Source of the DNA: a virus
Direction: 5' to 3' (one strand)
IMG/VR virus record: IMGVR_UViG_3300045988_107529
Span: 16,779 to 80,778 of that record
DNA length: 64,000 nucleotides
The position numbers and the translations under genes were made by a program. The notes under the pieces were generated by a model. That model worked only from the letters and a program-made list of their open reading frames with translations. It ran no database searches and had not been told where the DNA came from. This document shows positions 1 to 64,000 of this stretch, piece by piece; positions within the stretch are counted from its first letter, which is position 1, and every line of letters starts with the position of its first letter.

Positions 1-816
1 GACGAGTTCTACGACAAAGTGATTGAAAATTACGATTATCACGAAAATTACTACATAGTCCTCATTCATGCAGTATATGACATTCCTGGAAAGGCTTCTG
101 ATGGAACCGAAATGCACGATGCTTCAGAAGAAATCTATGAACACATTCTGTGCAGCATTTGTCCGGTAAATCTTTCAAAGGCTGGGCTTAGCTATGATGT
201 GGCTGAAAATAACATCAAAGGCAGAATTCGTGATTGGGTAGTCTCAAGACCAGAAACAGGATTCTTATTCCCTGTATTCAATGACAGAAGTACTGATATT
301 CATGGAACTTTGTATTTCAACAAAAACATAAAGAATATTCATCCAGACTTCATCGAAAACGTTCTTGGCACACCAATTCCACGTATACCCGGCAATGAGA
401 TCAATGTCTTTTCAGATTTTATCATGGACAATTTCGAAGGAAATACAACATTCAATTTCACTGAAAGCCTAATTGAATCTTTGCAGGAAGTAAGAGAACA
501 GAAGAAAGACAGCCCGGAGATGATAACTGTATCATGTGACGAAATGGAACAGATTTTTGAATATTGCGGAGTTCCAGGCGAGAAGTTATCAGATTTCAAG
601 GAAAACTGGGAAACGTATTTCAGTAATGAGCCTGCTGCACTTGACAATATCCACAATTCAAAAACTGCAAAAATTGTAACACCAGATGCAACAATCTGCA
701 TCCAGCCGGATAAAATTGCTCTGATTGAATTGAAAGAAATAAACGGCGTTCCATCTCTTGTAATTCCGGTAAATGGAGAGCTGAAAATCAATGGAATTGA
801 AGTTGAATTGAGATAA
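1..816 (+). CDS. DUF4317-family protein, 5' end cut by window edge
   Basis: Frame 1 is open from base 1 (DEFYDKVIENYDYHENYYIVLIHAVYDIPGK...LCSICPVNLSKAGL...FLFPVFNDRSTDIH). This matches my memory of Clostridial DUF4317 proteins. Confidence 0.75.
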   Translation, partial: DEFYDKVIENYDYHENYYIVLIHAVYDIPGKASDGTEMHDASEEIYEHILCSICPVNLSKAGLSYDVAENNIKGRIRDWVVSRPETGFLFPVFNDRSTDIHGTLYFNKNIKNIHPDFIENVLGTPIPRIPGNEINVFSDFIMDNFEGNTTFNFTESLIESLQEVREQKKDSPEMITVSCDEMEQIFEYCGVPGEKLSDFKENWETYFSNEPAALDNIHNSKTAKIVTPDATICIQPDKIALIELKEINGVPSLVIPVNGELKINGIEVELR

Positions 817-859
817 ACACTTTTGAAAAATCCAGGAATTGGAGGAGGCAATTACATTA

Positions 860-1768
860 ATGGCTAAAGTAAGCTGGATTAAAATAGAGATTGAAATGTT
901 TAGTAACCGAAAAATTAAGCAAATAAGGAAAATGCCAGAGGGAAACAATATTGTTCTTATTTGGGTAATGCTTTTGACAATGGCTGGCAGATGCAATTCA
1001 AACGGAATTATTTTCCTCACTGAAAATATTCCATACACAACAAAAATGCTTGCAGATGAATTGGATTTTGAGGAAAGCATTATTCAATTAGCACTAACAG
1101 TTCTGGAAAAGTTCGGGATGATTACCAGAGATTCTGAATTACTTTCTATTCCCGGCTGGGAAGAGCATCAAAGTGCAGACGAATTGGAGAAAATACGAGA
1201 TCAAAACAGAAAAAGGGTCGCAGAATATCGTGAACGTCAAAAAAATAAGGCCGCATTGCTTTGCAAGAAAGACGATGTAACGTTACAGAAACGTTACAGT
1301 AACATTACTGTAACGGAACAGAATAAGAATAAAGATAAAGATTTAGAATTAGATTTAGATACAGAATTAGATAAAGATAAAGAAAAAGATATAAATGATT
1401 TAATAGTATCTAAAGATACTATTCGTCAGACTGACGTCCAACGAACCATTGATGAATGGAATACTCTGGAAGAATTCGGTATTACTCCTGTAAAAAGAAT
1501 GACACCAAAACGAGAACAGGCAGTAAAAGCTAGAATCCGTCAGAACTGTGTTGAAGATATTCTGGAAGCGATTGAAAATATTCGACGCAGCACATTCCTA
1601 CAAGGGCAAAATAAAAATGGCTGGATGGTTACGTTTGACTGGTTCTTAAAGCCTGGAAATTTCGCAAAAGTATTTGAAGGGCAATACGCAGACAAGTCTA
1701 CGAATAGACCGTGCAGCTACATGGAGAAAATTCAAAACAGGGTAAGCGAGGTGGATAATTGGGTATGA
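860..1768 (+). CDS. phage replisome organizer (N-terminal organizer domain plus conserved phage C-terminus)
   Basis: MAKVSWIKIEIEMFSNRKIKQIRKMPEGN...LTMAGRCN is typical of the replisome-organizer N-terminus. The C-terminus FDWFLKPGNFAKVFEGQY is also typical. GGAGGAGG lies upstream of the ATG at 860. Confidence 0.8.
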   Translation: MAKVSWIKIEIEMFSNRKIKQIRKMPEGNNIVLIWVMLLTMAGRCNSNGIIFLTENIPYTTKMLADELDFEESIIQLALTVLEKFGMITRDSELLSIPGWEEHQSADELEKIRDQNRKRVAEYRERQKNKAALLCKKDDVTLQKRYSNITVTEQNKNKDKDLELDLDTELDKDKEKDINDLIVSKDTIRQTDVQRTIDEWNTLEEFGITPVKRMTPKREQAVKARIRQNCVEDILEAIENIRRSTFLQGQNKNGWMVTFDWFLKPGNFAKVFEGQYADKSTNRPCSYMEKIQNRVSEVDNWV

Positions 1769-2319
1769 CAAGAGAAGAATGGGCGGTACTCGTAAAAGCA
1801 ATGAAAGCTGTGTACACTTCTCCATCATTTCTGCCAGATCAATATGCTTTTGATACTTGGTATGGACTTTTGAAAGACCTAGATTACAAGCTTTTAAGTT
1901 TTGGATTAAAGAAATATATGCAGACTGAATGGAAAGAGCCATCAATAGCCGCATTAAGGCAATGCGCACAAAACATTGCGCCGCAGAAGGAAGAGTTGAA
2001 CGAAACAGAAGCATGGGAAAAGGTATGCAAAGCTATTCAGAACTCTACATATAATGCAGAAGCAGAGTTTGATAAGCTTCCAAAAATCATTCAGAAAGCA
2101 GTATCAAGCCCGGCACAACTTAGAGAATGGGCGGTATCTGAAAATGTGGATGGTACATGGTGGAGTGTGGTTCAATCAAATTTCCAAAGGACATACCGGG
2201 CAGAAGTGCAAAGAGAACAAGAACGAAGAAAACTAAGTCCAGACCTTTTAAAAATTATAGATACTGCCAGATTGGGAGGTGCGGAAAATTGCCAGATAGA
2301 AAACCATGGAGAGAATTAA
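1765..2319 (+). CDS. replicative helicase loader/inhibitor, G39P-like
   Basis: MTREEWAVLVKAMKAVYTSPSFLPDQYAFDTWYGLLKDLDY...PSIAALRQ follows the G39P-type loader pattern. The gene sits directly after the replisome organizer with overlapping stop/start. Confidence 0.55.
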   Translation: MTREEWAVLVKAMKAVYTSPSFLPDQYAFDTWYGLLKDLDYKLLSFGLKKYMQTEWKEPSIAALRQCAQNIAPQKEELNETEAWEKVCKAIQNSTYNAEAEFDKLPKIIQKAVSSPAQLREWAVSENVDGTWWSVVQSNFQRTYRAEVQREQERRKLSPDLLKIIDTARLGGAENCQIENHGEN

Positions 2320-2531
2320 AAAGCACTGAAATTATAGGCTTAAAGCGGAGACAATGCTCAAAATGCGACTATTACAGCAAGAGCGAAAATGCATGGAGTA
2401 CAAATGCAACCTGTGATTATATCTTGATCGAAGAACATAGCAGAGGATGTGATCCGAGGGATTGTGTTAAAACTGGTATCTTCAAGAAAAAATCGAGAGG
2501 AAAATCAAGAGTAAAGCGAGTGATTTTATGA
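2289..2531 (+). CDS. small Cys-rich (zinc-ribbon-like) protein, start uncertain
   Basis: The ORF track gives 2157..2531, which overlaps the loader gene. GGGAGG at 2274-2279 followed by TTG at 2289 gives a non-overlapping start. Motifs CSKCDYY...CDY...C..C are present. Confidence 0.35.
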   Translation: MPDRKPWRELKSTEIIGLKRRQCSKCDYYSKSENAWSTNATCDYILIEEHSRGCDPRDCVKTGIFKKKSRGKSRVKRVIL

Positions 2532-2740
2532 GGAAGATTAGCGAAATGTATAAGCGGTCTGGCGGTACAGCTTATCAGTATATCTGTTCCGATTGCAGAT
2601 TCTTCTATGGTGATAAGCATCCGCGGTGTTTACAATACGAACTGGAAATTGATTGGAACCCAGATTATATAGCTTGCAAATTTTACAATCTGGAAGAATC
2701 TCAGATTGATGGACAGGTCAATATATTTGATTTGTTGTGA
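2528..2740 (+). CDS. small Cys-rich hypothetical protein
   Basis: 70-aa ORF coupled by ATGA overlap to the previous ORF, with CSDCRFF...HPRC motifs. Confidence 0.45.
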   Translation: MRKISEMYKRSGGTAYQYICSDCRFFYGDKHPRCLQYELEIDWNPDYIACKFYNLEESQIDGQVNIFDLL

Positions 2741-2913
2741 AATATGATAATTGTTTTGACCAAAACGGCTAAAATTAATTTTTATGATATTCGTGAATAT
2801 TGTTATGGTTAAAACAAAATAAGCGCTTAAAATCAAAAAAACAGGCTATCAATAGAAAGGAGGAACAGGAACCGCCGGCCGGCAAAAGGAATTCCCGGTT
2901 CCTCCTAAATTTT

Positions 2914-4110
2914 ATGGATGAAATATTGAAATATGCTATTGAGAATGGTATTATAAATCCTGCACATGTACTTGAAGAAATACAAATGAAGAAAAATGAA
3001 GAAATATTAAAAAAATATAAAATATGGCAGGGAAAAAACAATAATTGGTATACTTATATTTATACAGAAAAAAATTCTAGAAAGCTAGTGAAAAGAAGTA
3101 GCCGAAAGGGAATTGAAGATTATATTATTGCTTTCGAGAAAGAAAAAACAGAAAAACCTAAAACATTTATGGATGTTTACGAGCATTGGATAGAAATTCA
3201 AAAAGAATTTGTGACGGATAACACTTTGTATAAGTATTCTACAGATAGAACACGTTATTTTGAAAAAAAAGAATTTACGGAAAAAGAAATTGAGAAAATG
3301 ACAGAAGAAGATATAAAGGTATTCATTGTCAGAACTGTAAAAGATCAAAAACTTTGCAAAAAAGCGTGTAAAACTTTGTTTGGATATATCAAAAACACAA
3401 TAGATAGTGCAAGGTCACAACATTTATTGAATTATGATCCTATGGAATTTCTTTCACCTAAAATATTTTATAAATACTGCACGGAGATAGAAAAGCCTTC
3501 AAGTCATAATACAATATCAGACCATGAACTTAAACTAATTATTAATCGCTGCAAAAAGGATTTTGATGAACAGCCAGAATACATTCCCTCATACGCAGTA
3601 TATTTTGCAAGTCTCACAGGGATGAGAGTTGGAGAAATTTCGGCTTTAAAATGGGAAGATATAAATGAAAATTATATATCTATTAATAAATCAGAAAAAT
3701 ACAATAGAAATACAAAAGAATACTATATAGGAAAAACAAAAAATCAAATGAACAGATGGTTTCCTATGACTGGCGAAATTCGAAAACTTTTAATGAAATT
3801 AAAATCAGCAGAAATCAGCAATGGGTATATTAGTGAATGGTTGTTTTCAAACGAAAATGGAAGGGTTCATGCTCCTGTAATATCGTCATGCTTAAAAAAC
3901 AAATGCAGGCAGGAAGGAATAGAAGAAAGAGGAATTCATGCATTTAGAAGAACAATAAATTCTAAACTAAGGTGCAATGGAGTATCTGCCACTGTTGCTG
4001 CATCGCTACTCGGGCATACCGAAGAAGTTAATGAAAAATATTATACATTTGATGTTAGCTCTTTGGAAGAAAAAAATAAAATTGTGTCAAAAGTGCAAAG
4101 GATTGGATGA
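2914..4110 (+). CDS. int: tyrosine recombinase / phage integrase
   Basis: The C-terminal catalytic region reads GMRVGEISALKWEDI...HAFRRTINSKL...LLGHTEEVNEKYY (R..H-R..Y pattern). The start is taken at MDEILKY, after a strong hairpin at 2858-2906. The gene sits next to the att-like site. Confidence 0.85.
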   Translation: MDEILKYAIENGIINPAHVLEEIQMKKNEEILKKYKIWQGKNNNWYTYIYTEKNSRKLVKRSSRKGIEDYIIAFEKEKTEKPKTFMDVYEHWIEIQKEFVTDNTLYKYSTDRTRYFEKKEFTEKEIEKMTEEDIKVFIVRTVKDQKLCKKACKTLFGYIKNTIDSARSQHLLNYDPMEFLSPKIFYKYCTEIEKPSSHNTISDHELKLIINRCKKDFDEQPEYIPSYAVYFASLTGMRVGEISALKWEDINENYISINKSEKYNRNTKEYYIGKTKNQMNRWFPMTGEIRKLLMKLKSAEISNGYISEWLFSNENGRVHAPVISSCLKNKCRQEGIEERGIHAFRRTINSKLRCNGVSATVAASLLGHTEEVNEKYYTFDVSSLEEKNKIVSKVQRIG

Positions 4111-4122
4111 ATAAGAACATAG

Positions 4123-4312
4123 GTTCTGATTACCTTTTTGGTTACCTTTGATTACCTCAAGTCTGGAAAGCCTTTAAAATCAAGGGTTTACGGATTAAAA
4201 CGCGAGCCGTGAGGTCGCAGGTTCAAATCCTGTTGCCCCGATTTATGCAGTAAAATCAAGGGTTTGCGGACTTGGTATGAACGAGTGTTCTGATTACCTT
4301 TGATTACCTTTT
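4123..4312. other. attP-like attachment region: arm-type repeats flanking a tRNA 3' fragment
   Basis: There are five copies of (T)GATTACCTT(T), three left (4127-4157) and two tandem right (4291-4312). A 19-nt repeat AAAATCAAGGGTTTRCGGA occurs at 4176-4194 and 4252-4270. Both bracket a tRNA T-arm/acceptor fragment immediately downstream of int. Confidence 0.65.
4213..4241 (+). other. 3' fragment of a tRNA (T-arm plus 3' acceptor strand), resembles tRNA-Pro 3' ends
   Basis: GGTCGCAGG-TTCAAAT-CCTGT-TGCCCCG-A. No matching 5' acceptor, D-arm or 7-nt anticodon loop lies upstream, so it is a partial tRNA copy, typical of an att core. Confidence 0.6.
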
Positions 4313-4358
4313 ACAAAAAGTACATATGAAAGGGAAAAGTACATGTGCAAAATAATAA

Positions 4359-4385
4359 AATCGCAGAGATGCGATTATTTTTTTT
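4359..4385 (+). terminator. intrinsic terminator
   Basis: AATCGCA-gaga-TGCGATT followed by ATTTTTTTT. Confidence 0.6.
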
Positions 4386-4433
4386 GCCTTTTTTCTGAAA
4401 TTGTGTTATGTTCAAGAAAATGGAGGGCGAAAT

Positions 4434-5102
4434 ATGCAGATACACACAGCCTATGATGTAATGAAGGAGTTTCTAATAACTGATGCAGACCTTGAAGGCA
4501 AGTACGGAATCCCGAAAATTCCAAAGACTTTTATTCATCCAGGGAAAGATACTGTAGACTTTTCGGAGAGCTTCAGCAGAAAGATTAAGAACCATCGGGA
4601 ACTTGATGTAAATTTCTATGTGGATGATGTACAGTTTCAAAGATTATGGAATCAGCCAGACAAGTATATGGAGCATTTAAAATGTTTTCATGCAGTCATT
4701 ATGCCAGATTTCAGCATATCGGTTGGCAAGAATGGAATGCCGTTAGCTATGTGCCTGTGGAATAAATACCGCAATCATGCATTGTCTCACTACATGATCT
4801 TGAATGATATTCCAGTAATTCCGAACGTAAACATATTACCAGAATACTGTTGGGACTGGTGCTTTGATGGGCTACCAGAGGGAAGCACAGTTGCCTGTTG
4901 CACCAATGGAAGAGTAAAGAGCAAGGCAGCACGGTTGGAGTTTTGCGTTGGTTTCAAGGAAATGGAACGCAGATTGAAGCCGCTGCGAGTTATCATTGTT
5001 GGAAGAATCCCGGAAGAATTGGAAACAGACACGGAAATTATAAACTTTGAAACCAGGAATCAGAAGATTAACAAGGAGTGCGTGAATGGGAACAACGACT
5101 GA
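4434..5102 (+). CDS. DUF4417-family protein
   Basis: MQIHTAYDV...VNFYVDDVQFQRLWNQPDKY...AVIMPDFSIS...NKYRNHALSHY...IPVIPNV...WCFDGLPEGSTVA matches the DUF4417 pattern as I recall it. TGGAGGG RBS. Confidence 0.7.
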   Translation: MQIHTAYDVMKEFLITDADLEGKYGIPKIPKTFIHPGKDTVDFSESFSRKIKNHRELDVNFYVDDVQFQRLWNQPDKYMEHLKCFHAVIMPDFSISVGKNGMPLAMCLWNKYRNHALSHYMILNDIPVIPNVNILPEYCWDWCFDGLPEGSTVACCTNGRVKSKAARLEFCVGFKEMERRLKPLRVIIVGRIPEELETDTEIINFETRNQKINKECVNGNND

Positions 5103-5220
5103 TAATTACCAGAGAAAGAAGAAACTTTCCAAGTCCCAAATGAAGAGGACGGAACGTTTAGAGAAATCATCCTACAGAAGATATGGAACACGGAAGAAAG
5201 AAGGATTAAACAAATTGTGA
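5086..5220 (+). CDS. possible 44-aa basic peptide (not in ORF track)
   Basis: ATG at 5086 overlaps the end of the DUF4417 gene. Product is MGTTTDNYQRKKKLSKSQMKRTERLEKSSYRRYGTRKKEGLNKL. The only support is an open frame plus coupling geometry. Confidence 0.25.
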   Translation: MGTTTDNYQRKKKLSKSQMKRTERLEKSSYRRYGTRKKEGLNKL

Positions 5221-5278
5221 ATTTTGAATTATTTGGAACTTTACGCTATAGAAATATTTGTGCAAAATTAAAATTTAA

Positions 5279-5323
5279 GTGGTAACTAGAAAATGCGAGA
5301 TTTTTTCTGGTTGCCACTTTTTT
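5279..5323 (+). terminator. intrinsic terminator
   Basis: 15-bp stem GTGGTAACTAGAAAA / TTTTCTGGTTGCCAC (two G-U pairs) followed by TTTTTT. Confidence 0.75.
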
Positions 5324-6055
5324 CTGGATTTCCTTGATTTTTTGTTGCCAAAATAATGTTAGAATTTAGGAATCATCCACAAGTTAGTTGCACTATTGAA
5401 GTTTTGAACAACTGCGGTTTTCCATTGCCACAAAATCAACCAGGGGCAGCACCGGGAGCCGATACCGCGCCAAGCTGATGAAGCCGTGACGATTCCGGGA
5501 ATGATTGAATATCAACAAAGACGACAGCCAGCCGTAGACCTGGCAGACCAGAACCAACCGCCCACAGATAATAGGCCATAGCAACAAGTAACATATAACG
5601 TGGCGTTAAAATACAATAATACTCTTGCAAAATAAGCCTTAAATAGCTTGTAACGTATTTAGCCTATACTTTATTGACTACGATTATAAAACGCCTTAAA
5701 ATGGCAAATACAGCGCCATACAACAATAATTGATATATAGCCCGGACAGCTGCGACAGATCACCGGGAAGCCTGGACAAGTCACGCACATAAGCGGACAA
5801 AATGCACCAATTTACACGGTACGCAAATAAAGCATAGCCGCACATAGCTATACAAGGCTATTATATACCTATAGCCGCAGACAGTCAATAAACCATGCAA
5901 GACAATAAAAAGCGTTTTAAAGGCTTATAAGCGGCTTAAAATGTAAATGCTGAAAAATCCCCATTAACAGAATAAAAAACGATTTACGGATAAAATAGCG
6001 CGTTAATTGATTGACTTATTATATTAACTTTGCAAGGTGCATCTGGCAGAATGCC

Positions 6056-6108
6056 AAAAACCGCTTGCACGCCGTGAACGTGCCGCCGGACTGGAAACCG
6101 GGAAGCGG
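6056..6108 (-). terminator. intrinsic terminator of the leftward operon
   Basis: CCGCTT...AAGCGG outer stem with inner hairpins. On the minus strand it is followed by TTTTT, 9 nt downstream of the stop of the 6117..6320 gene. Confidence 0.6.
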
Positions 6109-6116
6109 TGAAAAAA

Positions 6117-6320
6117 TCATTCGTTTATAACAATGTTGAAATCATCATCAATATAACCAATAAATTTTATATTATCCTGGTTATATTCGTTTTTATATGT
6201 TTTATATATGCGTACATGCTTAAAATTTCCATCATACCAAACATCTAAGCCCATAGCATGTATTTTTTCATTTACTTCAAGTTGCTTTCTTACATTTTCC
6301 TTAAAAGTTGAATTTTTCAT
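6117..6320 (-). CDS. hypothetical protein
   Basis: 67-aa ORF, last gene of the leftward operon. No recognisable motif. Confidence 0.45.
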   Translation of the reverse strand: MKNSTFKENVRKQLEVNEKIHAMGLDVWYDGNFKHVRIYKTYKNEYNQDNIKFIGYIDDDFNIVINE

Positions 6321-6377
6321 GCTTTTATCTTTCTTCCCTTCACCCTGGGAGCCAGGATATAAAAAGACGCGCCCTTA

Positions 6378-6755
6378 TTATTTTAAAGTCATTTTTGTAA
6401 CAGCCGGAAGACTGCGGAAAAATTCCCGGCGGTCGTAATCATCATTAATTTTAAATTGTTTGTCACTTGTGGGGATGATCTCGCCGCCGATAAGCTCCAT
6501 ACAGGAGAGTTGCAAACAGTTCTCTTTTTTTGTTGATCTGTGCAGCGCATATCGCATCACAGACTTTTTACCATCCCGACGCTTTACCGGGGACATATCC
6601 CAATAAGCTAATTTAATAACGCCACCAGCAACAGCCTTAAAGATTTCCATTGCTTCCTTTTCAGCTTTTCTGTTGATTGTATCAACTGTTAAGAAATCGC
6701 CGCTTTTTATGGCGGCGATTGTCTGCGCTTGCGTGGCTTTCTTGATTGTTATCAT
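6378..6755 (-). CDS. hypothetical protein
   Basis: Start moved to MITIKKATQ. GGAGGG lies 8 nt upstream, and this start abuts the stop of the upstream gene. Confidence 0.5.
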   Translation of the reverse strand: MITIKKATQAQTIAAIKSGDFLTVDTINRKAEKEAMEIFKAVAGGVIKLAYWDMSPVKRRDGKKSVMRYALHRSTKKENCLQLSCMELIGGEIIPTSDKQFKINDDYDRREFFRSLPAVTKMTLK

Positions 6756-6756
6756 T

Positions 6757-6969
6757 TTAAAACCCTCCATAAGTTTTATTTGTCTTGTAACACTTGTTCC
6801 AGAAGTCAACAACGTTTTCAGCTTCTTTTTTCGTGCTGCAAATATTTGCGGAAGTAATGCCGGGGATTTGCAAAGAAAATAATAAATTGTCAGAGCTAGA
6901 GACCCGAAGAACAGACGCAAAGTTTTTATTGTTTGTGCGTGTTGAAATTGCTATGTAATGATATTTCAT
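6757..6969 (-). CDS. hypothetical protein
   Basis: 70-aa ORF tightly packed between neighbours on the minus strand. Confidence 0.45.
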   Translation of the reverse strand: MKYHYIAISTRTNNKNFASVLRVSSSDNLLFSLQIPGITSANICSTKKEAENVVDFWNKCYKTNKTYGGF

Positions 6970-6972
6970 GCT

Positions 6973-7359
6973 TTAGGCCTCCATTTCTTTATGTGCTTCG
7001 TCAAAATCTTCTTCGAGATCGTCCAGTACTTCAGAAATTGCGATCCCTAATAAGTAACAACGGATTGTTACGTCTGCCCATTCTGCGCCCTTTTCAATAA
7101 CATTTATGTTATTCTGTCCGAACTCGTCAAGGGCTTCTTCGAGCAAGTCCAAGTTGTGCGCTATACTTTCTTCTGCCTTGTAAGAATTGCAATAATAAGA
7201 GCCGCTTGCATTGCCTGTTACGCTGTCTTCTGTCCAAAGTTCATCATTCAATTTTTCTTCCAGTTCTTCCAAGCTGTCAAAGTCTGTGAAATTAATTTCA
7301 CTATCAATATAATTTTTAACGTCTTCTTTTACTGCTTCCAGATAATTATATTTTGTCAT
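6973..7359 (-). CDS. very acidic small protein (possible DNA-mimic / anti-restriction type, unproven)
   Basis: 128 aa rich in D/E (DSLEELEEKLNDELWTEDSVTGNASGSYYCN...LDDLEEDFDE). It is the first gene of the leftward operon. No family recognised. Confidence 0.5.
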   Translation of the reverse strand: MTKYNYLEAVKEDVKNYIDSEINFTDFDSLEELEEKLNDELWTEDSVTGNASGSYYCNSYKAEESIAHNLDLLEEALDEFGQNNINVIEKGAEWADVTIRCYLLGIAISEVLDDLEEDFDEAHKEMEA

Positions 7360-7573
7360 TGTTTTTTACCATCGCCCCTGTTATAATGGGGTTGCCTTTC
7401 TTTTTAGTTTGGTGCCCGGTTTGGTTTGGAAGTCGACCGGGCTTTTTTTATTTTGTCCAGGAACTAGAATTTTTCAATTAATCGTGATCCGTTTCTTATG
7501 TCCTCATTGTGTTGAGTGGTTCGGGCGGTTCCGGTTGTTTGTTTCTTTTGTTCCTTTGTTGATATTATAATAC

Positions 7574-7609
7574 CACTAATAATAGTGTATGTCAACACTA
7601 AAATTAGTG
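7574..7609. promoter_or_regulatory. two operator-like palindromes CACTAA-NN-TTAGTG
   Basis: CACTAATAATAGTG (7574-7587) and CACTAAAATTAGTG (7596-7609) lie in the divergent intergenic region upstream of the HTH gene. Confidence 0.55.
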
Positions 7610-7687
7610 GTTTTTAAAAATATTTTATATTGCTTTTTGGTACTAATCCTATTATAATAATGATATAATTATTTGGGAGGTCACAAG

Positions 7688-7915
7688 ATGTTTAAATATA
7701 AAATAGATGTTATGAAATCATTATCAGATCGCGGCTTTACATCTTCCAGAATGAGAAAAGAAAAGATTCTGAGTGAGGCAACAATGCAAAATTTAAGAAA
7801 AGGAAAAGGAATAACGACCGACACATTGAATACAATATGTATTATATTAAGATGTCAGCCGTCGGATGTTCTGGAAATAGTGCCAACAAATGAAGAAAAA
7901 ATAAAGTATTTTTAA
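7688..7915 (+). CDS. XRE/Cro-type HTH transcriptional regulator
   Basis: MFKYKIDVMKSLSDRGFTSSRMRKEKILSEATMQNLRKGKGITTDTLNTICIILRCQPSDVLEIVP is a compact HTH protein. TGGGAGGT RBS. Confidence 0.7.
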   Translation: MFKYKIDVMKSLSDRGFTSSRMRKEKILSEATMQNLRKGKGITTDTLNTICIILRCQPSDVLEIVPTNEEKIKYF

Positions 7916-7916
7916 A

Positions 7917-7930
7917 CACTAAATTTAGTG
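7917..7930. promoter_or_regulatory. third, perfect operator palindrome overlapping a promoter
   Basis: CACTAAATTTAGTG is directly followed by TTTACT-17 nt-TATACT, ahead of the GIY-YIG gene. Confidence 0.5.
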
Positions 7931-7991
7931 TTTACTTATATATGAAAATGTGCTATACTGTAACTATAATCAAGAAAGGAGATATTACAGT

Positions 7992-8471
7992 ATGGCAAAT
8001 TTAGAAGAGTTTCGTATTCCACAATATGAAGGTTGCGGAATATATGCAATAGTTAATTCGAAAAAGATGAGCTGTTATATTGGCTCAAGCAAAAATATTA
8101 AGTTAAGAGCAATTAACCATAAGGCGCATTTGAAGAAAGGGAAACATCACAATAAACTACTACAAAAAGATTTTGAAAACGGAAATTCATTTCGTTTTAT
8201 TATATTATGTAAATTAGATTCAAACATAGACAATGATTTGCTAATTGTATACGAAAAAATGTATATGATAGCAGCCATGGATAACTATTTTGAGCTCTAT
8301 AATTTACTCCCGAAAACGCAATGGAATAATCAAAGAAACTGGATAATTCAACACATAATTTATTATTTTATGAATAATTATAAAATATCAGAAAATCTCG
8401 TTTCTGCTTTTGAGGGAGAATATGAAACTACTCCGGCATATATGCATAATAGAAAACCAGAGAATAGATAA
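7992..8471 (+). CDS. GIY-YIG nuclease (homing-endonuclease-like)
   Basis: CGIYAIVN...CYIGSSKNIKLRAINHKAHLKKGKHHNKLLQKDFENG gives GIY..YIG..R..H..N spacing. AAAGGAGA RBS. Confidence 0.7.
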   Translation: MANLEEFRIPQYEGCGIYAIVNSKKMSCYIGSSKNIKLRAINHKAHLKKGKHHNKLLQKDFENGNSFRFIILCKLDSNIDNDLLIVYEKMYMIAAMDNYFELYNLLPKTQWNNQRNWIIQHIIYYFMNNYKISENLVSAFEGEYETTPAYMHNRKPENR

Positions 8472-8765
8472 TTGATTTGTGATTGAATTTAGAAAACCAA
8501 TACACAAGAAAAAGCCCTAGGAAATTAACCCGGGGCTTTTAAAATGCTTATTTATGGCGGCTATGGACAGAGTACAGACCGCCGCCGAGCCTGTTAATAT
8601 TTAAATAACACAGCTTCGCCCAGGTTGTCAAGAAAAATATTTTTAAAATACCGCTTGACATTTTTCTAAAACTTCTTTAGGCTATCAGATAACGAGAGCT
8701 GACGGAACTCAGGAAGGGCAGAGGCTGAAAGTACACAGAATCGTTAATTAAATAACACGCATAAC

Positions 8766-8810
8766 AAGCCAGATCACGCCGGATAGAAACTCCTGGAAGG
8801 TCTGGCTTTT
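8766..8810 (+). terminator. intrinsic terminator inside the 8.5-9.2 kb non-coding region
   Basis: AAGCCAGA...TCTGGCTT followed by TTT. It lies about 120 nt downstream of TTGACA (8655-8660)-17 nt-TAGGCT. Confidence 0.45.
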
Positions 8811-9109
8811 ATTATGCAAATCTACGAAAATGTAGCCGCCATTATATTATATATAATTATATAATTATTCTCTGCCCTTCCTAGATTCCTAAAGCTGGAG
8901 TTTATTAAAAGATATGCTATACAGTACCGTATAATAATATATAAGATATAACTACAAATAAAGATTATAATATAATACCCCAATTATTATTTATTAATTA
9001 TTAACAAAATAGATGGTTTTATTTTATGCAAAATTAAATTTGACAAGATATTAAAAACTGTGCTAAGGTATCAGCAACAAAGAAAACAGAATATTTTATT
9101 TTGAGTTTT

Positions 9110-9176
9110 AGAGAATGTACCCGAACACCCGGAAGCCTTCCGGGAATAAGCTTTACCCGGTGACATTCTCTTTTTT
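9110..9176 (+). terminator. branched hairpin plus T-run upstream of the TerS-like gene
   Basis: AGAGAATGT...ACATTCTCT outer stem, inner CCCGGAAGCCTTCCGGG, then TTTTTT. Confidence 0.5.
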
Positions 9177-9211
9177 ATTTGCAAATTAACGTGTTAAAGT
9201 GAGGTGATAAC

Positions 9212-9802
9212 ATGAAAGATAATGCAGTAAAAGCACAAGATATAGAAATCTATTTAGATAATATTAATATATATGCTGATGAATATATAAATACTGTATT
9301 ATGTATATCACCAGATAACGAAAACTATAAGAAAGAAGTATCAGACAGCTTTGTAGATATGATTTTTTATATTGCAGATCATATACAAAAGCCAAGTAAT
9401 GACAATATAGAGCTATTAGATAAAATGTTTAATACTTATGTGAGATTATGCAGTAAATATCATGTATTACCAACCCTAGAAGTATTTAGCTTTTTAGTTG
9501 GGATTAATCGTACAACGTTTACTGACTGGATGAATGGAGTGTATAGAATAAACTCATCACATGGCGACACGGCTAAAAAATGGTTTGATATTTGCAAAAA
9601 CTGTGCAATTAATAGACTGCATAACCAGACCGGAACAAATGCGAATTTGATATTTGTTGCAAAAGCTGCATACGGCATGGCAGAAACTGCACCAGTGCAA
9701 GCCACGCAGCAGTACGGCGTACCACAGCAAACCGCGCAGCAGATCGCAGAGAAGCACAAAGCCGCTTTGCAGCTTCCGGAGATGGAAAAGCCGGAGCTAT
9801 AG
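9212..9802 (+). CDS. putative terminase small subunit (gp3/DNA-packaging type)
   Basis: PTLEVFSFLVGINRTTFTDWMNG looks like an HTH, and NANLIFVAKAAYGMAE resembles the ..IF.LKN.. signature of small terminases. The assignment is from memory and the gene is not adjacent to TerL. Confidence 0.45.
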   Translation: MKDNAVKAQDIEIYLDNINIYADEYINTVLCISPDNENYKKEVSDSFVDMIFYIADHIQKPSNDNIELLDKMFNTYVRLCSKYHVLPTLEVFSFLVGINRTTFTDWMNGVYRINSSHGDTAKKWFDICKNCAINRLHNQTGTNANLIFVAKAAYGMAETAPVQATQQYGVPQQTAQQIAEKHKAALQLPEMEKPEL

Positions 9803-10141
9803 CACGGAAAACTATATCTTGCAGTTTAGCAATAGTACACACAATATATAGTATGTAGTGATGTTTATTTAGGGTACACCCTAAAAACACATTTCATAAA
9901 ACACTGTTTTTTGTGCAATATTACAATAGATTTTGTATAGCATTCCCTTGACCACTGCCGAAGGCCTACAATAAACAGCGACCAGGCAAGGGCAGCGGTT
10001 CCCATGGGGCGGCGGGCTGACTTGCCAGCGTCCGCACTGGATGACCGGGAGGGGGTATATATAAAACCCCATACAGGTTGAATGAGTAACCCGAATAAAG
10101 AACCTATTGTATTTTGTCCTACATATATAAGGAATGATGAT

Positions 10142-10297
10142 ATGACAAAAGGAAGGCCAACTACAGACCCAAAGGGAGATTCAATAAGAGTTCGAGTAAA
10201 TAATGATATGAGAATGCTTCTTGAAAAGGAATCTCTTCGATCTGGAAAAAGTATTTCACAAATTATTAGAGATTTGATAATGAGTTATTTGATTTAG
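10142..10297 (+). CDS. ribbon-helix-helix (CopG-like) protein
   Basis: MTKGRPTTDPKGDSIRVRVNNDMRMLLEKESLRSGKSISQIIRDLIMSYL gives a beta-strand then two helices, the RHH pattern. Confidence 0.55.
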   Translation: MTKGRPTTDPKGDSIRVRVNNDMRMLLEKESLRSGKSISQIIRDLIMSYLI

Positions 10298-10361
10298 AAA
10301 TGGGGTCACACAGATAAGGAGGACGTCCTAAACTGCAGCCTCCCATCAAAAAAGAGAACCA

Positions 10362-10595
10362 TTAAGGCTCTCTTTTCAGATCATTGCTATTAAATTTTAC
10401 TATGATATCTGGAAATGCTTCAACAGAAATTTGACAACCAAGAAAGTCAAGGATGGCTATAAGCTCATATGCAGAAAGCGTTTCTCTGGAAAACTTGTTA
10501 GCTAGTGCTTGTGGTGAAGTTCCTAGATGTTCAGCAACTTGAATATTTGTAATTTTTTTCATTTTCATTATTTGCTTAATTTTTTGAGATACCAT
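10362..10595 (-). CDS. XRE-family HTH regulator
   Basis: KMKKITNIQVAEHLGTSPQALANKFSRETLSAYELIAILDFLGCQISVE. The gene is divergent from the recombinase gene. Confidence 0.65.
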   Translation of the reverse strand: MVSQKIKQIMKMKKITNIQVAEHLGTSPQALANKFSRETLSAYELIAILDFLGCQISVEAFPDIIVKFNSNDLKREP

Positions 10596-10673
10596 ATAAA
10601 CACCTCCTACTTACATAATAAACGCAAATGTTATAAAAATCAATTAAAATTCACTTAAACGTGTGATTTACTA

Positions 10674-10702
10674 TTGAAAAAACACACATTATAGTGTATA
10701 AT
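10674..10702 (+). promoter_or_regulatory. sigma-A-type promoter of the recombinase gene
   Basis: TTGAAA (10674-10679), 17-nt spacer, TATAAT (10697-10702) preceded by TG. Confidence 0.6.
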
Positions 10703-10732
10703 TGTTTTATAAAGAAACAGGAGTGTGTATAT

Positions 10733-11323
10733 ATGAAAGTAGGATATGTAAGAGTTTCAACAGTAGAACAAAATGAAGCGAGACAGATTGAAGCAATGAA
10801 AACAGATGGTGTTGAAAAAATTTATATGGATAAAAAATCTGGGAAAGACTTCAATCGTCCAGAGTATCAGAGAATGATTTCAGAGCTAACAAAAGACGAT
10901 ATATTGGTAATCCATTCAATTGACCGTCTTGGAAGAAACTACAATGAAATTGTTGAACAGTGGAGATGTATCACAAAAGAAATCGGAGCCGATATTATCG
11001 TACAGGACATGCCACTTCTTAACACATGCCAGGATAAAGACCTAACAGGAACCTTAATTACAGACATTGTATTGCAGCTTTTTTCATATGTAGCCCAAAG
11101 AGAGAGAGAAAACACTCGCCAACGTCAAAAAGAAGGCATTGAAATAGCAAAGACGCAAGGCAAATATAAAGGCCGCGCCAAAAAAGAGATAGATAAGGAA
11201 CTTTTCAAAGAAACCAAACGTAGCTGGCAAAGAGGGGAAATAACAAAGGTACAATTTGCCGAGATTATGGGAGTTTCAAGAAGCACGCTATATAAACTTT
11301 TAGAGGGGGATAAAGATGATTGA
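10733..11323 (+). CDS. small serine recombinase (resolvase/invertase type)
   Basis: MKVGYVRVSTVEQNEARQ carries the catalytic Ser motif. Also present are DRLGRN and the C-terminal HTH FAEIMGVSRSTLYKLL. Confidence 0.85.
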   Translation: MKVGYVRVSTVEQNEARQIEAMKTDGVEKIYMDKKSGKDFNRPEYQRMISELTKDDILVIHSIDRLGRNYNEIVEQWRCITKEIGADIIVQDMPLLNTCQDKDLTGTLITDIVLQLFSYVAQRERENTRQRQKEGIEIAKTQGKYKGRAKKEIDKELFKETKRSWQRGEITKVQFAEIMGVSRSTLYKLLEGDKDD

Positions 11324-11783
11324 TTTTACAAACAAATGCATTGTTACAGAAAACAATGTTGAATCAGAACAGTTGCTTAAAAAAGCAATAGCCCAAGGAT
11401 TTAACTTGCCAAAAGGCGAAAAAGCAATGGAATCACATAGATACTTTCGTTTTATCGGGAGTCCGTATAAACATGTTGTGGCTCCTGTCCCGGTATGTAC
11501 GAGTGATCTAAACAATGCAATCAGATACTCAGAGTTATTCGGTAATGAACTGGAAGAACTTGAAAAAATTACTGATTCAGCTGCACGTTGGTGCCGTACA
11601 TACGGATATGAACATTTGAATGTATATGCAAATGAAGAATTCGAAAGTTATACTGGAAAGGCAATTGCAAAAACAGCAGATAACATCATACAGCGTGTTA
11701 ATATTGAAATAAAGAAGCCACGTAAACTGACTGTTTCAGAGTTAGAAGCATACTTAGGATATCCAATTGAAATTGTAAGTTGA
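11316..11783 (+). CDS. hypothetical protein
   Basis: 155-aa ORF coupled to the recombinase stop. Confidence 0.5.
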   Translation: MIDFTNKCIVTENNVESEQLLKKAIAQGFNLPKGEKAMESHRYFRFIGSPYKHVVAPVPVCTSDLNNAIRYSELFGNELEELEKITDSAARWCRTYGYEHLNVYANEEFESYTGKAIAKTADNIIQRVNIEIKKPRKLTVSELEAYLGYPIEIVS

Positions 11784-11794
11784 GGTAAATGCTC

Positions 11795-11950
11795 ATGAAA
11801 CCAAACTCACAATCCGAATCCATCCGCATCCGATTTTCCGAAAAACAGAAAAAAAGACTCCTGGAAGAGAAGAACCGGACGGACAGGAGTGTATCGGATA
11901 TCGTAAGACAGGCAGTTGATGAATATTTTGGTAGGAAAAGACGTGCTTAA
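11795..11950 (+). CDS. ribbon-helix-helix protein (51 aa, below ORF-track cutoff)
   Basis: The ATG at 11795 gives MKPNSQSESIRIRFSEKQKKRLLEEKNRTDRSVSDIVRQAVDEYFGRKRRA. This follows the RHH pattern (SIRIRF strand, two helices). Confidence 0.5.
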   Translation: MKPNSQSESIRIRFSEKQKKRLLEEKNRTDRSVSDIVRQAVDEYFGRKRRA

Positions 11951-12392
11951 ATTTTTCTCAAAAAATAAAAAAGGTGTTTCTGAATCCCAAGGCTTTAGTT
12001 CAGAAGAAATAGCGCATGGCGTGTTCAGAGTTGAAAAGAAAACAAATTATTTTCATAAAAAAGCAATTTGTAAAGATGGAAAGTTATACAACACCGAAAC
12101 AGCAATAAAAGTTATCGAACTTGATAAAGAAAAAGTGAATTGGTTTGGTTCATACCAGATGAGAACGTATTTTATAACGGCTAAAGGAAACTGGTTTTCT
12201 TGCTACACGCTTGTTGAAGCCGGAATACGTGAGCATATGAAACAAGTAGGCGACATTGATGTAAAAGTCGTGGAAACAGATGTTTCCTATTTAGATTTGG
12301 AATTGGAAAGCATTCAAGAAGTAAAGGAAAAATTAGGTTTTGCCGATATCGACCTTTACAAGAAATATTTCGGGGAGGTGGAAGAAGGATGA
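11919..12392 (+). CDS. hypothetical protein (start uncertain)
   Basis: ORF track 11916..12392. It overlaps the RHH ORF. A GTG at 11943 is an alternative start. Confidence 0.45.
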   Translation: MNILVGKDVLKFFSKNKKGVSESQGFSSEEIAHGVFRVEKKTNYFHKKAICKDGKLYNTETAIKVIELDKEKVNWFGSYQMRTYFITAKGNWFSCYTLVEAGIREHMKQVGDIDVKVVETDVSYLDLELESIQEVKEKLGFADIDLYKKYFGEVEEG

Positions 12393-12805
12393 ATTGTTTT
12401 TTATACATAATTGGGAATGATATTTGTAAATGTGAAAAAGAAGAAGATATTCCAAGAGAAGCTATTAGAACACTTAAATTGCAAAACGGAGAATTATTTT
12501 CAAATGGAAACGGAGAATGGAAAAAGTTATTCATGCCGGATGCACCAATAAGTGATAACAAGGATAGTCTTCCCGAATCCCCCATTGATGTAGCCTCTAT
12601 GCTTATCAATGCCACAGTAACTTGCGAACTACCAAATGAAGGCATTCCACTTTCCCCACTATTGGAACAAAAAACATGGGAAATTCCAAAATACAACATT
12701 CTGCAGTTGGAAGAGATTGCGAAACACCTTCTTCTCTACTGTGAAACTAAAAGAAAGGGGTACGAAGATGCCGATAGTGAAGATCACAAACCCCAACCCC
12801 TATGA
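12389..12805 (+). CDS. hypothetical protein
   Basis: 138-aa ORF with ATGA overlap to the upstream gene. Confidence 0.5.
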   Translation: MNCFLYIIGNDICKCEKEEDIPREAIRTLKLQNGELFSNGNGEWKKLFMPDAPISDNKDSLPESPIDVASMLINATVTCELPNEGIPLSPLLEQKTWEIPKYNILQLEEIAKHLLLYCETKRKGYEDADSEDHKPQPL

Positions 12806-13166
12806 TTGGCGTGGAACAAAATGTTTTATTGATGGGAATAAAGTTCCGAATGTACGATCAGTTGATTTCCATGTGGCAGTATATGGAATACCCGTGGTTA
12901 AATTTGAAATGATGGAAGTTCCAGATATTGAAATGGAGTGCCTAGCACAAATTAGTGTCACTTCTCAATCAATTACTGATGCAATTTCAGTTTTAAGGCA
13001 CGAATTACTACAACATGGAGAAATTTACAATGGATTCAAATCAAGCCTAAAATCGGCTTTAGAATCCTACAATTACTGTGGAATGCCATTTGAGCCAGAG
13101 GAAGAGATTGCAGAAAAAATTCTGAACTTCTTAATTGGGGAGGAAAAAGAAAATGAATGCACTTAA
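12768..13166 (+). CDS. hypothetical protein
   Basis: Start moved to MPIVKITNPNPYD, with AAAGGGG upstream. The rest of the track ORF 12636.. overlaps the previous gene. Confidence 0.5.
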   Translation: MPIVKITNPNPYDWRGTKCFIDGNKVPNVRSVDFHVAVYGIPVVKFEMMEVPDIEMECLAQISVTSQSITDAISVLRHELLQHGEIYNGFKSSLKSALESYNYCGMPFEPEEEIAEKILNFLIGEEKENECT

Positions 13167-13329
13167 TGTAATTGGGACAGCTGTAAATCTTGTATTTTTC
13201 GTTCTGGTTCTTGCTGGAACTTTAGCCATACTGGACGAAGAAGGAAAGACAAACGTAATACAGATTTTATTCTGCATTTGTTTAGAAATATGTTTCGCAC
13301 TTAATATTTTTTTAATCTGCACGAGGTGA
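13153..13329 (+). CDS. small membrane protein
   Basis: MNALNVIGTAVNLVFFVLVLAGTLAIL...ILFCICLEICFALNIFLI has two hydrophobic helices. Confidence 0.45.
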   Translation: MNALNVIGTAVNLVFFVLVLAGTLAILDEEGKTNVIQILFCICLEICFALNIFLICTR

Positions 13330-13627
13330 CAAATGTATTTACCGATTCCAATTGGAATTATCCCGATTGAGTTAATCGAAAGGGTTAAATTCATAAAAGC
13401 GCCGCTTCGACTTAATCCATGTAGGTTCGGGAAAGCCTATGAAAGTGATAAGTCGAGGCATCCAGAGTAGCGTAAGCTCTTATTGATGAATACGCCAGGA
13501 ATTATTGAATATTTAGAAAAAGAAAATTTCCCTCCTGGAAAAGAGTAATCAGTAAGAGCGGAAAGTTTATATACTTGTTTAGCTTAATATCACGACTTCC
13601 CCGGTTTTAATGGTGCGCCGGGGTTGA

Positions 13628-13700
13628 TGGGCTATCGCCAAACGGTTAAGGCACAGCACTTTGACTGCTATATTTGCTGGTTCGAATCCAGTTAGCCCAG
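13628..13700 (+). tRNA. tRNA-Gln (anticodon TTG)
   Basis: Hand-folded cloverleaf: TGGGCTA/TAGCCCA acceptor, GCC..GGC D-stem, loop CTTTGAC, GCTGG-TTCGAAT-CCAGT T-arm. Very similar to Bacillus tRNA-Gln as I remember it. No encoded CCA. Confidence 0.85.
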
Positions 13701-13850
13701 TTTGCGGTTTTGCTAACGCCGCAAGTTCATTTTATAACACTCTTTTCTGAAATCTAAAAGCGTTTCAGAAAACCTTTGTTGCGGTTGGTGGTCAAGAACT
13801 GCAACAGTGCCGGATTGTTTGTCATGGCGGTCAAATAATTCGGTATCTTA

Positions 13851-13923
13851 GGAAGCTTAGTTCAGCGGTAAGAGCAACGGCCTCATAAGCCGTAAGTCCT
13901 GGGTTCGAATCCCAGAGCTTCCA
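13851..13923 (+). tRNA. tRNA with CAT anticodon (elongator Met or Ile2/lysidine type)
   Basis: GGAAGCT/AGCTTCC acceptor, GTTC..GAGC D-arm, ACGGC-CTCATAA-GCCGT, CTGGG-TTCGAAT-CCCAG. Confidence 0.85.
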
Positions 13924-14216
13924 TTTCTTCTAAATGCCATTCATCCGTAATATGGGTGGAAAAAACTTCCAGTTGAGCGTGTGGATTAGGTAAATTTATA
14001 GGTGCGATACGGCGTAGCCTAAATGGATCTGATTTCCCGGCTGGTATATCTCGGAGTTAAAAACATTAACGCAGCGCACGTTAATAAAAGGAGTTTTCAA
14101 GAGATGCCGTTCAAAGACGCATAAAAATATCCAGTGAATCTACAGCACTAAAACTTGTAGATAGTGGAAAGCATAACACGATAAACCTATTGCTAACCCG
14201 GAAGAACCGGGTTATT

Positions 14217-14285
14217 CGGAAAGTGCAAGTAACTGGGAACGGGCTAGTCGACTAGGTCTTGATGGTTCGAATCCATCCTTTCCGA
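14217..14285 (+). ncRNA. tRNA-like element: acceptor stem plus T-arm, no foldable D/anticodon arms
   Basis: CGGAAAG...GATGG-TTCGAAT-CCATC-CTTTCCG-A. The interior contains only the palindrome CTAGTCGACTAG. 69 nt. Confidence 0.4.
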
Positions 14286-14444
14286 TTGTTTGGAGACTGA
14301 AAGTTTGGTGGTAGGAAAAGCACAGAGCAGTGCGTAGGAATGTATAACCGAGTTCCGAATACGTACTGTTTATCGGTGATATAGTGACTTCCTCTAGTAG
14401 TCAATAAGTGAACGTGCTGAAATGGTTCTTCCAAACATGTACAT

Positions 14445-14516
14445 AGCAGGATAGAGAAGCGGAATCTCGCATGGCTCATATCCATGAAAACGGCGGTTCG
14501 AATCCGTCTCCTGCTA
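14445..14516 (+). tRNA. second tRNA with CAT anticodon
   Basis: AGCAGGA/TCCTGCT acceptor, GAGA-AGCGGAA-TCTC, CATGG-CTCATAT-CCATG, GGCGG-TTCGAAT-CCGTC. Confidence 0.85.
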
Positions 14517-14575
14517 TTCCATCTACCAAGTGTAGATAGGAAATATGACTTTAGCATAGCTATTGTTGGTTTTTA

Positions 14576-14689
14576 GACGAGGCAGCTCAATTGGACAGAG
14601 CAATGAGAATATTAGTCATGTTTGTGACTATAACAGCAATTTACTCCATTACAAGGCATAGGTTGGTGGTTCGAATCCATCCCTCGTCA
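14576..14689 (+). ncRNA. 114-nt aberrant tRNA-like RNA (canonical acceptor, D- and T-arms; anticodon region replaced)
   Basis: GACGAGG/CCTCGTC acceptor, GCTC-AATTGGACA-GAGC D-arm, GGTGG-TTCGAAT-CCATC T-arm. The centre holds hairpin TAGTCA-TGTTTG-TGACTA plus about 34 extra nt. Confidence 0.45.
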
Positions 14690-14690
14690 C

Positions 14691-14781
14691 TGCCCCGGTT
14701 ATCGGTTACGGAAAACCGATTAGAACATGTTTGTGTTCTTCACTGCAAATAATTTTATAGGTTCAAATCCTGTCGGGGCAA
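14691..14781 (+). ncRNA. 91-nt aberrant tRNA-like RNA, tandem to the previous one
   Basis: TGCCCCG/CGGGGCA acceptor, ATCG(GTT)-loop-(AAC)CGAT arm, hairpin AGAACA-TGTTTG-TGTTCT, 17-nt linker, ATAGG-TTCAAAT-CCTGT T-arm. It starts 2 nt after the previous element ends. Confidence 0.45.
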
Positions 14782-14934
14782 TTATGTGATGCTTACAGCA
14801 ATCATTTTGGACATAACTGCTAAATTATGAAACCCAAAAGCATCATGAAATTTATGGGACGCTTACAGCAACTCACTTAAATAAAATCTAATTCGTATAT
14901 TTTATATTTTTTGTGTCCTGAAAGGAGAAGAAAC

Positions 14935-16386
14935 ATGGATTTTGCAAATGCAATGAAGGAAGAAAGCAAGTTTACAAGAACTGAAAACGGAGCAGTTGCG
15001 CTGAATACTACAAGTGATGCAAGACTTGACCTGTTCGGAACTATTGGTGCATTGAGAGAAGCTGATGAAAATAGAATCACCACTTTATTCTCAGAAGCAT
15101 TTGCACAGGATAAACTTTTTGCCACAAAGATTGCTTTTTATGCAAGAGATATTCGTTGTGGGCTTGGAGAGAGAAAAACTTTCCGAACCATTATCCGCTA
15201 CATGGCTGAACATCATCCAGAAGCACTCAGACCGAATCTTGATTTAATTGGAGTATTCGGGAGATACGATGATCTGTATGAACTGATTGAAACACCACTT
15301 GAAGATGACATGTGGAAATCTATGAAGAAACAATTTGAGGAAGATTTGAAAAATCTCAATGATGGAAAAGCAATTTCTTTACTTGCTAAATGGATTAAGA
15401 CTGCTGATGCAAGTAGCAGAGAAACTAGGAAGTTAGGAATCTTGACTGCACAGAAGTTGGGTTATCCAGTCTACAACTTTAAGAGAATTGTTCGTAGCAT
15501 GAGAAAACAGATCGGTGTTGTTGAAAGCCTTATGTCTGCCGGTAAATGGAATGAGATTAAATATCCAGAAGTTCCGAGCCGTGCAATGATGATTTATCGC
15601 AAGGCCTTTGCAAAACATGATCCAGATGGATTTAATGATTTTATTAATAAGGCTGATAAAGGAGAAGTTAAAATCAACGCTTCAACTTTGTATCCTTATG
15701 ACATCGTGGAAAAAATCCTTTACGGAAGAGAAAACAACAAAGTTCTTGAAGCACAGTGGAAAGCACTTCCAGATTATGTTGAACAGGGAACAAACGCACT
15801 CATAATGGCGGACGTATCTGGCTCAATGTATGGAAGACCAATGGCAACATCAATTGGACTAGCTATATATTTTGCCGAGAGAAACACAGGCGCATATCAT
15901 AATCTTTTTATGACTTTCTCGGCAAATCCACAGATTGTTACTTTGAAAGGAGAAACACTTTTTCAAAAGGTGAGAAATGTTAATAAGGCAGACTGGGGAA
16001 TGAATACAAACCTCAAAGCAGCATTCGAGAAAGTTCTTGATATTGCTGAAAAGAACAATATTTCACAAGAACAAATGCCAAAAGCTATCGTTGTAATTTC
16101 CGATATGGAAATTGATCGTTGCGGAAATAAGGACTGGTCTTTTTATGACAAAATGGAAAGTAAGTTTCGCAAAGCCGGATATGTTATTCCAAACATTATT
16201 TTCTGGAATGTCGAAAGCAGACATGATGTATTCCACGCGGACTCTACAAGGAAAGGCGTACAGCTTGCAAGTGGTCAGTCGGTGACAGTGTTCAAACAGG
16301 TGTTACAGAATCTTGGATACAATCCAATTGAAGCTATGGAGAACACGATCAATTCGGAAAGATACAATTGTATTACTGTCGAATGA
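14935..16386 (+). CDS. DUF2828-family protein with C-terminal vWA domain (MIDAS DxSxS)
   Basis: MDFANAMKEESKFTRTENGAVALNTTSDARLDLF... matches the DUF2828 N-terminus from memory. ALIMADVSGSMYGRPMATSIGLAIYFAE is a vWA MIDAS motif. AAAGGAGAAG RBS. Confidence 0.75.
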   Translation: MDFANAMKEESKFTRTENGAVALNTTSDARLDLFGTIGALREADENRITTLFSEAFAQDKLFATKIAFYARDIRCGLGERKTFRTIIRYMAEHHPEALRPNLDLIGVFGRYDDLYELIETPLEDDMWKSMKKQFEEDLKNLNDGKAISLLAKWIKTADASSRETRKLGILTAQKLGYPVYNFKRIVRSMRKQIGVVESLMSAGKWNEIKYPEVPSRAMMIYRKAFAKHDPDGFNDFINKADKGEVKINASTLYPYDIVEKILYGRENNKVLEAQWKALPDYVEQGTNALIMADVSGSMYGRPMATSIGLAIYFAERNTGAYHNLFMTFSANPQIVTLKGETLFQKVRNVNKADWGMNTNLKAAFEKVLDIAEKNNISQEQMPKAIVVISDMEIDRCGNKDWSFYDKMESKFRKAGYVIPNIIFWNVESRHDVFHADSTRKGVQLASGQSVTVFKQVLQNLGYNPIEAMENTINSERYNCITVE

Positions 16387-16446
16387 AACAAAAGTGAAAA
16401 CCATCTCAGTTCCTTTGAAAAGAACTGTCCGTGACAGGCGGCAATA

Positions 16447-16518
16447 TGAAACATAGCTCAGTGGTAGAGCAATGATACTCAATATCATGTGACACAGGTT
16501 CGATTCCTGTTGTTTCTA
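16447..16518 (+). tRNA. tRNA with TCA anticodon (UGA-reading: suppressor / Trp-UCA-like), unusual C33 and T1:T72 mismatch
   Basis: TGAAACA..TGTTTCT acceptor (first pair mismatched), GCTC-AGTGGTA-GAGC, ATGAT-ACTCAAT-ATCAT, ACAGG-TTCGATT-CCTGT. Confidence 0.65.
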
Positions 16519-16564
16519 TCTGGCAAATTGCCATTGCCAGAAGTTGCATTTTCCCCCTTAAAGT

Positions 16565-16619
16565 TCCAGTGTTTCTCGTTGGGAGATTCATGCCGTTCAA
16601 GTCGGCACACTGGATTTTT
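16565..16619 (+). ncRNA. anticodon-arm-less mini tRNA-like hairpin ending in a T-run (also works as terminator of the tRNA unit)
   Basis: TCCAGTG-TT-TCTC-GTTGG-GAGA-TTCA-TGCCG-TTCAAGT-CGGCA-CACTGGA-TTTTT. Confidence 0.4.
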
Positions 16620-16636
16620 CTAAATCGAGGTAATTT

Positions 16637-16786
16637 ATGAAAGAAAAATGTTGCAAGAATTGCAGAAGACATGATGACTTCACATGGGTTTGTTTCAATG
16701 GTGATAGCGAATATTGCGCAGACTTTACGGAGCCAGAGTGTTATTGTGAGTTTTGGGAGAGAAAAGAAGATGGAGATATGTGGTAA
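16637..16786 (+). CDS. 49-aa Cys-rich protein (not in ORF track)
   Basis: GAGGT RBS then ATG at 16637. Product is MKEKCCKNCRRHDDFTWVCFNGDSEYCADFTEPECYCEFWERKEDGDMW. Confidence 0.5.
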   Translation: MKEKCCKNCRRHDDFTWVCFNGDSEYCADFTEPECYCEFWERKEDGDMW

Positions 16787-16937
16787 AGAAATAAAAGACG
16801 AATGTTCAAACTGCGGAAATATCCTTGAATGCGAATTGTTCCGTCAAGGGCATGGAATAAAACAGGAACGTGAAAACATAGCTAAAATGATTGCCTGTCA
16901 GATGAAGCACAGGGAGAGAAGGGAATTTGAATGCTAA
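16770..16937 (+). CDS. small Cys-rich protein
   Basis: MEICGKEIKDECSNCGNILECELF... The internal start of track ORF 16671..16937 avoids overlap with the previous gene. Confidence 0.45.
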   Translation: MEICGKEIKDECSNCGNILECELFRQGHGIKQERENIAKMIACQMKHRERREFEC

Positions 16938-17206
16938 ATTTACTTGATAAACGCAATTGCCCTGTTTGCGGTGGAATATTGAAATGTGAAAATGCCGATT
17001 TCACAAACCCTTTTATAGAAAAAGGACTCTTTTTAAATGTGACATGGCAATGCACCAATTGCGGCGCTGAATATACTGCAAAACTTGAATTAACCCCAAA
17101 CGGATATGAGTTGCAAGACCGTGAAGCACATATTGATGTAGAGGATAATTTTTCAGCCGAAAAATTTATGCTTGGAAGAGACAATTTTCGAAGACAGAGG
17201 TGGTAA
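16931..17206 (+). CDS. zinc-ribbon protein
   Basis: CPVCGG...CTNCGA form two CxxC pairs. Confidence 0.5.
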   Translation: MLNLLDKRNCPVCGGILKCENADFTNPFIEKGLFLNVTWQCTNCGAEYTAKLELTPNGYELQDREAHIDVEDNFSAEKFMLGRDNFRRQRW

Positions 17207-17208
17207 AT

Positions 17209-17532
17209 ATGAAATTTGAGGATATGGCAAACTGGACAGAGGAACAGCTAAAAAAAGAGGTTGTGAGACTATCTGAAGAATGTGAGAAGAAGCAGCATAT
17301 AATCCTGGACTATGAAGCTTTATCGGAGACAATTAACCAAAAGCTTCTTGAAAATGATAACTGGAAGATTCCGATTGATGGAATTGAAAATGTAGATACT
17401 GGTCATCCATCTATAGAATGGTATGAACAACGCCACCAGGATGACTGTATTAGAATCAACGAGTTAACTGTTACTGTTGACACTCTGGTTGACCGATATG
17501 CTAATTTAAGGAAAAATAAAGGAATGTGCTGA
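17209..17532 (+). CDS. hypothetical protein
   Basis: MKFEDMANWTEEQLKKE..., with AGAGGTGG RBS. Confidence 0.5.
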   Translation: MKFEDMANWTEEQLKKEVVRLSEECEKKQHIILDYEALSETINQKLLENDNWKIPIDGIENVDTGHPSIEWYEQRHQDDCIRINELTVTVDTLVDRYANLRKNKGMC

Positions 17533-17533
17533 T

Positions 17534-17830
17534 ATGGGTGAAAAGGACAAGTTAAGACGCTTATTTATAGGAGATGGGGAAACAGCCATATCGGGAATAC
17601 CAGAATTTCCAGGAGATTTAATTGCTTATGCATTACAGACTTTTGAGACACAAGATAATTCTGTTATCTTCGCAGGAAAATCACTTGAATTTGAAACCGA
17701 ATTTAAACTCACTAAAGAAAACGCTTTGCTCTTTGCTTTTCCAGAACGAATAAATCAGAATAATTTCCGAAAAATGCATGGCATTCCAAAGCGGAGGAAA
17801 ATTAATGGTACCAGGAAACGCAGATTATGA
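17534..17830 (+). CDS. hypothetical protein
   Basis: 98-aa ORF with no recognisable motif. Confidence 0.45.
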   Translation: MGEKDKLRRLFIGDGETAISGIPEFPGDLIAYALQTFETQDNSVIFAGKSLEFETEFKLTKENALLFAFPERINQNNFRKMHGIPKRRKINGTRKRRL

Positions 17831-18056
17831 CCTTGACGGAGCTTTATTGCGTGATGAAGCCGTATATCTAAAGAAACTACATTCAGAGTATCTAGTATGC
17901 GATGATTTAAAGATTGGAAATATTGAACCAATATCAAAAGAAGTGTTGAACAATATAGAAATCACACAAAACAAAAAGATTGTTTATGGAACTTTTGGAA
18001 CATTTTCCATTAATGATTTGCCAAAGCAATTGAGGGAGAAAATTAATGAGTATTAA
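17805..18056 (+). CDS. hypothetical protein
   Basis: Start moved to MVPGNADYD, behind GCGGAGGAAAA. Confidence 0.45.
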   Translation: MVPGNADYDLDGALLRDEAVYLKKLHSEYLVCDDLKIGNIEPISKEVLNNIEITQNKKIVYGTFGTFSINDLPKQLREKINEY

Positions 18057-18279
18057 GTCAGCATTAGAATCCGAAGGAATAGATTTTTCTGAATACATGA
18101 ACCCACCAGAACCATGGAATGGACAGGCATTAATACGGAATATCAATGGAACGAAATACGCCTGTTGTCCTTTTTGCCAGAAGAAAGCGCTTCTGATTAG
18201 CCCAAACACGAAGATTCAGCACTTGAAACTGAAATGTAAGGGTAGTAATTGCAAGAAAGAGTTTGAGGTGAATGTATGA
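18046..18279 (+). CDS. zinc-ribbon protein
   Basis: CCPFCQKK...CKGSNCKKEFEV. Confidence 0.5.
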   Translation: MSIKSALESEGIDFSEYMNPPEPWNGQALIRNINGTKYACCPFCQKKALLISPNTKIQHLKLKCKGSNCKKEFEVNV

Positions 18280-18455
18280 ACACAAAACGGATTAAATGTA
18301 TTTTGACAGGTGGATGCAAGTTCAAAAGTTCGGATACAGAATCGAAATGCAATGATAAAGAAAAGACTTGCACCATTACAGAAACTTGCTACAAATGTGG
18401 GAAGAAGTACACTGCCGTATTTACCTACAAACAATTAGGGATTCCAGTGAGGTGA
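18276..18455 (+). CDS. 59-aa Cys-rich protein (not in ORF track)
   Basis: MNTKRIKCILTGGCKFKSSDTESKCNDKEKTCTITETCYKCGKKYTAVFTYKQLGIPVR. The gene is bracketed by the 17-nt repeat TGAGGTGAATGTATGAA. Confidence 0.5.
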   Translation: MNTKRIKCILTGGCKFKSSDTESKCNDKEKTCTITETCYKCGKKYTAVFTYKQLGIPVR

Positions 18456-18459
18456 ATGT

Positions 18460-18741
18460 ATGAATTGGTTTAAAGAAAAATGTTCCCACCTATATGAGGA
18501 AATTGGGAAATGCTATGACAGAATAGATTACGGAAATGGTACTCATATAAATGCTTATATTGTAAAAAAATGCAAAATATGCGGAAATATTACAGCCAAG
18601 ACTGTATATTCAAATGAATTTACAAAGTATACATCTCCTGTAAGAGTTGATGATTGTGTAAAAAAACTGATAGCTAAAGGATATGTTGACAAGGTTGATT
18701 TCTTTTTGGAACACGAAAATGATAATATACCGTGGAAATAA
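18460..18741 (+). CDS. Cys-containing hypothetical protein
   Basis: MNWFKEKCSHLYEE...CKICGN. Confidence 0.5.
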   Translation: MNWFKEKCSHLYEEIGKCYDRIDYGNGTHINAYIVKKCKICGNITAKTVYSNEFTKYTSPVRVDDCVKKLIAKGYVDKVDFFLEHENDNIPWK

Positions 18742-18756
18742 ATGGAGGTCTATTGA

Positions 18757-18951
18757 GTGAAGAAGGCAAGAAAAATATGTTGGATAATTGCGAATTTCAT
18801 AATATTCAAATGGGCAGCAGATTATTTGATAGCCACAATTCAAATGATGGTTGAAAATAATTGGGGATTTTCGGCAGTACCATTACTGTTTATGGCAGTA
18901 TTCGCAGAATGGAAAGTAATTGAAAATATTTTTACGGAATTAAGAAGATGA
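18757..18951 (+). CDS. small membrane protein
   Basis: GTG start behind ATGGAGGTC, with two hydrophobic segments. Confidence 0.4.
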   Translation: MKKARKICWIIANFIIFKWAADYLIATIQMMVENNWGFSAVPLLFMAVFAEWKVIENIFTELRR

Positions 18952-18972
18952 TTTTATCAAGAAAGGATATGT

Positions 18973-19176
18973 ATGACAAAACAAGAAGCCGTAGTAGTTG
19001 AAACCTACACAGGAATTTGTATGCTTGTAGGAGATGATCGCCGACTTGCATATGAATATGCAGAAAAACTTTTAGGTCATCCGATATATACGCATGAATT
19101 CCCAAAGTATGTCGACGAGTTAAAAAAACTTAGCAAGCCAGATTTTATTGAAATTTGCAAAAAGTTAAGCGATTAA
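18973..19176 (+). CDS. hypothetical protein
   Basis: 67-aa ORF with AAAGGA RBS. Confidence 0.45.
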   Translation: MTKQEAVVVETYTGICMLVGDDRRLAYEYAEKLLGHPIYTHEFPKYVDELKKLSKPDFIEICKKLSD

Positions 19177-19338
19177 ATGGTATGGTGCGAATTAAGAAAC
19201 ATTCCGTGCATACATCCAGAACCAGATGGATTAGAAAATTGCAGATATTGTGAAAAATATAGTTTTGAAAAATATTTAGAATACAAAAAATCAAAAAGAA
19301 AAGTCAAGAGAGCCAAAAAGGAGCGCCATTATGAGTGA
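19177..19338 (+). CDS. 53-aa Cys-containing basic-tailed protein (not in ORF track)
   Basis: MVWCELRNIPCIHPEPDGLENCRYCEKYSFEKYLEYKKSKRKVKRAKKERHYE. Its 3' end overlaps the rtcB start and contains the left copy of the 14-bp repeat. Confidence 0.45.
   Translation: MVWCELRNIPCIHPEPDGLENCRYCEKYSFEKYLEYKKSKRKVKRAKKERHYE
19302..19315 (+). repeat. left copy of 14-bp direct repeat AGTCAAGAGAGCCA flanking rtcB
   Basis: An identical 14-mer occurs at 20536-20549. Confidence 0.8.
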
Positions 19339-20533
19339 TTTGAAGATATTTACAGAAAAAATCGAGCAAGAAGCATTAAATCAAATTTATACACTAATAA
19401 AACAGCCTGCATTTTCTGAATGTAAAGTACGAATCATGCCAGATGTTCACGCAGGGGCAGGATGTGTAATTGGCTTTACAGCTGATCTTGGAGATAAAGT
19501 AATTCCGAACATTGTTGGAGTAGACATTGGATGCGGAATGCTCACAACACAAATTCCTACTGATGTGGGAACAATAGATTTTAAAATCCTTGACGAAGTG
19601 ATAAGAAATAATGTTCCGGCAGGAAGAAATGTACGTGACGAAATCATAAATTTTAAAGAATTAGAAGAACTTCACTGCTTTTCACTGCTTAAAAATGTTG
19701 AATGGATTCGCAGGAGTCTTGGTACACTTGGGGGAGGAAATCATTTTATTGAAGTTGACACCGATTCAAAAGGCATAAACTACCTTGTAATTCACACTGG
19801 AAGTCGTAACCTTGGAAAACAGGTAGCTGAAATATATCAAAAAATTGCCATAGAAGATATGCAGGGTACAGATAAGCTCGAAACTGAAATACAGAAATTA
19901 GTAAAAGAATACAAGTGCTCTGGCAGGCATAAGGAAATTCAAAATAGTATTGATGAATTAAAACGAAAATGGAAGCCAGACAAACTTGGAATTCCGAAAG
20001 AACTATGTTATTTGACAGGTGAGCATAGAAGACAATATCTGCATGATATGAAAATCTGTCAAGAATTTGCAAGAATAAACAGAAGATGCATACAGTCAGC
20101 TATATTCTACACTATGAATTGGACACTTCAAAGAAACACATGGTTTGACACAATTCATAATTATATTGACCACGATACAAATATTGTTCGGAAAGGTGCG
20201 ATATCAGCTAAACATGGTGAAAAAGTTCTTATCCCTATGAATATGCGAGATGGATGTATTATTGCAATTGGAAAAGGAAATGAGGATTGGAACTGTTCAG
20301 CCCCGCATGGCGCAGGGCGTATTATGAGCCGATCAAAAGCAAAAGAAAACATTTCGTTAGAAGAATTTAAGGAGTCTATGAATGGGATATATACAACATC
20401 CGTTCAGAAATCTACAATTGACGAAAGCCCTATGGCTTACAAACCGCCGCAAGAAATTATTGATAAAATCAAAGATACCGTAGATATAGTTGATATTATT
20501 AAACCTGTATATAATTTCAAAGCAAGTGAATAA
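19331..20533 (+). CDS. rtcB: RtcB RNA 3'-phosphate ligase
   Basis: MPDVHAGAGCVIGF, GGGNHFIE, HTGSRNLG and CSAPHGAGR are the RtcB metal-binding and His-GMP motifs. 400 aa. Confidence 0.9.
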   Translation: MSDLKIFTEKIEQEALNQIYTLIKQPAFSECKVRIMPDVHAGAGCVIGFTADLGDKVIPNIVGVDIGCGMLTTQIPTDVGTIDFKILDEVIRNNVPAGRNVRDEIINFKELEELHCFSLLKNVEWIRRSLGTLGGGNHFIEVDTDSKGINYLVIHTGSRNLGKQVAEIYQKIAIEDMQGTDKLETEIQKLVKEYKCSGRHKEIQNSIDELKRKWKPDKLGIPKELCYLTGEHRRQYLHDMKICQEFARINRRCIQSAIFYTMNWTLQRNTWFDTIHNYIDHDTNIVRKGAISAKHGEKVLIPMNMRDGCIIAIGKGNEDWNCSAPHGAGRIMSRSKAKENISLEEFKESMNGIYTTSVQKSTIDESPMAYKPPQEIIDKIKDTVDIVDIIKPVYNFKASE

Positions 20534-20535
20534 TC

Positions 20536-20549
20536 AGTCAAGAGAGCCA
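20536..20549 (+). repeat. right copy of the 14-bp direct repeat
   Basis: AGTCAAGAGAGCCA. In frame it reads ..SVKRAT-stop, echoing the ..KVKRAK of the upstream small ORF. Confidence 0.8.
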
Positions 20550-20553
20550 CATG

Positions 20554-20600
20554 AGAGCCAGACTAAATCCTAAAAAGAAAGGAGGTCTGGCTCTATTTTT
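20554..20600 (+). terminator. hairpin plus T-run ending at the TerL start codon, with GGAGG in its loop
   Basis: AGAGCCAGAC...GTCTGGCTCT then ATTTTT, then ATG at 20601. GGAGG at 20581-20585 is 15 nt from the ATG. Confidence 0.5.
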
Positions 20601-22352
20601 ATGTCAAAAATTACAGAAGGTTCGCTCGAATGGTATCGGGCAGTGCTGAATCAAATTATCAGTAGTGATATGACAATCTATCAGAACCAAAAAGATTGCC
20701 TTGATTTGCTCTTGAACATGAATATTGACCTTCCTTTCGACAAGAACCAAGAAGCACGGAAAATGGCCATGAAAGTAAGCCAATACTCACATAACATAGC
20801 AGAGAAGTGTGCTGCATTAACTGGCAGTGGCGATTTTGATGATATCTACTGGCAGTATTTGTTACTGGAAGCACCACATTTGCTGGATTCCTATGCCATG
20901 TATATAGAAAAAGATAGAAAACCAGAAGAACGGTTCTATTTGCCAAGACGCAGAACATTGAAAAAAGTAGTAGATAAATTACAAGCACTTGAAGAAGATG
21001 AACTTGACGAATTGTTTCTGCATCAGCCAGCCAGAACTGGTAAATCACAAATTATTACTGTCGGAACCGCATGGCATTGTGCAAGAAATTCAGAGATAAG
21101 CAACCTCTATGTTACATATAAAGAAGGACTTGGCGGTGCATTCCTAGATGGAGTTACGGAAATATGGACTGACCCAACATATTGCCATGAAGATGTATTT
21201 CATTCAAAAATAGCCAGAACAGATGCAAAGAACCACAAAGTAGACCTTGAAAGAAAGAAAAAATATGCGACATTATCTGGAAAAGGTTTGGAATCTGGTT
21301 TGAACGGTGAGTATGACGCATATGGTTGGCTGATTCTCGATGATATCCTGGAAGGTATTCAAGATGTATTAAATCCAGATATTCTCAGAAGAAAGCAAAT
21401 TGTGTTTGACAACAATGTAATGTCACGAAAGAAAGAACAATGTAAATTGATTCTAAATGGTACTATCTGGTCATTGCATGATTTGTATATGGACAGACTA
21501 TCATTTCTTCAGAATAATCCAGAAGCAAAACACATTAGATATGATGTTCTTAAAATTCCAGCTCTTGACCCGGAAACTGATGAGAGTAATTTTGACTACG
21601 ATTACGGAGTTGGATTCAGTACAAAATATTATCGCACTATTCGTTCTAAATTTGAAGAAAACGATGATATGGCAGGATGGTTAGCCCAGTATCAGCAGGA
21701 ACCTATTGAAAGAGATGGTGCTTTATTTAATGCGCAACATATGAACTTTTATAATGGACAATTGCCAGATGAAGAACCATTGAAAGTAGTTTCAGCTTGC
21801 GATGTGGCTCTTGGCGGTAGTGATTATCTTGCAATGCCAGTAGCATATGTATATGAAGATGGTTCCGTATATATACACGAAGTAGTATTTGATAATTCTG
21901 AAAAGAAATTTACTATGCCAAAAGTCGTATCAGCAATTGTCAATAATAAAGTTACGAATGCTTTTTTTGAAGCCAATGCAGGCGGCGAAGGGTATAAAGA
22001 TGAAGTAGAAGGAAAGTTAAAGGAGCAAGGGTATCAAACTAATCTTACTTCTAAATATGCGCAACAAATGATTTTGAATAATGGTGGACACGCACCTAAA
22101 TCGGCAGTGAGAAAAGAACAGAGAATTTGGGATAATGCTGAAAACATTAGAAAATTTTATTTTCTTGATACTGGATATCAAAACGCAGAGTATAGAAAAT
22201 TTATGAATAATGTCTATTCATTCACAATGACAGGAAAAAATAAGCACGATGACGCACCGGATTCACTCGCTAGTTTAGCAGTATTCTTAAAAAATGGAAG
22301 CGGAGTTGGAACCGCAACAGCAACACAGAATCCACTTTGGGGAAGGAGATAG
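20601..22352 (+). CDS. terL: terminase large subunit
   Basis: Walker A-like QPARTGKSQ, Walker B-like WLILDDILEG, C-terminal nuclease-type HDDAPDSLA. 583 aa, directly upstream of the portal region. Confidence 0.85.
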   Translation: MSKITEGSLEWYRAVLNQIISSDMTIYQNQKDCLDLLLNMNIDLPFDKNQEARKMAMKVSQYSHNIAEKCAALTGSGDFDDIYWQYLLLEAPHLLDSYAMYIEKDRKPEERFYLPRRRTLKKVVDKLQALEEDELDELFLHQPARTGKSQIITVGTAWHCARNSEISNLYVTYKEGLGGAFLDGVTEIWTDPTYCHEDVFHSKIARTDAKNHKVDLERKKKYATLSGKGLESGLNGEYDAYGWLILDDILEGIQDVLNPDILRRKQIVFDNNVMSRKKEQCKLILNGTIWSLHDLYMDRLSFLQNNPEAKHIRYDVLKIPALDPETDESNFDYDYGVGFSTKYYRTIRSKFEENDDMAGWLAQYQQEPIERDGALFNAQHMNFYNGQLPDEEPLKVVSACDVALGGSDYLAMPVAYVYEDGSVYIHEVVFDNSEKKFTMPKVVSAIVNNKVTNAFFEANAGGEGYKDEVEGKLKEQGYQTNLTSKYAQQMILNNGGHAPKSAVRKEQRIWDNAENIRKFYFLDTGYQNAEYRKFMNNVYSFTMTGKNKHDDAPDSLASLAVFLKNGSGVGTATATQNPLWGRR

Positions 22353-22355
22353 AAT

Positions 22356-22778
22356 ATGATGACTGCAACTCAATATTTACGCCAGATTGAAAATTATGAT
22401 AACAGAATCAAAAATAAGCTTATTGAAGAAGAACAGCTCAGTTCTCTTTCCACAAGCGTATCTGCAATTCCTGTTGGAGAAAAGGTACAAACTTCTGTGA
22501 AACGTGATCCGATGGGAGATATGATTGCGAAGATATTTGACCTGCGAGAAGAGATTTCAGAAATGATATCTGAATTTTTACAAAAAAGACAAGAAATAGT
22601 CCGAACTATAGAACAGGTTGAAGATCCATTACTATATGACATATTATTTAAGCACTATGTTGAGTACAAATCTTTGGTTCGCATTGCAGATGAGATGGGT
22701 TATTCAGAGATTCACATTAAAAAAAAGCATTTAAAAGCCATAGCAGAAATAAAAAAGATAAAAGGTTTTGAAAGATGA
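22356..22778 (+). CDS. sigma-70 region-4-like / DUF1492-type putative late transcription regulator
   Basis: Coiled-coil N-half, then C-terminal LLYDILFKHYVEYKSLVRIADEMGYSEIHIKKKHLKAIAEI, which resembles a sigma region-4 HTH. Its stop overlaps conserved box A. Confidence 0.45.
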   Translation: MMTATQYLRQIENYDNRIKNKLIEEEQLSSLSTSVSAIPVGEKVQTSVKRDPMGDMIAKIFDLREEISEMISEFLQKRQEIVRTIEQVEDPLLYDILFKHYVEYKSLVRIADEMGYSEIHIKKKHLKAIAEIKKIKGFER

Positions 22779-22801
22779 TACCGAAGTATACTGAATGATA
22801 C
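22777..22801 (+). promoter_or_regulatory. conserved 25-nt box, copy A
   Basis: GATACCGAAGTATACTGAATGATAC, then TAAAAT/TATAAA, then the terminator at 22830-22858. Confidence 0.6.
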
Positions 22802-22829
22802 CGCCAATATGTGTAAAATATAAAGTAGA

Positions 22830-22858
22830 GCATTGGATTAAAATATCCAGTGCTTTTT
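22830..22858 (+). terminator. intrinsic terminator after box A
   Basis: GCATTGGAT-taaaat-ATCCAGTGC followed by TTTTT. Confidence 0.7.
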
Positions 22859-22872
22859 ATTTTGCAGAAAGG

Positions 22873-24369
22873 ATGGTTCGACTTGTGAGAAATACAATGA
22901 ATTTTGTAGATTTATGCCGAGGTGAGTTCGGGCGAAAAGTAGCCTACACAGGCGTTGACCGAATCACTCCACAAAATGTAGTAAAAGTAGTTTCAGATAC
23001 AATTGGCATACATAATAGAAACCGAACATTGATTGATTACTTGTATCGGTACATGAAAGGCGATCAGCCGATATTATACCGAAACAAAATAGTCCGTCCA
23101 GAAGTTAATAACAGAGTGGTTGAAAATCACGCATTTGAAACTGTAAAATTTAAAGCTGGACAGATTTGTGGGGAACCAATCCAATATGTATGCAAAAAGA
23201 AAAAAGCAGATAAAAAAATAAATGAGCAAGTTGACCTTCTGAATGATTATCTGGATGAAGCCAATGCAGATGCAAGAAACATCCAAAGGGCAATATACCA
23301 AAGTGCAACAGGAACTTCTTATAAGGCTATTCTGAAAGAAGAGGACTGGACAAAAAACGGAGATTTACCACCGTTTAGAATCTTCATTCCGTATCCAGGT
23401 GATTGTTACATTGTATACTCACAGAGAAATGGGAAACCAATGCTTTCCGTGCAGATTTTAAAAGATGAAGATGAACAGCAATATTATTTATGTTATTCAA
23501 AGAACCAGTTTTTTGAAATCAAGAATGGAAAAGTAACTAACTACGGCATCAATGGTTTTGGCGGGATTCCAATTGTTGAATGTCCAAATAATCACGACAG
23601 ACTTTCAGATGTTGAAATTGCAATCACCTTATTTGATGCAATTAACAAATACCAGTCCGATAGATTAAATGGCGTGGAACAGTTTGTGCAAGCCTTTATG
23701 AAGTTTAAGAACTGTGAGGTAGACGAAAACGAGTTTTTGAAAATGGTAAAACTTGGTGCTATCTCTGTTAAAGATACTGGAAATGGCTGTCAGTCGGATG
23801 TTGAACTGATGACCGCTGAACTGAATCAATCAGAGAGCCAGGTTGCAAAGGATGATATCTACAATAATATGCTGATTGTGGAAGCAATGCCAAACCGCCA
23901 AAGCAATAGCGGAGGTGATACAGGAAATGCCGTATACCTTCGTAATGGATGGGACTTCGCAGAAAGAGATGCGAAATTGGTAGAAGCATTCACCAAGGAA
24001 GCCGAAAAGGAATCTGCTAGAATTATTCTGAATATTATCCGTGGCACGTCAAATGATGTTAATATCTCAACCCGAGATTTTGATGTAAAGATAACCAGAA
24101 ACCCAACAGACAATATGCTTGTAAAAGCACAGGCACTTGATTATCTGTTTAAAAATAAAATTCATCCGCTTATTGCATTGATTACTTGTGGGCTTTTCAG
24201 TGATCCGCAGAAAGTCTACGAAATGAGTTTACCGTATCTGGGAACTATTTACCCGGAACTGGCAGACCCGGAAGCGGAAATGCAGAAAGCACAGCAATTA
24301 CTTGACGGAAAGTTTCAAAATCCGTCCAAAACAGAACCAATGGCAAATTCTCCATCTAACGAAGAATGA
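22873..24369 (+). CDS. portal protein (start uncertain, 22873 or 22897)
   Basis: About 490-500 aa, positioned after TerL. LIDYLYRYMKGDQPILYRNK and overall size and position support the call. The track start at 22795 would run through box A and the terminator. Confidence 0.7.
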   Translation: MVRLVRNTMNFVDLCRGEFGRKVAYTGVDRITPQNVVKVVSDTIGIHNRNRTLIDYLYRYMKGDQPILYRNKIVRPEVNNRVVENHAFETVKFKAGQICGEPIQYVCKKKKADKKINEQVDLLNDYLDEANADARNIQRAIYQSATGTSYKAILKEEDWTKNGDLPPFRIFIPYPGDCYIVYSQRNGKPMLSVQILKDEDEQQYYLCYSKNQFFEIKNGKVTNYGINGFGGIPIVECPNNHDRLSDVEIAITLFDAINKYQSDRLNGVEQFVQAFMKFKNCEVDENEFLKMVKLGAISVKDTGNGCQSDVELMTAELNQSESQVAKDDIYNNMLIVEAMPNRQSNSGGDTGNAVYLRNGWDFAERDAKLVEAFTKEAEKESARIILNIIRGTSNDVNISTRDFDVKITRNPTDNMLVKAQALDYLFKNKIHPLIALITCGLFSDPQKVYEMSLPYLGTIYPELADPEAEMQKAQQLLDGKFQNPSKTEPMANSPSNEE

Positions 24370-24534
24370 ACCAAATTTCGATTATTTAAGGAGTTTTAGA
24401 GAAATCTAAGGCTTCTTTTTTAATACCCAAAATCAAATAAATTGCAACAGCCCGTGAGCGTAAATCGGGTACAGATCATGTGCGGAGCGAACCGTGTTGA
24501 AAAAGCGTATTGGACTGGAAGAAAGGAGATTTCA

Positions 24535-25182
24535 ATGACAAGAGAACAGGCAAAACAGGCACTTATCGGTATGGGAGTTGCAGAACCTTCCGAGGAACAG
24601 GTTTCTAAGCTTCTTGATTCTATTTCTGCTGAAACTAAGAAAGAGAAAGACAAAAATGTTTCTCTGAAGGAAAAAGCTGAAAAAGCAGATTCCCTGGAAA
24701 AAGAGTTGGAAGAGTTGAAAAAGCAGAACATGACCGAAGCAGAACGGCTAGAAGCTGAACGCAAGAAAGAAAAGGAAGCAGTGGATAAGGAGTTAGCTGA
24801 TTTGAAAGCTGCGCTTGCAGAATCCAACAAAAAAGCCCTTACCAGTGAAATTACTTCTATGTTCGCAAATGCAGGGCTTTCAACCGAAACATACGCGAGT
24901 GCTATTAAAGCATACGCATCTGCACCGTATGAGAAACCAGAAGATGCAATGAAAGAAGTCGAAACTTTTGTTAAGGGAGTTTCCGAAGCAAATAAAACAG
25001 CACTTGATACCGCAAAAGCAGCTTGGGAGAAGGAAGCATTGGAAAACACTCCGAATCCGGGCGGCGGTAGTGGCAGCAAAGCTACAGTAAAAAGCGATGC
25101 TGCTGAATTTGCAAAAGCTTACTCAGCAAAAATGAACCAGGAAACTAAATCAGCGGACGATAACGCCCCTGTAAATATTTAA
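24535..25182 (+). CDS. capsid scaffolding protein
   Basis: Charged coiled-coil protein rich in K/E/A (KKEKDKNVSLKEKAEKADSLEKELEELKKQN...) between portal and capsid. AAAGGAGA RBS at MTREQAK. Confidence 0.65.
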   Translation: MTREQAKQALIGMGVAEPSEEQVSKLLDSISAETKKEKDKNVSLKEKAEKADSLEKELEELKKQNMTEAERLEAERKKEKEAVDKELADLKAALAESNKKALTSEITSMFANAGLSTETYASAIKAYASAPYEKPEDAMKEVETFVKGVSEANKTALDTAKAAWEKEALENTPNPGGGSGSKATVKSDAAEFAKAYSAKMNQETKSADDNAPVNI

Positions 25183-25199
25183 GTAAAGGAGATATAAAA

Positions 25200-25544
25200 A
25201 TGGCTTTTATGAAAACAGAGCAGTATGAGTCCACTCCAAATATTCTCGAATCCGAGGTTGGACTTGTACTTAAAACCTACACAGCAGACCAGACAAATGC
25301 TGAAACAGTTGGAACTAAGAAAATTATCAAAGCAGGTTCCGTATATCCAACAAATGCGACAGGTGCAATCGGCATTGTATTTGAAGATGTTGATATGACA
25401 GATGATACCAAGAGACCAATTTCCGTGATTGTCGCAGGACGTGTTCTCGAAAAGAGACTTCCAGTAACAGTTGACACTACTGCAAAAACAGAGCTTGAAA
25501 AAGCAGGAATTGTTTTTGTAGTCACAGAAGACCCAGTATTTTAA
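25200..25544 (+). CDS. head decoration protein (lambda D-position, DUF2190-like)
   Basis: 114 aa between scaffold and capsid. The GIVFEDVDMTDDTKRPISVIVAGRV pattern fits. The call rests on position and memory. Confidence 0.45.
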   Translation: MAFMKTEQYESTPNILESEVGLVLKTYTADQTNAETVGTKKIIKAGSVYPTNATGAIGIVFEDVDMTDDTKRPISVIVAGRVLEKRLPVTVDTTAKTELEKAGIVFVVTEDPVF

Positions 25545-25557
25545 GGAGGTATGACAA

Positions 25558-26595
25558 ATGCCATTTAATGTATTAGAAACAATCACAGAGGAAGAGAGAC
25601 TTAATTTCTCCCAGAGTTTTGATGTAAAAAGACCTGGCATCCTCGGCACCATTTTCCCGGATACAAAGACCCAGTATCTGAAAGCAGAGTATTACAGACT
25701 TATGGCTGGACAGCGACTGCCAGAGGTAGCTTTTGTCCATGCACTTGATACCGAAGCAGAAATCGGTTCCAGACCTGGTTTCGAAAAGGTACTGACCGAG
25801 AAACTTTTCATCAAGAGAAAAATCAATCAGTCTGAGCGATTACAGCAAGCAATCGAAAATGGTGTTCCAGATGACAATAATCTCAAAAAATTTGTATTTG
25901 ACGATGCGGCCAATCTTTTCGAGGGTGTAGTCGCAAGGGCGAATGTAATGAAAGGCCAGTTCCTTTCCACTGGTATTGTAAAAATTAAGGAAAATCATGT
26001 GGATATGAGCATTGATTACGGCGTTACATCTGATGCAAAAGTAACACTTACAGATTGGTCTAAGCCAGACGCAGATATCATGGGCGATATCTCAAAAATG
26101 GTAGCCATTGCAGAAGATAACGGATATGTGATAAACAAAGCTCTTAGTTCTCTCAAGATGATTAATTACATGCGGAACAATACTGCAATGCAGACCGCAG
26201 TTCTTGGATCTGCAAACAAACGTCTTCTGACAAAACAGGAGCTTACAAATCTGCTTATGCAGGAGTACGGATTCACAATTGATCGTTGTGATGAAAAATA
26301 TCGTTACAGAAAAGCAGACGGAACTCTGAAAACAGGAAGATACTTCAAAGAAGATGTGTTTACTCTGTATGAAGCAAATGCGAATGGCTCATTTGGCTCT
26401 GGCCTTTGGGGTGTAACACCGGAAGAGCTTGAATACAGACAGTTCATTCAGGAAGAGAACCGTTCTTTCGTAACCCTTTCCATGTGGGCTACACAGGATC
26501 CAGTTGCAGTATGGACAAAAGCATCCGGTATGTTCGTCCCGGTTGTACCCAAAGCCAACGGCGGTATCGTGATCGGTACCAAGGCGGGGGAATAA
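25558..26595 (+). CDS. major capsid protein (lambda E-like family)
   Basis: 345 aa with a strong RBS in a scaffold-D-E gene order. The C-terminal WATQDPVAVWTKASGMFVPV is typical of E-type capsids as recalled. Confidence 0.75.
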   Translation: MPFNVLETITEEERLNFSQSFDVKRPGILGTIFPDTKTQYLKAEYYRLMAGQRLPEVAFVHALDTEAEIGSRPGFEKVLTEKLFIKRKINQSERLQQAIENGVPDDNNLKKFVFDDAANLFEGVVARANVMKGQFLSTGIVKIKENHVDMSIDYGVTSDAKVTLTDWSKPDADIMGDISKMVAIAEDNGYVINKALSSLKMINYMRNNTAMQTAVLGSANKRLLTKQELTNLLMQEYGFTIDRCDEKYRYRKADGTLKTGRYFKEDVFTLYEANANGSFGSGLWGVTPEELEYRQFIQEENRSFVTLSMWATQDPVAVWTKASGMFVPVVPKANGGIVIGTKAGE

Positions 26596-26795
26596 CCGGG
26601 CATAGTCTCGATGAAAACAGCCAGTCACCATCTGTAGCAAGTGATTATGATGAATCAAAACATAAGCATACAGAAAGCGAGTTGTCTAATATGACTGTAT
26701 CTCAGTTAAGACAACTTGCAAGTGATAACGGCTATGCCCTGGCAGCAACTAATAAGGCTGGAATAATATCAGAGATTTTATCTCAGCAAAGGTAG
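26586..26795 (+). CDS. possible -1 frameshift extension of the capsid protein, ending in an HeH/Rho-N-like domain
   Basis: A GGGGG run (26586-26590) lies 3 nt before the capsid stop. The -1 frame stays open for 69 codons and ends in MTVSQLRQLASDNGYALAATNKAGIISEILSQQR. The only in-frame ATG (26690) would give just 35 aa. Confidence 0.35.
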   Translation, partial: GGITGHSLDENSQSPSVASDYDESKHKHTESELSNMTVSQLRQLASDNGYALAATNKAGIISEILSQQR

Positions 26796-26803
26796 GTGAT
26801 TAA

Positions 26804-27124
26804 ATGGACGAACAGCTTATAGAGGACTTGACAAATTATCTTGAAGATGATGAAGAAACTGCGAGGATGATTCCTCTTTCGGCAAAGAGGGCTATTCGTT
26901 CATTTAAGAAGAAAAGGAATTATCCTTCATCTTACAGCGATGAGAAAATAAATTCCGATATGGAAAATTGCTATGATTGCATATTTGATTTGGCTCTTTT
27001 CTTTCTGGTGAAACAAGGAGCTGAATTCCAAGGATCACATTCTGAATCTTCTGTAAACAGAAATTGGAATTCCGAAACTGAAATCTATGTAAATCATGGC
27101 GTTTTTCCATATATCGGATTCTAA
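26804..27124 (+). CDS. head-tail connector (gp6-like) protein
   Basis: 106 aa directly after the capsid, with an acidic N-terminus LIEDLTNYLEDDEETARMIPLSAKRAI. Confidence 0.4.
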   Translation: MDEQLIEDLTNYLEDDEETARMIPLSAKRAIRSFKKKRNYPSSYSDEKINSDMENCYDCIFDLALFFLVKQGAEFQGSHSESSVNRNWNSETEIYVNHGVFPYIGF

Positions 27125-27232
27125 GATGGTGTGTGCGTGATGCGTCAATCCTCCCACGTATCGCAGGGGTGCTTCAAATTAGGTGGGTAGAAGCAATATC
27201 TTAAAAAATGGGAGTGATGGAAAGGAATAGCG

Positions 27233-27544
27233 ATGGGATGTGAGCACGAGTGTATTAACGAACACCGCTTGAAAGAATTGGAAAGCGCCGTCCATGAGAT
27301 GAAAGAAAAGCATTCCAAAAGGGATGGAGTTTTTTTCGATCGTATCAATGCGCTGGAACAGAAAATTGCTTTATACAACAATGACTTGGGACACATTAAG
27401 GATACAGTTGACGAAATGAACGACAATTTAAAATCACTCATGGAAAAGCCAGGAAAGTTACAGGACAAAATAATTGCTTATGTCATAACTGGCATAATTG
27501 GTATTGTTTTAGGCTTTGCCCTAAAAGGCATTTTCCCGGTGTAA
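27233..27544 (+). CDS. XhlA-like coiled-coil protein with C-terminal TM helix
   Basis: CEHECINEHRLKELESAVHEMKEKH..., coiled coil, then IIAYVITGIIGIVLGFALKGIF. The architecture matches XhlA of PBSX-type lysis modules. Confidence 0.45.
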   Translation: MGCEHECINEHRLKELESAVHEMKEKHSKRDGVFFDRINALEQKIALYNNDLGHIKDTVDEMNDNLKSLMEKPGKLQDKIIAYVITGIIGIVLGFALKGIFPV

Positions 27545-27575
27545 ATATTGATTCCACTACAGGGAGGACAGTGGA

Positions 27576-27815
27576 ATGGATGATTATAAAGACTTTTCGG
27601 AAGATGAAAGAATCTTCTATTTGCGTGAAGCTGGATTTGATTCCAGAGAAAAGGAGTTATTCCGATTGCGTGTTTATGAAGAAAAAACGCTTGCAGAAGC
27701 TTCAGAAATCATGGGCTACAGCACGAGAACCGTAGACCGCATAAACAGAAAATTAAAGAAGAAAATTATGAAAGTTGCCCCGATGTATTGTCGGGGCTTT
27801 TCTTTGTATTCATAA
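27576..27815 (+). CDS. small sigma-70 region-4 / LuxR-type HTH protein
   Basis: REKELFRLRVYEEKTLAEASEIMGYSTRTVDRINRKLKKKI. Confidence 0.55.
   Translation: MDDYKDFSEDERIFYLREAGFDSREKELFRLRVYEEKTLAEASEIMGYSTRTVDRINRKLKKKIMKVAPMYCRGFSLYS
27777..27806 (+). terminator. intrinsic terminator
   Basis: GCCCCGA-tgtattg-TCGGGGC followed by TTTTCTTT. Confidence 0.65.
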
Positions 27816-27819
27816 AATG

Positions 27820-27875
27820 TGGCGTATTTATGGCGTTATCATGGCGTGTTAATCAACCTCTTATTATTGTAAAAT
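27820..27875 (+). promoter_or_regulatory. three 11-bp-phased TGGCGT repeats plus extended -10
   Basis: TGGCGT at 27820, 27831 and 27842, then TGTAAAAT (27868-27875). There is no recognisable -35. Confidence 0.55.
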
Positions 27876-27905
27876 ATAGTTATAAAAACAAGGGAGGTTT
27901 GAGAT

Positions 27906-28403
27906 ATGCAGTATGGTAATCCGTATTTTGCGCAACCATTTCAACAAATACAGCCGTATCAAGATAGATTAGCACAATTGCAGAATAGTTATCAGCAGGC
28001 AATGCCATACGGACAGGCACAGATTCAGCAACCAATACAACAAATGCCACAAGTACCACAAATCCCCATGTTGCAAGGACAGATGGTTGATGGCATTGAT
28101 ACTGTAAAGGCAAAAGATGTAGATATGTCCGGTAATCCTGTTTATTATCCAAAAACAGATGGAACAGAAATATATAGAAAACAATTACAGGCAGATGGAA
28201 GAAGTAGAATTTTTGTTTATCGACTTATAAATCCGGAAGAACAACAGCAACCAAAGGCAGAAGAAAAACCGATTGACATAGAAGCTATGTTTAATCAGCT
28301 TCGGAACGATGTTTGTTCTGAGATTTCCGAAATAAAGAGTATGTTCCCGACATTTATATCGGGAACACCGGAGCCCAAGCAGAATGGAGGTAAACAGAGA
28401 TGA
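27906..28403 (+). CDS. Q/P-rich low-complexity protein
   Basis: MQYGNPYFAQPFQQIQPYQDRLAQLQNSYQQAMPYGQAQIQQPIQQMPQVPQIPMLQGQ..., with AGGGAGG RBS. Confidence 0.55.
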   Translation: MQYGNPYFAQPFQQIQPYQDRLAQLQNSYQQAMPYGQAQIQQPIQQMPQVPQIPMLQGQMVDGIDTVKAKDVDMSGNPVYYPKTDGTEIYRKQLQADGRSRIFVYRLINPEEQQQPKAEEKPIDIEAMFNQLRNDVCSEISEIKSMFPTFISGTPEPKQNGGKQR

Positions 28404-28639
28404 TGAATCCAATGCAACTTATGCAGATGATACGTGGTGGAGGGAATCCTCAACAAGCCATAATCAATATGATGAAACAACAGTCTGGAAATAATCCTGT
28501 AATTGACAATGCAATTAACATGATGGAAAAAGGTGATAATGCAGGAATTGAAAAACTTGCAAGAAATCTTTGTAAAGAAAGAAATATTAATCCAGACGAT
28601 ATACTGTCGCAGGTTAAGAACCAGTTTGGAATAAAATAA
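28400..28639 (+). CDS. M/Q/N-rich small protein
   Basis: MMNPMQLMQMIRGGGNPQQAIINMMKQQSGNN..., coupled to the upstream gene. Confidence 0.5.
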   Translation: MMNPMQLMQMIRGGGNPQQAIINMMKQQSGNNPVIDNAINMMEKGDNAGIEKLARNLCKERNINPDDILSQVKNQFGIK

Positions 28640-28716
28640 ATTCGCTACAATAATTAAAAGAGCCGCGGTCTTTTGATTTTGTATAAATTACAAAAATCAA
28701 TAAGGAGGTAATCGCT

Positions 28717-29517
28717 ATGATGAATGGTGGATTATCAGCAAGCGATGTCGCTGTATTAAGCGGCTCTAATAACCGTGCAGATGAAGGCTATGGCTTTGGC
28801 GGTGGCTGGGCATGGTGGATTATAATATTGCTTATCTTTGGCTGGGGCGGTTTCGGCGGCTTTGGCGGCTGGGGTGGCAATGGTGGAAACGGTACAAATG
28901 GTGCAGGTTTCCAAGGATGGGCTACCCGTTCAGATATTAATGAGGAATTCGCCCTTAATGATATTCAGAATGGTATCAGAGGTATTCAGCAGGGTATCTG
29001 TGACAGCACATATTCTCTTAACAATACCATGCAGAGTGGCTTTAATGGTATGAATGTCGGAATGCTTCAAGGCTTCAACGGCGTTCAGCAGGCAATCAAT
29101 GCTGATACTGTAGCCGGTATGCAGAATACCAACGCATTACAGTCTCAGTTAGCAAACTGTTGCTGTGAAACAAGAGAAGCAATCCAAGGTATCAACTACA
29201 ACCTTGCTACCAACACTTGTGCTCTCCAGAACACAATGAATAACAACACCAGAGACCTTCTGGAAAACCAGAACAGCAACACAAGAGCAATCCTTGACTT
29301 CCTGACTAACGATAAGATTGCAACATTACAGGCAGAGAACTCTGATCTGAAACGTGCTGCATCCCAGGATCGCCAGTCTGCATTGCTTACAACAGAGATG
29401 TACGCACAGGCTCAGAGATTAATCAATGCAATCAACCCGGCTCCGATTCCTGCATTCCAGGTTCCAGCTCCATATGCATACGCAGGATGTAATACATATG
29501 GTAACGGTTGTTGCTAA
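28717..29517 (+). CDS. G/W-rich membrane-anchored, Q/N-rich, Cys-tailed protein
   Basis: GYGFGGGWAWWIIILLIFGWGGFGGFGGWGGNGGNG (YjcZ-like N-terminus), a long N/Q/M-rich region, CCCE, and the C-terminus AGCNTYGNGCC. Confidence 0.55.
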   Translation: MMNGGLSASDVAVLSGSNNRADEGYGFGGGWAWWIIILLIFGWGGFGGFGGWGGNGGNGTNGAGFQGWATRSDINEEFALNDIQNGIRGIQQGICDSTYSLNNTMQSGFNGMNVGMLQGFNGVQQAINADTVAGMQNTNALQSQLANCCCETREAIQGINYNLATNTCALQNTMNNNTRDLLENQNSNTRAILDFLTNDKIATLQAENSDLKRAASQDRQSALLTTEMYAQAQRLINAINPAPIPAFQVPAPYAYAGCNTYGNGCC

Positions 29518-29548
29518 GTAACTCACCCTTAGAGGTTGACTAAATTCT

Positions 29549-29579
29549 AAGAGGTGGGTTGCGGCTCACCTCTTATTTT
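29549..29579 (+). terminator. intrinsic terminator
   Basis: AAGAGGTG-ggttgcggct-CACCTCTT followed by ATTTT. Confidence 0.6.
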
Positions 29580-29596
29580 GATTGAGAGGTAGAAAT

Positions 29597-30022
29597 ATGA
29601 GTTGTAAAAATGTTTGTAAGCTCTGCAACCGTCTTGTAATAAGCCAAGCTGTTGCGTTTACAGGAGGTAATCTTGTAATCACGCTCCCAGAAGGCAGTTA
29701 CAACAATGGAGAGAAATATTGTATTGTTGTTGCACAAAGTATACCAGAAGCCACTACAATTACTGCTCCGGTAATGATTCAGATAGGAACAGGAACAACT
29801 TTGTATCCGCTAGAAAATCGTTGCTGTGCACAGATTACGGCTTGTGGAATAAGAACCAGAACGAAGTACGCAACCAGAGTAGCTACAAGTGCAACTGGCG
29901 GAGTATTCAAGATGTTAGGAAATCCGGCTTGTAGTCCGAGCAACAACTTGAAAGCAATTAATGGTACAGCCCCAACGACAGAAGCACCTGTTACGCAGGC
30001 TGTTAGAAAGGGGGCACTGTAA
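29597..30022 (+). CDS. Cys-containing hypothetical protein
   Basis: MSCKNVCKLCNRLVISQAV...RCCAQITACG...ACSPS, with GAGAGGT RBS. Confidence 0.5.
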   Translation: MSCKNVCKLCNRLVISQAVAFTGGNLVITLPEGSYNNGEKYCIVVAQSIPEATTITAPVMIQIGTGTTLYPLENRCCAQITACGIRTRTKYATRVATSATGGVFKMLGNPACSPSNNLKAINGTAPTTEAPVTQAVRKGAL

Positions 30023-30654
30023 TGCATAAAGTTGCAATGGAAATGGGAAAATGGGCTATGGAAAAAGCCAAAACACATGGCTTTGATAATCTTAGTGCTC
30101 AAGACTGGGACGATTTGAAAGACTGCATGGAAGCAGTAAAATGTGCGATTTGCGCTGATAAAGATTATCGTATTGTGGAAGCTATGGATGAATGCGAACA
30201 GGAAGAAAAGTATCTTGGACGCATGGGATATGACCGTTACCGCTATTCAAATGGGCGTTTCGCTCCAAAAGGTAGGGGAACCAGAAAAGGCTATAGACCG
30301 TATCTGTATATGCAGGATGATGACTGGATGGATGAGTATTTAAACAATCCAGAATTTGAGCGCAATATGTACCGCATGGGATATCATCCAGATCGTAGTG
30401 ATATGGAAAATGATGGTATGAATATGAATTGGAAGAAGTCCAGATACGGAGAATCTTATGATAAATACGATGAGAATCGTAGGCACTATCATGATTCCAA
30501 AGACACGGAATCTAAAAGAAAAATGGATGATTCCATGAAGGAGTACACATCTGATATTATCCGTAATCTCACGGAAATGTGGTCTGATGCAGATGCAACG
30601 CTCAGACAGTCAATGAAAACTGACCTGACCAGACTTGTACAGCAGATGAACTAG
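30022..30654 (+). CDS. charged D/E/R/Y/M-rich hypothetical protein
   Basis: 210 aa with GRMGYDRYRYSNGRFAPKGRGTRKGYRPYLYMQDDDWMDEY. Confidence 0.5.
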   Translation: MHKVAMEMGKWAMEKAKTHGFDNLSAQDWDDLKDCMEAVKCAICADKDYRIVEAMDECEQEEKYLGRMGYDRYRYSNGRFAPKGRGTRKGYRPYLYMQDDDWMDEYLNNPEFERNMYRMGYHPDRSDMENDGMNMNWKKSRYGESYDKYDENRRHYHDSKDTESKRKMDDSMKEYTSDIIRNLTEMWSDADATLRQSMKTDLTRLVQQMN

Positions 30655-30670
30655 AGCAATAAATGAATTA

Positions 30671-30706
30671 AGCCCTTGTCGCAAATTAATGCGGCAGGGG
30701 CTTTTT
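30671..30706 (+). terminator. intrinsic terminator
   Basis: GCCCTTGTCGC...GCGGCAGGGGC followed by TTTTT. Confidence 0.6.
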
Positions 30707-30729
30707 CGTAGAAAGGATGGTGATAAACC

Positions 30730-31113
30730 ATGCTACGACAATTCTACATGAATGGAGATATATGGAGAGTGCAGTTTGTTCCATCACAAGATGATGTTTT
30801 AATTGACCGCACAGGAAACAGAACACTTGGAGTATCGGATTATTCCACCCATATTATTTCGATTGCGAACAACCTACATGGAGAACTTTTGAACCGTGTA
30901 TTTATCCATGAATTAGGACATTGCGTAATGTTCAGCTATGGTTTACTGTCAGAGCTTCACCGTATGGTTAAGAAACGATATTGGGTGGATGCAGAGGAAT
31001 GGTGTTGCAATTTCATCTCAGATTATTCTGGAATAATCATAGTTACATCAAAAGATATTTTGGGAAATAGTTTTTCCCTAGTCATGCCACGAACTTTTGA
31101 ATTAATTGCATGA
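30730..31113 (+). CDS. HExxH zinc metallopeptidase (ImmA/IrrE-like size and motif)
   Basis: VFIHELGHCVMFSYG, 127 aa. Confidence 0.5.
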   Translation: MLRQFYMNGDIWRVQFVPSQDDVLIDRTGNRTLGVSDYSTHIISIANNLHGELLNRVFIHELGHCVMFSYGLLSELHRMVKKRYWVDAEEWCCNFISDYSGIIIVTSKDILGNSFSLVMPRTFELIA

Positions 31114-31317
31114 TTTTTCCTTGAATACAATCTGATATCCAATAATATCCAGAATTTCCTCTACTTCATTATAAGTAAAAGTTTCCTTCCTGAAACGATT
31201 ACTAAAATTTTGAAAAGACAAATTTGTTCCATGTCTGCGGTTTAATTCGTTATTGACTTGACTCATAGTAAACCCTTGTGCAACTATAAGCCCCTTTAAT
31301 TTATATTTAAAGCTCAT
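31102..31317 (-). CDS. XRE-family HTH protein
   Basis: LKGLIVAQGFTMSQVNNELNRRHGTNLSFQNFSNRF...EVEEILDIIGY. It converges on and overlaps the peptidase gene by 12 nt. Confidence 0.6.
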   Translation of the reverse strand: MSFKYKLKGLIVAQGFTMSQVNNELNRRHGTNLSFQNFSNRFRKETFTYNEVEEILDIIGYQIVFKEKSCN

Positions 31318-31387
31318 TGTTTAATGCTCCTTTATTTATAAATAAATTATATCATTTTAATCGTAAACTGTAAAGTTTAAATATATG

Positions 31388-31416
31388 TTGAAAAATATAA
31401 CAAATAAATGTATAAT
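31388..31416 (+). promoter_or_regulatory. consensus-like promoter
   Basis: TTGAAA-17 nt-TATAAT. Confidence 0.6.
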
Positions 31417-31460
31417 TAAATTATAAGATTTAATTCATGTGATTAACGGAGGCAATGAAA

Positions 31461-32288
31461 ATGAATTTAGAAGGGCAACGTTTTGGTAAACTTGTTGTTA
31501 TAAAAAAGGGAGAAACGCGTGTAACTAAAGGCGGGTGCAAGACAAGAACTTGGATATGCCGGTGCGATTGCGGAAGAGAGTTAATCATTCCCACAGGACA
31601 TTTGAGATCAGGAAATACAAAAAGTTGTGGATGTTTGAGAGGAATAGATATTACAGGACAAAAATTTGGAAAGCTTACGGCAATAAAGAGAACTAAAAAA
31701 AGGGACAAAACTGGAAATATATATTGGTATTGCGAATGCGAATGCGGAGGAAATATCATAACGCAAGGCAGAAATCTTAGAAAAGGACTTGTTTCTTCTT
31801 GCGGTTGCGTTCAAAAAGAAAATGCAAGAAAAATGAATTTTAAACATGGCATGTCGAGGGGAAGAATATATGAAATTTTATGTGCTATGAAATCGAGATG
31901 CTATTGTAAAAATGACGAGAATTATAAAAGATACGGAGAAAGAGGAATTGAAATATGTGATGAATGGAGAAATGAAAATGGATTTAAAAATTTTTACGAA
32001 TGGTCAATAGCAAATGGGTATCAGAATAATTTAACTATTGATAGAATAGATGTAGACGGTAATTATTGCCCAGAAAATTGCCGATGGGTAACACAGAAAC
32101 AGCAAATGCAAAACACAAGGAGAAACAGATACATAAATTATGAAGGAAAAATATATTCTATTTCAGAGCTTTCTGAGAAACTAAATCTGACTTATATGCA
32201 AACATGGCACAAATTTAGAAATGTAAGTTTTGGAATGGATGAATTAAGTGAGAAAGAAAGAAGAAATCATGCAAAAGATAATAAATAA
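31461..32288 (+). CDS. HNH-type homing endonuclease with repeated Zn-knuckle modules
   Basis: Two GQ(R/K)FGKL...W.C.C(D/E)CG modules, then LTIDRIDVDGNYCPENCRWVTQKQQMQN, an HNH_3-like motif. Confidence 0.65.
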   Translation: MNLEGQRFGKLVVIKKGETRVTKGGCKTRTWICRCDCGRELIIPTGHLRSGNTKSCGCLRGIDITGQKFGKLTAIKRTKKRDKTGNIYWYCECECGGNIITQGRNLRKGLVSSCGCVQKENARKMNFKHGMSRGRIYEILCAMKSRCYCKNDENYKRYGERGIEICDEWRNENGFKNFYEWSIANGYQNNLTIDRIDVDGNYCPENCRWVTQKQQMQNTRRNRYINYEGKIYSISELSEKLNLTYMQTWHKFRNVSFGMDELSEKERRNHAKDNK

Positions 32289-32324
32289 ATATGTAGCCCC
32301 TGTTGGAGCAGAAAGGATGATTGC

Positions 32325-32642
32325 ATGAGAGTATTAAGATTTATTGTAAATAATCAAAGAATTTATCCAGATCCCAAGTGTGATTTCTCTGGGCTGGTAA
32401 AGGGCACGACTGGATATCTTAAAGCATTGTTTATCTTTTCTCAAGAGTGGAACGGATGTAAAATAGCTGCTTCATTTTGGAGAATGGAAAAAGAATACCC
32501 AGTAATACTAAAAAACAATCAATGTGAAATTCCGAAGGAAGCCTTAACTTGGGATTATTTTTCTGTATCTGCGACTGGCGTAAAAGATAACGGAAAATAC
32601 ATTATAACTACTGGTAAAACTAAAGTATCACAGAGGGGGTAG
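32325..32642 (+). CDS. BppU-N-like small structural protein
   Basis: 105 aa. YLKALFIFSQEWNGCKIAASFW...YFSVSATG resembles DUF2479/BppU N-domain strands. Confidence 0.35.
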   Translation: MRVLRFIVNNQRIYPDPKCDFSGLVKGTTGYLKALFIFSQEWNGCKIAASFWRMEKEYPVILKNNQCEIPKEALTWDYFSVSATGVKDNGKYIITTGKTKVSQRG

Positions 32643-32645
32643 AAC

Positions 32646-34844
32646 ATGGCAACAGCACTTGATTTACTTATGAGCACAAAAGAAGATGTTAATTTGCTTT
32701 CTGAAGAATCCGATATATGCACAATTGACGCTAAGACAAGGGCTATTTTCGTGCCCTCTACAATCGTAGTTGGTGGGGTACAATCTGACAAGAATGCAGA
32801 ACGTATTAAATTTTCATGTCCCAAAATTGTAGGAGATAATCTTGATTTATCCAAATTTTCAGTCAGAATTAACTTTGAAAACGTAAGCAGTGTGGATTTT
32901 AATGTTTCTATCAAAGACCAATACATTTGTGATGATGTAGCTGTAGATGGCGAAAATGTAACTTTTTCTTGGTTGATTGGAAGAAATGCAGCAAGGTATA
33001 TGGGAACGGTACGTTTTATTGTTTGTGCTGTTAAAACGGATTCCGATTCAAATATTAGTGTTGAATGGAATACCGCAATAGCGGAAGTACCAGTGCTAGA
33101 GGGTATCGAGATTGATCAACCACAGATAGGCGAGCAAGAAAAAGATATTATAAATCAGCTTTTGGAGCTTACTAAAAACACATCTGCGGAAGCTGTTCAA
33201 AATGTAAATTCCGCAAAAGAACAAGCTATTAAGGACATCCAGAGTGTATCACAGCCAGACACTACATTGACTATAGAAGGTGGGCTTGCAGAAGCAAAAG
33301 CAACGGGAGACGCTATTGGTTCGCTAAAGGAAGATTTAAGTGATTACTCAGTAGACGTTATAGGTGCAGAAAACAATATTATTCCTTATCCATATAAAAG
33401 TACAATAGTATCAGAATCTATTCTCATTCAATCAAGTGGTAGAAATATCACTGCGGTAGGAACAGCAACTAGAAAGTCTACTTTTACTATATTTGGCTCA
33501 TGGGGAAACACCACAGATATGTTTTGCGTTGCTGGAGAAACCTATATGGTATGCGGTATTGATATATTTACACGAATTGTATTCTTTAACGCATCAGGAA
33601 ACGAAGTTTTAACGGTAATAGGAAATGGTGAACCACAAATATTTACAGTTCCACAAAGTGCGGTTGGATGTAATATGTATTGGCAAGCTAATATCAATGT
33701 TAAAACAGAGTATGATGAATCAATAAGACCAAGAATATATAATATCAATGAAACAATTCTAAAAAAATTTGAAACTTTACACTCTACTATTACATCTGAA
33801 CAAAAAACAATAACTGACACTATCAACAGCTATGTGAAGAATAGAGTTGTCGGCAATATTGAACTTGGTACAGTAGCAAACATAGACACATCAAATAAAA
33901 CTATACAGTTTGGTGCGTTATCATATTTATGCGTTGGAAGTACAAGATATAATATTTCAAGCAAAACTTATGACCTAACAGGTTTGTTTGGTGCATTTTG
34001 TTTTTATGACCCATCAAATGATAAATTTGTTGGTTCTTTTTCAAGCGGTTTTGTTTATATGGGTGCTATGTGGACGGATGCTTATATCACAGATTGGCAC
34101 ATTCCAAAAGAAAAGCTTACCATTAACGGAATGCCATATTTGCTTGCAAATCATAAAGGGGAAAAAATAAACTGTATTGGAGATTCAATGACATTTGGAG
34201 TAAATGCATCGAAACCATATTATTCATGGTTTAAGCAGTTTTTTAATTTCGCAACTGTAAATGTATATGGAGTAAGTGGTTCAAGTATTGCACCTAAAGT
34301 AGACACATATCCAGAATGGGAACAAGGAATACAATCATTTTATGAAAGATATTCTGCTATGAATAATGATGCAGACTACATTACCATCTTCGGTGGAGTT
34401 AATGATTGGGTTACTGGTAGAGAATTAGGAACACTTACAGATAGAGTATCAACAACATTCTGTGGCGCATTCAGATTGATGATTGAGGGATTGATTGCAA
34501 AATACCCACATCAGAGGATTTTTGTATTTACAAGTCCTCAGAATGACTATATCAACAGACCAGCAAATATGAACGGAAGTAATCCATATTACGGCAATAC
34601 AGAAGGTAAAAACAGACTTGGATATACACAGAAACAGTATATGGACGCAATGATTTCTATATGCAAGGATTACGCAATTACTTGCTATGATATGTACAGT
34701 AATCTTATTTACGGATTAAGTGGTGTTCTTGGAGATAATCATGGAACAAGTGGCTTGTATGGCTCTGACGGACTTCACCCGAATAACGAACTTCATAAGA
34801 GAATTGCAAAGATTATGGCTGAAACTATTATTGCAAACAGTTAA
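32646..34844 (+). CDS. fibre/receptor-binding-type structural protein with C-terminal SGNH (GDSL) esterase domain
   Basis: The N-terminus is BppU-N-like (IDAKTRAIFVP...SDKNAERIKFSCPK...DLSKFSVRINF). The C-terminus has SGNH blocks: INCIGDSMTFG, GGVNDW, DGLHPN. Confidence 0.6.
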   Translation: MATALDLLMSTKEDVNLLSEESDICTIDAKTRAIFVPSTIVVGGVQSDKNAERIKFSCPKIVGDNLDLSKFSVRINFENVSSVDFNVSIKDQYICDDVAVDGENVTFSWLIGRNAARYMGTVRFIVCAVKTDSDSNISVEWNTAIAEVPVLEGIEIDQPQIGEQEKDIINQLLELTKNTSAEAVQNVNSAKEQAIKDIQSVSQPDTTLTIEGGLAEAKATGDAIGSLKEDLSDYSVDVIGAENNIIPYPYKSTIVSESILIQSSGRNITAVGTATRKSTFTIFGSWGNTTDMFCVAGETYMVCGIDIFTRIVFFNASGNEVLTVIGNGEPQIFTVPQSAVGCNMYWQANINVKTEYDESIRPRIYNINETILKKFETLHSTITSEQKTITDTINSYVKNRVVGNIELGTVANIDTSNKTIQFGALSYLCVGSTRYNISSKTYDLTGLFGAFCFYDPSNDKFVGSFSSGFVYMGAMWTDAYITDWHIPKEKLTINGMPYLLANHKGEKINCIGDSMTFGVNASKPYYSWFKQFFNFATVNVYGVSGSSIAPKVDTYPEWEQGIQSFYERYSAMNNDADYITIFGGVNDWVTGRELGTLTDRVSTTFCGAFRLMIEGLIAKYPHQRIFVFTSPQNDYINRPANMNGSNPYYGNTEGKNRLGYTQKQYMDAMISICKDYAITCYDMYSNLIYGLSGVLGDNHGTSGLYGSDGLHPNNELHKRIAKIMAETIIANS

Positions 34845-34892
34845 CTAAAGAGGGCTTTAGTTAAGCAACCAAATTTAAGAAAGAGAGGAAAT

Positions 34893-35285
34893 ATGAGAGG
34901 ATTAGTCCGTCAAAAGCAAAAAGTATATTGGTCACGAATAACAGAAAAAACAGAAGGATTAGACCGTATTAAAGTTTATGAGAAACCAGTTCTGTTCTCT
35001 TTTTCTGTATCATCTACAGCCGGAACGCCAGAAGAAATCGCAGCCGGAATAGTGCCAGATTATGATAGGTACATTACAAGCTTTAATCGAAATTTTCATC
35101 CACAGGAAGCGGACATATTTTGGGTAGACAGAATCCCACAAATAAGCGAGGATGGAAGCCTTATTTTGGACGAAAATGGAGAACCCACAGTATTGCCAGA
35201 CTACACACTAAAGAAGATTTTAGACACACAAAAAGGCAATATTGCCACATACGGAATTTCTAAAAGAGGAAACGAAGATGGGTAA
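34893..35285 (+). CDS. putative head-tail joining protein
   Basis: 130 aa. Called by position upstream of the tail genes only. Confidence 0.35.
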   Translation: MRGLVRQKQKVYWSRITEKTEGLDRIKVYEKPVLFSFSVSSTAGTPEEIAAGIVPDYDRYITSFNRNFHPQEADIFWVDRIPQISEDGSLILDENGEPTVLPDYTLKKILDTQKGNIATYGISKRGNEDG

Positions 35286-35796
35286 GACAATAAAATGCGA
35301 CTTATCCACGAAATCTATTCAAAATGCCATCAACAAATTAAAAGTTTACCAAAATGAGCTACAGAGGAAAAATGAGATTTTTGTAAAACGATTGGCTGAA
35401 ATCGGGTTGGATGTTATTCAAACGACCATGGAGTCAATCCCGGATGAAGAAAAAGGTTCTTACTATACAGAAATCATCAACGATCAAAACGGAAATATCG
35501 TCGGGGCTTCTGTTAGACTATCTGGTGAAAAAGTGTTGTTCATTGAATTTTCAGCAGGAATAACATACGGTACAAATGATTATCCTTTATCTAGTGGAAA
35601 TTCTTACGGAATGGGAACATATCCTTCCAAAAAAGAAAAATCAGACTGGGACAATCCAAACGGATGGTGGTACACAGATGAAAGTGGACGTCCGCACCAT
35701 TCATATGGAAATAGAGCGTATATGCCTATGTATCACGCAGAACAAGCCATTATTATTGCCGTTCGTAAAATTGCCAAAGAGGTGTTCTCTTCTTAA
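35278..35796 (+). CDS. putative neck/head-tail protein
   Basis: Start at MGKTIKCDLS, overlapping the upstream stop. Called by position only. Confidence 0.35.
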   Translation: MGKTIKCDLSTKSIQNAINKLKVYQNELQRKNEIFVKRLAEIGLDVIQTTMESIPDEEKGSYYTEIINDQNGNIVGASVRLSGEKVLFIEFSAGITYGTNDYPLSSGNSYGMGTYPSKKEKSDWDNPNGWWYTDESGRPHHSYGNRAYMPMYHAEQAIIIAVRKIAKEVFSS

Positions 35797-35800
35797 AGAA

Positions 35801-35825
35801 GATACCATAATATACTGAATGATAC
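35801..35825 (+). promoter_or_regulatory. conserved 25-nt box, copy B
   Basis: GATACCATAATATACTGAATGATAC, then TGTTATCAT (extended -10, 35836-35844), then a terminator. Confidence 0.6.
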
Positions 35826-35872
35826 TAAACAATTATGTTATCATTACAGTGTTAAATTGTAGCATAACATGC

Positions 35873-35907
35873 AATGCGTTCACTATAAAGGTGAGTGCAT
35901 TTTTTTA
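35873..35907 (+). terminator. intrinsic terminator after box B
   Basis: AATGCGTTCAC-tataaag-GTGAGTGCATT followed by TTTTTT. Confidence 0.7.
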
Positions 35908-35923
35908 TTGTGAGGTGACAGAT

Positions 35924-36328
35924 ATGCCAGACACAATAGAATCTCCTGTATTAGAAGTTTTTTCAAGATGGGGAGCGGCTGTTTCTAAGATTACTGGCGC
36001 AGACAATTATTCCATGGATGGCAGTGAAACAAATGCTTCCGGTAAAAAAGCATATGCACAGCTTTATATGCTCGGGAATCCAATTACAAGAGGTGACCTT
36101 GAAGGGGATGAATGCGCAACAATGCCATCATTTCAAGTAAATTGCTTCACCTCTGGGAGCAAAGCACTAACCAGAGTGTATGAATTAGATAAGATAAGTC
36201 ACAAAGCTATGGTGAGCATGGGGTTCCATCGCACATACGGACCGGAGCCTATGTTTTTTGGTGACAGTGGAATCAAAAAGCTTGTGAGCCGATACAGCCG
36301 AATATATACAGGAACTTTATTAGATTAG
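35924..36328 (+). CDS. putative tail completion / tail terminator-position protein
   Basis: Start at MPDTIESPV behind GAGGTG. The track start at 35819 runs through box B and its terminator. Confidence 0.4.
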   Translation: MPDTIESPVLEVFSRWGAAVSKITGADNYSMDGSETNASGKKAYAQLYMLGNPITRGDLEGDECATMPSFQVNCFTSGSKALTRVYELDKISHKAMVSMGFHRTYGPEPMFFGDSGIKKLVSRYSRIYTGTLLD

Positions 36329-36380
36329 GAGCAGAAATGCTTCTATTTTTTTATCCAAAAATATGAAAGGAGAATGCCGA

Positions 36381-36593
36381 ATGAAAGCAGATAAATTACT
36401 TTGGCTGAAAGCAGCAGGAATTAGAGCTGTAAAAACAGTCGCACAAACAGCAATAGCAACCATCGGAACCGCAACTGTAATTGGCAGTGTTGACTGGAAA
36501 ATGGTTTTATCCGCGTCTTTACTTTCCGGCTTTTTATCACTGCTTACATCTGTAGCAGGATTACCAGAACTGAAAACAGACAAAGAAGAGTAG
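36381..36593 (+). CDS. LL-H/phiLC3-type holin-like small membrane protein
   Basis: MKADKLLWLKAAGIRAVKTVAQTAIATIGTATVIGSVDWKMVLSASLLSGFLSLLTSVAGLPE follows the pattern recalled for LL-H family holins. Confidence 0.5.
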   Translation: MKADKLLWLKAAGIRAVKTVAQTAIATIGTATVIGSVDWKMVLSASLLSGFLSLLTSVAGLPELKTDKEE

Positions 36594-36668
36594 AAAGGCG
36601 GTGATCCGCTATCTCCCGGCACAGGGTTACGTGCATAAAACTTGAATTAAAGAAAGGAGCCTATCAAA

Positions 36669-37199
36669 ATGGCAGATTTAACAACACTTGGCGTAACTTT
36701 TCATTACGGTGTTGAAACCGCTAAAGGAACAAAGCCAACTGCATTTACCTGGTTAAAAAGATGTAGTTCCATTGGTGGAATTTCCCTTGACACAGAGCAG
36801 ATTGACGTATCAGCTCTTGAAGACTTCATTGCACAGTATGCGTCCGGTAGACAGGATACTGGTGGTACTTGGGATGTAACCTTCAATCTTAACGCTGATG
36901 TTATCACAGCATTAAAGAAGCTTATGACTGATGCGGCAACAGGAAAGCCAAAAGGATTTAGAGTTTGGTTTGAAGTTGTATTTCCAGACCTCGCTGATGC
37001 ATTTTTTGTTATCGCAGACCCTGGAAAAAATATTCCATTGTCTGATATTGGACAGAATGAAGCAGCAACAATTCCGCTGTCTCTCATTATTCAGGAATAT
37101 AAAGGTCTTGATACAAAAGTTGTTTCCGAAGAGCTTACACAGGCTTTAGACACCGCAAAAGCAGTAGCAGATTCCACAGGCGCAATGGCACTTAGCTAA
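36669..37199 (+). CDS. major tail protein
   Basis: 176 aa with a strong RBS, immediately upstream of the chaperone pair and the tape measure. Confidence 0.65.
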   Translation: MADLTTLGVTFHYGVETAKGTKPTAFTWLKRCSSIGGISLDTEQIDVSALEDFIAQYASGRQDTGGTWDVTFNLNADVITALKKLMTDAATGKPKGFRVWFEVVFPDLADAFFVIADPGKNIPLSDIGQNEAATIPLSLIIQEYKGLDTKVVSEELTQALDTAKAVADSTGAMALS

Positions 37200-37224
37200 C
37201 AAAATATATCGGGAGGATTATAAA

Positions 37225-37653
37225 ATGGTAACTTTCAATGTACATGGAAAAGAGTATAAGGTTGTATTTGGATATGGACTTCTTACAAAAACAGATGTGC
37301 TGGACAAGGTACAGGGGATTACAGATGGAAAAGAGAGAAGCCTTCAGAAGATGATTTCTCTTCTCCCGGAACTGCTTCTTGCCGGACTTCAAAAGAAACA
37401 CAAGGAAGAGTTTGGGTATGAAAGTGATTCTGAAAAAGAAGCTGTTCTTAATAAAGTCTGTGACCTTTTGGATGATTACGAAGATGAAGGGACTGAGGAA
37501 AATCCGAAAAGCGGATTTGATTTATACCAACTTCTCGACAAAGAATTGGAGAAAAATGGTTTTTTATCCGGTCTGCTGAATGCAGTAGCAGAAGCACAGG
37601 CAGTGGAGAAGAATGCAACGAAGCTTCCACAGGATCACAAAAAGAAAAATTAA
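37225..37653 (+). CDS. tail assembly chaperone (gpG-like)
   Basis: 142 aa, acidic, between the major tail and tape measure genes. Confidence 0.65.
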   Translation: MVTFNVHGKEYKVVFGYGLLTKTDVLDKVQGITDGKERSLQKMISLLPELLLAGLQKKHKEEFGYESDSEKEAVLNKVCDLLDDYEDEGTEENPKSGFDLYQLLDKELEKNGFLSGLLNAVAEAQAVEKNATKLPQDHKKKN

Positions 37654-38048
37654 CTTTTCGAGAAGTTGTTTACCAAGAGATTCTTCCTTTATACCTCTCT
37701 ATCGGTGTATCTAAAGAAGAATTTATGGATTCTACTCCGGCTGAGTTAAAACCTTATCTCGAAGCTGAAAAGATACGGCAAAAGAGAAAAGACACTGAGC
37801 TTTGGCAAGCGGGCATTTATGAAACATCAGCCACATTCACAGCTGTTGCAAATGCTTTAATTGGAAAAAAATCCAAGGCAGAGTATTTGAAGAAACCTTT
37901 GCTCGAATCAGCAGAGGAAGAAAAGCGTAAACAGGAAGGTATATTTTCCGAAGAAGAAAAGAAAAAACAGAGAAACGCACTTTTGGCAAGCTTGCAACTC
38001 ATGCAGGCGAACTTTGAACTTAACCATGAAAAGGGCAGGCAGGATTAA
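37225..38048 (+). CDS. tail assembly chaperone G-T fusion via -1 frameshift near 37638-37644
   Basis: CAC AAA AAG AAA AAT TAA at the end of G. The -1 frame is open from well upstream through 38048. Confidence 0.55.
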
Positions 38049-38074
38049 CACTCTTGTCTGCCCTTTATTTTTTT
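38031..38074 (+). terminator. intrinsic terminator between chaperone and tape measure genes
   Basis: AAGGGCAG...CTGCCCTT followed by TATTTTTTT. Confidence 0.55.
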
Positions 38075-38097
38075 GTAAAAAAGGAGGGACAAATAAA

Positions 38098-41000
38098 ATG
38101 GCTGACAATACCATTGATACCCTTGATATACAAATTAGCAGTAGTACAGAAAAAGCAGTACGCGCGCTGACTAATCTTTCAAACAAACTCACAGAAGTTA
38201 ATTCCGCATTAAGCGGAGTTAATACAAATGGGCTACGTAGTTGTGTAAGGGAACTTGGAAAACTAAAAGAACTTGATATAGGGAAAATGACAAGCATTGC
38301 TGATGGAATTGGAAAATTCTCAAATTCCATAAAGACAATGGGTGAAGTAGATTATAAAGGTTCTGGACTGAATGCAGTTATCAACTCAATCAACAGACTT
38401 AGCCAGGTTGATGCTAGTGGATTTGATTCTGGAAAACTTGGAGAAATAATCCATCAATTAAGCAATTTGACAGAGATTCCAGATGTATCTACCAGTGTTA
38501 ATCGTTTTGTCAATTCAATGGCTAGATTAGCCAATTCCGGTGAATATATTGCAAATGTATCCGCTGAATTACCTGGGCTTGGAAGAAATCTTAAATCAAT
38601 CGTAGAGAGCTTTACGAGCGTTGGCGATATATCTGAACCTGTAAATAGGTTAGTTCAGTCTATTGCACAATTGGCAAGTTCTGGAAATAGAATCGGACAA
38701 ACGTCAAGCCAGCTTGGAACACTAGCAAAGGAAGTATTGTCTTTCTTCGATGTAATGAAAACTGCACCTAAAATCAGTGAGAACACCATCCGCATGACGG
38801 AAGCACTGGCAAAGTTGGCTAATGCAGGGGGAAAGGTAAATTCCGCTACAAATTCTATATCCAGTGCGTTTTCTAAATTATCATCTGCAACATCTAGCCT
38901 TGGTAATATTGTTAGTAAAACTTCTTCTATAATTGGAACCGGGGTAAAAGGCATTATTGGATGGTTTCAACGCCTTGGAAATGGTAGCTCTGGAATTAAA
39001 ACTGCTTCTTTTAATCTCGGAAATTTGCTTAAAACTGCTATCGGTTTTAAGGCTATTCGTGGTCTGGCAAATTTAGGAAAAAGTGCAATTGGTTTTGGCT
39101 CTGCTATTACAGAAATCGAAAATGTTGTAGATGTTTCCTTTGGAAGCATGGCAGATGAAGCCTACAAATTTGCTTCTACGGCTAAAGAACAATTTGGATT
39201 ATCCGAATTGGCAGCAAAGCAATATTCTGGAACCATGATGGCAATGATGAAATCATCTGGTGTTGCGCAAGATGCAGCTTCTAAAATGTCAATTTCTCTT
39301 GCTGGATTAGCCGGGGATATTGCATCATTTTACAACATTGATACCGATACTGCTTTTCAGAAAATACGCGCTGGAATTTCCGGGGAAATTGAGCCTTTAA
39401 GACAATTGGGTATTAATTTATCCGTTGCAAACATGGAAGCTTACGCCCTTTCAAGGGGAATTACAACATCTTATAATGCAATGTCCCAAGCTGAAAAAGT
39501 TGCTCTTCGATACAACTATTTAATGTCAGTTACAGGAGATGTGCAAGGGGATTTCGCCAGGACAAGCGGCACCTGGGCGAACCAGGTTCGTTTACTCACT
39601 CTGAACTTCCAGTCACTTTCCGCAGTAATCGGGCAAGGTTTGATTGCTGGCATTCTTCCTGCTATTCAAGCTCTCAATGCGCTTATGTCAAAACTTATGC
39701 AAGCTGCGAATGTGTTCCGTAACTTCATGTATGTATTGATGGGAAAGAAGCTGAAAGGATCACAGGGTGGAGTTAGCGATATTGTATCTAACTTAGGGGG
39801 TATAGAAACAGCCGGTGATGATGCTTCTTCCGGGCTTGATGACGCTACATCATCTGCAAAGAAGCTGAAAAAGGCACTTTCTGTATTACCATTCGACCAA
39901 TTAAATCAGCTTGCTGATAACTCAAACGATTCCGGGACTGCATCTAAAAGCCTTGGTTCTGGACTTGGCGATTTGGCTGATAGCTTTGCAGGAATACAAG
40001 ATTCCTTGGACGAAGTTTTGACTGTCGATGAAACACCTATTAACAAATGGGCTTCCAAAATTAGAAAAGCATTCCTGGCGAAAGACTGGGAGGGTGTAGG
40101 AACTACTATTGCCGATATGCTTAATCTCGGAATGAGCAAGGTGTATGAGGTTATTAACTGGAAAAATGTTGCCCCGAAAATAACTGAGTTTACAGACGCA
40201 TTTACAAGAGCATTCAATTCATTAAATACCAGACTTGATTTTGACTTGCTTGGAAGAACTATCGGGACGGGAATCAACACAGCTGTAAATACTCTTAATC
40301 AGCTTATTGGTGATGGCGGTATTGATTTTGGATTAATCGGCAGAAATATTGGTGATGGGTTAATCGGCGCACTGGATGAAATCAACTGGACTAATCTGGG
40401 TGAATTGCTTGGAAATAAGTTTATGATTTCCTGGAAAATGCTATCTGGATTTGTAAAACGTATGTCAGAAGAGGACGGTGCTGGTGTAACTGGTTGGGAT
40501 AAGCTTGGTAGTTCACTTGGAAAAGCTTTAAATGGCGCTGTGTCCAAAATTTCCATGAAGGATATTGCAGATTCTTTATCTGGAATTTTAAATGGAGCGT
40601 TTAGAAGCTTGGCTGCGTTTACCAAAACTGTAAACTGGGATGAACTTACTAATAATATCACAGAGGGAATTTCTACTTTCTTGAAAAAAACAAACTGGAA
40701 AGAAAATGGACAAGCACTTGGAGATTTCATATCTCACCTGTGTACGGCGTTGAAAAATACGCTTACAAAAGACACTTTCTATGAATTTGGACAAGGAGTT
40801 GGAACATTCCTTGGTGAATTACCATGGGGTGAAATCCTTAGTACCGCAGCTGATCTGCTATTAACTGGTCTTACCAGTGCATTAAACGGATTATTCGATG
40901 GATTAGAGGAAAAGCACCCGATAGCCGGACATATTGCAGAATGGCTTACAAAAGCATTTATTGCAGTAAAAATAGCAAATATTACAGGTATTGGAACTCT

Positions 41001-42762
41001 TGTTGGTTCACTTGTGGGACATATTGCAGGAAAAATAGCTGAAAAGAAAAATGCAGAACTAATTGCAGATAAACTTGCAACTGTTTTAGGAGATGGAACA
41101 AGTGGAGCAAAAGAAGCAATAAAAGATTTAGGGGATGAAGCAGAAGCAGCAGGAAATGGCGGGTTTACTACACTTGCAGAAAAGATAAAAAATCTCGGTG
41201 ATGTCGCACAAACAGCTGGTGGACAATTCCAAGGATTTTGGGGATACGCAACCAATTTGGGTGCGACTGCATTTGTCGTGGAAGGTCTTGGACAGGTAAA
41301 AAAAGCTATGGACTTTAAAGATTCCACAGCTGACGCATTCAACGATTTTGAAGTTGTTAGAAAAGCATTGAAAATCATCGAAGACCAAACTGGAATCTCT
41401 GGTGATAAACTTATCGGACTTGGCGGTGATTTAAAAAATGTGAAAGACAATGCATTTGATTTTGATGGACAGCTCCAAACTGTAGAAACATCACTTGAAA
41501 ATCTCGGAATTTCTTCTGATACATTTAAGCAAGCATTAAAACAAGCAATGGAGGAATCTGATACCTCTACAAATTCTCATGTAAGCAATATTAATGAATA
41601 TATCGGTACGATGGGGACAGAATTTGATAATGCGAAATCTGCACTGGAAAGACTTTCAGATCAAGCAGTAATCACTCCAACGCAGTTTGATGAATTAAGT
41701 ACTGTCCTTCAACAGCAAGAATCATCTGGTGCAACAGCTAGAGCTGCATTCCAAGCATTGATGGATAAAATGGCAGAGATGGGAATTGACACAAGAAAAG
41801 TTATAAAAGCTTTTTCAGAAGATGTTCCGAAAGCTTCATCAACAATGAGCAAATCAGTTGCAACAGCATCCGAATCCGTATCATCCAAGACAAAAACTGG
41901 CTTTGGTCTCGCCAATACCGCCGTAAGTACGGCAATGGCTGGGATGAAAAAAAGCACAGAAAGCACAATGCCTTCTATTTGGTCGAAGATAAAGAACACG
42001 AATGATGATGTTGAAACCAACTCTAAAACCAACTGGGAAAATTCTGCAAGTGCTGTATCGACAGCCCTCGGAACCATGGACACCGATACAAAAGATGTAA
42101 TGGGTAAAGTTATGACAACCATCCAAAGTTATTGGTCTTCCGTTCTTATCAATACAAACCAGATTTGGGAAAAGGCTTCTGGAAAAGTTGACACGGAAAC
42201 TGGAAAAATGAAAACCTACACAGAATCTAATTTGTCGGGGATTTCGGATAAAATTAAAAGACTATTTAATGTTAATCTTACATCAATTGGTCGGGAAACG
42301 GCTCAATCATTTGCCGATGGCATGAAACAAGTGCACTTGCCAACTCTGACTTATTATATTTCAGAGTGGAGAAAACATGATCTTGGTGGTGGAAGAACCA
42401 GTTCTACACCAGTTTACAAGCCTAATTGGTACGCCAAAGGTGGTCTTTTCAACGGCGCACAGGTAATCGGTATCGGTGAAGCCGGTTCCGAAGCCGTTCT
42501 TCCTCTGGAAAATCCACGAACCATGAAGAAGATCGCAGACAGCATTGTTTCTAGTTCGGACGGAAGCATGGGACTTACAAAAGAAGAAATGGCAAAAGCA
42601 GTAGCACAGGGCGTTGCAATGGCAATGAGTATGAACAGCGGAAATAACAATCCGCAGTACATTATGAATAGCATTATTCTGGACGGAAGCGAGATTGCAA
42701 AAGCAGTAACAAAAGCCCAAAATGATACAGATAGCCGTTTCAAACCGTCCCCGGCATATTGA
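38098..42762 (+). CDS. tape measure protein
   Basis: 1554 aa from MADNTIDTLDIQ, behind AAAGGAGGG. It is long, helical and Ala/Ser/Gly-rich, with the typical position. Confidence 0.85.
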   Translation: MADNTIDTLDIQISSSTEKAVRALTNLSNKLTEVNSALSGVNTNGLRSCVRELGKLKELDIGKMTSIADGIGKFSNSIKTMGEVDYKGSGLNAVINSINRLSQVDASGFDSGKLGEIIHQLSNLTEIPDVSTSVNRFVNSMARLANSGEYIANVSAELPGLGRNLKSIVESFTSVGDISEPVNRLVQSIAQLASSGNRIGQTSSQLGTLAKEVLSFFDVMKTAPKISENTIRMTEALAKLANAGGKVNSATNSISSAFSKLSSATSSLGNIVSKTSSIIGTGVKGIIGWFQRLGNGSSGIKTASFNLGNLLKTAIGFKAIRGLANLGKSAIGFGSAITEIENVVDVSFGSMADEAYKFASTAKEQFGLSELAAKQYSGTMMAMMKSSGVAQDAASKMSISLAGLAGDIASFYNIDTDTAFQKIRAGISGEIEPLRQLGINLSVANMEAYALSRGITTSYNAMSQAEKVALRYNYLMSVTGDVQGDFARTSGTWANQVRLLTLNFQSLSAVIGQGLIAGILPAIQALNALMSKLMQAANVFRNFMYVLMGKKLKGSQGGVSDIVSNLGGIETAGDDASSGLDDATSSAKKLKKALSVLPFDQLNQLADNSNDSGTASKSLGSGLGDLADSFAGIQDSLDEVLTVDETPINKWASKIRKAFLAKDWEGVGTTIADMLNLGMSKVYEVINWKNVAPKITEFTDAFTRAFNSLNTRLDFDLLGRTIGTGINTAVNTLNQLIGDGGIDFGLIGRNIGDGLIGALDEINWTNLGELLGNKFMISWKMLSGFVKRMSEEDGAGVTGWDKLGSSLGKALNGAVSKISMKDIADSLSGILNGAFRSLAAFTKTVNWDELTNNITEGISTFLKKTNWKENGQALGDFISHLCTALKNTLTKDTFYEFGQGVGTFLGELPWGEILSTAADLLLTGLTSALNGLFDGLEEKHPIAGHIAEWLTKAFIAVKIANITGIGTLVGSLVGHIAGKIAEKKNAELIADKLATVLGDGTSGAKEAIKDLGDEAEAAGNGGFTTLAEKIKNLGDVAQTAGGQFQGFWGYATNLGATAFVVEGLGQVKKAMDFKDSTADAFNDFEVVRKALKIIEDQTGISGDKLIGLGGDLKNVKDNAFDFDGQLQTVETSLENLGISSDTFKQALKQAMEESDTSTNSHVSNINEYIGTMGTEFDNAKSALERLSDQAVITPTQFDELSTVLQQQESSGATARAAFQALMDKMAEMGIDTRKVIKAFSEDVPKASSTMSKSVATASESVSSKTKTGFGLANTAVSTAMAGMKKSTESTMPSIWSKIKNTNDDVETNSKTNWENSASAVSTALGTMDTDTKDVMGKVMTTIQSYWSSVLINTNQIWEKASGKVDTETGKMKTYTESNLSGISDKIKRLFNVNLTSIGRETAQSFADGMKQVHLPTLTYYISEWRKHDLGGGRTSSTPVYKPNWYAKGGLFNGAQVIGIGEAGSEAVLPLENPRTMKKIADSIVSSSDGSMGLTKEEMAKAVAQGVAMAMSMNSGNNNPQYIMNSIILDGSEIAKAVTKAQNDTDSRFKPSPAY

Positions 42763-43023
42763 TTTTTGACTGATTGTGTGGTATGATTTCTTTAATGAAG
42801 AAGTACACACGGTTTTGATTTTTGAGCCGCTAAGAAGAAATTAATATTTCTCGATTTTGAGGAATTTTTATCTTACTTGGCGGCTCTTTTTTATTTTAAC
42901 CGTTAATTTTGGTAAAACCAACAGGCTAGACCGATCATCGAAAAGCGGAAATGCCTTGCCGCCTGCCTGTTGATTTACATACAGTTCAAGGCACTCTTTT
43001 ATACGAAAGGCAGGTATCAATCT

Positions 43024-43392
43024 ATGGCAAAGAGTTTTAATTATCGGAAGTATTACAAAGAATACTATGGAATTGAGTTTGACAGCAGTTATGTAATTCA
43101 CCATATAGACTTTGATAGAAGCAATAATGACATAAATAACTTGCTGCTGCTTCCAGGAAAACTGCATAGCAGATATCATTTTTTACTAAATGGATTTGAT
43201 CTCGGAAAAGAACAAAAGAAAGGAACTGTAAGCCTAGATTTCAAAATCGTTTCTGAATGCGGGCATATTCCTATGTTTGGAATTAATATGATGAAAAATC
43301 TTTGCGAAACAATGGAAGAGATTGATAAATGGGTAAGAATAAAATCCGACATGGATAGGGCAAAATACAATAAAGAAGTATATGGTATTTAA
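43024..43392 (+). CDS. HNH-like endonuclease
   Basis: YVIHHIDFDRSNNDINNLLLLPGKLHSRYH. Confidence 0.55.
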   Translation: MAKSFNYRKYYKEYYGIEFDSSYVIHHIDFDRSNNDINNLLLLPGKLHSRYHFLLNGFDLGKEQKKGTVSLDFKIVSECGHIPMFGINMMKNLCETMEEIDKWVRIKSDMDRAKYNKEVYGI

Positions 43393-43504
43393 TAATTGGT
43401 AAAATCAGTGGGCTAGGGTAGCTCCCGAAAGTCTCACCTCCGAGAGATTGCCTACTGTTTTTATATTATCGGAGAAGTTTTTAGATATACGGAGGTTATC
43501 TAGC

Positions 43505-44581
43505 ATGAGAAAAGAACAGTTTGTTTCCGAAAGAAGAGAAAGAGATTTCACGGGGGTATTTATACCGTCAAAATTATATCTTACAAATAAATTCAGCCCA
43601 AGAGAAAAATTTTTATTAGTGGAAATACATAGTCTTCGCAAAAGAGATAAAAGCGGTGATTGTTTTGCGAGCAATCGGCATTTTGCTGATTTTATTGGTG
43701 TGTCCGAACGTACTATTCAGTCAATGCTAAATGGGTTAAAACAGAATGGTTATATAACTTCATGGTATGAATATGAAAAAGATAATCCAAAAGTAATAAA
43801 GCATAGACACCTTATTCTCACAGAAAAATTTTATGAAGAATTTATAAATGAGCATGAGCAAAAAGATCAGCCCGAACGTGGTGAGAAAAAACGCATGGGG
43901 GATGGTGAGAAAAACTGCACCTTCCGTGGTGAGGAAAACTGCGTGGATAAGTATAACAGTGAAATAAGTATAACAGATATAGATAAGAAAACAGAACCAG
44001 ACTTTATTGATAATAAAGAAAAAAAGACTTTATCTTATACAGATAAAGATAATCAGACTTCTGCTCCTAATAATTATAATAAATTAAATATATATAATAT
44101 ACCTCCTAGAACCAAGGAGCAGAAAGCCAACCGCTATAATTCAAGGAACCAATCATCTATCTTAGATTATAAAGACGAAGATGTTGAGAAATTGGTAACT
44201 GAAATATACGAAAGCATTTACGGAACAAAAGAGAATATTTTTGAAGACCATGACATTTGCTTATCTATATTCTTGATTACAGAGTTTTTCAAGAAATATC
44301 AAAAATACCGTGAAAAGAAACATCCGATGGTTACGCCAAACCAAGCCGAAAATATTCTGAAAATGGTACGCAATCCAGACACAGATATGGCAAAAGATGA
44401 TTTGGTTGACGATAAAGAGGAACCACTGTTCTATCTTGACATGATGGAGGAACATTTTAAGACAAAGTGGGGAAAAAGAAATGGCGGAGATTTTGATTAT
44501 AGAATCATGTTATTTTTTAAGGACACCACACAAAATATGCTATATCAAAGAGTGAAACAAAAAAGGGAGGACACACTATGA
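43505..44581 (+). CDS. winged-helix/HTH protein, replication-initiator-like N-terminus
   Basis: FSPREKFLLVEIHSL...CFASNRHFADFIGVSERTIQSMLNGLKQNGYI, then a long low-complexity K/N/D-rich region. Confidence 0.45.
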   Translation: MRKEQFVSERRERDFTGVFIPSKLYLTNKFSPREKFLLVEIHSLRKRDKSGDCFASNRHFADFIGVSERTIQSMLNGLKQNGYITSWYEYEKDNPKVIKHRHLILTEKFYEEFINEHEQKDQPERGEKKRMGDGEKNCTFRGEENCVDKYNSEISITDIDKKTEPDFIDNKEKKTLSYTDKDNQTSAPNNYNKLNIYNIPPRTKEQKANRYNSRNQSSILDYKDEDVEKLVTEIYESIYGTKENIFEDHDICLSIFLITEFFKKYQKYREKKHPMVTPNQAENILKMVRNPDTDMAKDDLVDDKEEPLFYLDMMEEHFKTKWGKRNGGDFDYRIMLFFKDTTQNMLYQRVKQKREDTL

Positions 44582-45210
44582 AAAGAATCAAAGCACTACT
44601 GGCAACTATTATCTGTATCTGCACTATCACATGGCTAACAGGCTGTGCAGCGAATGACGATTACATGAATGACGTGAAAGGAAATCTTTCTGGAAACAGC
44701 TACACAATCTATACCTACGATAACTACGGCAAAAAGGTTATGACCACCACTGGGGACAAGATTAATATTTCCGGGAATAAAACGAAATCTAAGGGCTACG
44801 ATAGCGAGGGTAACGAAACAACCAGCTATGATGTATCTTCCGTCATTACAATTCTGATAGACGGTAAAGAAATTGAAAGTTGTGGTGATACTTGTATTTT
44901 TGAGCAAAAAGGATTGAAGCCGGAGGTTGATTTTACCCAGGAAGATATTACCAGCCATTCAACCGGGAAGATTTCAGAGAATGCATACATAGCCGGGATT
45001 GTGAATTATTATAAAAATTATTTTGGGAAATCTAGGGTTGTAGTAATTAAATCCCAACTTGGACAACCAATAGCCGCATATTCTGGTGACGAGGTGTTCT
45101 GGAAAATCCCGGACGATCTACCTAAAATGACAAAGTTAATGATTGACGGAAAAGCTCTTTATATCCACAGGGCAAATTTCCAGATTATTGATAAAGAATT
45201 ACTGAGATAA
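44578..45210 (+). CDS. lipoprotein
   Basis: MKRIKALLATIICICTITWLTGC is a signal peptide with an LTGC lipobox. Confidence 0.7.
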   Translation: MKRIKALLATIICICTITWLTGCAANDDYMNDVKGNLSGNSYTIYTYDNYGKKVMTTTGDKINISGNKTKSKGYDSEGNETTSYDVSSVITILIDGKEIESCGDTCIFEQKGLKPEVDFTQEDITSHSTGKISENAYIAGIVNYYKNYFGKSRVVVIKSQLGQPIAAYSGDEVFWKIPDDLPKMTKLMIDGKALYIHRANFQIIDKELLR

Positions 45211-45317
45211 AATAATCAAATCCGTTTCAAAATCTCTCACCAGATAAAATATAGGAATAAGCCAAGAAAATTGAAATTTGAACAAAGAAATTAATTAATT
45301 GTGGAGAATTAAAACAT

Positions 45318-45650
45318 ATGAGTCAAATAGGAACAGAACTTCCGACAGAATATTCAGACCGTTTCGATGAATTACGCCAGAATAGGGTTGAGGTAAGTTT
45401 TTACAAATATGGTACAGCAAAGGATAACTTCGGGGAGAAGTTGGTAAACGCCTTGGAATCCCACGATATGTGCATCAAAAAGTATCGTGAGACAGGAAAC
45501 ACAGAATATCTTTGCGATGCAGCTAATTATTTGATGTTTGAGTTTATGTATCCTCAAATTCCGGGTGCATACTTCAAGACAACAGACAGCGGAGAAAGTG
45601 CCGGAGTTGCCGGAACACCGATTAATCAGCTGAAAGAGAAGTGGTATTAA
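45318..45650 (+). CDS. hypothetical protein
   Basis: 110-aa ORF, family not recognised. Confidence 0.45.
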   Translation: MSQIGTELPTEYSDRFDELRQNRVEVSFYKYGTAKDNFGEKLVNALESHDMCIKKYRETGNTEYLCDAANYLMFEFMYPQIPGAYFKTTDSGESAGVAGTPINQLKEKWY

Positions 45651-45673
45651 CGAAAAGGAGATATGAAAACATA

Positions 45674-45961
45674 ATGAACAGACCATTATTTGAGCCAGGA
45701 GACATTGTACAGCACTTTAAGAGAGAAACCATCAAGGAGCCACGCAACAACGAGTATTTGTATAAGTTTATCGGATATGCCAGACATACAGAAACAGGGG
45801 AAGATTTGGTAGTATACAGAGCTTTGTATGGCGGTAAGGAACTATTTGCCAGGCCAACAAAGATGTTTTATAGCAAGGTAGATTGGAACAAATACCCAGA
45901 AATAAAGCAAGAGCATAGGTTCGAGAAATATCATGGGGTTCTTTACGCTGATGGACTTTAA
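45674..45961 (+). CDS. DUF1653-family protein
   Basis: FEPGDIVQHFKRE...YLYKFIGYARHTETGEDLVVYRALYGGKELFARPTKMF matches DUF1653 as recalled. Confidence 0.6.
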   Translation: MNRPLFEPGDIVQHFKRETIKEPRNNEYLYKFIGYARHTETGEDLVVYRALYGGKELFARPTKMFYSKVDWNKYPEIKQEHRFEKYHGVLYADGL

Positions 45962-46166
45962 ACAGACTTACTTTTCCATCTGGCAAGATATATGGAATCT
46001 CCACAAGAAGTATGCTTTTATCTCAAAAGACGATATTCCACAGTGGGAAAATCTCACCATGGAAGCAAAGCAGATTCACGATAAATACACTGATTCGGTT
46101 GGTGCGAAATTTGCCGAAGCTCTTTTGTTTGCCGTAACTGCGGAAATTGATAGAAAAGCGAAATAG
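45933..46166 (+). CDS. hypothetical protein (start uncertain)
   Basis: 77-aa ORF. MDFKQTYF at 45951 is an alternative start. Confidence 0.4.
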   Translation: MGFFTLMDFKQTYFSIWQDIWNLHKKYAFISKDDIPQWENLTMEAKQIHDKYTDSVGAKFAEALLFAVTAEIDRKAK

Positions 46167-46229
46167 GACTTCCAGAATACGTCCCAAGGTGGTAAAATAT
46201 GGGTATCAAATATTGGGAGGTACGTATGT

Positions 46230-48125
46230 ATGAAGAAAGCGAAAAAGTTACTATCAGTTTTGGCAGTCATGCTATTGATTGTCTGTATGGCAGTTCCAGT
46301 ATCGGCAGAAAAATATTACAATACTGGCTATACTCAATATGGCGATTTTGTAGTCGGGAATGGAAGCCTACAGGAATTTAGCGGAAGAACAGTTGATGGA
46401 AACCTGTACGTTGTAAATGGTGGTTCTTATACGTTTTATGGAACCCTTACCGTAAATGGCAACATATATGTTTTTGGAGATTTCTACAACCATGGAACTA
46501 TTAATGTTAGCGGAACTCTGTTTTGCTTAAATTATTACTACGGAGGAATACTTTTAAACTCTGCAACAAAAACAGAGAATGGTGTTACAACAGGATTTTC
46601 TTACGGAAATTTCTGGAATAACGGAAAAATTAATGGAAATTTAAAAGTTGATGCGCAAATAAATAATATTGAACCACCAGCGGTTCACGTTCATACACCT
46701 GGCGCAGAGCCTACTTGCACACAAGACCAAGTTTGTACGACTTGCGGAGCTGTCCTAAAGAAAGCAACAGGGCACACCCCAGGAGCATATGCGACATGTA
46801 CAATGCCACAGAAATGTACTAAGTGTGGAATTATACTAAGAAACGCCAAAGGACATGTACCTGGCGCAGAAGCCACTTGCACAAAAGAACAGACCTGTAC
46901 GGTTTGTGGTGCAGTATTGTCAAGCAAGACACCACATACACCAGGCCCAAAGGCAACATGTGTTGATGACCAAATTTGCGTAGAATGTGGTGCAGTGATT
47001 AAAAATGCATTAGGTCACAGCCCTGGTAAACCTGCAACATGTACTGAATCACAATATTGTACAAGGTGCGGAAAAGTTCTTGCAGAACCAACAGGTCATA
47101 ATTGGTCTGAATGGAAAGAAGAGAAAGCAGCCACATATTATAGTTCATCTGAAATTGTTAGAAGATGTTCTAAATGTGGAGAAAAGGAAATGAGGTATGG
47201 TGACGCTGTTCGCCCGACCGGAAAAGCAAATTACAAAAATGTAATTCTACAAAAAGGTAAATCAACTACAGCTGTTAAAATTACTGGCATGGTGAACGGT
47301 GATTATTTAAAATCCGTTGTGCCAAAGAATAAAAAACTTGCAAAAGTTACCGCCGTGAATAAGAACGGAAGTTTTAAAATAAAAGCATTAAAGAAAACTG
47401 GAAAAACTATCATTACAGCAACTTTAGAAAGTGGCGTTACTGTGGACATTAGCTTAACTGTACAGAGTAAGGCTGTCAAAACAAAGAAACTGTCCGTGAA
47501 TAAAACAACAGTCAATCTTACAAAGGGTGGAACGTTTACCATTAAGGCAAACAAGACACCATTTAACTCAAAAGACACTGTTAAGTTTTCTTCCTCTAAT
47601 AAGAAAGTGGCAACAGTAAGCAAAAAAGGAAAAATTGTTGCAAAGAAGAACGGAACAGCCTATATAACCGTAAAATCTGGAAATGTCAGCAAAAAAGTTA
47701 AAGTTGTGGTTAAGAACAAAAAGGCAACCAAAAATCCAACATCTACGGTATACGAGACTGACCGTTGCAAGGTAAGATATGTTTCTGGTGAGATTTTTGA
47801 CTATTACGGAACATATTATTTTGAACCTAAATTTGAAGTAACCAACAAAGCAACTGTTTATTTTCACCCAAGCGGCGAATTTGAAGTTAAAGCATATCAA
47901 GATGCGCAAGAAATATATTTGAACGATTCTTGGGATGATTCAGAAAATAGTCCCAGAAGTGATGTTCCAGAAAAAAGCACGAAGAACATAGTGTATCGTA
48001 TTTGTTTAAACGATACTAAAAGCCCAGTAACTATTAAGATTAGTCAAAATTTTTATTGGGGAGCACCAACAACTACATTTACAATTCCGATAAAGGGAAT
48101 GAAAATTGTAGAGGGCGAAGATTGA
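46230..48125 (+). CDS. secreted surface protein: beta-helix-like N-region, 5.5 Cys-repeat units, two Big_2-like domains
   Basis: Signal peptide MKKAKKLLSVLAVMLLIVCMAVPVSA. Repeats of H(T/V)PG..ATCT..Q.C..CG..L. The segments KLAKVTAVNKNGSFKIKALKKTGKTIITA and KKVATVSKKGKIVAKKNGTAYITVKSG look Big_2-like. Confidence 0.7.
   Translation: MKKAKKLLSVLAVMLLIVCMAVPVSAEKYYNTGYTQYGDFVVGNGSLQEFSGRTVDGNLYVVNGGSYTFYGTLTVNGNIYVFGDFYNHGTINVSGTLFCLNYYYGGILLNSATKTENGVTTGFSYGNFWNNGKINGNLKVDAQINNIEPPAVHVHTPGAEPTCTQDQVCTTCGAVLKKATGHTPGAYATCTMPQKCTKCGIILRNAKGHVPGAEATCTKEQTCTVCGAVLSSKTPHTPGPKATCVDDQICVECGAVIKNALGHSPGKPATCTESQYCTRCGKVLAEPTGHNWSEWKEEKAATYYSSSEIVRRCSKCGEKEMRYGDAVRPTGKANYKNVILQKGKSTTAVKITGMVNGDYLKSVVPKNKKLAKVTAVNKNGSFKIKALKKTGKTIITATLESGVTVDISLTVQSKAVKTKKLSVNKTTVNLTKGGTFTIKANKTPFNSKDTVKFSSSNKKVATVSKKGKIVAKKNGTAYITVKSGNVSKKVKVVVKNKKATKNPTSTVYETDRCKVRYVSGEIFDYYGTYYFEPKFEVTNKATVYFHPSGEFEVKAYQDAQEIYLNDSWDDSENSPRSDVPEKSTKNIVYRICLNDTKSPVTIKISQNFYWGAPTTTFTIPIKGMKIVEGED
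46685..47100 (+). repeat. in-frame tandem repeat, 81-bp unit, about 5 copies
   Basis: The distance from the His codon at 46692 to the next at 46773 is 81 bp. The peptide units are 27 aa, each with a C..C..C pattern. Confidence 0.75.
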
Positions 48126-48161
48126 TAAAACGATTAGGGCTAGGGAGAAATCCCTAGCCTT

Positions 48162-48893
48162 TTATAATCCGTTGGTGGAACCATTTCCATAAATTTCAGT
48201 TTCACCATCCATTTGCATTTGAGATAATGTATCATCGGCAGTTTTTAATAATTCATCTCCTTTTTGCCAGACATAAGAAATATATATATTGTTAGTTTCT
48301 AAATCATCATCATAATCTGACAAATCGGATGCCCGAAGAACTAAAGCAGTATTGTTAGCGCCATACCACCATGTATAAGTATTTTTTATTCCCCATTGAG
48401 TAGTATCGCTCTCTGTTTTATCAGGATCACCATAGACAGATGAAAGTTTTTCAAATAAATCAGAATACATAGAGTCTATATCTTGCGGTTCAAATTCATA
48501 TTGCGCACCATATAACAAAGTGTTACTATCATCAAAATCTATTTTATTTTCATTAATGTTATAAGAATAGTAAAAATTCAAGTAAGGAGTAGAATATCCA
48601 GCTACATCTACATCTGCTATATCTAATGGCTGAGCATAAAGGCAGATTTTACCATCATAAACATTGGAATCGTCAGACGAACCAGTTAATATTTCTTTTG
48701 TACTCATTGCATTTATCCCATCTAATTGTATGCCATAAAGACACTGATCTGGAAACAAATCCTTTGTATCTGAGAAAGAAGTTCCCCATGGAATATCCCT
48801 AAAAAGAATTTCTTTATCTGTTTTAGCGAACACAGGCGTAACACTTGAAAAAATGGATGTTAAAGCCAAAATCATAACAAATTTTCTTTTCAT
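48162..48893 (-). CDS. secreted protein
   Basis: Signal peptide MKRKFVMILALTSIFSSVTPVFA. It is the only minus-strand gene in this island. Confidence 0.65.
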   Translation of the reverse strand: MKRKFVMILALTSIFSSVTPVFAKTDKEILFRDIPWGTSFSDTKDLFPDQCLYGIQLDGINAMSTKEILTGSSDDSNVYDGKICLYAQPLDIADVDVAGYSTPYLNFYYSYNINENKIDFDDSNTLLYGAQYEFEPQDIDSMYSDLFEKLSSVYGDPDKTESDTTQWGIKNTYTWWYGANNTALVLRASDLSDYDDDLETNNIYISYVWQKGDELLKTADDTLSQMQMDGETEIYGNGSTNGL

Positions 48894-48983
48894 GTAAAAT
48901 CCCCCTCTTTAGTATGATATACCTATTTTACCACTCCAAAACGGATAGTGGAATAGGAAATTTGAAAAAAATGAAAATAATAC

Positions 48984-49028
48984 TTGACAGGATTGTTGCT
49001 ACACACTATAATAGGATTGTAGCAACAA
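48984..49028 (+). promoter_or_regulatory. perfect consensus promoter with an 11-bp inverted-repeat operator straddling the -10
   Basis: TTGACA-17 nt-TATAAT (48984-49012). TTGTTGCTACA (48993-49003) and TGTAGCAACAA (49018-49028) form the inverted repeat. Confidence 0.7.
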
Positions 49029-49047
49029 AGAAAGAGAGGTGATATAA

Positions 49048-49239
49048 ATGGCTGCTATGAAAATCGGAACAAAATTAACTGACAATCCAAAAGACTATAT
49101 GTTAAGGACAAGATTAGACAAGAAAACTCTTCAAAAACTGGATGCTGTTGCACTTGAAAAGGCTACTACAAGGTCTGAAATTGTGAGAATTGGGATTGAA
49201 ATGCAGTATGATAAAATGTTCCAGAGTGATAAAAAATAA
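49048..49239 (+). CDS. ribbon-helix-helix (CopG-like) regulator
   Basis: YMLRTRLDKKTLQKLDAVALEKATTRSEIVRIGIEMQY. Confidence 0.55.
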   Translation: MAAMKIGTKLTDNPKDYMLRTRLDKKTLQKLDAVALEKATTRSEIVRIGIEMQYDKMFQSDKK

Positions 49240-49373
49240 GAGATTCCCGACCGACCAAAGTTAAGAATCTCTTAAATGATTCTGCCACCAAATAGGAGGC
49301 TATACAAATTATAACACTGTATGCCTCCTGTTTGCAAATAAAAAATCAAAATTTCACAGGAGGTTTTTAATAT

Positions 49374-50135
49374 ATGAACGAAATCACAATTAACACAGCA
49401 AACCAGACACCTATTGAGATTGCGCTTGGAATTGATGAAGAGGGCATGACTACTGCAAGAAAACTATATTCATTTTTAGAACTTGCACAAGGACAGTTTT
49501 CAAGATGGTGCAAAAGAAATATTATTGAAAATGATTTTGCAATGGAGAATGAAGATTATGTGCGACTCGACATCAATGTCGAGACACCGACAGGTGGCGT
49601 TATTCAAAGAGAAGATTATAAACTCTCTGCCAGCTTTGCAAAGAAACTTTCCATGCAATCAAAGAGTGTCAAAGGTGAGCAAGCCAGACAATATTTTCTC
49701 AAAGTAGAGGACAAATTAAAAGAAACAGTTCGCCACCCAGTACCAATGACCATCCCCGAACAGATTCAGCTTCTAGCACAGGGAAACGTAGAACTGAATA
49801 AGCGGATTGACGATATCCAGACAGAGTTTGAGACTTTGAAAATGGATTTGCCGATTCTCCCGATTGAAGCGGAGAAAATCACGGAAGCAGTAAAGAGAAA
49901 AGGAACGCTGGTGCTTGGCGGTAAGGAATCCAATGCTTACAATAGCCGTTCCATTCGTCAGAAAATTTACAGTAACATTCATTCCAATCTGCGCTACCAG
50001 TTCCAGGTAAAAAGCTACAAGGCAATTAAGAGAAGCCAAGTAGAACAGGCAGTCAAGATTATTGGAGAATACAAACCGCCAGTTTTCTTGAAGAATGAGA
50101 TTGATACAGAAAACGCACAGCAGAGATTCTTTTAA
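49374..50135 (+). CDS. phage antirepressor (AntA/AntB N-domain plus ORF6C-like C-domain)
   Basis: TTARKLYSFLELAQGQFSRWCKRNIIENDF.ENEDY...LSASFAKKLSMQSKSVKGEQARQYFLKVE. Confidence 0.65.
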   Translation: MNEITINTANQTPIEIALGIDEEGMTTARKLYSFLELAQGQFSRWCKRNIIENDFAMENEDYVRLDINVETPTGGVIQREDYKLSASFAKKLSMQSKSVKGEQARQYFLKVEDKLKETVRHPVPMTIPEQIQLLAQGNVELNKRIDDIQTEFETLKMDLPILPIEAEKITEAVKRKGTLVLGGKESNAYNSRSIRQKIYSNIHSNLRYQFQVKSYKAIKRSQVEQAVKIIGEYKPPVFLKNEIDTENAQQRFF

Positions 50136-50171
50136 TTAGATTTTTACAGGGATACACAGGAGGAAAATAAA

Positions 50172-50354
50172 ATGACAAAGGCTGAATTACAGAAAACAAT
50201 CGACGAACTGAACGCAGATAACAACGAGTGCTTAGTGCTTCTGGACGAGTATATGTACAGACAGAGAATCATTGAAAATCTTATCAATTTGAAAGACCTG
50301 TCAAAATTAAAGGGAATGTATCTCTTTACCAAACAGTTAATCGGGAAAGCGTGA
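50172..50354 (+). CDS. hypothetical coiled-coil protein
   Basis: 60-aa ORF with AGGAGG RBS. Confidence 0.45.
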   Translation: MTKAELQKTIDELNADNNECLVLLDEYMYRQRIIENLINLKDLSKLKGMYLFTKQLIGKA

Positions 50355-50358
50355 TCGT

Positions 50359-50655
50359 ATGGCAAGCAGAATCCAGTTCAATGACTTTCAGAAGAAGAGC
50401 GTGTACGCCAAGTGCAACGGAAAATGTGCAATATGCGGTAAACCTGTCAAATTCAAGAAAATGACAATCGACCACATTACGCCGTTGTCCCGGGGCGGCA
50501 CCAATGATATTAAGAATCTGCAACTGGCTTGTAAGCGTTGCAATAGCATGAAGAGCAACATGACAATGGATGATATGATGGGGCAGATTTCCGAGATTTT
50601 GAAGTATAACCGCAAACAGAAGTTGATTAGAGTGTTGGGAGGAATTGTAGAATGA
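50359..50655 (+). CDS. HNH endonuclease
   Basis: CAICGKPV...TIDHITPLSRGGTNDIKNLQLACKRCNSMKSN. Confidence 0.85.
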   Translation: MASRIQFNDFQKKSVYAKCNGKCAICGKPVKFKKMTIDHITPLSRGGTNDIKNLQLACKRCNSMKSNMTMDDMMGQISEILKYNRKQKLIRVLGGIVE

Positions 50656-50777
50656 TTGACTATAAAGAAGAAATCAAGAAACTTTTGGAAAAAGTAGATG
50701 ATTATTATGATCTCAAAAGAACATATAAGTTGCTCGAATATCTGTACTTAGAGGAAGTTTTAAAAACAGTGAAATGA
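50652..50777 (+). CDS. 41-aa protein (not in ORF track)
   Basis: MIDYKEEIKKLLEKVDDYYDLKRTYKLLEYLYLEEVLKTVK. It is a paralogue-like match to the ORF at 59923..60033 (DYKKEIIEMLENI...). Its stop overlaps box C. Confidence 0.45.
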   Translation: MIDYKEEIKKLLEKVDDYYDLKRTYKLLEYLYLEEVLKTVK

Positions 50778-50800
50778 TACCAAAGTATACTGAATGATAC
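50776..50800 (+). promoter_or_regulatory. conserved 25-nt box, copy C
   Basis: GATACCAAAGTATACTGAATGATAC, then TGTTATACT (extended -10, 50811-50819), then a terminator. Confidence 0.6.
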
Positions 50801-50845
50801 TTTCACCGTATGTTATACTATAAAATCATAATAAGCAATTTTTAA

Positions 50846-50876
50846 AGCGTTTACCTTTCGGGGTAGGCGCTTTTTT
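50846..50876 (+). terminator. intrinsic terminator after box C
   Basis: GCGTTTACC-tttcg-GGGTAGGCGC followed by TTTTTT. Confidence 0.7.
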
Positions 50877-50905
50877 CGTGTGTAAAAATACATGAGGGTT
50901 AGCAT

Positions 50906-51271
50906 ATGGCAGAAGTATTTCTTAAAGTGGATGGGGTAGCATTGCCCTGTCCTTCTTCTTTTACTTGGGGGTTACAGGATATATCGGCGGCAGAATCTGG
51001 CAGAACAGACGATACGACCATGCATAAAAACAGAGTTGGACAGAAACGAAAGCTGTCTGTAGGTTGGAATGGCCCAGACTGGGACACTGCTTGCAAAATT
51101 ATACAGGCAGTAAATCCAGAGTACATACAGGTCACATATCCAGACCTGTTATCCGCAAATAAGCACGAAACCAGAACATTTTATGTTGGGGACAGGGAAT
51201 CCCCTTTTAAGTGCTGGTGGGTTGGAAATGAGCGCATGGAAGGACTTAGTTTTGACTTTATCGAGAGGTAA
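50906..51271 (+). CDS. small tail protein in the distal-tail (Dit) position
   Basis: 121 aa, immediately upstream of and coupled to the giant tail protein. Called by position only. Confidence 0.45.
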   Translation: MAEVFLKVDGVALPCPSSFTWGLQDISAAESGRTDDTTMHKNRVGQKRKLSVGWNGPDWDTACKIIQAVNPEYIQVTYPDLLSANKHETRTFYVGDRESPFKCWWVGNERMEGLSFDFIER

Positions 51272-51274
51272 AAT

Positions 51275-54200
51275 ATGCGAAATTTATCAACGGAATTTAA
51301 AGAACAACAGAATAGTGGGAACCGTAACTATCTGAAATATGCAGATTTTACCTTTACGGACGGAAGCACATTATCCATTACCGACAAAGACTTATGGTCT
51401 AATGGCTTCAAATTTGAGGATGCAGTATCGCAAAGTGGTTCTTTTGATATCGGCGCAGCTATCGTAAATAAGCTGACATTGCAAATCAACAACTTTTCTG
51501 GCAAGTACACAGATTACATCTGGGACGGAGCGAGAGTCGTTTGCCATATTGGGCTTGAATTATCTACTGGTATTGAAAGAATCCGTATCTGCACCATGAC
51601 AGTAACAGATGCACCATATCAGAACACAGCAATTATCAGTCTAACTTGCGAAGATTCCATGCGATTATTTGATCGCGATTATTCAGAAAGTAAACTGACT
51701 TATCCGGCAACAAGATTACAAATCATCCAGGATGCTTGCAATGTGTGCGGAGTAACACTTCAATCTACAAGGTTTGATAATGATGATTTTGTGATTCAGA
51801 ATCGACCAGACGATAGTAGCATTACTTTCCGACAGGTAATTGCATGGGTAGCGCAGATGGGCTGCCAGTGGGCGAAAACAGATGCATACGGCAGATTATG
51901 CCTTGACTGGTATAAAAATGAAGTGCCAGACGATTTTTATAATAAGGAAGAAGTACCATGGAAAGATATTGAAGGAAAAGATATCTTAGATACTACTGGC
52001 GCACAGATTATCACTGTTATGCAAAAGGGTATTACAGCCATAGATACAAATGGATTCACACCATGGATGTACGATATCGAAATAACAGGTGTAAAAGTTA
52101 CAGAATACGTTGAAAATTCTTCTAAAAATGAAGCGAAAACATATCAGTCGGGGAAATCTGGCTACGTTATCGAAATAAGTGATAATAAGCTAATTCAAGA
52201 GGGCTCTGGCGAGAAAATCTGTCAAATTATCGCAGACAGGTGCGTGGGGCTGAAATTCAGACCGTTTACCACAGGCGCATTGACCAATATTGCATGGGAA
52301 GCTGGTGACACCATTGAGATTTCCGACAGAAATGGGAAACAGTACAAGAGCTTCCTAACTTCTGTTGCTTTGAATCCAGGCACATTTGAGCAACTTGAAT
52401 GCAGTGCTAAGAGTGTATCTAGGAATAAGCAGAAACAATACAGCCTTAATCAACAAGTACAGGCAGAAAACAAAAAGAATTTAAGAGATGAACGTACCGC
52501 CAGAGAAAAAGCTATAGAGGAGTTGTCTAATCGTTTAGCGGAATCCTCTGGCGTATATACTACCGTAGAGCAACAGCCGGACGGAAGCAATATTTATTAT
52601 CTTCACAACAAGCCACAGTTATCCGATTCTGATATTGTTTGGAAAATGACCGCAGAAGCATGGGCAGTATCTACAGATGGTGGACAACATTGGAATGGCG
52701 GTATGACTGTCGATGGTGATGTGATTGCCAGAATCCTTACGGCTACAGGTGTTAATGCTGACTGGATTAATACGGGAACCATTAAGGCTATTGATAAAGA
52801 TGGAAACACAACTTTCCTGGTTGATGTAACAACAGGAAGGGTTATTATTAATGCAGATTCTGTACAAATCAAGGGAAAAGATGTTAATGCAATTGCAAAG
52901 GAAAAAGCAGAAAAAGAAGTAAATAATTTTATAAGCAATACATACACAACTGATATCAATAATTTACAGTCTCAAATCGACGGACAGATTGAGACTTTTT
53001 TTTATGACTATGAACCAACCTTGCAGAATATCCCGGCTTCTGGTTGGACTACCAACGAAGAACGAAAGAAACATGAGGGTGACTTATTTTACTGGAAATC
53101 CAAAGGATATGCTTACCGTTTTATGCAAGATGGGGCAACATGGAAGTGGCAACTGGTACAAGATACTGATATCACGTTAGCACTTGCCGCCGCAGAAAAA
53201 GCGCAAGATACGGCAGATCATAAGCGGCGTGTATTCGTCGTTCAGCCAAAGCCACCTTATGACATTGGAGACTTATGGACGCAAGGCTCTAATGGTGACT
53301 TGATGAGATGTAAGGTTGCCAGAGCAAGCGGCTCTTATTCAGTGGATGATTGGGAAAAGGCTTCAAAGTATACGGACGATAGCTCTTTAGACTTATTTAT
53401 TAATGGTGTTTTTAAAGATTCTCTTAATTCTTTAAAAACACAGATAGACGGGAAAATTGAGACTTGGTATCAGCCAAACGATCCATCTGTAAAATGGACA
53501 AAAACAGAGGAATATCCATGGTGTGATATTGACGGAAACAAGATTCTGGATGAATCCGGGAATGAAATTGTTTTGGTATGGGAATCTGAGAAGGTAGAGC
53601 ATGAAGGCGATCTTTGGCATAATACCACGGATAACACCCAGTGGATATACAAATCTGGCATCTGGCAACCACAGTCCATACCAAATGAATTGTTGGACAA
53701 GATAGACGGTAAATCATCTGTTTACATGATTCAGCCAACACCACCATATTACGAAGGTGACTTGTGGGTAACGACCAATAGTGAAGGAAAGGCTTCTCTC
53801 AAAACCTCCACTGTAAATCGTGTTGATGGAAATTTTGACGCATCTGATTGGATTGATTTCAAGTATGCCGATAAGGACGATATAAAAAACGCAATTGATA
53901 ATTATGATAACAGTCTTGGACAGGACGCAGTGTTTAATAAGCTTACAAAAGGTGGAGTGGAACAGGGAATCTATATTCAAGACGGAAAAGTATATATCAA
54001 TGCAAAATACATTTTAGCTGGATTGCTTGCTGGTGAGAGAATCAATGGTCGAGGATTGAAAGTTATTGATGACGACAAGAATGTGACTTTAGAAATCGAC
54101 AGTAAAGGAAACGTCATACTAGCTCCAAAAACTTTTTTGTTGCAAGGGAAAACTGTAAAAGAAATTGCAGATTATTCTGCCAGTACCGCAGTTTCCGAAC

Positions 54201-55837
54201 AGACACAAGCTGATATTTTCAACAAACTTACCAATGGTGGCAAGGCACAGGGGATTTACTTGGATGAAAACGGAAATGTCTATGTAAATGGAGAATACGT
54301 GCAAGCCAAAGGAATTAGGGTTGTTGATGGTAATGGAAAGACCACTTTTGCCATTGACAAAACCACTGGTGCAGTAACAATTTCAGCTTCCAGTTTTGCT
54401 CTTGGGGATAAGAGTATTTCCAGTATTGCAAGCGAGGAAGCACAAAAGAAGATTGATGCATTGCCAAAAGATACGGACAATCTTTTAAATGGGTATCTTC
54501 TTACAAAATCAGATGTAGAAACATATTGGGATTATAGCGGAAGTATTAATTATGATGTGATAAATCCTAATAAAAGTCGTGATGGTGCAGTTGCTATTAC
54601 AGCGAATGGCTCTGATTGCTATTTGAGCGCAAAGAGAAGTAATAACCAGGTTGTACGATTGCCTGGAACATATCAAGTGTCAGTCTGGCTAAAAGCAACT
54701 CAAAACATGAAAATAAAAGTGTCGCTAAATAGAGTAGCACAAGATGTAAGCGTCACTACAGAGTGGAAAAAATATGAATTTTTGCAAAATGTTACAACGA
54801 TAAGTTCAAATTATCAATTATTTACAATCGGTGGATTCAACAGTTTTACAAGCGGTACTTTGGGAGTTTATCGCCCGGAAGTAACTGTGGCGGTAAGTAG
54901 TGAACATGTATTGAACTTGCTCACAGATAATGGGGCAAAGCAAGGAATATACATGTATAATAACAACCTTTATGTAAATGGACAATTTATTAAAGCACTA
55001 AGTATAGCTGCTGACGCTTTGAAGGCTGGTGCTGTTACCACTAAAAAATTAGACGCAAAAGCGGTCACGGCAGAAAAAATGTCCGTGCAGGAACTTGCAG
55101 CAGTTGGAGCAACAATTGCAGGTTTTATTATCAGTAGTGACAGAATAAAAAGAACACTGTCTGGCAATACATTAGATATATTCGCAGGAAATGAATACAA
55201 TCCTCCTAGTTTACTTTCACAAAATTCAACAGGCGATTTCGTGAAATACTCTGGAAATGGGGTGCAATCGAGCACACCTGCGTCATTGACTTTAGTTCTG
55301 GGAGATACAACCTCTAAAAACGGATGGACATCTGGAGCAAAACATTATTTGGGAAGAACTCAATTTAATGAAGAGGTGAAAGTAGTTGGAAACTTCTCCG
55401 TCACAGGAACTAAATCCGTTATAGCCAAAACCGAAAACTATGGCAACCAACTATTCTATTGTTATGAAACCCCAACCCCAACTCTTGGAGATTTTGGCGG
55501 TGGAGTAATTGGGAAAGACGGAATGGCAATCATCTCAATTGATGATATATTCCAGGAATCAACAGAAACAGCAATTGAATACTATGTATTCCTTCAAAAT
55601 GAGGGAGAAGGGCAGTCTTGGGTATCTGAAAAGTCAGATACCTATTTTGTTGTCAAGGGAACCCCAGGATTGCGGTTCGCATGGGAACTGAAAGCTAAAC
55701 AGAAGAACAAAGAGTATATCCGTTTCAATGCCGGAAAAGAAGACCGAGAAGTGAATTTTGAGACAGTCAACCTTGAAAATGTAATGTTCGAAGAACGCGA
55801 AAAAATTATACAAGAAATGGAAGGAGAATTATTATGA
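51275..55837 (+). CDS. large tail/baseplate-fibre protein (prophage-tail N-domain, repeated fibre modules)
   Basis: 1520 aa. It has an internal duplication of about 145 aa and three (F/L)N.LT.(G/N)G..QGIY...N.YVN modules. Confidence 0.75.
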   Translation: MRNLSTEFKEQQNSGNRNYLKYADFTFTDGSTLSITDKDLWSNGFKFEDAVSQSGSFDIGAAIVNKLTLQINNFSGKYTDYIWDGARVVCHIGLELSTGIERIRICTMTVTDAPYQNTAIISLTCEDSMRLFDRDYSESKLTYPATRLQIIQDACNVCGVTLQSTRFDNDDFVIQNRPDDSSITFRQVIAWVAQMGCQWAKTDAYGRLCLDWYKNEVPDDFYNKEEVPWKDIEGKDILDTTGAQIITVMQKGITAIDTNGFTPWMYDIEITGVKVTEYVENSSKNEAKTYQSGKSGYVIEISDNKLIQEGSGEKICQIIADRCVGLKFRPFTTGALTNIAWEAGDTIEISDRNGKQYKSFLTSVALNPGTFEQLECSAKSVSRNKQKQYSLNQQVQAENKKNLRDERTAREKAIEELSNRLAESSGVYTTVEQQPDGSNIYYLHNKPQLSDSDIVWKMTAEAWAVSTDGGQHWNGGMTVDGDVIARILTATGVNADWINTGTIKAIDKDGNTTFLVDVTTGRVIINADSVQIKGKDVNAIAKEKAEKEVNNFISNTYTTDINNLQSQIDGQIETFFYDYEPTLQNIPASGWTTNEERKKHEGDLFYWKSKGYAYRFMQDGATWKWQLVQDTDITLALAAAEKAQDTADHKRRVFVVQPKPPYDIGDLWTQGSNGDLMRCKVARASGSYSVDDWEKASKYTDDSSLDLFINGVFKDSLNSLKTQIDGKIETWYQPNDPSVKWTKTEEYPWCDIDGNKILDESGNEIVLVWESEKVEHEGDLWHNTTDNTQWIYKSGIWQPQSIPNELLDKIDGKSSVYMIQPTPPYYEGDLWVTTNSEGKASLKTSTVNRVDGNFDASDWIDFKYADKDDIKNAIDNYDNSLGQDAVFNKLTKGGVEQGIYIQDGKVYINAKYILAGLLAGERINGRGLKVIDDDKNVTLEIDSKGNVILAPKTFLLQGKTVKEIADYSASTAVSEQTQADIFNKLTNGGKAQGIYLDENGNVYVNGEYVQAKGIRVVDGNGKTTFAIDKTTGAVTISASSFALGDKSISSIASEEAQKKIDALPKDTDNLLNGYLLTKSDVETYWDYSGSINYDVINPNKSRDGAVAITANGSDCYLSAKRSNNQVVRLPGTYQVSVWLKATQNMKIKVSLNRVAQDVSVTTEWKKYEFLQNVTTISSNYQLFTIGGFNSFTSGTLGVYRPEVTVAVSSEHVLNLLTDNGAKQGIYMYNNNLYVNGQFIKALSIAADALKAGAVTTKKLDAKAVTAEKMSVQELAAVGATIAGFIISSDRIKRTLSGNTLDIFAGNEYNPPSLLSQNSTGDFVKYSGNGVQSSTPASLTLVLGDTTSKNGWTSGAKHYLGRTQFNEEVKVVGNFSVTGTKSVIAKTENYGNQLFYCYETPTPTLGDFGGGVIGKDGMAIISIDDIFQESTETAIEYYVFLQNEGEGQSWVSEKSDTYFVVKGTPGLRFAWELKAKQKNKEYIRFNAGKEDREVNFETVNLENVMFEEREKIIQEMEGELL

Positions 55838-56040
55838 GCGTGATTAAAAAGCTTACATCATTTATGAAACTGTCAACAGGTGAGGGCGATAGAATCGCCT
55901 TTACCTACTCAACGATTGATACCGAAAGTGGAAAGGTTTTAAGTCAGAACGAGAAAGGAAATTTTCTCATTTTTGATGAGGGGCTTTCTGCAAATGTTAA
56001 GGCAATTGAAGATTATATCAATAAAAATCAATTGAATTAA
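55834..56040 (+). CDS. hypothetical protein
   Basis: 68-aa ORF coupled to the tail protein. Confidence 0.45.
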   Translation: MSVIKKLTSFMKLSTGEGDRIAFTYSTIDTESGKVLSQNEKGNFLIFDEGLSANVKAIEDYINKNQLN

Positions 56041-56054
56041 AGGAGGACAACCAC

Positions 56055-56555
56055 ATGCCAAAATGGACTGAATACACATCAAAAGATACGTTAGCGGATA
56101 ATGACGAAGTAATGCTGTATGACGCAACTGCGAGAGCGAACAAGCGCGGATTAATGAGCAAGTTTTGGAATTATGTAGTGGATAAAATGTCAACGGCTGT
56201 TATCTCGAAATTGGAGACAAATAATAAGACAATCATCGGGGCAATAAATGCACTAAATAGTGACACTGCTTTCGAAAAACTCATCATGTTAGGAAATTCA
56301 AAAAACGCTATAAAAATAACGCCATCCGTTAGTTATCAGATGTTTTTTGTTTACGGATATCTGTCATACCCATGGATGGGAGTTATAGTTTCCGAAGGTA
56401 AAGTTACAAATTTCAAATTTGAAAAAGTAGGTTCTGAACCAGTATCTATAGAAAAAAGAGGAGAGGATTCCTTAATCTTAAAATATTCAAAAATATGGGG
56501 ACAAATTGTAATAAGTTCGAAATATGCTTTCAATTACGAAATACTACAGCTCTAA
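56055..56555 (+). CDS. putative tail fibre-associated protein
   Basis: MPKWTEYTSKDTLADNDEVMLYDATARANKRGLMSKFWNYV is a common N-terminus of phage fibre/receptor-binding proteins as recalled. Confidence 0.4.
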   Translation: MPKWTEYTSKDTLADNDEVMLYDATARANKRGLMSKFWNYVVDKMSTAVISKLETNNKTIIGAINALNSDTAFEKLIMLGNSKNAIKITPSVSYQMFFVYGYLSYPWMGVIVSEGKVTNFKFEKVGSEPVSIEKRGEDSLILKYSKIWGQIVISSKYAFNYEILQL

Positions 56556-56704
56556 TTTTCCTCTTCCCAGTATATCACAACAACAAAAAGGGAGCTGAGT
56601 TCCCGACTACCAATCAAAAAACTCAGCTCCAAGCACCACAAAGGGTACAGTATTATTATAGCACAGTACTCTCCCTTTGTGAACCCAAAAGGAGGGTATT
56701 TTTT

Positions 56705-57715
56705 ATGGAAAATAATAGGGAAAATAAAATGGAACAAAGAATTTTAAAGAAGAATAATTATAAAGTGTATGTTTATACCAATAAAATAAACGGGAAAAAG
56801 TATGTTGGTCAGACTTGCAGAACATTAAAAATTAGAGCTGGGAGTAAAAAGGGGCAAGGATATAAACATTGCATACGTTTTTATAATGCTATTCAAAAAT
56901 ATGGAATTGAAAATTTCGAAGCAAAAATATTGTATGATAATTTAAGCCTAGAAGAAGCAAATAAATTTGAAATTAAAACAATTTCAGAATTAAAGACAAC
57001 TGATTCTAAATACGGTTATAATATTTGCACTGGCGGTGAAGGCGCTAAAAATTTATCTCTTATGGTTCCGGTTGTTCAGTTTGACAAAAGTTTTAATTAC
57101 TTAAACCGCTATGACTCTATAAAAGAAGCAAGTGAAGCAAACGATATAGATTTAAGTAAAATTTCACTTGTGTGTAAGCATAGAGAAGGATACTATACTG
57201 CCGGAGGATATATTTGGCTACACGAAAACGAATACTTGAGTAACCGCTATAATAAAGAGAAAATATTAAGTTTGGTTAATAAGGAATTTGAACATCCAAA
57301 TGCAAGACCTGTAGTCCAACTTGATCTTCAAATGAATTTTATTGCTAGATTCGATAATATTTGTAAAGCATCAAAAACAACAGGTGTAAGAAGAAATGGA
57401 ATTAATTATAACTGTATTCATAAATTAAAAACTTCTGGTGGATACATTTGGATATATGAAGAAGAGTATGAAGAAATAAGAGGTAATAATAGTGTAATAA
57501 ATAATATTGTTAAAGAAGCACACACAATACACCATCAGAGAAAAGCAGTTATTCAATTTGATGAAGATATGAATTATATAGCTGAATTTGAATCAGTGTT
57601 AGAAGCATCCAAGAAAGCAAAAGTAGATAGAAAAGAAATTAATAATGTATGCAAAGGAATACGTAAAACTGCAAACGGCTATATTTGGAGATATAAAGAA
57701 TTGATACCACAATGA
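56705..57715 (+). CDS. GIY-YIG homing endonuclease with three C-terminal DNA-binding repeats (NUMOD/IENR-like)
   Basis: YKVYVYTNKINGKKYVGQT...R...YN.ICTGGEG, then three units of V(V/I)Q(F/L)D....(Y/F)...(Y/F)(D/E)S...AS........I...C.......GGYIW. AAAGGAGGG RBS at 56689. Confidence 0.75.
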   Translation: MENNRENKMEQRILKKNNYKVYVYTNKINGKKYVGQTCRTLKIRAGSKKGQGYKHCIRFYNAIQKYGIENFEAKILYDNLSLEEANKFEIKTISELKTTDSKYGYNICTGGEGAKNLSLMVPVVQFDKSFNYLNRYDSIKEASEANDIDLSKISLVCKHREGYYTAGGYIWLHENEYLSNRYNKEKILSLVNKEFEHPNARPVVQLDLQMNFIARFDNICKASKTTGVRRNGINYNCIHKLKTSGGYIWIYEEEYEEIRGNNSVINNIVKEAHTIHHQRKAVIQFDEDMNYIAEFESVLEASKKAKVDRKEINNVCKGIRKTANGYIWRYKELIPQ

Positions 57716-57790
57716 TTTATGCTAAAATCAGCCACGATTCTGTGAAATTTAATCATAAGAGATATATTGCATAAAGAGTTTATGCTAAAG

Positions 57791-57815
57791 AGCATCCCAT
57801 TTGGGGTGCTTTTTA
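57791..57815 (+). terminator. intrinsic terminator
   Basis: AGCATCCC-attt-GGGGTGCT followed by TTTTT. Confidence 0.65.
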
Positions 57816-57855
57816 TTATGCACTTTTTAACCTCAATAATGAAAGGAGAACATAC

Positions 57856-58662
57856 ATGAATATCAATACCTCATTAATCAGCAACAACAACAGCTACGCA
57901 GGACAAACACCTTGGTATATTGTCATTCACAATACAGATAATATCGCCAAGACAGCAGATGCCAAAGCACACGCCACTGCACAGCATAATGGCAATTTTC
58001 ATGGCTATTCAGCCCATGTATTCGTGGACGATAAATCAGCATACCAAGCCTTGCCGTATAATCGTGGGGCTTGGCACGTTGGGGTAAATTACGGCGGTAA
58101 GCTTTTTGGAACTGTAAATAATCATAATTCCATCGGAATTGAAATGTGCATGAATGCCGGATATAACTACGAAAAAGCATACCAGAATACCGTTGATGTA
58201 TGCAAGCAATTGATGAAAAAGTACAATATCCCGGCATTCCGAGTAGTGCAGCATTACGATGTGTGCGCTAAGAATTGTCCATCCGTTATCCGTAAAAATG
58301 GTGACTGGGATAGATTCAAGAAGCTCATTTCCAGTGAAACCGTGACAGCGCCAACCACAAAGCCGACAGTAAAGGTTGACAAGTATTACCGTGTTCGCAA
58401 GACCTGGAAGGATTCCAAGAGCCAGATCGGGGCGTACAAGTCATTGAAAAATGCGAAGAAGGCTTGCAAAGCCGGTTACTCTGTTTTTGACTGGAACGGA
58501 AAGGCTGTTTATTCCGTAACAGCAAAGAAAAGTGTAGCCAAAGTTGCAAAAGAAGTAATCAATGGCGAATGGGGGAATGGACAAGATAGACGAGACCGCC
58601 TGGAAGTTGCTGGCTACAACTACGCGGAAGTGCAGAAAAAAGTCAATGAATTACTGAAATAA
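57856..58662 (+). CDS. endolysin: N-acetylmuramoyl-L-alanine amidase (Amidase_2/PGRP) plus wall-binding repeats including Cpl-7
   Basis: WYIVIHNTDN, AHVFVDD, AWHVG and NSIGIEMC are amidase_2 signatures. The C-terminal AKEVINGEWGNGQDRRDRLEVAGYNYAEVQKKVNELL is a Cpl-7 (CW_7) repeat. Confidence 0.85.
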   Translation: MNINTSLISNNNSYAGQTPWYIVIHNTDNIAKTADAKAHATAQHNGNFHGYSAHVFVDDKSAYQALPYNRGAWHVGVNYGGKLFGTVNNHNSIGIEMCMNAGYNYEKAYQNTVDVCKQLMKKYNIPAFRVVQHYDVCAKNCPSVIRKNGDWDRFKKLISSETVTAPTTKPTVKVDKYYRVRKTWKDSKSQIGAYKSLKNAKKACKAGYSVFDWNGKAVYSVTAKKSVAKVAKEVINGEWGNGQDRRDRLEVAGYNYAEVQKKVNELLK

Positions 58663-58688
58663 TAATACTCCCGGGGCTTTCCCGGGAG

Positions 58689-59390
58689 CTACTTAAATGT
58701 TGTATATTCTTCAAATTCGTTTCTTATTTTCGCAAAGTCTTTTCTTCTGATGGGAACAGTATTCCCAGAAAACATAAGGAACGAAGTGTTTATTTCTTTT
58801 ACCTCGTCCATGTTTATTATGTAGCTCTGGTGACACCTCAAGAATCTGGAATCCAGTAATTCTTCAATATCGGATAGTTTACATCGTTCCGTATAAACTA
58901 TACCGCAAGTGCAGTGGATAATGATGTATTTGTTTCGGCTCTCAATATATTCGATATTTTGAAACTCCACCCGATGAATAAAGTCTTTTCCTTTTATCAT
59001 AAGAGTGCTTTTGCTGATATGTTCCAGAGCATGATTGAAAGCACTATACATTCTGCCGTTTTCAGAACCTTTTATGATATAGTGTACCGGGAGTATATCA
59101 AGAGCTTCAAAAACATACTCTTTGTGGGCTGTCCAGAAAATAATATTTCCATTATAGCCATTTAATCTCAATTCCTTTGCGACTTCAATTCCATTTTCTT
59201 CTTTCAAAACGATATCCAAAACCACAATATCATACCACTCGCCATCTGCCACATCATCAATAAGCGGCTGCCCTTTATCATACGGAGTAATCAATGCTTT
59301 TATATCACCATTTCGTTTGAGAAAATTATTAATCCGATGCATAAATATATCAATCTGGATTTCGCTATCATCACATATTGCAATTCTCAT
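58689..59390 (-). CDS. LytTR-family response regulator (AgrA/LytR type)
   Basis: The receiver domain reads MRIAICDDSE...DIVVLDIVL. The LytTR domain reads FIHRVEFQNIEYIESRNKYIIIH...RCHQSYIINMDEV. Confidence 0.85.
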   Translation of the reverse strand: MRIAICDDSEIQIDIFMHRINNFLKRNGDIKALITPYDKGQPLIDDVADGEWYDIVVLDIVLKEENGIEVAKELRLNGYNGNIIFWTAHKEYVFEALDILPVHYIIKGSENGRMYSAFNHALEHISKSTLMIKGKDFIHRVEFQNIEYIESRNKYIIIHCTCGIVYTERCKLSDIEELLDSRFLRCHQSYIINMDEVKEINTSFLMFSGNTVPIRRKDFAKIRNEFEEYTTFK

Positions 59391-59706
59391 TCAAATCATC
59401 TCTTTTCACGTAAAATTCGCCACCAGAGGTGCTAATTTCGCCATTTCCTGTGTGATTGTATATTTTTTGATACAATGTTATTGTAATACATTAAGATGAT
59501 AGTGTAAAGGGGATGGATTCATGGAGAAACATAAAAAAATTATAATTGTGTTTATACTGATATTCGTGCATGTGCTCTTGATTCAATATGTTTACTTCTG
59601 CCCGGAGCGTAGTATTATCTTTGGGAGGGGTAAAACTATCGCAATTGCAAAAGCAGAGGTAAAACAGGTTGTCCATGAGCGCTATAAATCCCTCGCTGAC
59701 AAGCAT
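59375..59706 (-). pseudogene. possible decayed sensor-kinase (GHKL C-terminus) remnant upstream of the response regulator
   Basis: Minus-strand frames read ..ALMDNLFY.. and ..NHTGNGEISTSGGEFYVKR.., split by a stop and a frame change. The similarity to HK N- and G-boxes is weak. Confidence 0.2.
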
Positions 59707-59922
59707 CCAGCCCCTTTATTTCTATCTATTATTATTACGATTTGGAAAAGCAAAAATCACAATATTTACACAAAAAAACTTATAATTCATCAAAAAATTA
59801 GAAGAAACCAGCTTCCTAGGAAAGATTTAAGCGGAAACAATTCTATCCCAGTATATGGTTATGAAAACATGATATAATTTAATAAATAAGAACATATGTT
59901 TGCAATATTGGGAGGGATTTAC

Positions 59923-60033
59923 GTGGATTACAAGAAAGAAATTATTGAGATGCTTGAAAATATACATAGCGAAAAGTTTATGAAGTTTTTGTATAACATG
60001 ATTATTTCATTTAAAAAACAATGGGGCTATTAA
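59923..60033 (+). CDS. 36-aa protein (not in ORF track)
   Basis: GGGAGGG RBS then GTG at 59923. Product is (M)DYKKEIIEMLENIHSEKFMKFLYNMIISFKKQWGY, which resembles the 50652 ORF. Confidence 0.4.
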   Translation: MDYKKEIIEMLENIHSEKFMKFLYNMIISFKKQWGY

Positions 60034-60037
60034 AAAA

Positions 60038-60065
60038 AGCAGGGAGATTAATCCCTGCTCTTTTT
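60038..60065. terminator. bidirectional hairpin terminator
   Basis: AAAAAAA-AGCAGGGA-gattaa-TCCCTGCT-CTTTTT. Confidence 0.6.
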
Positions 60066-60401
60066 GTAAAGAAATTCAATCATGTCGAAAACACTCTTTT
60101 TATCAGTGTCACTCAGTTCAAGCAACAGCTTAACATGTTCTACAGATATTGTGTCAATCATAAGTTTTGGGATAAAATCTGTTTCGGTTTCTAAATTATC
60201 TTCCCATCCCATCAAATATGCTGGAGTAGTGCAGAGCGCATCCGCCAATGGCTTTGCATATTCTGCTGGTACCTTGTCAATATCTCCTTTTTCATATCTA
60301 AATATAGTAGATCTTGATACGCCCAACTTTTCAGCAAGTTCATCAGCGCTCATACCAAGCTGTTTTCTTCTCTTTTTTATTTGTTCGCCAGTTTTCGACA
60401 T
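60048..60401 (-). CDS. CI-like XRE-family repressor
   Basis: MSKTGEQIKKRRKQLGMSADELAEKLGVSRSTIFRYEKGDI..., divergent from a Cro-like gene. AGGAGGTG RBS. Confidence 0.8.
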   Translation of the reverse strand: MSKTGEQIKKRRKQLGMSADELAEKLGVSRSTIFRYEKGDIDKVPAEYAKPLADALCTTPAYLMGWEDNLETETDFIPKLMIDTISVEHVKLLLELSDTDKKSVFDMIEFLYKKSRD

Positions 60402-60487
60402 TTTGTACACCTCCTTTCTGAAATATATAATATCATTAATGTTGCGAAAATGCAACAAAAATAATTGCAAAAATGCGAATTTTTATA

Positions 60488-60516
60488 TTGACAAATGCGA
60501 CTGCAAGAGGTAATAT
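60488..60516 (+). promoter_or_regulatory. rightward early promoter within an operator cluster
   Basis: TTGACA-17 nt-TAATAT. ATGCGA(C)/GTCGCAT half-sites are repeated across 60440-60545 and again at 60773-60792 (GTCGCAATAATGCGAC). Confidence 0.6.
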
Positions 60517-60562
60517 ATAATCACAAAGTCGCATTAATGCTACTAGAAAGGAGGTAACGCTT

Positions 60563-60775
60563 GTGGTTGTAAATATAGCAAGGCTTAAAGGTAAAATTGT
60601 TGAACATGGAAACACACAAGAAGCTGTTGCAAGCGCAATTGGTATGGATAGAAGCACTTTTTACCGCAAACTGAAAGATGGTGGAGAGAAGTTTACAATT
60701 GGTGAAATTCACGGAATTGTAAGCGCAGTTCCTTTAAGCAGGGAAGAAGCAATAGATATTTTTTTTACACAGTAG
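60563..60775 (+). CDS. Cro-like HTH regulator
   Basis: GTG start behind AAGGAGGT. GNTQEAVASAIGMDRSTFYRKLKDGGEKFTIGE. Confidence 0.65.
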   Translation: MVVNIARLKGKIVEHGNTQEAVASAIGMDRSTFYRKLKDGGEKFTIGEIHGIVSAVPLSREEAIDIFFTQ

Positions 60776-60801
60776 TCGCAATAATGCGACAGGAGGCATT
60801 A

Positions 60802-60999
60802 ATGTTAATTCATTTAAAAAAAGCTCTTGATGACAAAGGAATTACAATCAGAGCGTTTGCAAAGGTTCTTAGTGTTGATGAAAGGACTATTCAAAACAAG
60901 ATAAAGGGGAAAACACCTTTTACATATCCAGAAGCAGTCCTTTCTAAAAAAGAGCTTTTTCCAGAATATGATCTGGAATATCTGTTTAAAGAAGAATAG
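60802..60999 (+). CDS. small HTH protein
   Basis: MLIHLKKALDDKGITIRAFAKVLSVDERTIQNKIKGKTPF. Confidence 0.55.
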   Translation: MLIHLKKALDDKGITIRAFAKVLSVDERTIQNKIKGKTPFTYPEAVLSKKELFPEYDLEYLFKEE

Positions 61000-61007
61000 C
61001 AAAAAAA

Positions 61008-61036
61008 CTGACAGGAGTGCTGTCCTATCAGTTTTT
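61008..61036 (+). terminator. intrinsic terminator
   Basis: CTGACAGGA-gtgc-TGTCCTATCAG (one mismatch) followed by TTTTT. Confidence 0.55.
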
Positions 61037-61386
61037 GCCTAAATTTGTTTACCTTATGTGTTTTGCAGACGGAACGCACTTGTTCAGTCACATAAGCAGC
61101 ACCAAATGTTTCTTGAAACACTTCGCCACTTACGCAGTTTTAGTTCTGCGATTGAGTAAAAAAAGATTAGCTGCCCATTAGTTGGCGAATGTAGGAATTT
61201 TACCTATAAAAGTAAAATTGCTTAACGGTCTTTGGTAACGCAGGTTACTCTGCTTGCGACCTACAATAAGGAACAGGGCAAATTCAAAAGTTGGGTCAAA
61301 GCAAACAACTCCTTTCATTGCCCATTATTTGGGTATGAAATAATTTTAACACATAGGAAAAATATTTTCAATGCAAGAAAGGTAAG

Positions 61387-61704
61387 GTGGTGAATATTCC
61401 TGGCGAAACTATTGTGAAATTCAAAAACGGAACAGTGTTACATATGCCGTTTGAAATGTATGAAGAAATTTCTTTCGATAAGAAATCAATTACAGAACTT
61501 GAATTTAAAAAAAGCGGAATAATTTGCAAAGTAAAGTTTTCCTTCGATGATGTACTCTATGTTATGAGAACAATACTGAATGCATCTGAAGCAAATCAAA
61601 CTTTTAAAGCAAAAATTGATGGAAAGACTGTTTCAGAATGCGTTTTTGATGGAATTACTTCTGCTGTTCAGAAATCCATTCGTGATACTGACGTAGAAGA
61701 TTAA
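61387..61704 (+). CDS. hypothetical protein
   Basis: 105-aa ORF with GTG start and AGGTAAGGTGG upstream. Confidence 0.4.
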   Translation: MVNIPGETIVKFKNGTVLHMPFEMYEEISFDKKSITELEFKKSGIICKVKFSFDDVLYVMRTILNASEANQTFKAKIDGKTVSECVFDGITSAVQKSIRDTDVED

Positions 61705-61878
61705 CGGCAATCGAGGTAGATAATCCAGTAATGACAGTTACAAAATTATCTGTATTTTCGATCGTGCTAACTGTTGGGGTGATTAGTTTTTCCATGTCAA
61801 CAGTTTTTTAAAAATCATCAAAGCTTTTCAAATTAACACCTCCTTCCTAAAGGAGACTATATCACAGAAAGGAGACTA

Positions 61879-62616
61879 ATGAACGAATTAATACCAATTA
61901 ATTATGACGGCGAACAGCCTACGGTATCGGCAAGAGAGCTTTATAAGGCACTTGAAGTCAGCAAAAGATTTTCTGCGTGGTTTGAGACAAACTCACAAGG
62001 GTTTGTAGAAAACGAGGATTTTACAAGTGTACTTTCGGGTACGGTTGTAAACAATGGAGCACACAGAGAAATACAAGATTATTTTTTATCAGTAGACATG
62101 GCAAAACACATCTGTCTTATGAGTAGAACTGATAAAGGAAGAGAATGCCGGCAATGCCTTATTGATTTGGAAAAAGCCTGGAACACGCCAGAGCAGATAT
62201 TTGCCAGAGCACTAAAGATGGCAGACCAGACAATAGCCAAGCTTAAAGACACAAATAAGTCTCTTGTGGAGAAAATCGAAGCCGACAGACCAAAGACAAT
62301 TTTTGCTGATGCGGTATCAACTAGCCACACTTCAATCCTTATTGGTGATCTTGCAAAGTTAATTTGCCAGAACGGTGTCCAGACAGGACAGAAGAGATTA
62401 TTCCAGTGGATGCGAGAAAACGGATATCTGATGAAGTCTGGTGCAAGTTACAATATGCCAATGCAGAGATACATTGAACAAGGGCTATTTGAAGTTAAGG
62501 AATCCAGTGTTCAGAATCCAGACGGAAGTGTCAGAGTAACGAGAACCACAAAAGTTACTGGAAAAGGACAACTGTATTTTATTAACAAGTTTTTGGGAAA
62601 TGAAATGGCAAGTTAG
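61879..62616 (+). CDS. phage antirepressor (ORF6N-type N-domain plus KilA-C-type C-domain)
   Basis: EQPTVSARELYKALEVSKRFSAWFETN... and ...SILIGDLAKLICQNGVQTGQKRLFQWMRENGYL. Confidence 0.7.
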   Translation: MNELIPINYDGEQPTVSARELYKALEVSKRFSAWFETNSQGFVENEDFTSVLSGTVVNNGAHREIQDYFLSVDMAKHICLMSRTDKGRECRQCLIDLEKAWNTPEQIFARALKMADQTIAKLKDTNKSLVEKIEADRPKTIFADAVSTSHTSILIGDLAKLICQNGVQTGQKRLFQWMRENGYLMKSGASYNMPMQRYIEQGLFEVKESSVQNPDGSVRVTRTTKVTGKGQLYFINKFLGNEMAS

Positions 62617-62631
62617 GAGAGGAAAAACATA

Positions 62632-62850
62632 ATGAATGTTGAAGAATATTTAAATCAAAAGTTGTCAAGTTATGAGGGACAGAAATATTTAGAGTTCAGA
62701 AGAAGAAACGGACAGAAAGCAGATGAACTTTACAAAAAGGTAAAGGATGAAATTGCCGAATGCCATCTGTCCGTTACCGAAGCAAAAGGTTTTTTGGAAT
62801 TTATGAAGTTGGTCGTTGAAGGAGCTTCATATATTACACCAAAGGAATAA
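62632..62850 (+). CDS. hypothetical protein
   Basis: 72-aa ORF with a good RBS. Confidence 0.45.
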   Translation: MNVEEYLNQKLSSYEGQKYLEFRRRNGQKADELYKKVKDEIAECHLSVTEAKGFLEFMKLVVEGASYITPKE

Positions 62851-63058
62851 CAGTGGTACTAATGGTATTAACACCTAAAGCATCTGTGCTGTCAGTTACA
62901 TCTTGAATTTCTTTTGCAGTGTGAAGCATTGAAAGAATTTCTTTTGAATACGGATGTTCTTTGCCACAGTTTGGACACGAAATTTTATCCGCACTTATTG
63001 CTTCATTCAAGTAGTAGCTACAACGACAGTTACAAGAAACTTTTATTTGTAGAAACAT
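62834..63058 (-). CDS. zinc-ribbon protein
   Basis: CNCRCS...CPNCGKEH. Confidence 0.45.
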   Translation of the reverse strand: MFLQIKVSCNCRCSYYLNEAISADKISCPNCGKEHPYSKEILSMLHTAKEIQDVTDSTDALGVNTISTTVIPLV

Positions 63059-63132
63059 TTTAACACCTCCCTTCTGTGAACATTATACCATTCAGAAGGG
63101 GAAAATAAAAGAAAACATGGAGGAAAAACAAC

Positions 63133-63423
63133 ATGATTAAATTTGATAAAGGCTTAGTTGAAATTTCTGGTAAAGGTATTGATATTCTTGCAGAGTACGC
63201 AGTTATCACCCACGAAATTAAAGAGATGTTCGTAAAAAATGGTGGAGAAGAGAAAGACGTAAAAGAGCAGCTTAGACATTCTTTCGAGCATGGTCTTATG
63301 AATGAGGAAGAACTTGGCAAAGAAATCAAGGAAAAGTTCAAACAGGTAGATGCAATTATTCCGATTGTTTCGCTTCTGGAAGAAATGCTTAAAACATTTG
63401 GAGCAAAAGACAAGGAGGACTAA
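63133..63423 (+). CDS. hypothetical protein
   Basis: 96-aa ORF with GGAGG RBS. Confidence 0.5.
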   Translation: MIKFDKGLVEISGKGIDILAEYAVITHEIKEMFVKNGGEEKDVKEQLRHSFEHGLMNEEELGKEIKEKFKQVDAIIPIVSLLEEMLKTFGAKDKED

Positions 63424-63425
63424 GC

Positions 63426-63614
63426 ATGGGGGAAACTAAGAGCATAGATTACATTCCAGAGAACGCCAATGAGGAATATGCACTTCTGGTTGGAAGATTA
63501 AAGGCATTTGAAGCTTGGGCGAATAGCGTGAAAGATTATGATTTTACAAAGGACATGGCATTCAGAATGCTTGGGCTTGGTTTAGAGGAATCAAAGGAGG
63601 AAAAGAAAGAATGA
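63426..63614 (+). CDS. hypothetical protein
   Basis: 62-aa ORF with AAGGAGG RBS. Confidence 0.5.
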   Translation: MGETKSIDYIPENANEEYALLVGRLKAFEAWANSVKDYDFTKDMAFRMLGLGLEESKEEKKE

Positions 63615-64000
63615 AATGCTTTAAAGGCTTTGATAAAGACTTAAAGTGCAGAGATTTCCAGTATGAAATTGGAAAAGAATACACAGAAGAAAAAGCAGAC
63701 ATTTGTAATTGCGGATTCCATGCTTGTAAATTCCCGATGGACGTATTCGGTTATTATTCTCCTTCAGATTCCAGATATTGTGAAGTTGATCTTGAAGCGA
63801 ATAATCAGTTATCTAATGATAGCAAGAGAGTTGGGAAGAAAATTTCCGTAAAAGCAGAAATTGGAATTGCTGGAATTATTAAAGCTGGCGTTGAATACAT
63901 CAAAGAGCAAGTTAATTGGGAAGATGATAAGGCAACCAATACCGGAAATTATTCAGCAGCAACCAATACCGGATATCATTCAGCGGCAACCAATACCGGA
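63611..64000 (+). CDS. Cys/His N-domain protein with (S)AATNTG repeats, 3' end cut by window edge (not in ORF track)
   Basis: ATG at 63611 behind AAGGAGG, open to the window end. MKCFKGFDKDLKCRDFQYEIGKEY...CNCGFHACKFPMDVFGYY... then ATNTGNYSAATNTGYHSAATNTG. Confidence 0.6.
   Translation, partial: MKCFKGFDKDLKCRDFQYEIGKEYTEEKADICNCGFHACKFPMDVFGYYSPSDSRYCEVDLEANNQLSNDSKRVGKKISVKAEIGIAGIIKAGVEYIKEQVNWEDDKATNTGNYSAATNTGYHSAATNTG

What the first reader, a model, noticed from the sequence alone, without database searches (positions are those of the whole stretch)
13380..20549. Candidate phage RNA-repair / tRNA-mimic system: tRNA array, aberrant tRNA-like RNAs, DUF2828-vWA protein and RtcB ligase
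Seen: within 7 kb there are four canonical tRNAs (Gln-UUG, two CAU, one UCA). There are also four elements that keep a tRNA acceptor stem and T-arm but lack a normal anticodon arm (14217-14285, 14576-14689, 14691-14781, 16565-16619). A 483-aa DUF2828-type protein has a helical N-region and a C-terminal vWA/MIDAS motif (DVSGSM). A complete RtcB carries all signature motifs.

Established: bacterial Ro60 orthologs (Rsr, TROVE plus vWA) work with Y RNAs that contain tRNA-like modules and are encoded next to rtcB in Salmonella. Some mycobacteriophages with large tRNA sets carry Ro-like genes. T4 repairs anticodon-nuclease damage with its own RNA repair enzymes.

Inference: this block may be a counter-defence unit against host tRNA-cleaving nucleases. 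It would combine spare tRNAs, decoy or scaffold tRNA mimics, a Ro-like RNA-binding vWA protein and an RtcB sealing ligase. This combination in a temperate Firmicutes siphovirus looks undescribed to me.
Basis: partly seen in the sequence, partly recalled or inferred. Interest (0 to 1): 0.85.

Follow-up and report, generated by a model that had tools for sequence, protein, structure and literature searches.

The report
Phage Ro60-like protein with tRNA-mimic RNAs
A gut-phage gene cluster encodes a ring-shaped, Ro60-like RNA-binding protein next to apparently undescribed small RNAs that share one conserved docking motif and imitate parts of tRNAs or a whole tRNA, a probable anti-defence device that recurs in many phages.

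Summary
There are four tRNAs, four aberrant tRNA-like elements, a DUF2828+vWA protein and an intact RtcB.

The protein has no sequence match to TROVE. Its confident model (pLDDT 95) nevertheless matches full-length Ro60 structures first.

A covarying stem, G(U/G)GAC-NNN…NNN-GUC(A/C)UG, encloses an invariant ACAGCAA loop. It occurs four times just upstream of the gene:
- Two standard modules lie at 14786-14847 and 14856-14920. The second abuts the ribosome-binding site.
- Two circularly permuted copies lie inside tRNA-like elements TL2 and TL3.

TL2 is a perfect tRNA-Val(UAC) cloverleaf carrying this module as a 40-nt insertion in its anticodon stem. A covariance model built only from gut-phage copies finds the module beside DUF2828 genes in Listeria, Staphylococcus, Bacillus, Enterococcus, Mycobacterium and E. 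coli phages, always on the gene strand. Many module bodies look like anticodon stem-loops, T arms or YrlA-type tRNA-like domains.

RtcB is an optional cassette, present in 20 of 71 close relatives. The gene combination itself is not new. A probable Felixounavirus homologue is reported to counter the ppl defence system. I rate this a new variant of the Ro60–Y RNA kind. The decoy function remains inference.

The parts
13628..13700 (+). tRNA-Gln (UUG), first gene of the tRNA/RNA array
   Evidence: ARAGORN. Rfam tRNA 58.2 bits. Present in 74 of 80 relatives.
13851..13923 (+). tRNA with CAU anticodon (Met-type)
   Evidence: ARAGORN. Rfam tRNA 71.5 bits.
14217..14285 (+). TL1: a degenerate tRNA-like element with acceptor stem and T arm but a collapsed anticodon arm. 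It has no ACAGCAA platform and is probably a decaying tRNA.
   Evidence: Rfam tRNA 27.1 bits, below the gathering score of 29. Fold z = -0.7. Found in only 7 of 80 relatives. Its acceptor and T arm resemble the odd tRNAs found downstream of the gene in relatives.
14444..14517 (+). Second tRNA with CAU anticodon
   Evidence: ARAGORN. Rfam tRNA 60.7 bits.
14576..14689 (+). TL2: a tRNA-Val(UAC)-shaped RNA carrying a 40-nt insertion (14606-14645) between tRNA positions 29 and 30. The insertion is a circularly permuted platform: hairpin AGUCAUG-UU-UGUGACU at 14613-14630, then ACAGCAA at 14633-14639.
   Evidence: 37 distinct versions in 74 of 80 relatives, with covariation in the acceptor stem, T arm and hairpin. 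Positions 27-29/41-43 read AUG/CAU, GUA/UAC or GUA/UAU, always paired. Removing the insertion in silico gives a perfect tRNA-Val(UAC) by ARAGORN, while the full sequence gives nothing. The composite platform pattern occurs once in the window against 0 expected.
14691..14781 (+). TL3: a tRNA-shaped RNA with a 7-bp acceptor stem, a 7-bp hairpin in the D position and a T arm. It carries a degenerate permuted platform: AGAACAUG-UU-UGUGUUCU at 14722-14739 and ACUGCAA at 14742-14748. It starts 2 nt after TL2, like a dimeric tRNA precursor.
   Evidence: Fold z = -3.8, with MFE equal to the centroid. 24 versions in 52 of 80 relatives. Compensatory G-C to A-U change in the acceptor stem and A-U to G-C change in hairpin 1. 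The hairpin core CAUG-UU-UGUG is shared with TL2.
14786..14847 (+). Module C: a standard type I platform RNA. It has closing stem GUGAUGCUU/AAGCAUCAU, the ACAGCAAU loop, stem 2 (UUUUGG/CCAAAA) and an anticodon-stem-loop look-alike (CAUAA-CUGCUAAA-UUAUG).
   Evidence: Covariance model R1 scores 66.5 bits, E 2.8e-17. The model's helices have 93% paired cells and 13 of 17 pairs with double changes.
14856..14920 (+). Module D: a platform RNA in the 5' leader of the gene (GGGACGCUU-ACAGCAAC…GUGUCCUG). Its 3' strand ends 3 nt before the Shine-Dalgarno GGAG (14924-14927). It is a candidate autoregulatory site.
   Evidence: R1 scores 35.5 bits, E 7e-8. The same position and the same GUC(A/C)UG-GAAAGGAG arrangement occur in relatives down to 57% protein identity, with many different inner stem sequences.
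14935..16386 (+). DUF2828 + DUF7788/vWA protein, 483 aa, with a Ro60-like fold (helical-repeat ring plus a MIDAS-bearing vWA domain)
   Evidence: Pfam. PHROG 850 'RNA-binding protein'. AF2 pLDDT 95.2. Foldseek top 7 PDB hits are Ro60/TROVE, E 9e-8 to 2e-5, TM 0.46-0.59 over about 500 columns. 711 phage GenBank records hold a homologue.
16447..16518 (+). tRNA with UCA anticodon (opal-suppressor type) and an unusual C33 and U1·U72. This slot holds different odd tRNAs in relatives.
   Evidence: ARAGORN and Rfam, 57.7 bits. Variants in relatives.
16565..16619 (+). TL4: a 55-nt mini tRNA-like three-way junction (8-bp stem, 4-bp hairpin, T-like GCCG-UUCAAGU-CGGC) followed by U5. It has no platform motif. 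Its role is uncertain and it may act as a terminator.
   Evidence: Fold z = -3.5. Found in 48 of 80 relatives, with only G·U-compatible changes. No R1 hit.
19331..20533 (+). RtcB RNA ligase (3'-phosphate / 5'-OH sealing), an accessory cassette immediately upstream of the large terminase gene
   Evidence: Pfam RtcB 213 bits. Catalytic motifs align to PH1602. Present in 20 and absent in 51 of 71 close relatives whose terminase gene is reached.

Best explanation
The block is a phage Ro60-type ribonucleoprotein locus embedded in a tRNA array.

Shown or well supported:
- The 483-aa DUF2828-vWA protein adopts the Ro60 ring fold.
- Four RNAs directly upstream share one conserved platform: a covarying helix G(U/G)GAC-NNN / NNN-GUC(A/C)UG with an asymmetric loop holding the invariant ACAGCAA.
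- These RNAs and their motif are found next to this protein family in phages of several bacterial phyla.

Inferred:
- The protein binds this platform, as Ro60 binds the bulged stem of Y RNAs.
- The platform is joined to tRNA look-alike bodies: an anticodon-stem-loop mimic (module C), a complete tRNA-Val-shaped body in TL2 (where the platform is permuted and sits as an extra arm on the anticodon stem), and a partial tRNA shape in TL3. The ring would therefore display tRNA mimics.
- TL2 and TL3 have open acceptor ends and lie head to tail, so they are probably cut out by RNase P and RNase Z like the neighbouring tRNAs.
- Module D sits against the ribosome-binding site, so the protein probably represses its own translation.
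- The particle most likely acts early in infection as a counter-defence or RNA-metabolism device. It would tether or divert host enzymes that recognise tRNA shapes (nucleases, PNPase-type exonucleases) while the phage supplies spare tRNAs.
- RtcB, where present, would add resealing of cleaved tRNAs but is not required.
For: Fold: the AF2 model has pLDDT 95.2 and pTM 0.93. The seven best PDB matches are Ro60/TROVE over the full length; vWA-only hits come next, about 100 times weaker. The MIDAS residues are invariant.

RNA structure: model R1 has 93.2% paired cells against 36-48% for slid controls, 13 of 17 pairs with double changes, and 0 of 500 shuffles reach the observed score.

RNA–protein linkage:
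- R1 was built only from gut-phage loci. It hits the window twice and hits Staphylococcus, Bacillus, Listeria, Enterococcus, Mycobacterium and E. coli phages only beside the DUF2828 gene, on its strand.
- All 107 hits at E <= 0.01 in 44 loci are on the gene strand.
- An RNA-only pattern scan of IMG/VR gave 120 loci. 91 of them encode a homologue, all on the same strand, and 89 within 1 kb.
- The 7-mer density is 3.9 per kb in the 1 kb upstream of the gene against 0.25 per kb on the rest of the same strand.

Permutation: the TL2 hairpin equals the consensus 3' strand joined by UU to the consensus 5' strand, followed by ACAGCAA.

tRNA mimicry:
- TL2 without its insertion is a perfect tRNA-Val(UAC).
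- Module loops are mostly C-U-NNN-A-A, for example CUGUUAA, CUUUUAA and CUUGAAA.
- Other family members have sub-threshold YrlA matches (47.8 and 39.8 bits) and T arms.

Autoregulation: the 3' strand of module D is followed by GAAAGGAG in relatives from 57 to 95% protein identity.

Function: Bas63 gp130 is Ro60-like and lies directly upstream of tRNA genes. It counters the ppl defence system and can be transferred to T7. The Thermus phage Ro60 binds phage Y-like RNAs and host PNPase.
Against: - No binding experiment exists for any DUF2828 protein and these RNAs. The link rests on co-location and conservation only.
- The protein has no sequence-level TROVE match. TM-scores of 0.46-0.59 are moderate.
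- Bas63 gp130 works against ppl when expressed alone from a plasmid or from T7, which lacks these RNAs. At least that activity does not need the cognate RNAs.
- That Bas63 gp130 is the DUF2828 homologue is inferred, not checked on the record. The gene is found in 251 Felixounavirus-like phage records and lies directly upstream of the tRNA array in wV8.
- The rows of alignment A3 were chosen partly by helix score and by eye, which inflates the pairing statistics for the closing stem.
- Expression and RNA ends are unknown. The promoter scan found nothing above chance.
- About 29 of the 120 pattern-scan loci show no gene. Some have short flanks and some may be chance matches.
Confidence: 0.62

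Rival explanations
1. TL2 is a real tRNA-Val(UAC) gene interrupted by a 40-nt intron in the anticodon stem. The intron is cut out by an unknown endonuclease, and the halves are sealed by RtcB (phage or host), as in archaeal and eukaryal tRNA splicing. The released intron would be a small platform hairpin.
For: Deleting 14606-14645 gives a perfect 74-nt tRNA-Val(UAC) cloverleaf with U33 and A37, and the same holds for a second lineage. The split anticodon stem covaries (AUG-CC/GG-CAU against GUA-CC/GG-UAC). RtcB, the ligase of that pathway, lies 4.6 kb downstream. In some relatives the slot is occupied by an ordinary tRNA-Tyr.
Against: There is no bulge-helix-bulge motif: the ends of the insertion pair with each other to form a three-way junction. 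No splicing endonuclease was seen. RtcB is absent from this position in 51 of 71 relatives, while TL2 is present in 74 of 80. The insertion is the most conserved part of TL2 and is the same platform that occurs free-standing beside the gene in distant phages. In a third lineage the loop is not a standard anticodon loop (9 nt if the stem is read as in the other lineages; ARAGORN instead adds an extra A-U pair and calls Leu-CAA). Anticodon-stem-loop look-alikes are common in modules that cannot be tRNAs.
Confidence: 0.1
2. The ACAGCAA modules are cis-acting elements of the tRNA operon and of the gene's leader: processing, stability or attenuation signals read by host RNases or another factor. 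They are not partners of the DUF2828 protein.
For: They lie within or beside tRNA arrays in every phage examined. Module D is in the 5' leader next to the ribosome-binding site. No binding data exist. gp130 acts without phage RNAs in T7.
Against: The modules lie upstream of the gene in Clostridia, Bacillus, Listeria and Enterococcus phages, but downstream of it in Staphylococcus, Mycobacterium and E. coli phages. A leader role therefore cannot explain them all. In UPIE and the Staphylococcus phage there is no adjacent tRNA array, yet three modules sit by the gene. The motif is invariant across hosts with different RNase sets. 91 of 120 RNA-first hits encode the protein.
Confidence: 0.13
3. The aberrant tRNA-like elements are decaying tRNA pseudogenes without function, and the gene neighbourhood is a recombination hotspot for accessory genes.
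For: TL1 is rare (7 of 80 relatives), scores just below the tRNA threshold and does not fold better than shuffles. TL4 shows no compensatory changes. tRNA content and the RtcB cassette vary greatly among close relatives.
Against: This cannot hold for TL2, TL3 or modules C and D. They show strong covariation, an invariant motif, conservation to about 50% protein identity and recurrence in other phyla.
Confidence: 0.05

Closest known systems
Bacterial Ro60 (Rsr) with YrlA/YrlB Y RNAs, including the Salmonella rsr-yrlBA-rtcBA operon (Chen et al. 2014, PMC4201824; Hughes et al. 2020, PMC7790460)
   Same: A ring-shaped helical-repeat plus vWA protein is encoded next to several small RNAs. These RNAs combine a protein-binding stem carrying a conserved loop motif with a tRNA-like domain. 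RtcB lies nearby. Distant members of this phage family give sub-threshold YrlA matches (T arm, closed acceptor hairpin, D arm) beside the gene.
   Different: The protein has no detectable TROVE sequence signature. The docking motif is ACAGCAA in a GNGAC/GUCNUG stem, not GNCGAA. The window's RNAs do not match the YrlA model. TL2 has the normal tRNA topology with open acceptor ends, with the platform on the anticodon stem. Many modules carry only an anticodon-stem-loop look-alike. No RtcR or sigma-54 control or RtcA was seen, and RtcB is optional.
Phage TROVE-type Ro60 with Y-like RNAs: Thermus phage phiLo Ro60-Yrl1/Yrl2-PNPase (PMC12135203; PDB 9KOP, 9L5Y) and cluster C mycobacteriophages
   Same: These are phage-encoded Ro60 rings with phage-encoded partner RNAs upstream of the gene, and a proposed role in subverting host RNA metabolism or defence. 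9KOP is the best structural match of the model.
   Different: Identity is only 17% and a sequence profile finds nothing in common. The phiLo RNAs are stem-bulge-stem RNAs with the CGAA motif and no described tRNA-Val-like or anticodon-loop-like bodies.
Bas63 (Felixounavirus) gp130, a Ro60-like counter of the ppl defence system (PhageMaP preprint, PMC11482910)
   Same: This is probably the same protein family. The DUF2828 gene is found in 251 Felixounavirus-like phage records and lies directly upstream of the tRNA array in wV8, matching the description of g130. The authors already guessed that some neighbouring 'tRNA genes' are Y RNAs.
   Different: No RNA partner was identified there. The modules found here in wV8 lie between the tRNA genes (L162 5716-5782 and 5882-5940; a third ACAGCAA site at 6374 gave no R1 hit), not in them. 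gp130 worked without phage RNAs in T7. Identity to the window protein is only about 32%, and the family assignment of gp130 was not verified on the Bas63 record.
Phage T4 tRNA repair (Pnk + Rnl1 against PrrC) and phage tRNAs with altered anticodon loops that escape tRNA-targeting defences (own knowledge)
   Same: A phage tRNA array sits together with an RNA-sealing ligase, in the setting of conflict over tRNA integrity. The window's tRNA-UCA has an altered anticodon loop (C33).
   Different: The ligase chemistry differs (RtcB rather than Rnl1/Pnk). T4 has no Ro-like protein and no platform RNAs. No anticodon nuclease is known for the presumed Lachnospiraceae host.
Archaeal and eukaryal intron-containing tRNAs spliced by EndA and RtcB (own knowledge)
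   Same: TL2 is a tRNA cloverleaf interrupted by a short insertion, with RtcB encoded nearby.
   Different: There is no bulge-helix-bulge motif and no EndA. The insertion is a conserved protein-platform module, and RtcB is dispensable in relatives.

Membership tests
Ro60 / TROVE protein family | TROVE domain recognisable by sequence (Pfam TROVE) | tested here: not met
   None of 71 family members hits TROVE at E <= 1. A 71-sequence profile against all PDB sequences finds only generic vWA domains and no Ro60.
Ro60 / TROVE protein family | Helical-repeat ring closed by a C-terminal vWA domain (fold) | tested here: met
   The AF2 model has pLDDT 95.2. The Foldseek top 7 PDB hits are Ro60 structures (9KOP, 1YVR, 9L5Y, 2I91, 1YVP), aligned over about 500 columns, E 9e-8 to 2e-5, TM 0.46-0.59. 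Ring closure itself was not inspected.
Ro60 / TROVE protein family | MIDAS motif in the vWA domain | tested here: met
   D293-x-S295-x-S297, T358 and D390 are invariant in 71 homologues.
Ro60 / TROVE protein family | Binds Y RNAs through a conserved stem on the outer surface of the ring | not testable with these tools
   Only genomic linkage of the protein with the platform RNAs is shown.
YrlA Y RNA (Rfam RF02553) | Match to the covariance model at or above the gathering score (69 bits) | tested here: not met
   No YrlA hit in window 13000-17000 even at E <= 10. Distant family loci reach 47.8, 39.8 and 34.4 bits, which is significant but below threshold.
YrlA Y RNA (Rfam RF02553) | Permuted tRNA-like domain (T arm, closed acceptor hairpin, D arm) enclosed by the protein-binding stem | tested here: not met
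   The window's TL2 has the ordinary tRNA order with an open acceptor stem, and the platform is an internal arm. The permuted form is seen in the Enterococcus phage Porthos and the mycobacteriophage UPIE.
YrlA Y RNA (Rfam RF02553) | GNCGAA(N0-1)G motif in the binding stem | tested here: not met
   The conserved motif here is ACAGCAA, with ACAGCGA in a few copies.
tRNA (RF00005) | Cloverleaf with a 5-bp anticodon stem and a 7-nt loop, recognised by tRNA finders | tested here: inconclusive
   Full-length TL2 is found by neither ARAGORN nor Rfam. After removing 40 nt in silico it is a perfect tRNA-Val(UAC). TL1 scores 27.1 bits, below the threshold of 29. TL3 and TL4 are not recognised.
RtcB RNA ligase | Pfam RtcB above threshold, with the metal-binding and histidine-nucleophile motifs | tested here: met
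   213 bits against a cut-off of 27. MPDVHAGAG, DIGCG, GGGNHF, IHTGSR and SAPHGAGR align with the corresponding motifs of PH1602.
rsr-yrlBA-rtcBA type RNA repair operon | Obligatory linkage of the Ro protein, Y RNAs and RtcB (with RtcA and RtcR) | tested here: not met
   RtcB is present in 20 and absent in 51 of 71 close relatives. It is absent near the gene in the Felixounavirus, Staphylococcus, Bacillus and UPIE loci and present in Listeria AG20. RtcA and RtcR were not searched for.

The most novel reading that the evidence does not exclude
DUF2828 proteins and the ACAGCAA-platform RNAs form a widespread, unrecognised second class of Ro/Y ribonucleoproteins in viruses. Their RNAs are modular tRNA decoys. 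Each carries the same docking stem fused to an anticodon-stem-loop copy (loops such as CUUUUAA for Lys, CUGUUAA for Asn, CUUGAAA for Ser), to a T arm, or to a whole tRNA (TL2, Val). The ring would present these decoys to capture or mis-direct host anticodon nucleases and other tRNA-recognising defence enzymes. A sub-variant of this reading is that TL2 is additionally spliced into a working tRNA.
Probability: 0.3. Interest if true: 0.88.

Novelty: new variant of a known kind. Interest (0 to 1): 0.72.

Why it matters
Ro60–Y RNA particles are known in animals, some bacteria and a few phages, but their purpose in microbes is still unclear.

This analysis suggests that a much larger, sequence-unrelated protein family is a structural Ro60 analogue with its own RNA partners. 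The family has 711 phage GenBank records and about 6,700 clusters at 50% identity, and it includes model phages such as Felix O1-like, Listeria P100-like, Staphylococcus and cluster L mycobacteriophages. The partner RNAs are recognisable by a simple motif.

That gives phage biologists concrete and cheap targets:
- The RNAs can now be annotated.
- They can be deleted or mutated in phages with genetic tools.
- They can be tested against defined defence systems.

The RNAs are also a natural example of one protein-docking module being grafted, and even circularly permuted, onto different tRNA parts. That is of interest for RNA evolution and RNA design.

Tried and rejected
- Rfam gave nothing for the window's odd RNAs, at either the gathering threshold or a permissive E-value.
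- Sequence searches of the protein and of a 71-sequence profile against PDB gave only generic vWA hits. Pfam gave no TROVE match. Only the fold comparison was informative.
- ARAGORN in intron mode called TL2 as eight or more different 'intron tRNAs' (Stop, Asn, Glu, Lys, Gly, Cys and others) in near-identical loci. It also called a tRNA-Ile with a 253-nt intron spanning TL1. I treat these calls as arbitrary.
- The first helix-closure tests around ACAGCAA, with 7-8-nt strands and G·U allowed, had little power. Random positions reached full pairing in 39% of trials.
- The raw strand bias of the 7-mer (335 against 28) is confounded by coding-strand composition. The window has 22 copies on the + strand and 2 on the - strand, mostly in genes. 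I replaced this measure with positional density and covariance-model hits.
- MAFFT misaligned the variable part of TL2 and the 5' end of TL3, so column-based pair counts were not used there. I parsed TL2 with anchors instead.
- The promoter and terminator scan showed nothing above chance except a hairpin after tRNA-UCA.
- The scan of genome collections found one relative only, in a Lachnospiraceae MAG at 63% identity. Host and lifestyle therefore remain weakly supported.
- My guess at the Bas63 accession was wrong. Bas63 did not appear among the listed Felixounavirus rows, so the identity of gp130 with this family is inferred.
- The 2020 review of bacterial Ro60 was not in the library.

Full report
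**1. What is in the sequence**

ARAGORN and Rfam agree on four tRNAs on the + strand: Gln-UUG 13628-13700, CAU 13851-13923, CAU 14444-14517 and UCA 16447-16518. The UCA tRNA has C33 and a U1·U72 mismatch.

- TL2 (14576-14689) has a 7-bp acceptor stem, a canonical D arm and a T arm, but about 60 nt where the anticodon arm should be.
- TL3 (14691-14781) has a 7-bp acceptor stem, two 7-bp hairpins and a T arm (z = -3.8).
- TL4 (16565-16619) is a 55-nt three-way junction with a T-like hairpin followed by U5 (z = -3.5).
- TL1 (14217-14285) is a sub-threshold tRNA (27.1 bits against 29) that folds no better than shuffled sequence.

The ORF 14935-16386 is DUF2828 plus DUF7788/vWA, and 19331-20533 is RtcB. 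RtcB carries the catalytic motifs. The large terminase and portal genes follow.

**2. Relatives**

The protein belongs to a very large family.
- 711 phage GenBank records hold a homologue. They include Felixounavirus, Listeria P100-like, Staphylococcus, Enterococcus, Bacillus Tsamsa-like, Campylobacter and Vibrio phages, and cluster L mycobacteriophages, where it is annotated 'Ro-like RNA binding protein'.
- It corresponds to PHROG 850, 'RNA-binding protein'.
- About 6,700 clusters at 50% identity match it.

I fetched 80 close loci (82-95% identical proteins, on gut-phage contigs of about 78 kb) and about 60 more distant loci (50-86%) from IMG/VR. I also fetched six annotated GenBank phages.

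TL2 is present in 74 of 80 close loci, TL3 in 52, TL4 in 48 and TL1 in only 7.

**3. The protein is Ro60-like in fold, not in sequence**

Neither the protein nor a 71-sequence profile finds Ro60 in PDB sequences. No family member hits Pfam TROVE.

An AlphaFold2 model built on that alignment is very confident (pLDDT 95.2, pTM 0.93). Its seven best Foldseek matches in the PDB are all Ro60/TROVE structures aligned over the full length: Thermus phage phiLo Ro60 (9KOP, 9L5Y) and Xenopus Ro (1YVR, 2I91, 1YVP), with E 9e-8 to 2e-5 and TM 0.46-0.59. After these come vWA-only hits at E > 5e-3.

The MIDAS residues are invariant. In the viral structure library the fold also appears in giant viruses and next to a phage TROVE protein.

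**4. A conserved RNA platform**

Reading the non-coding DNA next to the gene in the Bacillus phage Tsamsa and the mycobacteriophage UPIE showed the same heptamer, ACAGCAA, that occurs in TL2 and twice between TL3 and the start codon.

In six phages from different phyla, typically three copies (two to five) lie beside the gene, always on its strand. They are upstream in the Listeria, Enterococcus and Bacillus phages and downstream in the Staphylococcus, Mycobacterium and E. coli phages.

Across relatives the consensus is 5'-(U/A)G(U/G)GA(C/U)NNN-(N0-3)-ACAGCAA(A/U/C)-body-NNN(G/A)UC(A/C)UG-3'. More than 20 different NNN combinations keep the pairing, and there is a U-A to G-C swap (GUGAC/GUCAU against GGGAC/GUCCU).

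For 26 short ('type I') modules, the three proposed helices have 93.2% paired cells, against 36-48% when the partner is slid. 13 of 17 pairs have changes on both sides, and no shuffle out of 500 reaches the observed covariation. One caveat applies: the rows were chosen partly by helix score.

A covariance model (R1) built from these gut-phage modules alone gives the following.
- It hits the window at 14786-14847 (66.5 bits, E 3e-17) and 14856-14920 (35.5 bits, E 7e-8).
- It hits every one of the six distant phages, only beside the DUF2828 gene and only on its strand.
- All 107 hits at E <= 0.01 in 44 loci are on the gene strand.

Going the other way, an RNA-only pattern scan of IMG/VR returned 120 loci. 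91 of them encode a DUF2828 homologue, all on the same strand, and 89 within 1 kb.

The raw strand bias of the heptamer is partly a coding-strand effect. The positional density is not: 3.9 per kb in the kilobase upstream of the gene against 0.25 per kb on the rest of the same strand.

Rfam 15 has no family for these modules. I found no paper describing them.

**5. TL2 and TL3 are permuted copies of the platform on tRNA bodies**

The inner hairpin of TL2, AGUCAUG-UU-UGUGACU followed by AUA-ACAGCAAU, is exactly the consensus 3' strand (N-GUCAUG) joined by two U to the consensus 5' strand (UGUGAC-N) and then the motif. The composite pattern occurs once in the window against 0 expected. TL3 carries a degenerate copy (AGAACAUG-UU-UGUGUUCU, then ACUGCAAAU).

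In TL2 the platform, together with a covarying 'stem 2' (for example AAAGA/UCUUU or AAGAAUG/CAUUCUU), is inserted between tRNA positions 29 and 30. The flanking nucleotides form a split anticodon stem that covaries: AUG-CC/GG-CAU in 9 versions, GUA-CC/GG-UAC in 24 and GUA/UAU in 3.

Deleting 14606-14645 in silico gives a perfect 74-nt tRNA-Val(UAC). The full sequence is not recognised as a tRNA.

The circular order (5' strand, motif, stem 2, body, stem 2, 3' strand) is the same as in free-standing modules. The RNA ends have moved from the platform stem to the acceptor stem.

**6. The bodies mimic tRNA parts**
- In type I modules the body is a 5-bp hairpin with a 7-nt loop. The loop is mostly C-U-NNN-A-A: CUGUUAA 8 times, CUUUUAA 7, CUUGAAA 4, CUGCAAA 2 and CUGCUAA(A) 2, among 39 distinct hairpins. 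That is the form of real anticodon loops.
- Longer modules add a D-loop-like AAUGGAUAAA and a T arm.
- In Enterococcus phage Porthos and mycobacteriophage UPIE the body is a T arm, a closed acceptor hairpin and a D arm. It gives significant but sub-threshold matches to Rfam YrlA: 47.8/45.9, 39.8 and 34.4 bits against a gathering score of 69. The YrlA outer stems do not fit, and the ACAGC(A/G)A motif sits just 5' of the match.

**7. Module D and autoregulation**

The 3' strand of module D (GUGUCCUG, 14913-14920) ends 3 nt before the GGAG at 14924-14927, and the ATG is at 14935. The same GUC(A/C)UG-(G/A)AAAGGAG arrangement holds in relatives down to about 57% protein identity. Binding of the protein there could hinder ribosome access. 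This step is inference.

**8. RtcB is accessory**

Among 71 close relatives in which the terminase gene is reached downstream, 20 have RtcB directly before it and 51 do not.

In Listeria phage AG20 the order is tRNA array, modules, DUF2828 gene and then RtcB 1.2 kb further on. The Felixounavirus, Staphylococcus, Tsamsa and UPIE loci have no RtcB nearby. RtcB occurs in 677 phage records, with only partial taxonomic overlap.

**9. What is known**
- Bacterial Rsr–YrlA/YrlB and their tRNA-like domain, and Y-like RNAs next to TROVE-type Ro in some phages, are established.
- The Thermus phage phiLo Ro60 binds two phage Y-like RNAs and host PNPase.
- A 2024 preprint shows that Bas63 (Felixounavirus) gp130, 'structurally similar to Ro60' and 'directly upstream of a stretch of tRNA genes', counters the ppl defence system. 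It does so even when moved alone into T7. The authors speculate that some neighbouring tRNA genes are Y RNAs.
- The DUF2828 gene is found in 251 Felixounavirus-like phage records and lies directly upstream of the tRNA array in wV8. gp130 is therefore very probably this family, but I did not verify this on the Bas63 record.
- LeBron gp53, the cluster L homologue, is toxic when over-expressed.

**10. Conclusion**

This is a Ro60-type RNP locus.

Its protein family is already informally recognised as Ro-like, and one probable member is a reported anti-defence factor. The gene combination is common in sequenced phages.

What appears new is the partner RNA class:
- its docking motif;
- its modular fusion to anticodon-loop, T-arm, YrlA-like or whole-tRNA bodies;
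- its circular permutation in TL2 and TL3;
- the leader copy at the ribosome-binding site.

TL1 and TL4 show no link to the system. The decoy or tether function, processing by RNase P and RNase Z, and autoregulation are inferences. Splicing of TL2 is an unlikely but not excluded alternative.

Noticed in passing
window 16447-16518, and the same slot in L002, L010, L018, L029, L040, L061 and others: The tRNA just downstream of the DUF2828 gene changes between close relatives. One scaffold carries loops ACUCAAU (UCA, C33), AUUGAAU (UGA) or ACUGAAU. Other relatives have a CGGAAUG-acceptor scaffold read as Thr-UGU, Cys-ACA or Leu-UAA, or a long-arm Ser-GCU. This looks like a hotspot for anticodon-loop variation. 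The opal-suppressor-type tRNA has no obvious use, because window ORFs read normally with TGA as stop.
   Followed up: partly
window 61002-61189 (-) and 42919-42991 (+): Rfam finds a FuFi-1 RNA (136.9 bits) and an int-alpA RNA (45.4 bits) elsewhere in the window. Both are known phage-associated RNA motifs of unknown function.
   Followed up: no
window 16637-19338 (+): A run of about ten small ORFs lies between TL4 and RtcB. Several are cysteine-rich zinc-ribbon-like (weak Lar, RecR-ZnF and treble-clef hits) and one is DUF7736. None has a PHROG function.
   Followed up: partly
window 16519-16541 (+): An 8-bp hairpin (UCUGGCAA…UUGCCAGA) directly after tRNA-UCA is the only terminator-like site on the + strand near the RNAs. 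TL4 follows, with its own U5 run.
   Followed up: no
window 13380-13627 and 13924-14216 (+): These non-coding stretches between the tRNAs are conserved in many relatives. 13924-14216 has a hit in 78 of 80 loci. They have no ACAGCAA motif and no Rfam match, and 13380-13480 can form a long stem. They may hold further RNAs or promoters.
   Followed up: no
L103, L106, L109, L115, L124 (IMG/VR relatives with about 86% identical protein): Some relatives carry up to 9-10 ACAGCAA modules spread over about 1.6 kb upstream of the gene and interleaved with tRNAs. This is far more than the four in the window.
   Followed up: partly
L163 121-471 (Enterococcus phage Porthos): A full tmRNA (143.7 bits) is encoded about 3.5 kb upstream of the DUF2828 gene, in the same tRNA/RNA block.
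   Followed up: no
Foldseek BFVD hits: Very close structural relatives of the protein occur in giant viruses (Pithovirus LCPAC304 TM 0.91, Marseillevirus, Mimiviridae, CroV) and in the jumbo phage vB_AbaM_ME3. The family spans viruses of bacteria and of eukaryotes.
   Followed up: no
window 10694-11323 (+): A small serine recombinase (resolvase/invertase-type, 209 aa) lies upstream of the block. It is not by itself evidence that the phage is temperate. Only one cellular-genome relative of the DUF2828 gene was found, in a Lachnospiraceae MAG at 63% identity.
   Followed up: partly
L162 6374-6460 (Escherichia phage wV8): The third ACAGCAA site in the Felix O1-like phage is followed by a T-arm-like hairpin (GAAGGUUCGAUUCCUUC). 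It lies in a stretch annotated with small hypothetical ORFs on the opposite strand, which may be mis-annotated RNA genes.
   Followed up: no

Follow-up and report, generated by a model that had tools for sequence, protein, structure and literature searches.

The window analysed here, a 64,000-nucleotide stretch of a viral record (IMG/VR IMGVR_UViG_3300045988_107529, positions 16,779 to 80,778), carries within a region of tRNA genes two adjoining RNAs, E1 and E2, which possess the acceptor ends and T arms of tRNAs but are oversized and display an unusual hairpin where the anticodon arm should be. The question that this locus raises is what such RNAs are for. The original prediction offered decoys for anticodon nucleases, Y-RNA-like scaffolds, insert-containing tRNAs and quadruplet-decoding tRNAs as candidate answers. 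We consider it probable, at roughly 70%, that E1 and E2 belong to a Y-RNA-like family of non-coding, tRNA-shaped RNAs which partners the DUF2828 branch of Ro60-like proteins; among the candidate answers, the Y-RNA-like one draws support from a same-strand gene nearby for a protein of Ro60 fold, and from a module within the RNAs that tracks this protein family in distant phages.

The features originally described for the two RNAs (7-bp acceptor stems, T arms and a shared hairpin) are borne out base for base (Table 1), as are the extra segments that follow the hairpins, of 34 nt in E1 and 17 nt in E2. The remark that E2 resembles the tRNA fragment at attP also holds, in that the 15-mer AGGTTCAAATCCTGT is found in identical form at positions 4219-4233, where it is followed by TGCCCCGA. 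Both RNAs fold more stably than dinucleotide shuffles of themselves (minimum free energy z-scores of -2.8 for E1 and -3.8 for E2), and E2-type elements have neither a D arm nor an outer stem. The earlier description overlooked a 7-mer, AC(A/T)GCAA, that lies 2 nt downstream of both hairpins, as well as two more carriers of this 7-mer, E3 and E4, and the irregular outer stem of E1. The minimal element E3 is kept in all close relatives with a variable interior, and the stem of E4 changes in relatives from GGACGC/GUGUCC to GGACAC/GUGUCC.

Table 1. Features of the E1-E4 array and its neighbourhood; positions are those of the window.
Feature	Position	Strand	Description
tRNA-Gln	13628-13700	+	upstream tRNA array (13628-14517)
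tRNA-Met	13851-13923	+	upstream tRNA array
Weak tRNA-like	14217-14285	+	upstream tRNA array
tRNA-Met	14444-14517	+	upstream tRNA array
E1	14576-14689	+	114 nt; tRNA-order ('closed') tRNA-like RNA with module
E1 acceptor	14576-14582/14682-14688	+	GACGAGG/CCTCGTC; discriminator A14689
E1 D arm	14585-14601	+	GCTC-AATTGGACA-GAGC
E1 outer stem	14603-14607/14644-14649	+	short, irregular 'anticodon' stem, ATG-AG / CT-C-CAT
E1 S hairpin	14613-14630	+	TAGTCA-TGTTTG-TGACTA; module helix with capping loop
E1 ACAGCAA	14633-14639	+	2 nt 3' of S hairpin
E1 T arm	14665-14681	+	GGTGG-TTCGAAT-CCATC; one G.U pair
Spacer E1/E2	14690	+	single C
E2	14691-14781	+	91 nt; second closed tRNA-like RNA
E2 acceptor	14691-14697/14774-14780	+	TGCCCCG/CGGGGCA; discriminator A14781
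E2 D-arm substitute	14701-14720	+	7-bp hairpin ATCGGTT-ACGGAA-AACCGAT; GG in loop
E2 S hairpin	14722-14739	+	AGAACA-TGTTTG-TGTTCT
E2 ACUGCAA	14742-14748	+	2 nt 3' of S hairpin
E2 T arm	14757-14773	+	ATAGG-TTCAAAT-CCTGT
E3	14787-14847	+	minimal open form
E3 parts	ACAGCAA 14795-14801	+	S5' UGAUGCUU, ACAGCAA, variable loop, A-rich tract, S3' AAGCAUCA, UG tail
E4	14857-14920	+	minimal open form; S5' GGACGC, UU, ACAGCAA 14865-14871 ... S3' GUGUCC, UG
DUF2828 + DUF7788/vWA gene	14935-16386	+	483 aa; Ro60/Rsr fold; proposed protein partner
tRNA, anticodon UCA	16447-16518	+	immediately 3' of DUF2828 gene
RtcB RNA ligase gene	19331-20533	+	Pfam RtcB E 1.2e-62; PHROG tRNA splicing ligase

To judge by their sequence, E1 and E2 are most likely not decoding tRNAs. 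They share with canonical tRNAs the 7-bp acceptor, the discriminator, U8/A14/G18G19, a 5-bp T stem and a TΨCRA-type loop, and many members of the family have a variable arm, so that the bodies resemble class I and class II tRNAs; their genes, moreover, lie in tRNA arrays with spacers of 1-5 nt. However, they lack a 5-bp stem with a 7-nt anticodon loop as well as any conserved anticodon, and E2 lacks the D arm. The Rfam tRNA model RF00005, with a gathering threshold of 29 bits, gives no match over E1 or E2 even at E ≤ 10, and scores four true tRNAs of this region at 58-72 bits. ARAGORN calls neither RNA in context, and no Rfam family covers E1-E3 at gathering thresholds or at E ≤ 10.

What occupies the position of the anticodon loop, set within a body of acceptor stem, D arm or substitute, T arm and conserved elbow nucleotides, is a module built around a helix, S. 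The helix is flanked by a G lead and a U-G tail, and is followed on its 3' side by 2 nt and then by single-stranded ACAGCAA, usually with an A-rich strand opposite. The gap of 2 nt is common to all four elements, the motif being exact in E1, E3 and E4 and ACUGCAA in E2. The module is found in three layouts, namely minimal stem-loops such as E3 and E4, permuted tRNA-like RNAs in which the ends of S are open and the acceptor is capped (the YrlA layout), and tRNA-order RNAs such as E1 and E2, in which S is capped and the acceptor is open. The open forms (n=227; median 64 nt) mostly have no tRNA body, some being permuted tRNA-like RNAs with a loop-capped acceptor; the 3' strand of S is followed in them by U in 81% and then by G in 88%, and the lead nucleotide is G in 64%. 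The closed forms end S in a U.G pair, after which the loop begins with G in 134 of 166, and the loops of E1 and E2 read UG-UU-UG where the tails of E3 and E4 read UG. As such, the closed loop repeats both the U-G tail and the G lead seen in open forms, and the layouts are circular permutations of one another. The centre of the closed loop varies freely (UGUUUG, UGUCUG, UGUUCG, UGCCUG and others) and its length ranges from about 6 to 18 nt including the closing U.G, or 4-16 nt for the loop proper, only the flanking U-G...G being constant. Our initial criterion for open stems, at least 6 bp anywhere within 240 nt, did not discriminate the motifs from controls and was therefore replaced by the fixed 2-nt gap together with the distribution of stem lengths; at this gap, stems of at least 6 bp accompany 48% of motifs versus 14-17% in controls.

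The module is closely associated with the DUF2828 gene. In the window, E1 and E2 lie 154-359 nt upstream of it on the same strand. Over all loci examined, the gene strand carries 592 exact copies of ACAGCAA and the other strand 86, against an expectation of 66, and the copies pile up in the 1 kb 5' of the DUF2828 gene. When the proteins were grouped into 54 clusters with less than 70% identity between clusters, 49 of the 54 had a gene-strand ACAGCAA within 1.5 kb, and 47 had one with a supporting stem; the upstream copies over these clusters numbered 103 versus 4.8 expected, with 10 on the other strand. The clusters span phages of Bacillus, Listeria, Mycobacterium and E. coli, Treponema MAGs and Asgard MAGs. 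The association also holds in reverse, for when IMG/VR loci were retrieved solely by the RNA pattern, 97 of 102 had a DUF2828 gene on the same strand, at a median of 819 nt downstream of the RNA. Two loci with true closed forms (L249 and L317) show no DUF2828 gene within the available flank. RtcB is a much less regular neighbour, found no further than 3 kb away in just 21 of 162 loci, although in the window it follows the DUF2828 gene by about 3 kb; this proximity may give E1 and E2 a context of RNA repair, by analogy with rsr-yrlBA-rtcBA. In the one related phage with transcriptomics, Listeria phage CKA15, three very abundant ncRNAs that we expected to be ACAGCAA elements map elsewhere, within a distinct non-coding region roughly 600 nt long and located 1.2-1.5 kb upstream of the homologous gene.

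The 483-aa protein encoded downstream matches in Pfam only DUF2828, DUF7788 and VWA_2 above threshold, with no match to TROVE at E ≤ 0.01, and belongs to PHROG 850, annotated as 'RNA-binding protein'. Its AlphaFold2 model (pLDDT 94.9) predicts a ring-shaped HEAT-repeat domain and a C-terminal vWA domain with a MIDAS, whose residues D293, S295, S297, T358 and D390 are invariant. In a Foldseek search of the PDB with this model, the top 11 matches are all Ro60/Rsr over the full length (approximately 520-560 aligned columns, E of about 1e-6, TM 0.5-0.6), and these are the only full-length structural matches, at 11-17% identity. Searches of the PDB by sequence, either with the single sequence or with a 65-sequence profile, returned vWA domains only and no Ro60, and a homolog search with a 5-sequence profile gave the same close relatives and nothing further. 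The protein is, on the evidence of the predicted model, related to Ro60 at the level of fold only. The DUF2828 family as a whole comprises 6,714 clusters at 50% identity.

The original prediction had feared that homologs might lack compensatory changes or prove to be decaying tRNA genes, a concern that the comparison of relatives allays, as the stems show compensatory changes and the elbow nucleotides are intact. Homologs of E1 were found in 76 related loci and of E2 in 55, and their acceptor, T, D-like and hairpin stems show compensatory changes. With 41 E1 orthologs as input, the RNAalifold consensus contains the acceptor, the D arm, the S hairpin and the T arm. An alignment of 69 diverse relatives of E1 type shows two-sided changes in 21 of 22 pairs, among them all 6 pairs of the S hairpin. 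Acceptor, S and T pairing served as selection criteria for this large alignment, and the near-100% pairing of these stems is therefore partly circular; the independent controls are strand asymmetry and the D stem, which was left out of the criteria and is nevertheless 95.7% paired with 4 of 4 pairs covarying. The tRNA elbow set (U8, A14, G18, G19, G53, T54, T55, C56, A58 and C61) is invariant or nearly so, and within ACAGCAA there is no variation at C59, G61, C62 and A64 and hardly any at A60 and A63. It is the insert, rather than the putative remnants of an anticodon loop, that constitutes the most conserved part of E1-type elements. For E2, covariation was read by eye, the MAFFT alignment of its relatives having a 1-nt register shift; the acceptor occurs as TGCCCCG/CGGGGCA, TGCCCCA/TGGGGCA and GTCCCCG/CGGGGAC, and the D-like hairpin and S hairpin also change in a compensatory manner. 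The covariance model proposed with the original prediction was built from diverse relatives (R1) and supports E1 at 97.4 bits. It assigns E2 35 bits, which is within the range of true tRNAs (up to 40 bits), while aligning the module, and it gives 81 hits of at least 60 bits in 100 distant loci, none of them on the opposite strand. A structural detector of closed forms likewise found 314 on the gene strand versus 2 on the opposite strand.

Several known systems bear comparison with these RNAs. Y RNAs adjoining Ro60 mimic tRNA and are substrates of RNase P (PMC4201824), and for a phage ROT/TROVE protein together with a tRNA-like partner, the role of an RNA-repair platform has been proposed (PMC7824862). 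A close parallel is YrlA (RF02553, PMC4201824), likewise a small RNA, whose gene shares the strand of a Ro60-type gene and lies no more than a few kb from it, often with RtcB too; it joins a protein-binding stem module to a tRNA-like domain with T arm, D arm, acceptor-type helix and elbow nucleotides. Simpler sister RNAs are present in both systems, YrlB being comparable to E3 and E4, and permuted members of the present family in UPIE, wV8, Skywalker and an Asgard locus (L224) have exactly the YrlA layout; the element of mycobacteriophage UPIE matches RF02553 at E 1.6e-7 and 39.8 bits, below the gathering score of 69. RF02553 gives no match at E ≤ 10 in positions 13000-17500, E1 and E2 included. 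In contrast to YrlA, these two follow tRNA order, forming the acceptor from their two ends and capping the module helix, and are not circularly permuted. YrlA carries GNCGAA(N0-1)G beside its stem where E1 and E2 carry ACAGCAA or ACUGCAA, a motif lacking from the RF02553 consensus, and although E1 and E2 lie within about 4 kb of a Ro60-fold gene on the same strand, its product is a DUF2828/DUF7788 protein and not Pfam TROVE. The Ro60/Rsr-Y RNPs of animals, Deinococcus and Thermus phage phiLo (PDB 1YVP, 2NVO, 9L5Y; PMC12135203) share with this locus a HEAT-repeat ring and a vWA domain with intact MIDAS, and RNAs encoded upstream of the gene in which a terminal stem is followed by a conserved single-stranded or bulged motif. 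That motif is of CGAA type there and ACAGCAA here, protein identity is 11-17%, and tethering to PNPase and binding are known there, whereas the DUF2828 branch is a candidate binder.

The other explanations must be weighed against this background. That E1 and E2 might be tRNA precursors whose anticodon loop holds an intron-like insert, for a nuclease to excise before the phage RtcB reseals the RNA to give functional, perhaps nuclease-resistant tRNAs, would suit the RtcB gene 3 kb downstream, the good tRNA bodies of either class set in tRNA arrays, and the short outer stem at the position of the anticodon stem. We consider this very unlikely, given that ARAGORN with the intron option, a check proposed at the outset, assigns E1 orthologs the anticodons tta, ttc, ctt and tcc with differing intron positions, and thus no conserved anticodon. 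Furthermore, inspection by eye revealed no bulge-helix-bulge motif, E2-type elements do without D arm and outer stem, and conservation is greatest in the very part that would be discarded; the identical module, moreover, recurs in the 227 open forms, for the most part with no tRNA body, and its excision from the permuted RNAs would leave nothing useful. Quadruplet or otherwise unusual decoding by an 8-nt anticodon loop was suggested by the fact that opening the closing pair of the hairpin yields such a loop with U where U33 would stand. The comparative data contradict this, the centre of the loop being its least conserved part and its proper length ranging from 4 to 16 nt, and with the E1 hairpin located inside a larger loop closed by another stem and the Rfam tRNA model silent on both RNAs, we regard the idea as barely credible.

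A role in drawing off host anticodon nucleases or other defences that target tRNA, as decoys or sponges independent of the DUF2828 protein, would be in keeping with the tRNA-like shape and with a phage tRNA/RtcB region typical of counter-defence (PMC7824862); yet the anticodon loop at which such nucleases are directed is not retained, and a module that accompanies the DUF2828 gene in 49 of 54 clusters and also occurs without a tRNA body is difficult to reconcile with it, such that we judge it quite improbable. Little chance likewise attaches to the possibility that the hairpin and ACAGCAA act mainly in cis, as processing sites or as 5'-UTR operators for autoregulation of DUF2828, with the tRNA-like bodies being tRNA genes in decay. 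E4 does end 3 nt from the ribosome binding site AGGAG (14923-14927) and the last element abuts this site in many loci, and a scan for promoters and terminators around the array gave nothing above shuffles and none between the array and the DUF2828 gene, as an operator would have it. On the other hand, the bodies show purifying selection rather than drift, their compensatory changes being accompanied by an intact elbow, loci carry several copies, and in mycobacteriophage UPIE and the FelixO1-like wV8 the elements are located downstream of the DUF2828 gene, between tRNAs.

The Y-RNA-like assignment is as such the one we pursue here, and our best reading is that E1 and E2 are adaptors which serve a phage paralog of Ro60 as part of an RNA-repair module with tRNAs and RtcB. 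We infer that ACAGCAA is a protein contact rather than a site of RNA-RNA pairing or a processing signal. It is reasonable to postulate that the array would be co-transcribed with the tRNAs and the DUF2828 mRNA, and that RNase P and RNase Z would cleave at the tRNA-like acceptor ends to free E1 and E2. The module of S helix and ACAGCAA would then dock directly on the Ro60-like ring, where the tRNA-like body may gate the ring or link it to tRNA-handling factors, the presumed outcome being quality control or repair of tRNA or other RNA during infection in concert with the phage tRNAs and RtcB.

A wider extrapolation concerns the Class I RNAs of Dictyostelium (RF01414, PMC7919456). In these, a terminal stem of about 6 bp joins the 5' and 3' ends as in E3, E4 and the 227 open forms, (C)UUACAGCAA stands immediately 3' of the first stem strand, the Rfam consensus has an A-rich tract ahead of the second, the 3' tail reads C-U-G-U versus U-G in the phage open forms, and the length is 42-65 nt versus a median of 64 nt. 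The most conserved dictyostelid positions of the 11-mer (C6, C9, A10 and A11) are those that are invariant or nearly so here. E4 matches RF01414 weakly (22.8 bits, E 0.66 in 4.5 kb; gathering 41.5), and E1-E3 do not, nor do four other phage loci at E ≤ 1. Class I RNAs differ, however, in being eukaryotic, in lacking the tRNA body of E1 and E2, and in that the RRM protein Rnp1A is the sole direct binder known for them. The shared terminal stem, CCUUACAGCAA, A-rich 3' side, CUGU tail and length of about 60 nt suggest a eukaryotic Y-RNA reading, in which the module of S helix, UU, ACAGCAA, A-rich strand and U-G would serve the DUF2828 branch as its universal RNA ligand, in eukaryotes as much as in phages of bacteria and archaea, and a eukaryotic DUF2828 protein would have the abundant Class I RNAs as its Y RNAs; we offer this tentatively and think it rather unlikely. 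As a corollary on origins, tandem tRNA-order arrays such as E1-E2 would illustrate how a permuted mimic of YrlA type could arise, through duplication and a subsequent shift of its ends.

The literature searched reports no partner RNA for the DUF2828 branch, and matches to the ACAGCAA motif string in it are primers only. The module thus described provides a concrete, sequence-defined and testable candidate RNA ligand for this protein family, whose 'Ro-like RNA-binding proteins' are found in well-studied phages (Felix O1-like, Listeria P100/A511-like and mycobacteriophages such as UPIE), in phages of Staphylococcus, Enterococcus, Campylobacter and Vibrio, and in abundant phages of the human gut. 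It also explains the unannotated 'tRNA-OTHER' or pseudo-tRNA-like features of phage tRNA arrays, and gives annotators of tRNA genes a recognisable class of false or missed calls. The Dictyostelium parallel, if real, would afford a lead on an RNA class that has been an orphan for 20 years. Last, the coexistence of tRNA-order and permuted members indicates that tRNA mimicry by Y-like RNAs occurs in both circular permutations.

Every feature that the original prediction described at 14576-14781, namely a tandem pair of oversized tRNA-like elements (here E1 and E2) with a TGTTTG-loop hairpin in place of the anticodon arm, was present where it had been placed. MFE folds of both elements recover the acceptor stem and this hairpin, that of E2 additionally yields a D-like hairpin and the T arm, and the MFE z-scores are -2.8 for E1 and -3.8 for E2. 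Neither element is called by ARAGORN or by the Rfam tRNA model, even at E≤10; four ordinary tRNAs are called. Homologs at 72-99% identity exist for E1 in 76 related loci and for E2 in 55. RNAalifold applied to 41 E1 orthologs returned the acceptor, the D stem, a 7-bp hairpin and the T stem, with compensatory change in six pairs. Among relatives of E2, paired changes are seen in the acceptor (TGCCCCG/CGGGGCA, TGCCCCA/TGGGGCA, GTCCCCG/CGGGGAC), in the hairpin that substitutes for the D arm (ATCGGTT/AACCGAT, GTCGGTT/AACCGAC, CCGGTT/AACCGG, TTGTCTC/GAGACAA), and in the S hairpin and T stem as well, and the loop of the D-substitute hairpin keeps a GG, which fits the need of an elbow contact with the T loop. 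The centre of the shared-hairpin loop is the least conserved portion of both elements, and the most conserved are its CAUG...GUG flanks and a 7-mer situated 2 nt 3' of them (ACAGCAA in E1, ACUGCAA in E2).

Features of the window and of the surveyed loci
Feature	Position	Strand	Remarks
Region without a long ORF	13394-14934	+	
tRNA-Gln, two tRNA-Met, one sub-threshold tRNA-like element	within 13394-14934, before E1/E2	+	
tRNA-like element	14217-14285		Rfam tRNA 27.1 bits (threshold 29)
Non-coding, interleaved with tRNAs (~800 nt)	13394-13627, 13701-13850, 13924-14216, 14286-14443		
E1	14576-14689		114 nt
E2	14691-14781		91 nt
E3	14787-14847		stem-loop; GCUUACAGCAA right after the 5' strand of the closing stem; UG tail
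E4	14857-14920		stem-loop; GCUUACAGCAA right after the 5' strand of the closing stem; UG tail
DUF2828 protein (483-aa ORF)	14935-16386	+	after the elements
tRNA, anticodon UCA	16447-16518		suppressor-like; ARAGORN label tRNA-SeC; directly 3' of the DUF2828 gene
RtcB	19331-20533		
Terminase	20601-22352		
tRNA 3' fragment	4205-4241		possibly attP
int-alpA RNA	42919-42991	+	45.4 bits
FuFi-1 RNA	61002-61189	-	136.9 bits
Permuted form, Skywalker	L083 2238-2366		
Permuted form, wV8	L086 ~6343-6497		
Permuted form, UPIE	L085 5518-5650		
Permuted form, Asgard contig	L224 ~2745-2895		
Closed elements without DUF2828 gene	L249 ~5050-5230	-	terminase downstream
	L317 ~6010-6160	+	SPOR/metallo-beta-lactamase genes downstream
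Tandem closed carriers	L082 1195-1719		
CKA15 non-coding stretch	L245 1811-2470 = L084 ~2410-3070		~600 nt

The 7-mer belongs to a module, comprising a helix S (strands S5' and S3'), two nucleotides and ACAGCAA, that recurs in the simpler stem-loops E3 and E4. All close relatives keep both stem-loops, whose interiors vary. The 3' end of E4 lies 3 nt ahead of the DUF2828 RBS; in many loci, too, the last element abuts the RBS, and because of this position a secondary autoregulatory role for the E4 copy is possible. The 7-mer is also found in non-coding DNA beside DUF2828 homologs of very distant phages: Bacillus phage Skywalker (three exact copies and an ACAGCUA variant), Listeria phage AG20/CKA15 (three copies), mycobacteriophage UPIE (two exact copies and a GCAGCAA variant) and the FelixO1-like E. 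coli phage wV8 (three exact copies and a UCAGCAA variant). Across 162 loci (1.09 Mb) surveyed around such homologs, the gene strand has 592 exact copies of ACAGCAA and the other strand 86, with 66 expected, and within 103 full-length loci the 250 nt before the gene hold 161 copies over a background of 1-8 per bin. When the loci were collapsed into 54 protein clusters (<70% identity between clusters), the motif was present within 1.5 kb on the gene strand in 49 clusters, with a supporting stem in 47; upstream sequence of these clusters (77.9 kb) holds 103 copies where 4.8 would be expected, and its opposite strand has 10. In the reverse test, IMG/VR was scanned by the RNA pattern alone (CATGTTTGTG-N5-7-ACAGCAA), and a same-strand DUF2828 gene was found at a median of 819 nt downstream in 97 of 116 loci, 14 being too short to judge and five lacking the gene (three chance matches in coding DNA, two true elements); most of these 116 loci come from the window's own clade and carry less independent weight than the 54 clusters.

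E1 and E2 are laid out in the order acceptor 5', D arm, (A-rich linker), S3', loop, S5', two nucleotides, ACAGCAA, variable region, T arm and acceptor 3', a form we term closed, with S capped by a loop. A structural detector for this layout returned 316 elements, of which 314 lie on the gene strand and 2 on the other, representing 166 unique sequences in 82 clusters. In an alignment of 69 diverse E1-type relatives, 98.6% of cells are paired, 21 of 22 pairs show both-sided change, and covariation scores 0.84, compared with 0.21 in shuffles and 0.10-0.15 in slid controls. These figures are partly circular for the acceptor, S and T helices since their pairing was a selection criterion. The D stem, which lay outside the selection, is 95.7% paired with covariation in all four pairs; this stem, the strand asymmetry of the detector and a covariance-model search constitute the checks independent of the selection. 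That model, trained on the same alignment, gave 81 matches of at least 60 bits in 100 distant loci; every one is on the gene strand, 17 lie outside the training set, and true tRNAs score about 40 bits or less with it. The invariant or nearly invariant positions are the tRNA elbow set and the module, as would be expected of an L-shaped tRNA mimic with another structure in place of its anticodon end. At two loci (L249 and L317), true closed elements occur whose available downstream flank has no DUF2828 gene.

In open forms, the S strands lie at the ends of the RNA. Among 227 unique open forms (median length 64 nt), a G precedes S5' in 64%, two U-rich nucleotides and ACAGCAA follow it, the 8 nt ahead of S3' are A-rich (37-64% A per position, A being the commonest throughout), and U (81%) and then G (88%) come after S3'. 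A T loop is present in 50 of the 227, and those inspected by eye run S5', motif, T arm, capped acceptor-like helix, D arm and S3', which is the permuted layout of YrlA; the UPIE element matches Rfam YrlA at 39.8 bits (E 1.6e-7). In closed forms, S is closed by a U.G pair and 134 of 166 loops start with G, such that the loop equals the tail and lead of the open form joined by 2-3 nt. That the same U-G tail and G lead occur in both argues that they belong to what is recognised and do not serve only as signals for end processing. The three layouts, namely minimal stem-loops such as E3 and E4, permuted tRNA-like RNAs and closed forms in tRNA order, are circular permutations of one design, and phage L163, with open forms AGACAC/GUGUCU and a closed form GUGUCU-UAAC-AGACGC, displays the permutation directly.

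The 483-aa protein matches DUF2828 and DUF7788/vWA in Pfam and 'RNA-binding protein' in PHROGs, and its mycobacteriophage homologs go by 'Ro-like RNA binding protein' in their annotation. When searched against the PDB by sequence, it retrieves the vWA domain only. A confident AlphaFold2 model from a 61-sequence alignment (pLDDT 94.9, pTM 0.93) has as its 11 best PDB matches Ro60/Rsr proteins exclusively (Xenopus and human Ro60, Deinococcus Rsr, Thermus phage phiLo Ro60), all at full length with E 1e-6 to 1e-4 and TM 0.44-0.61, followed by isolated vWA domains. The MIDAS residues are invariant. At 50% identity the family, a large one, forms 6,714 clusters. CKA15_055, its homolog in the Listeria phage, is reported from purified virions, and HHpred relates it to Rsr (PMC12282133). 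In the same phage, a non-coding stretch behind a TTGACA/TATAGT promoter, annotated as the tiny ORFs CKA15_059-061, is reported to yield more transcript than any other part of the phage (PMC12282133). This stretch has neither an Rfam match nor the ACAGCAA module, and so looks like a separate phage RNA.

The kind of system is already known. Y RNAs encoded beside bacterial and phage Ro60 genes, within 4 kb and on the same strand, are tRNA mimics and RNase P substrates (PMC4201824); the Ro60 of Thermus phage phiLo binds two Y-like RNAs encoded upstream (PMC12135203); and a ROT/TROVE protein of phages has been suggested to form, with a tRNA-like partner, a platform for RNA repair alongside RtcB (PMC7824862). 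Unlike those systems, the protein branch here is DUF2828, with no Pfam TROVE match, and the RNAs carry ACAGCAA, a motif absent from the RF02553 consensus, in place of the GNCGAA or CGAA of those systems. E1 and E2 further differ from YrlA in their unpermuted tRNA topology. No family in Rfam 15 covers RNAs of the E1-E4 type, and we found no description of them in the literature that was searched. As a possible parallel, Dictyostelium Class I RNAs look much like the minimal forms: both have a terminal 6-bp stem, (C)UUACAGCAA directly after its 5' strand (CCUUACAGCAA in E4 and in open forms of L083-L244), a 3' side rich in A, a tail reading (C)UG(U), ~60 nt of sequence and the same most conserved motif positions. 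Rfam lends the parallel little support: E4 scores 22.8 bits with RF01414 (Dicty_Class_I_RNA), below the threshold of 41.5, and four other phage loci gave no RF01414 matches at E≤1.

E1 and E2 belong, as forms in tRNA order, to a widespread family of RNAs linked to the Ro60-like proteins of the DUF2828 branch, and of the interpretations first offered for them only the Y-RNA-like one is supported. On the simplest view, the co-encoded Ro60-like ring would dock on the S-helix/ACAGCAA module, and the tRNA-shaped body would let RNase P and RNase Z process the RNA precisely, besides acting as a gate or offering tRNA-handling factors a handle. Transcription and all later steps are inferred, and the proposed RNP would operate where tRNAs and RNA-repair functions abound: RtcB is 3 kb away in the window and within 3 kb in 21 of 162 loci, and 96 of 163 loci hold at least one tRNA. 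Two findings weaken the main rival, in which the elements are intron-bearing pre-tRNAs that RtcB reseals: no anticodon is conserved, and the module also occurs in RNAs that have no tRNA body or a capped acceptor. Decoy, cis-regulatory and quadruplet-decoding roles are weaker still.

The window derives from a human-gut phage genome of ~80 kb whose proteins are encoded at 85-100% identity on dozens of IMG/VR contigs, the nearest cellular matches being Lachnospiraceae MAGs (70-77% identity). As 25 of 83 long + strand ORFs still end in TGA, no clear genome-wide recoding accompanies the UCA tRNA. The tRNA-like element at 14217-14285 has a good acceptor and T arm, an aberrant D/anticodon region and the sequence AGUGCAA; it could be a decayed carrier or a third variant one. 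The non-coding DNA interleaved with the tRNAs gave no Rfam match or long ORF and may hold other structured RNAs. The tRNA 3' fragment has the exact 15-mer AGGTTCAAATCCTGT in common with the E2 T arm, and its acceptor 3' strand, TGCCCCG, equals the E2 acceptor 5' strand. FuFi-1 and int-alpA are known phage-associated Rfam motifs.

DUF2828 genes and the module, one instance being a permuted tRNA-like form, also occur on contigs of Promethearchaeota (Asgard) MAGs (L223, L224), which argues that the pair is not confined to bacterial phages. In L082 and its relatives (L105-L150), up to four or five closed carriers stand in tandem 1-5 nt apart, with differing acceptor stems and D arms of class I or class II type. 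Tandem duplication of closed units would automatically produce the permuted arrangement of the YrlA type.
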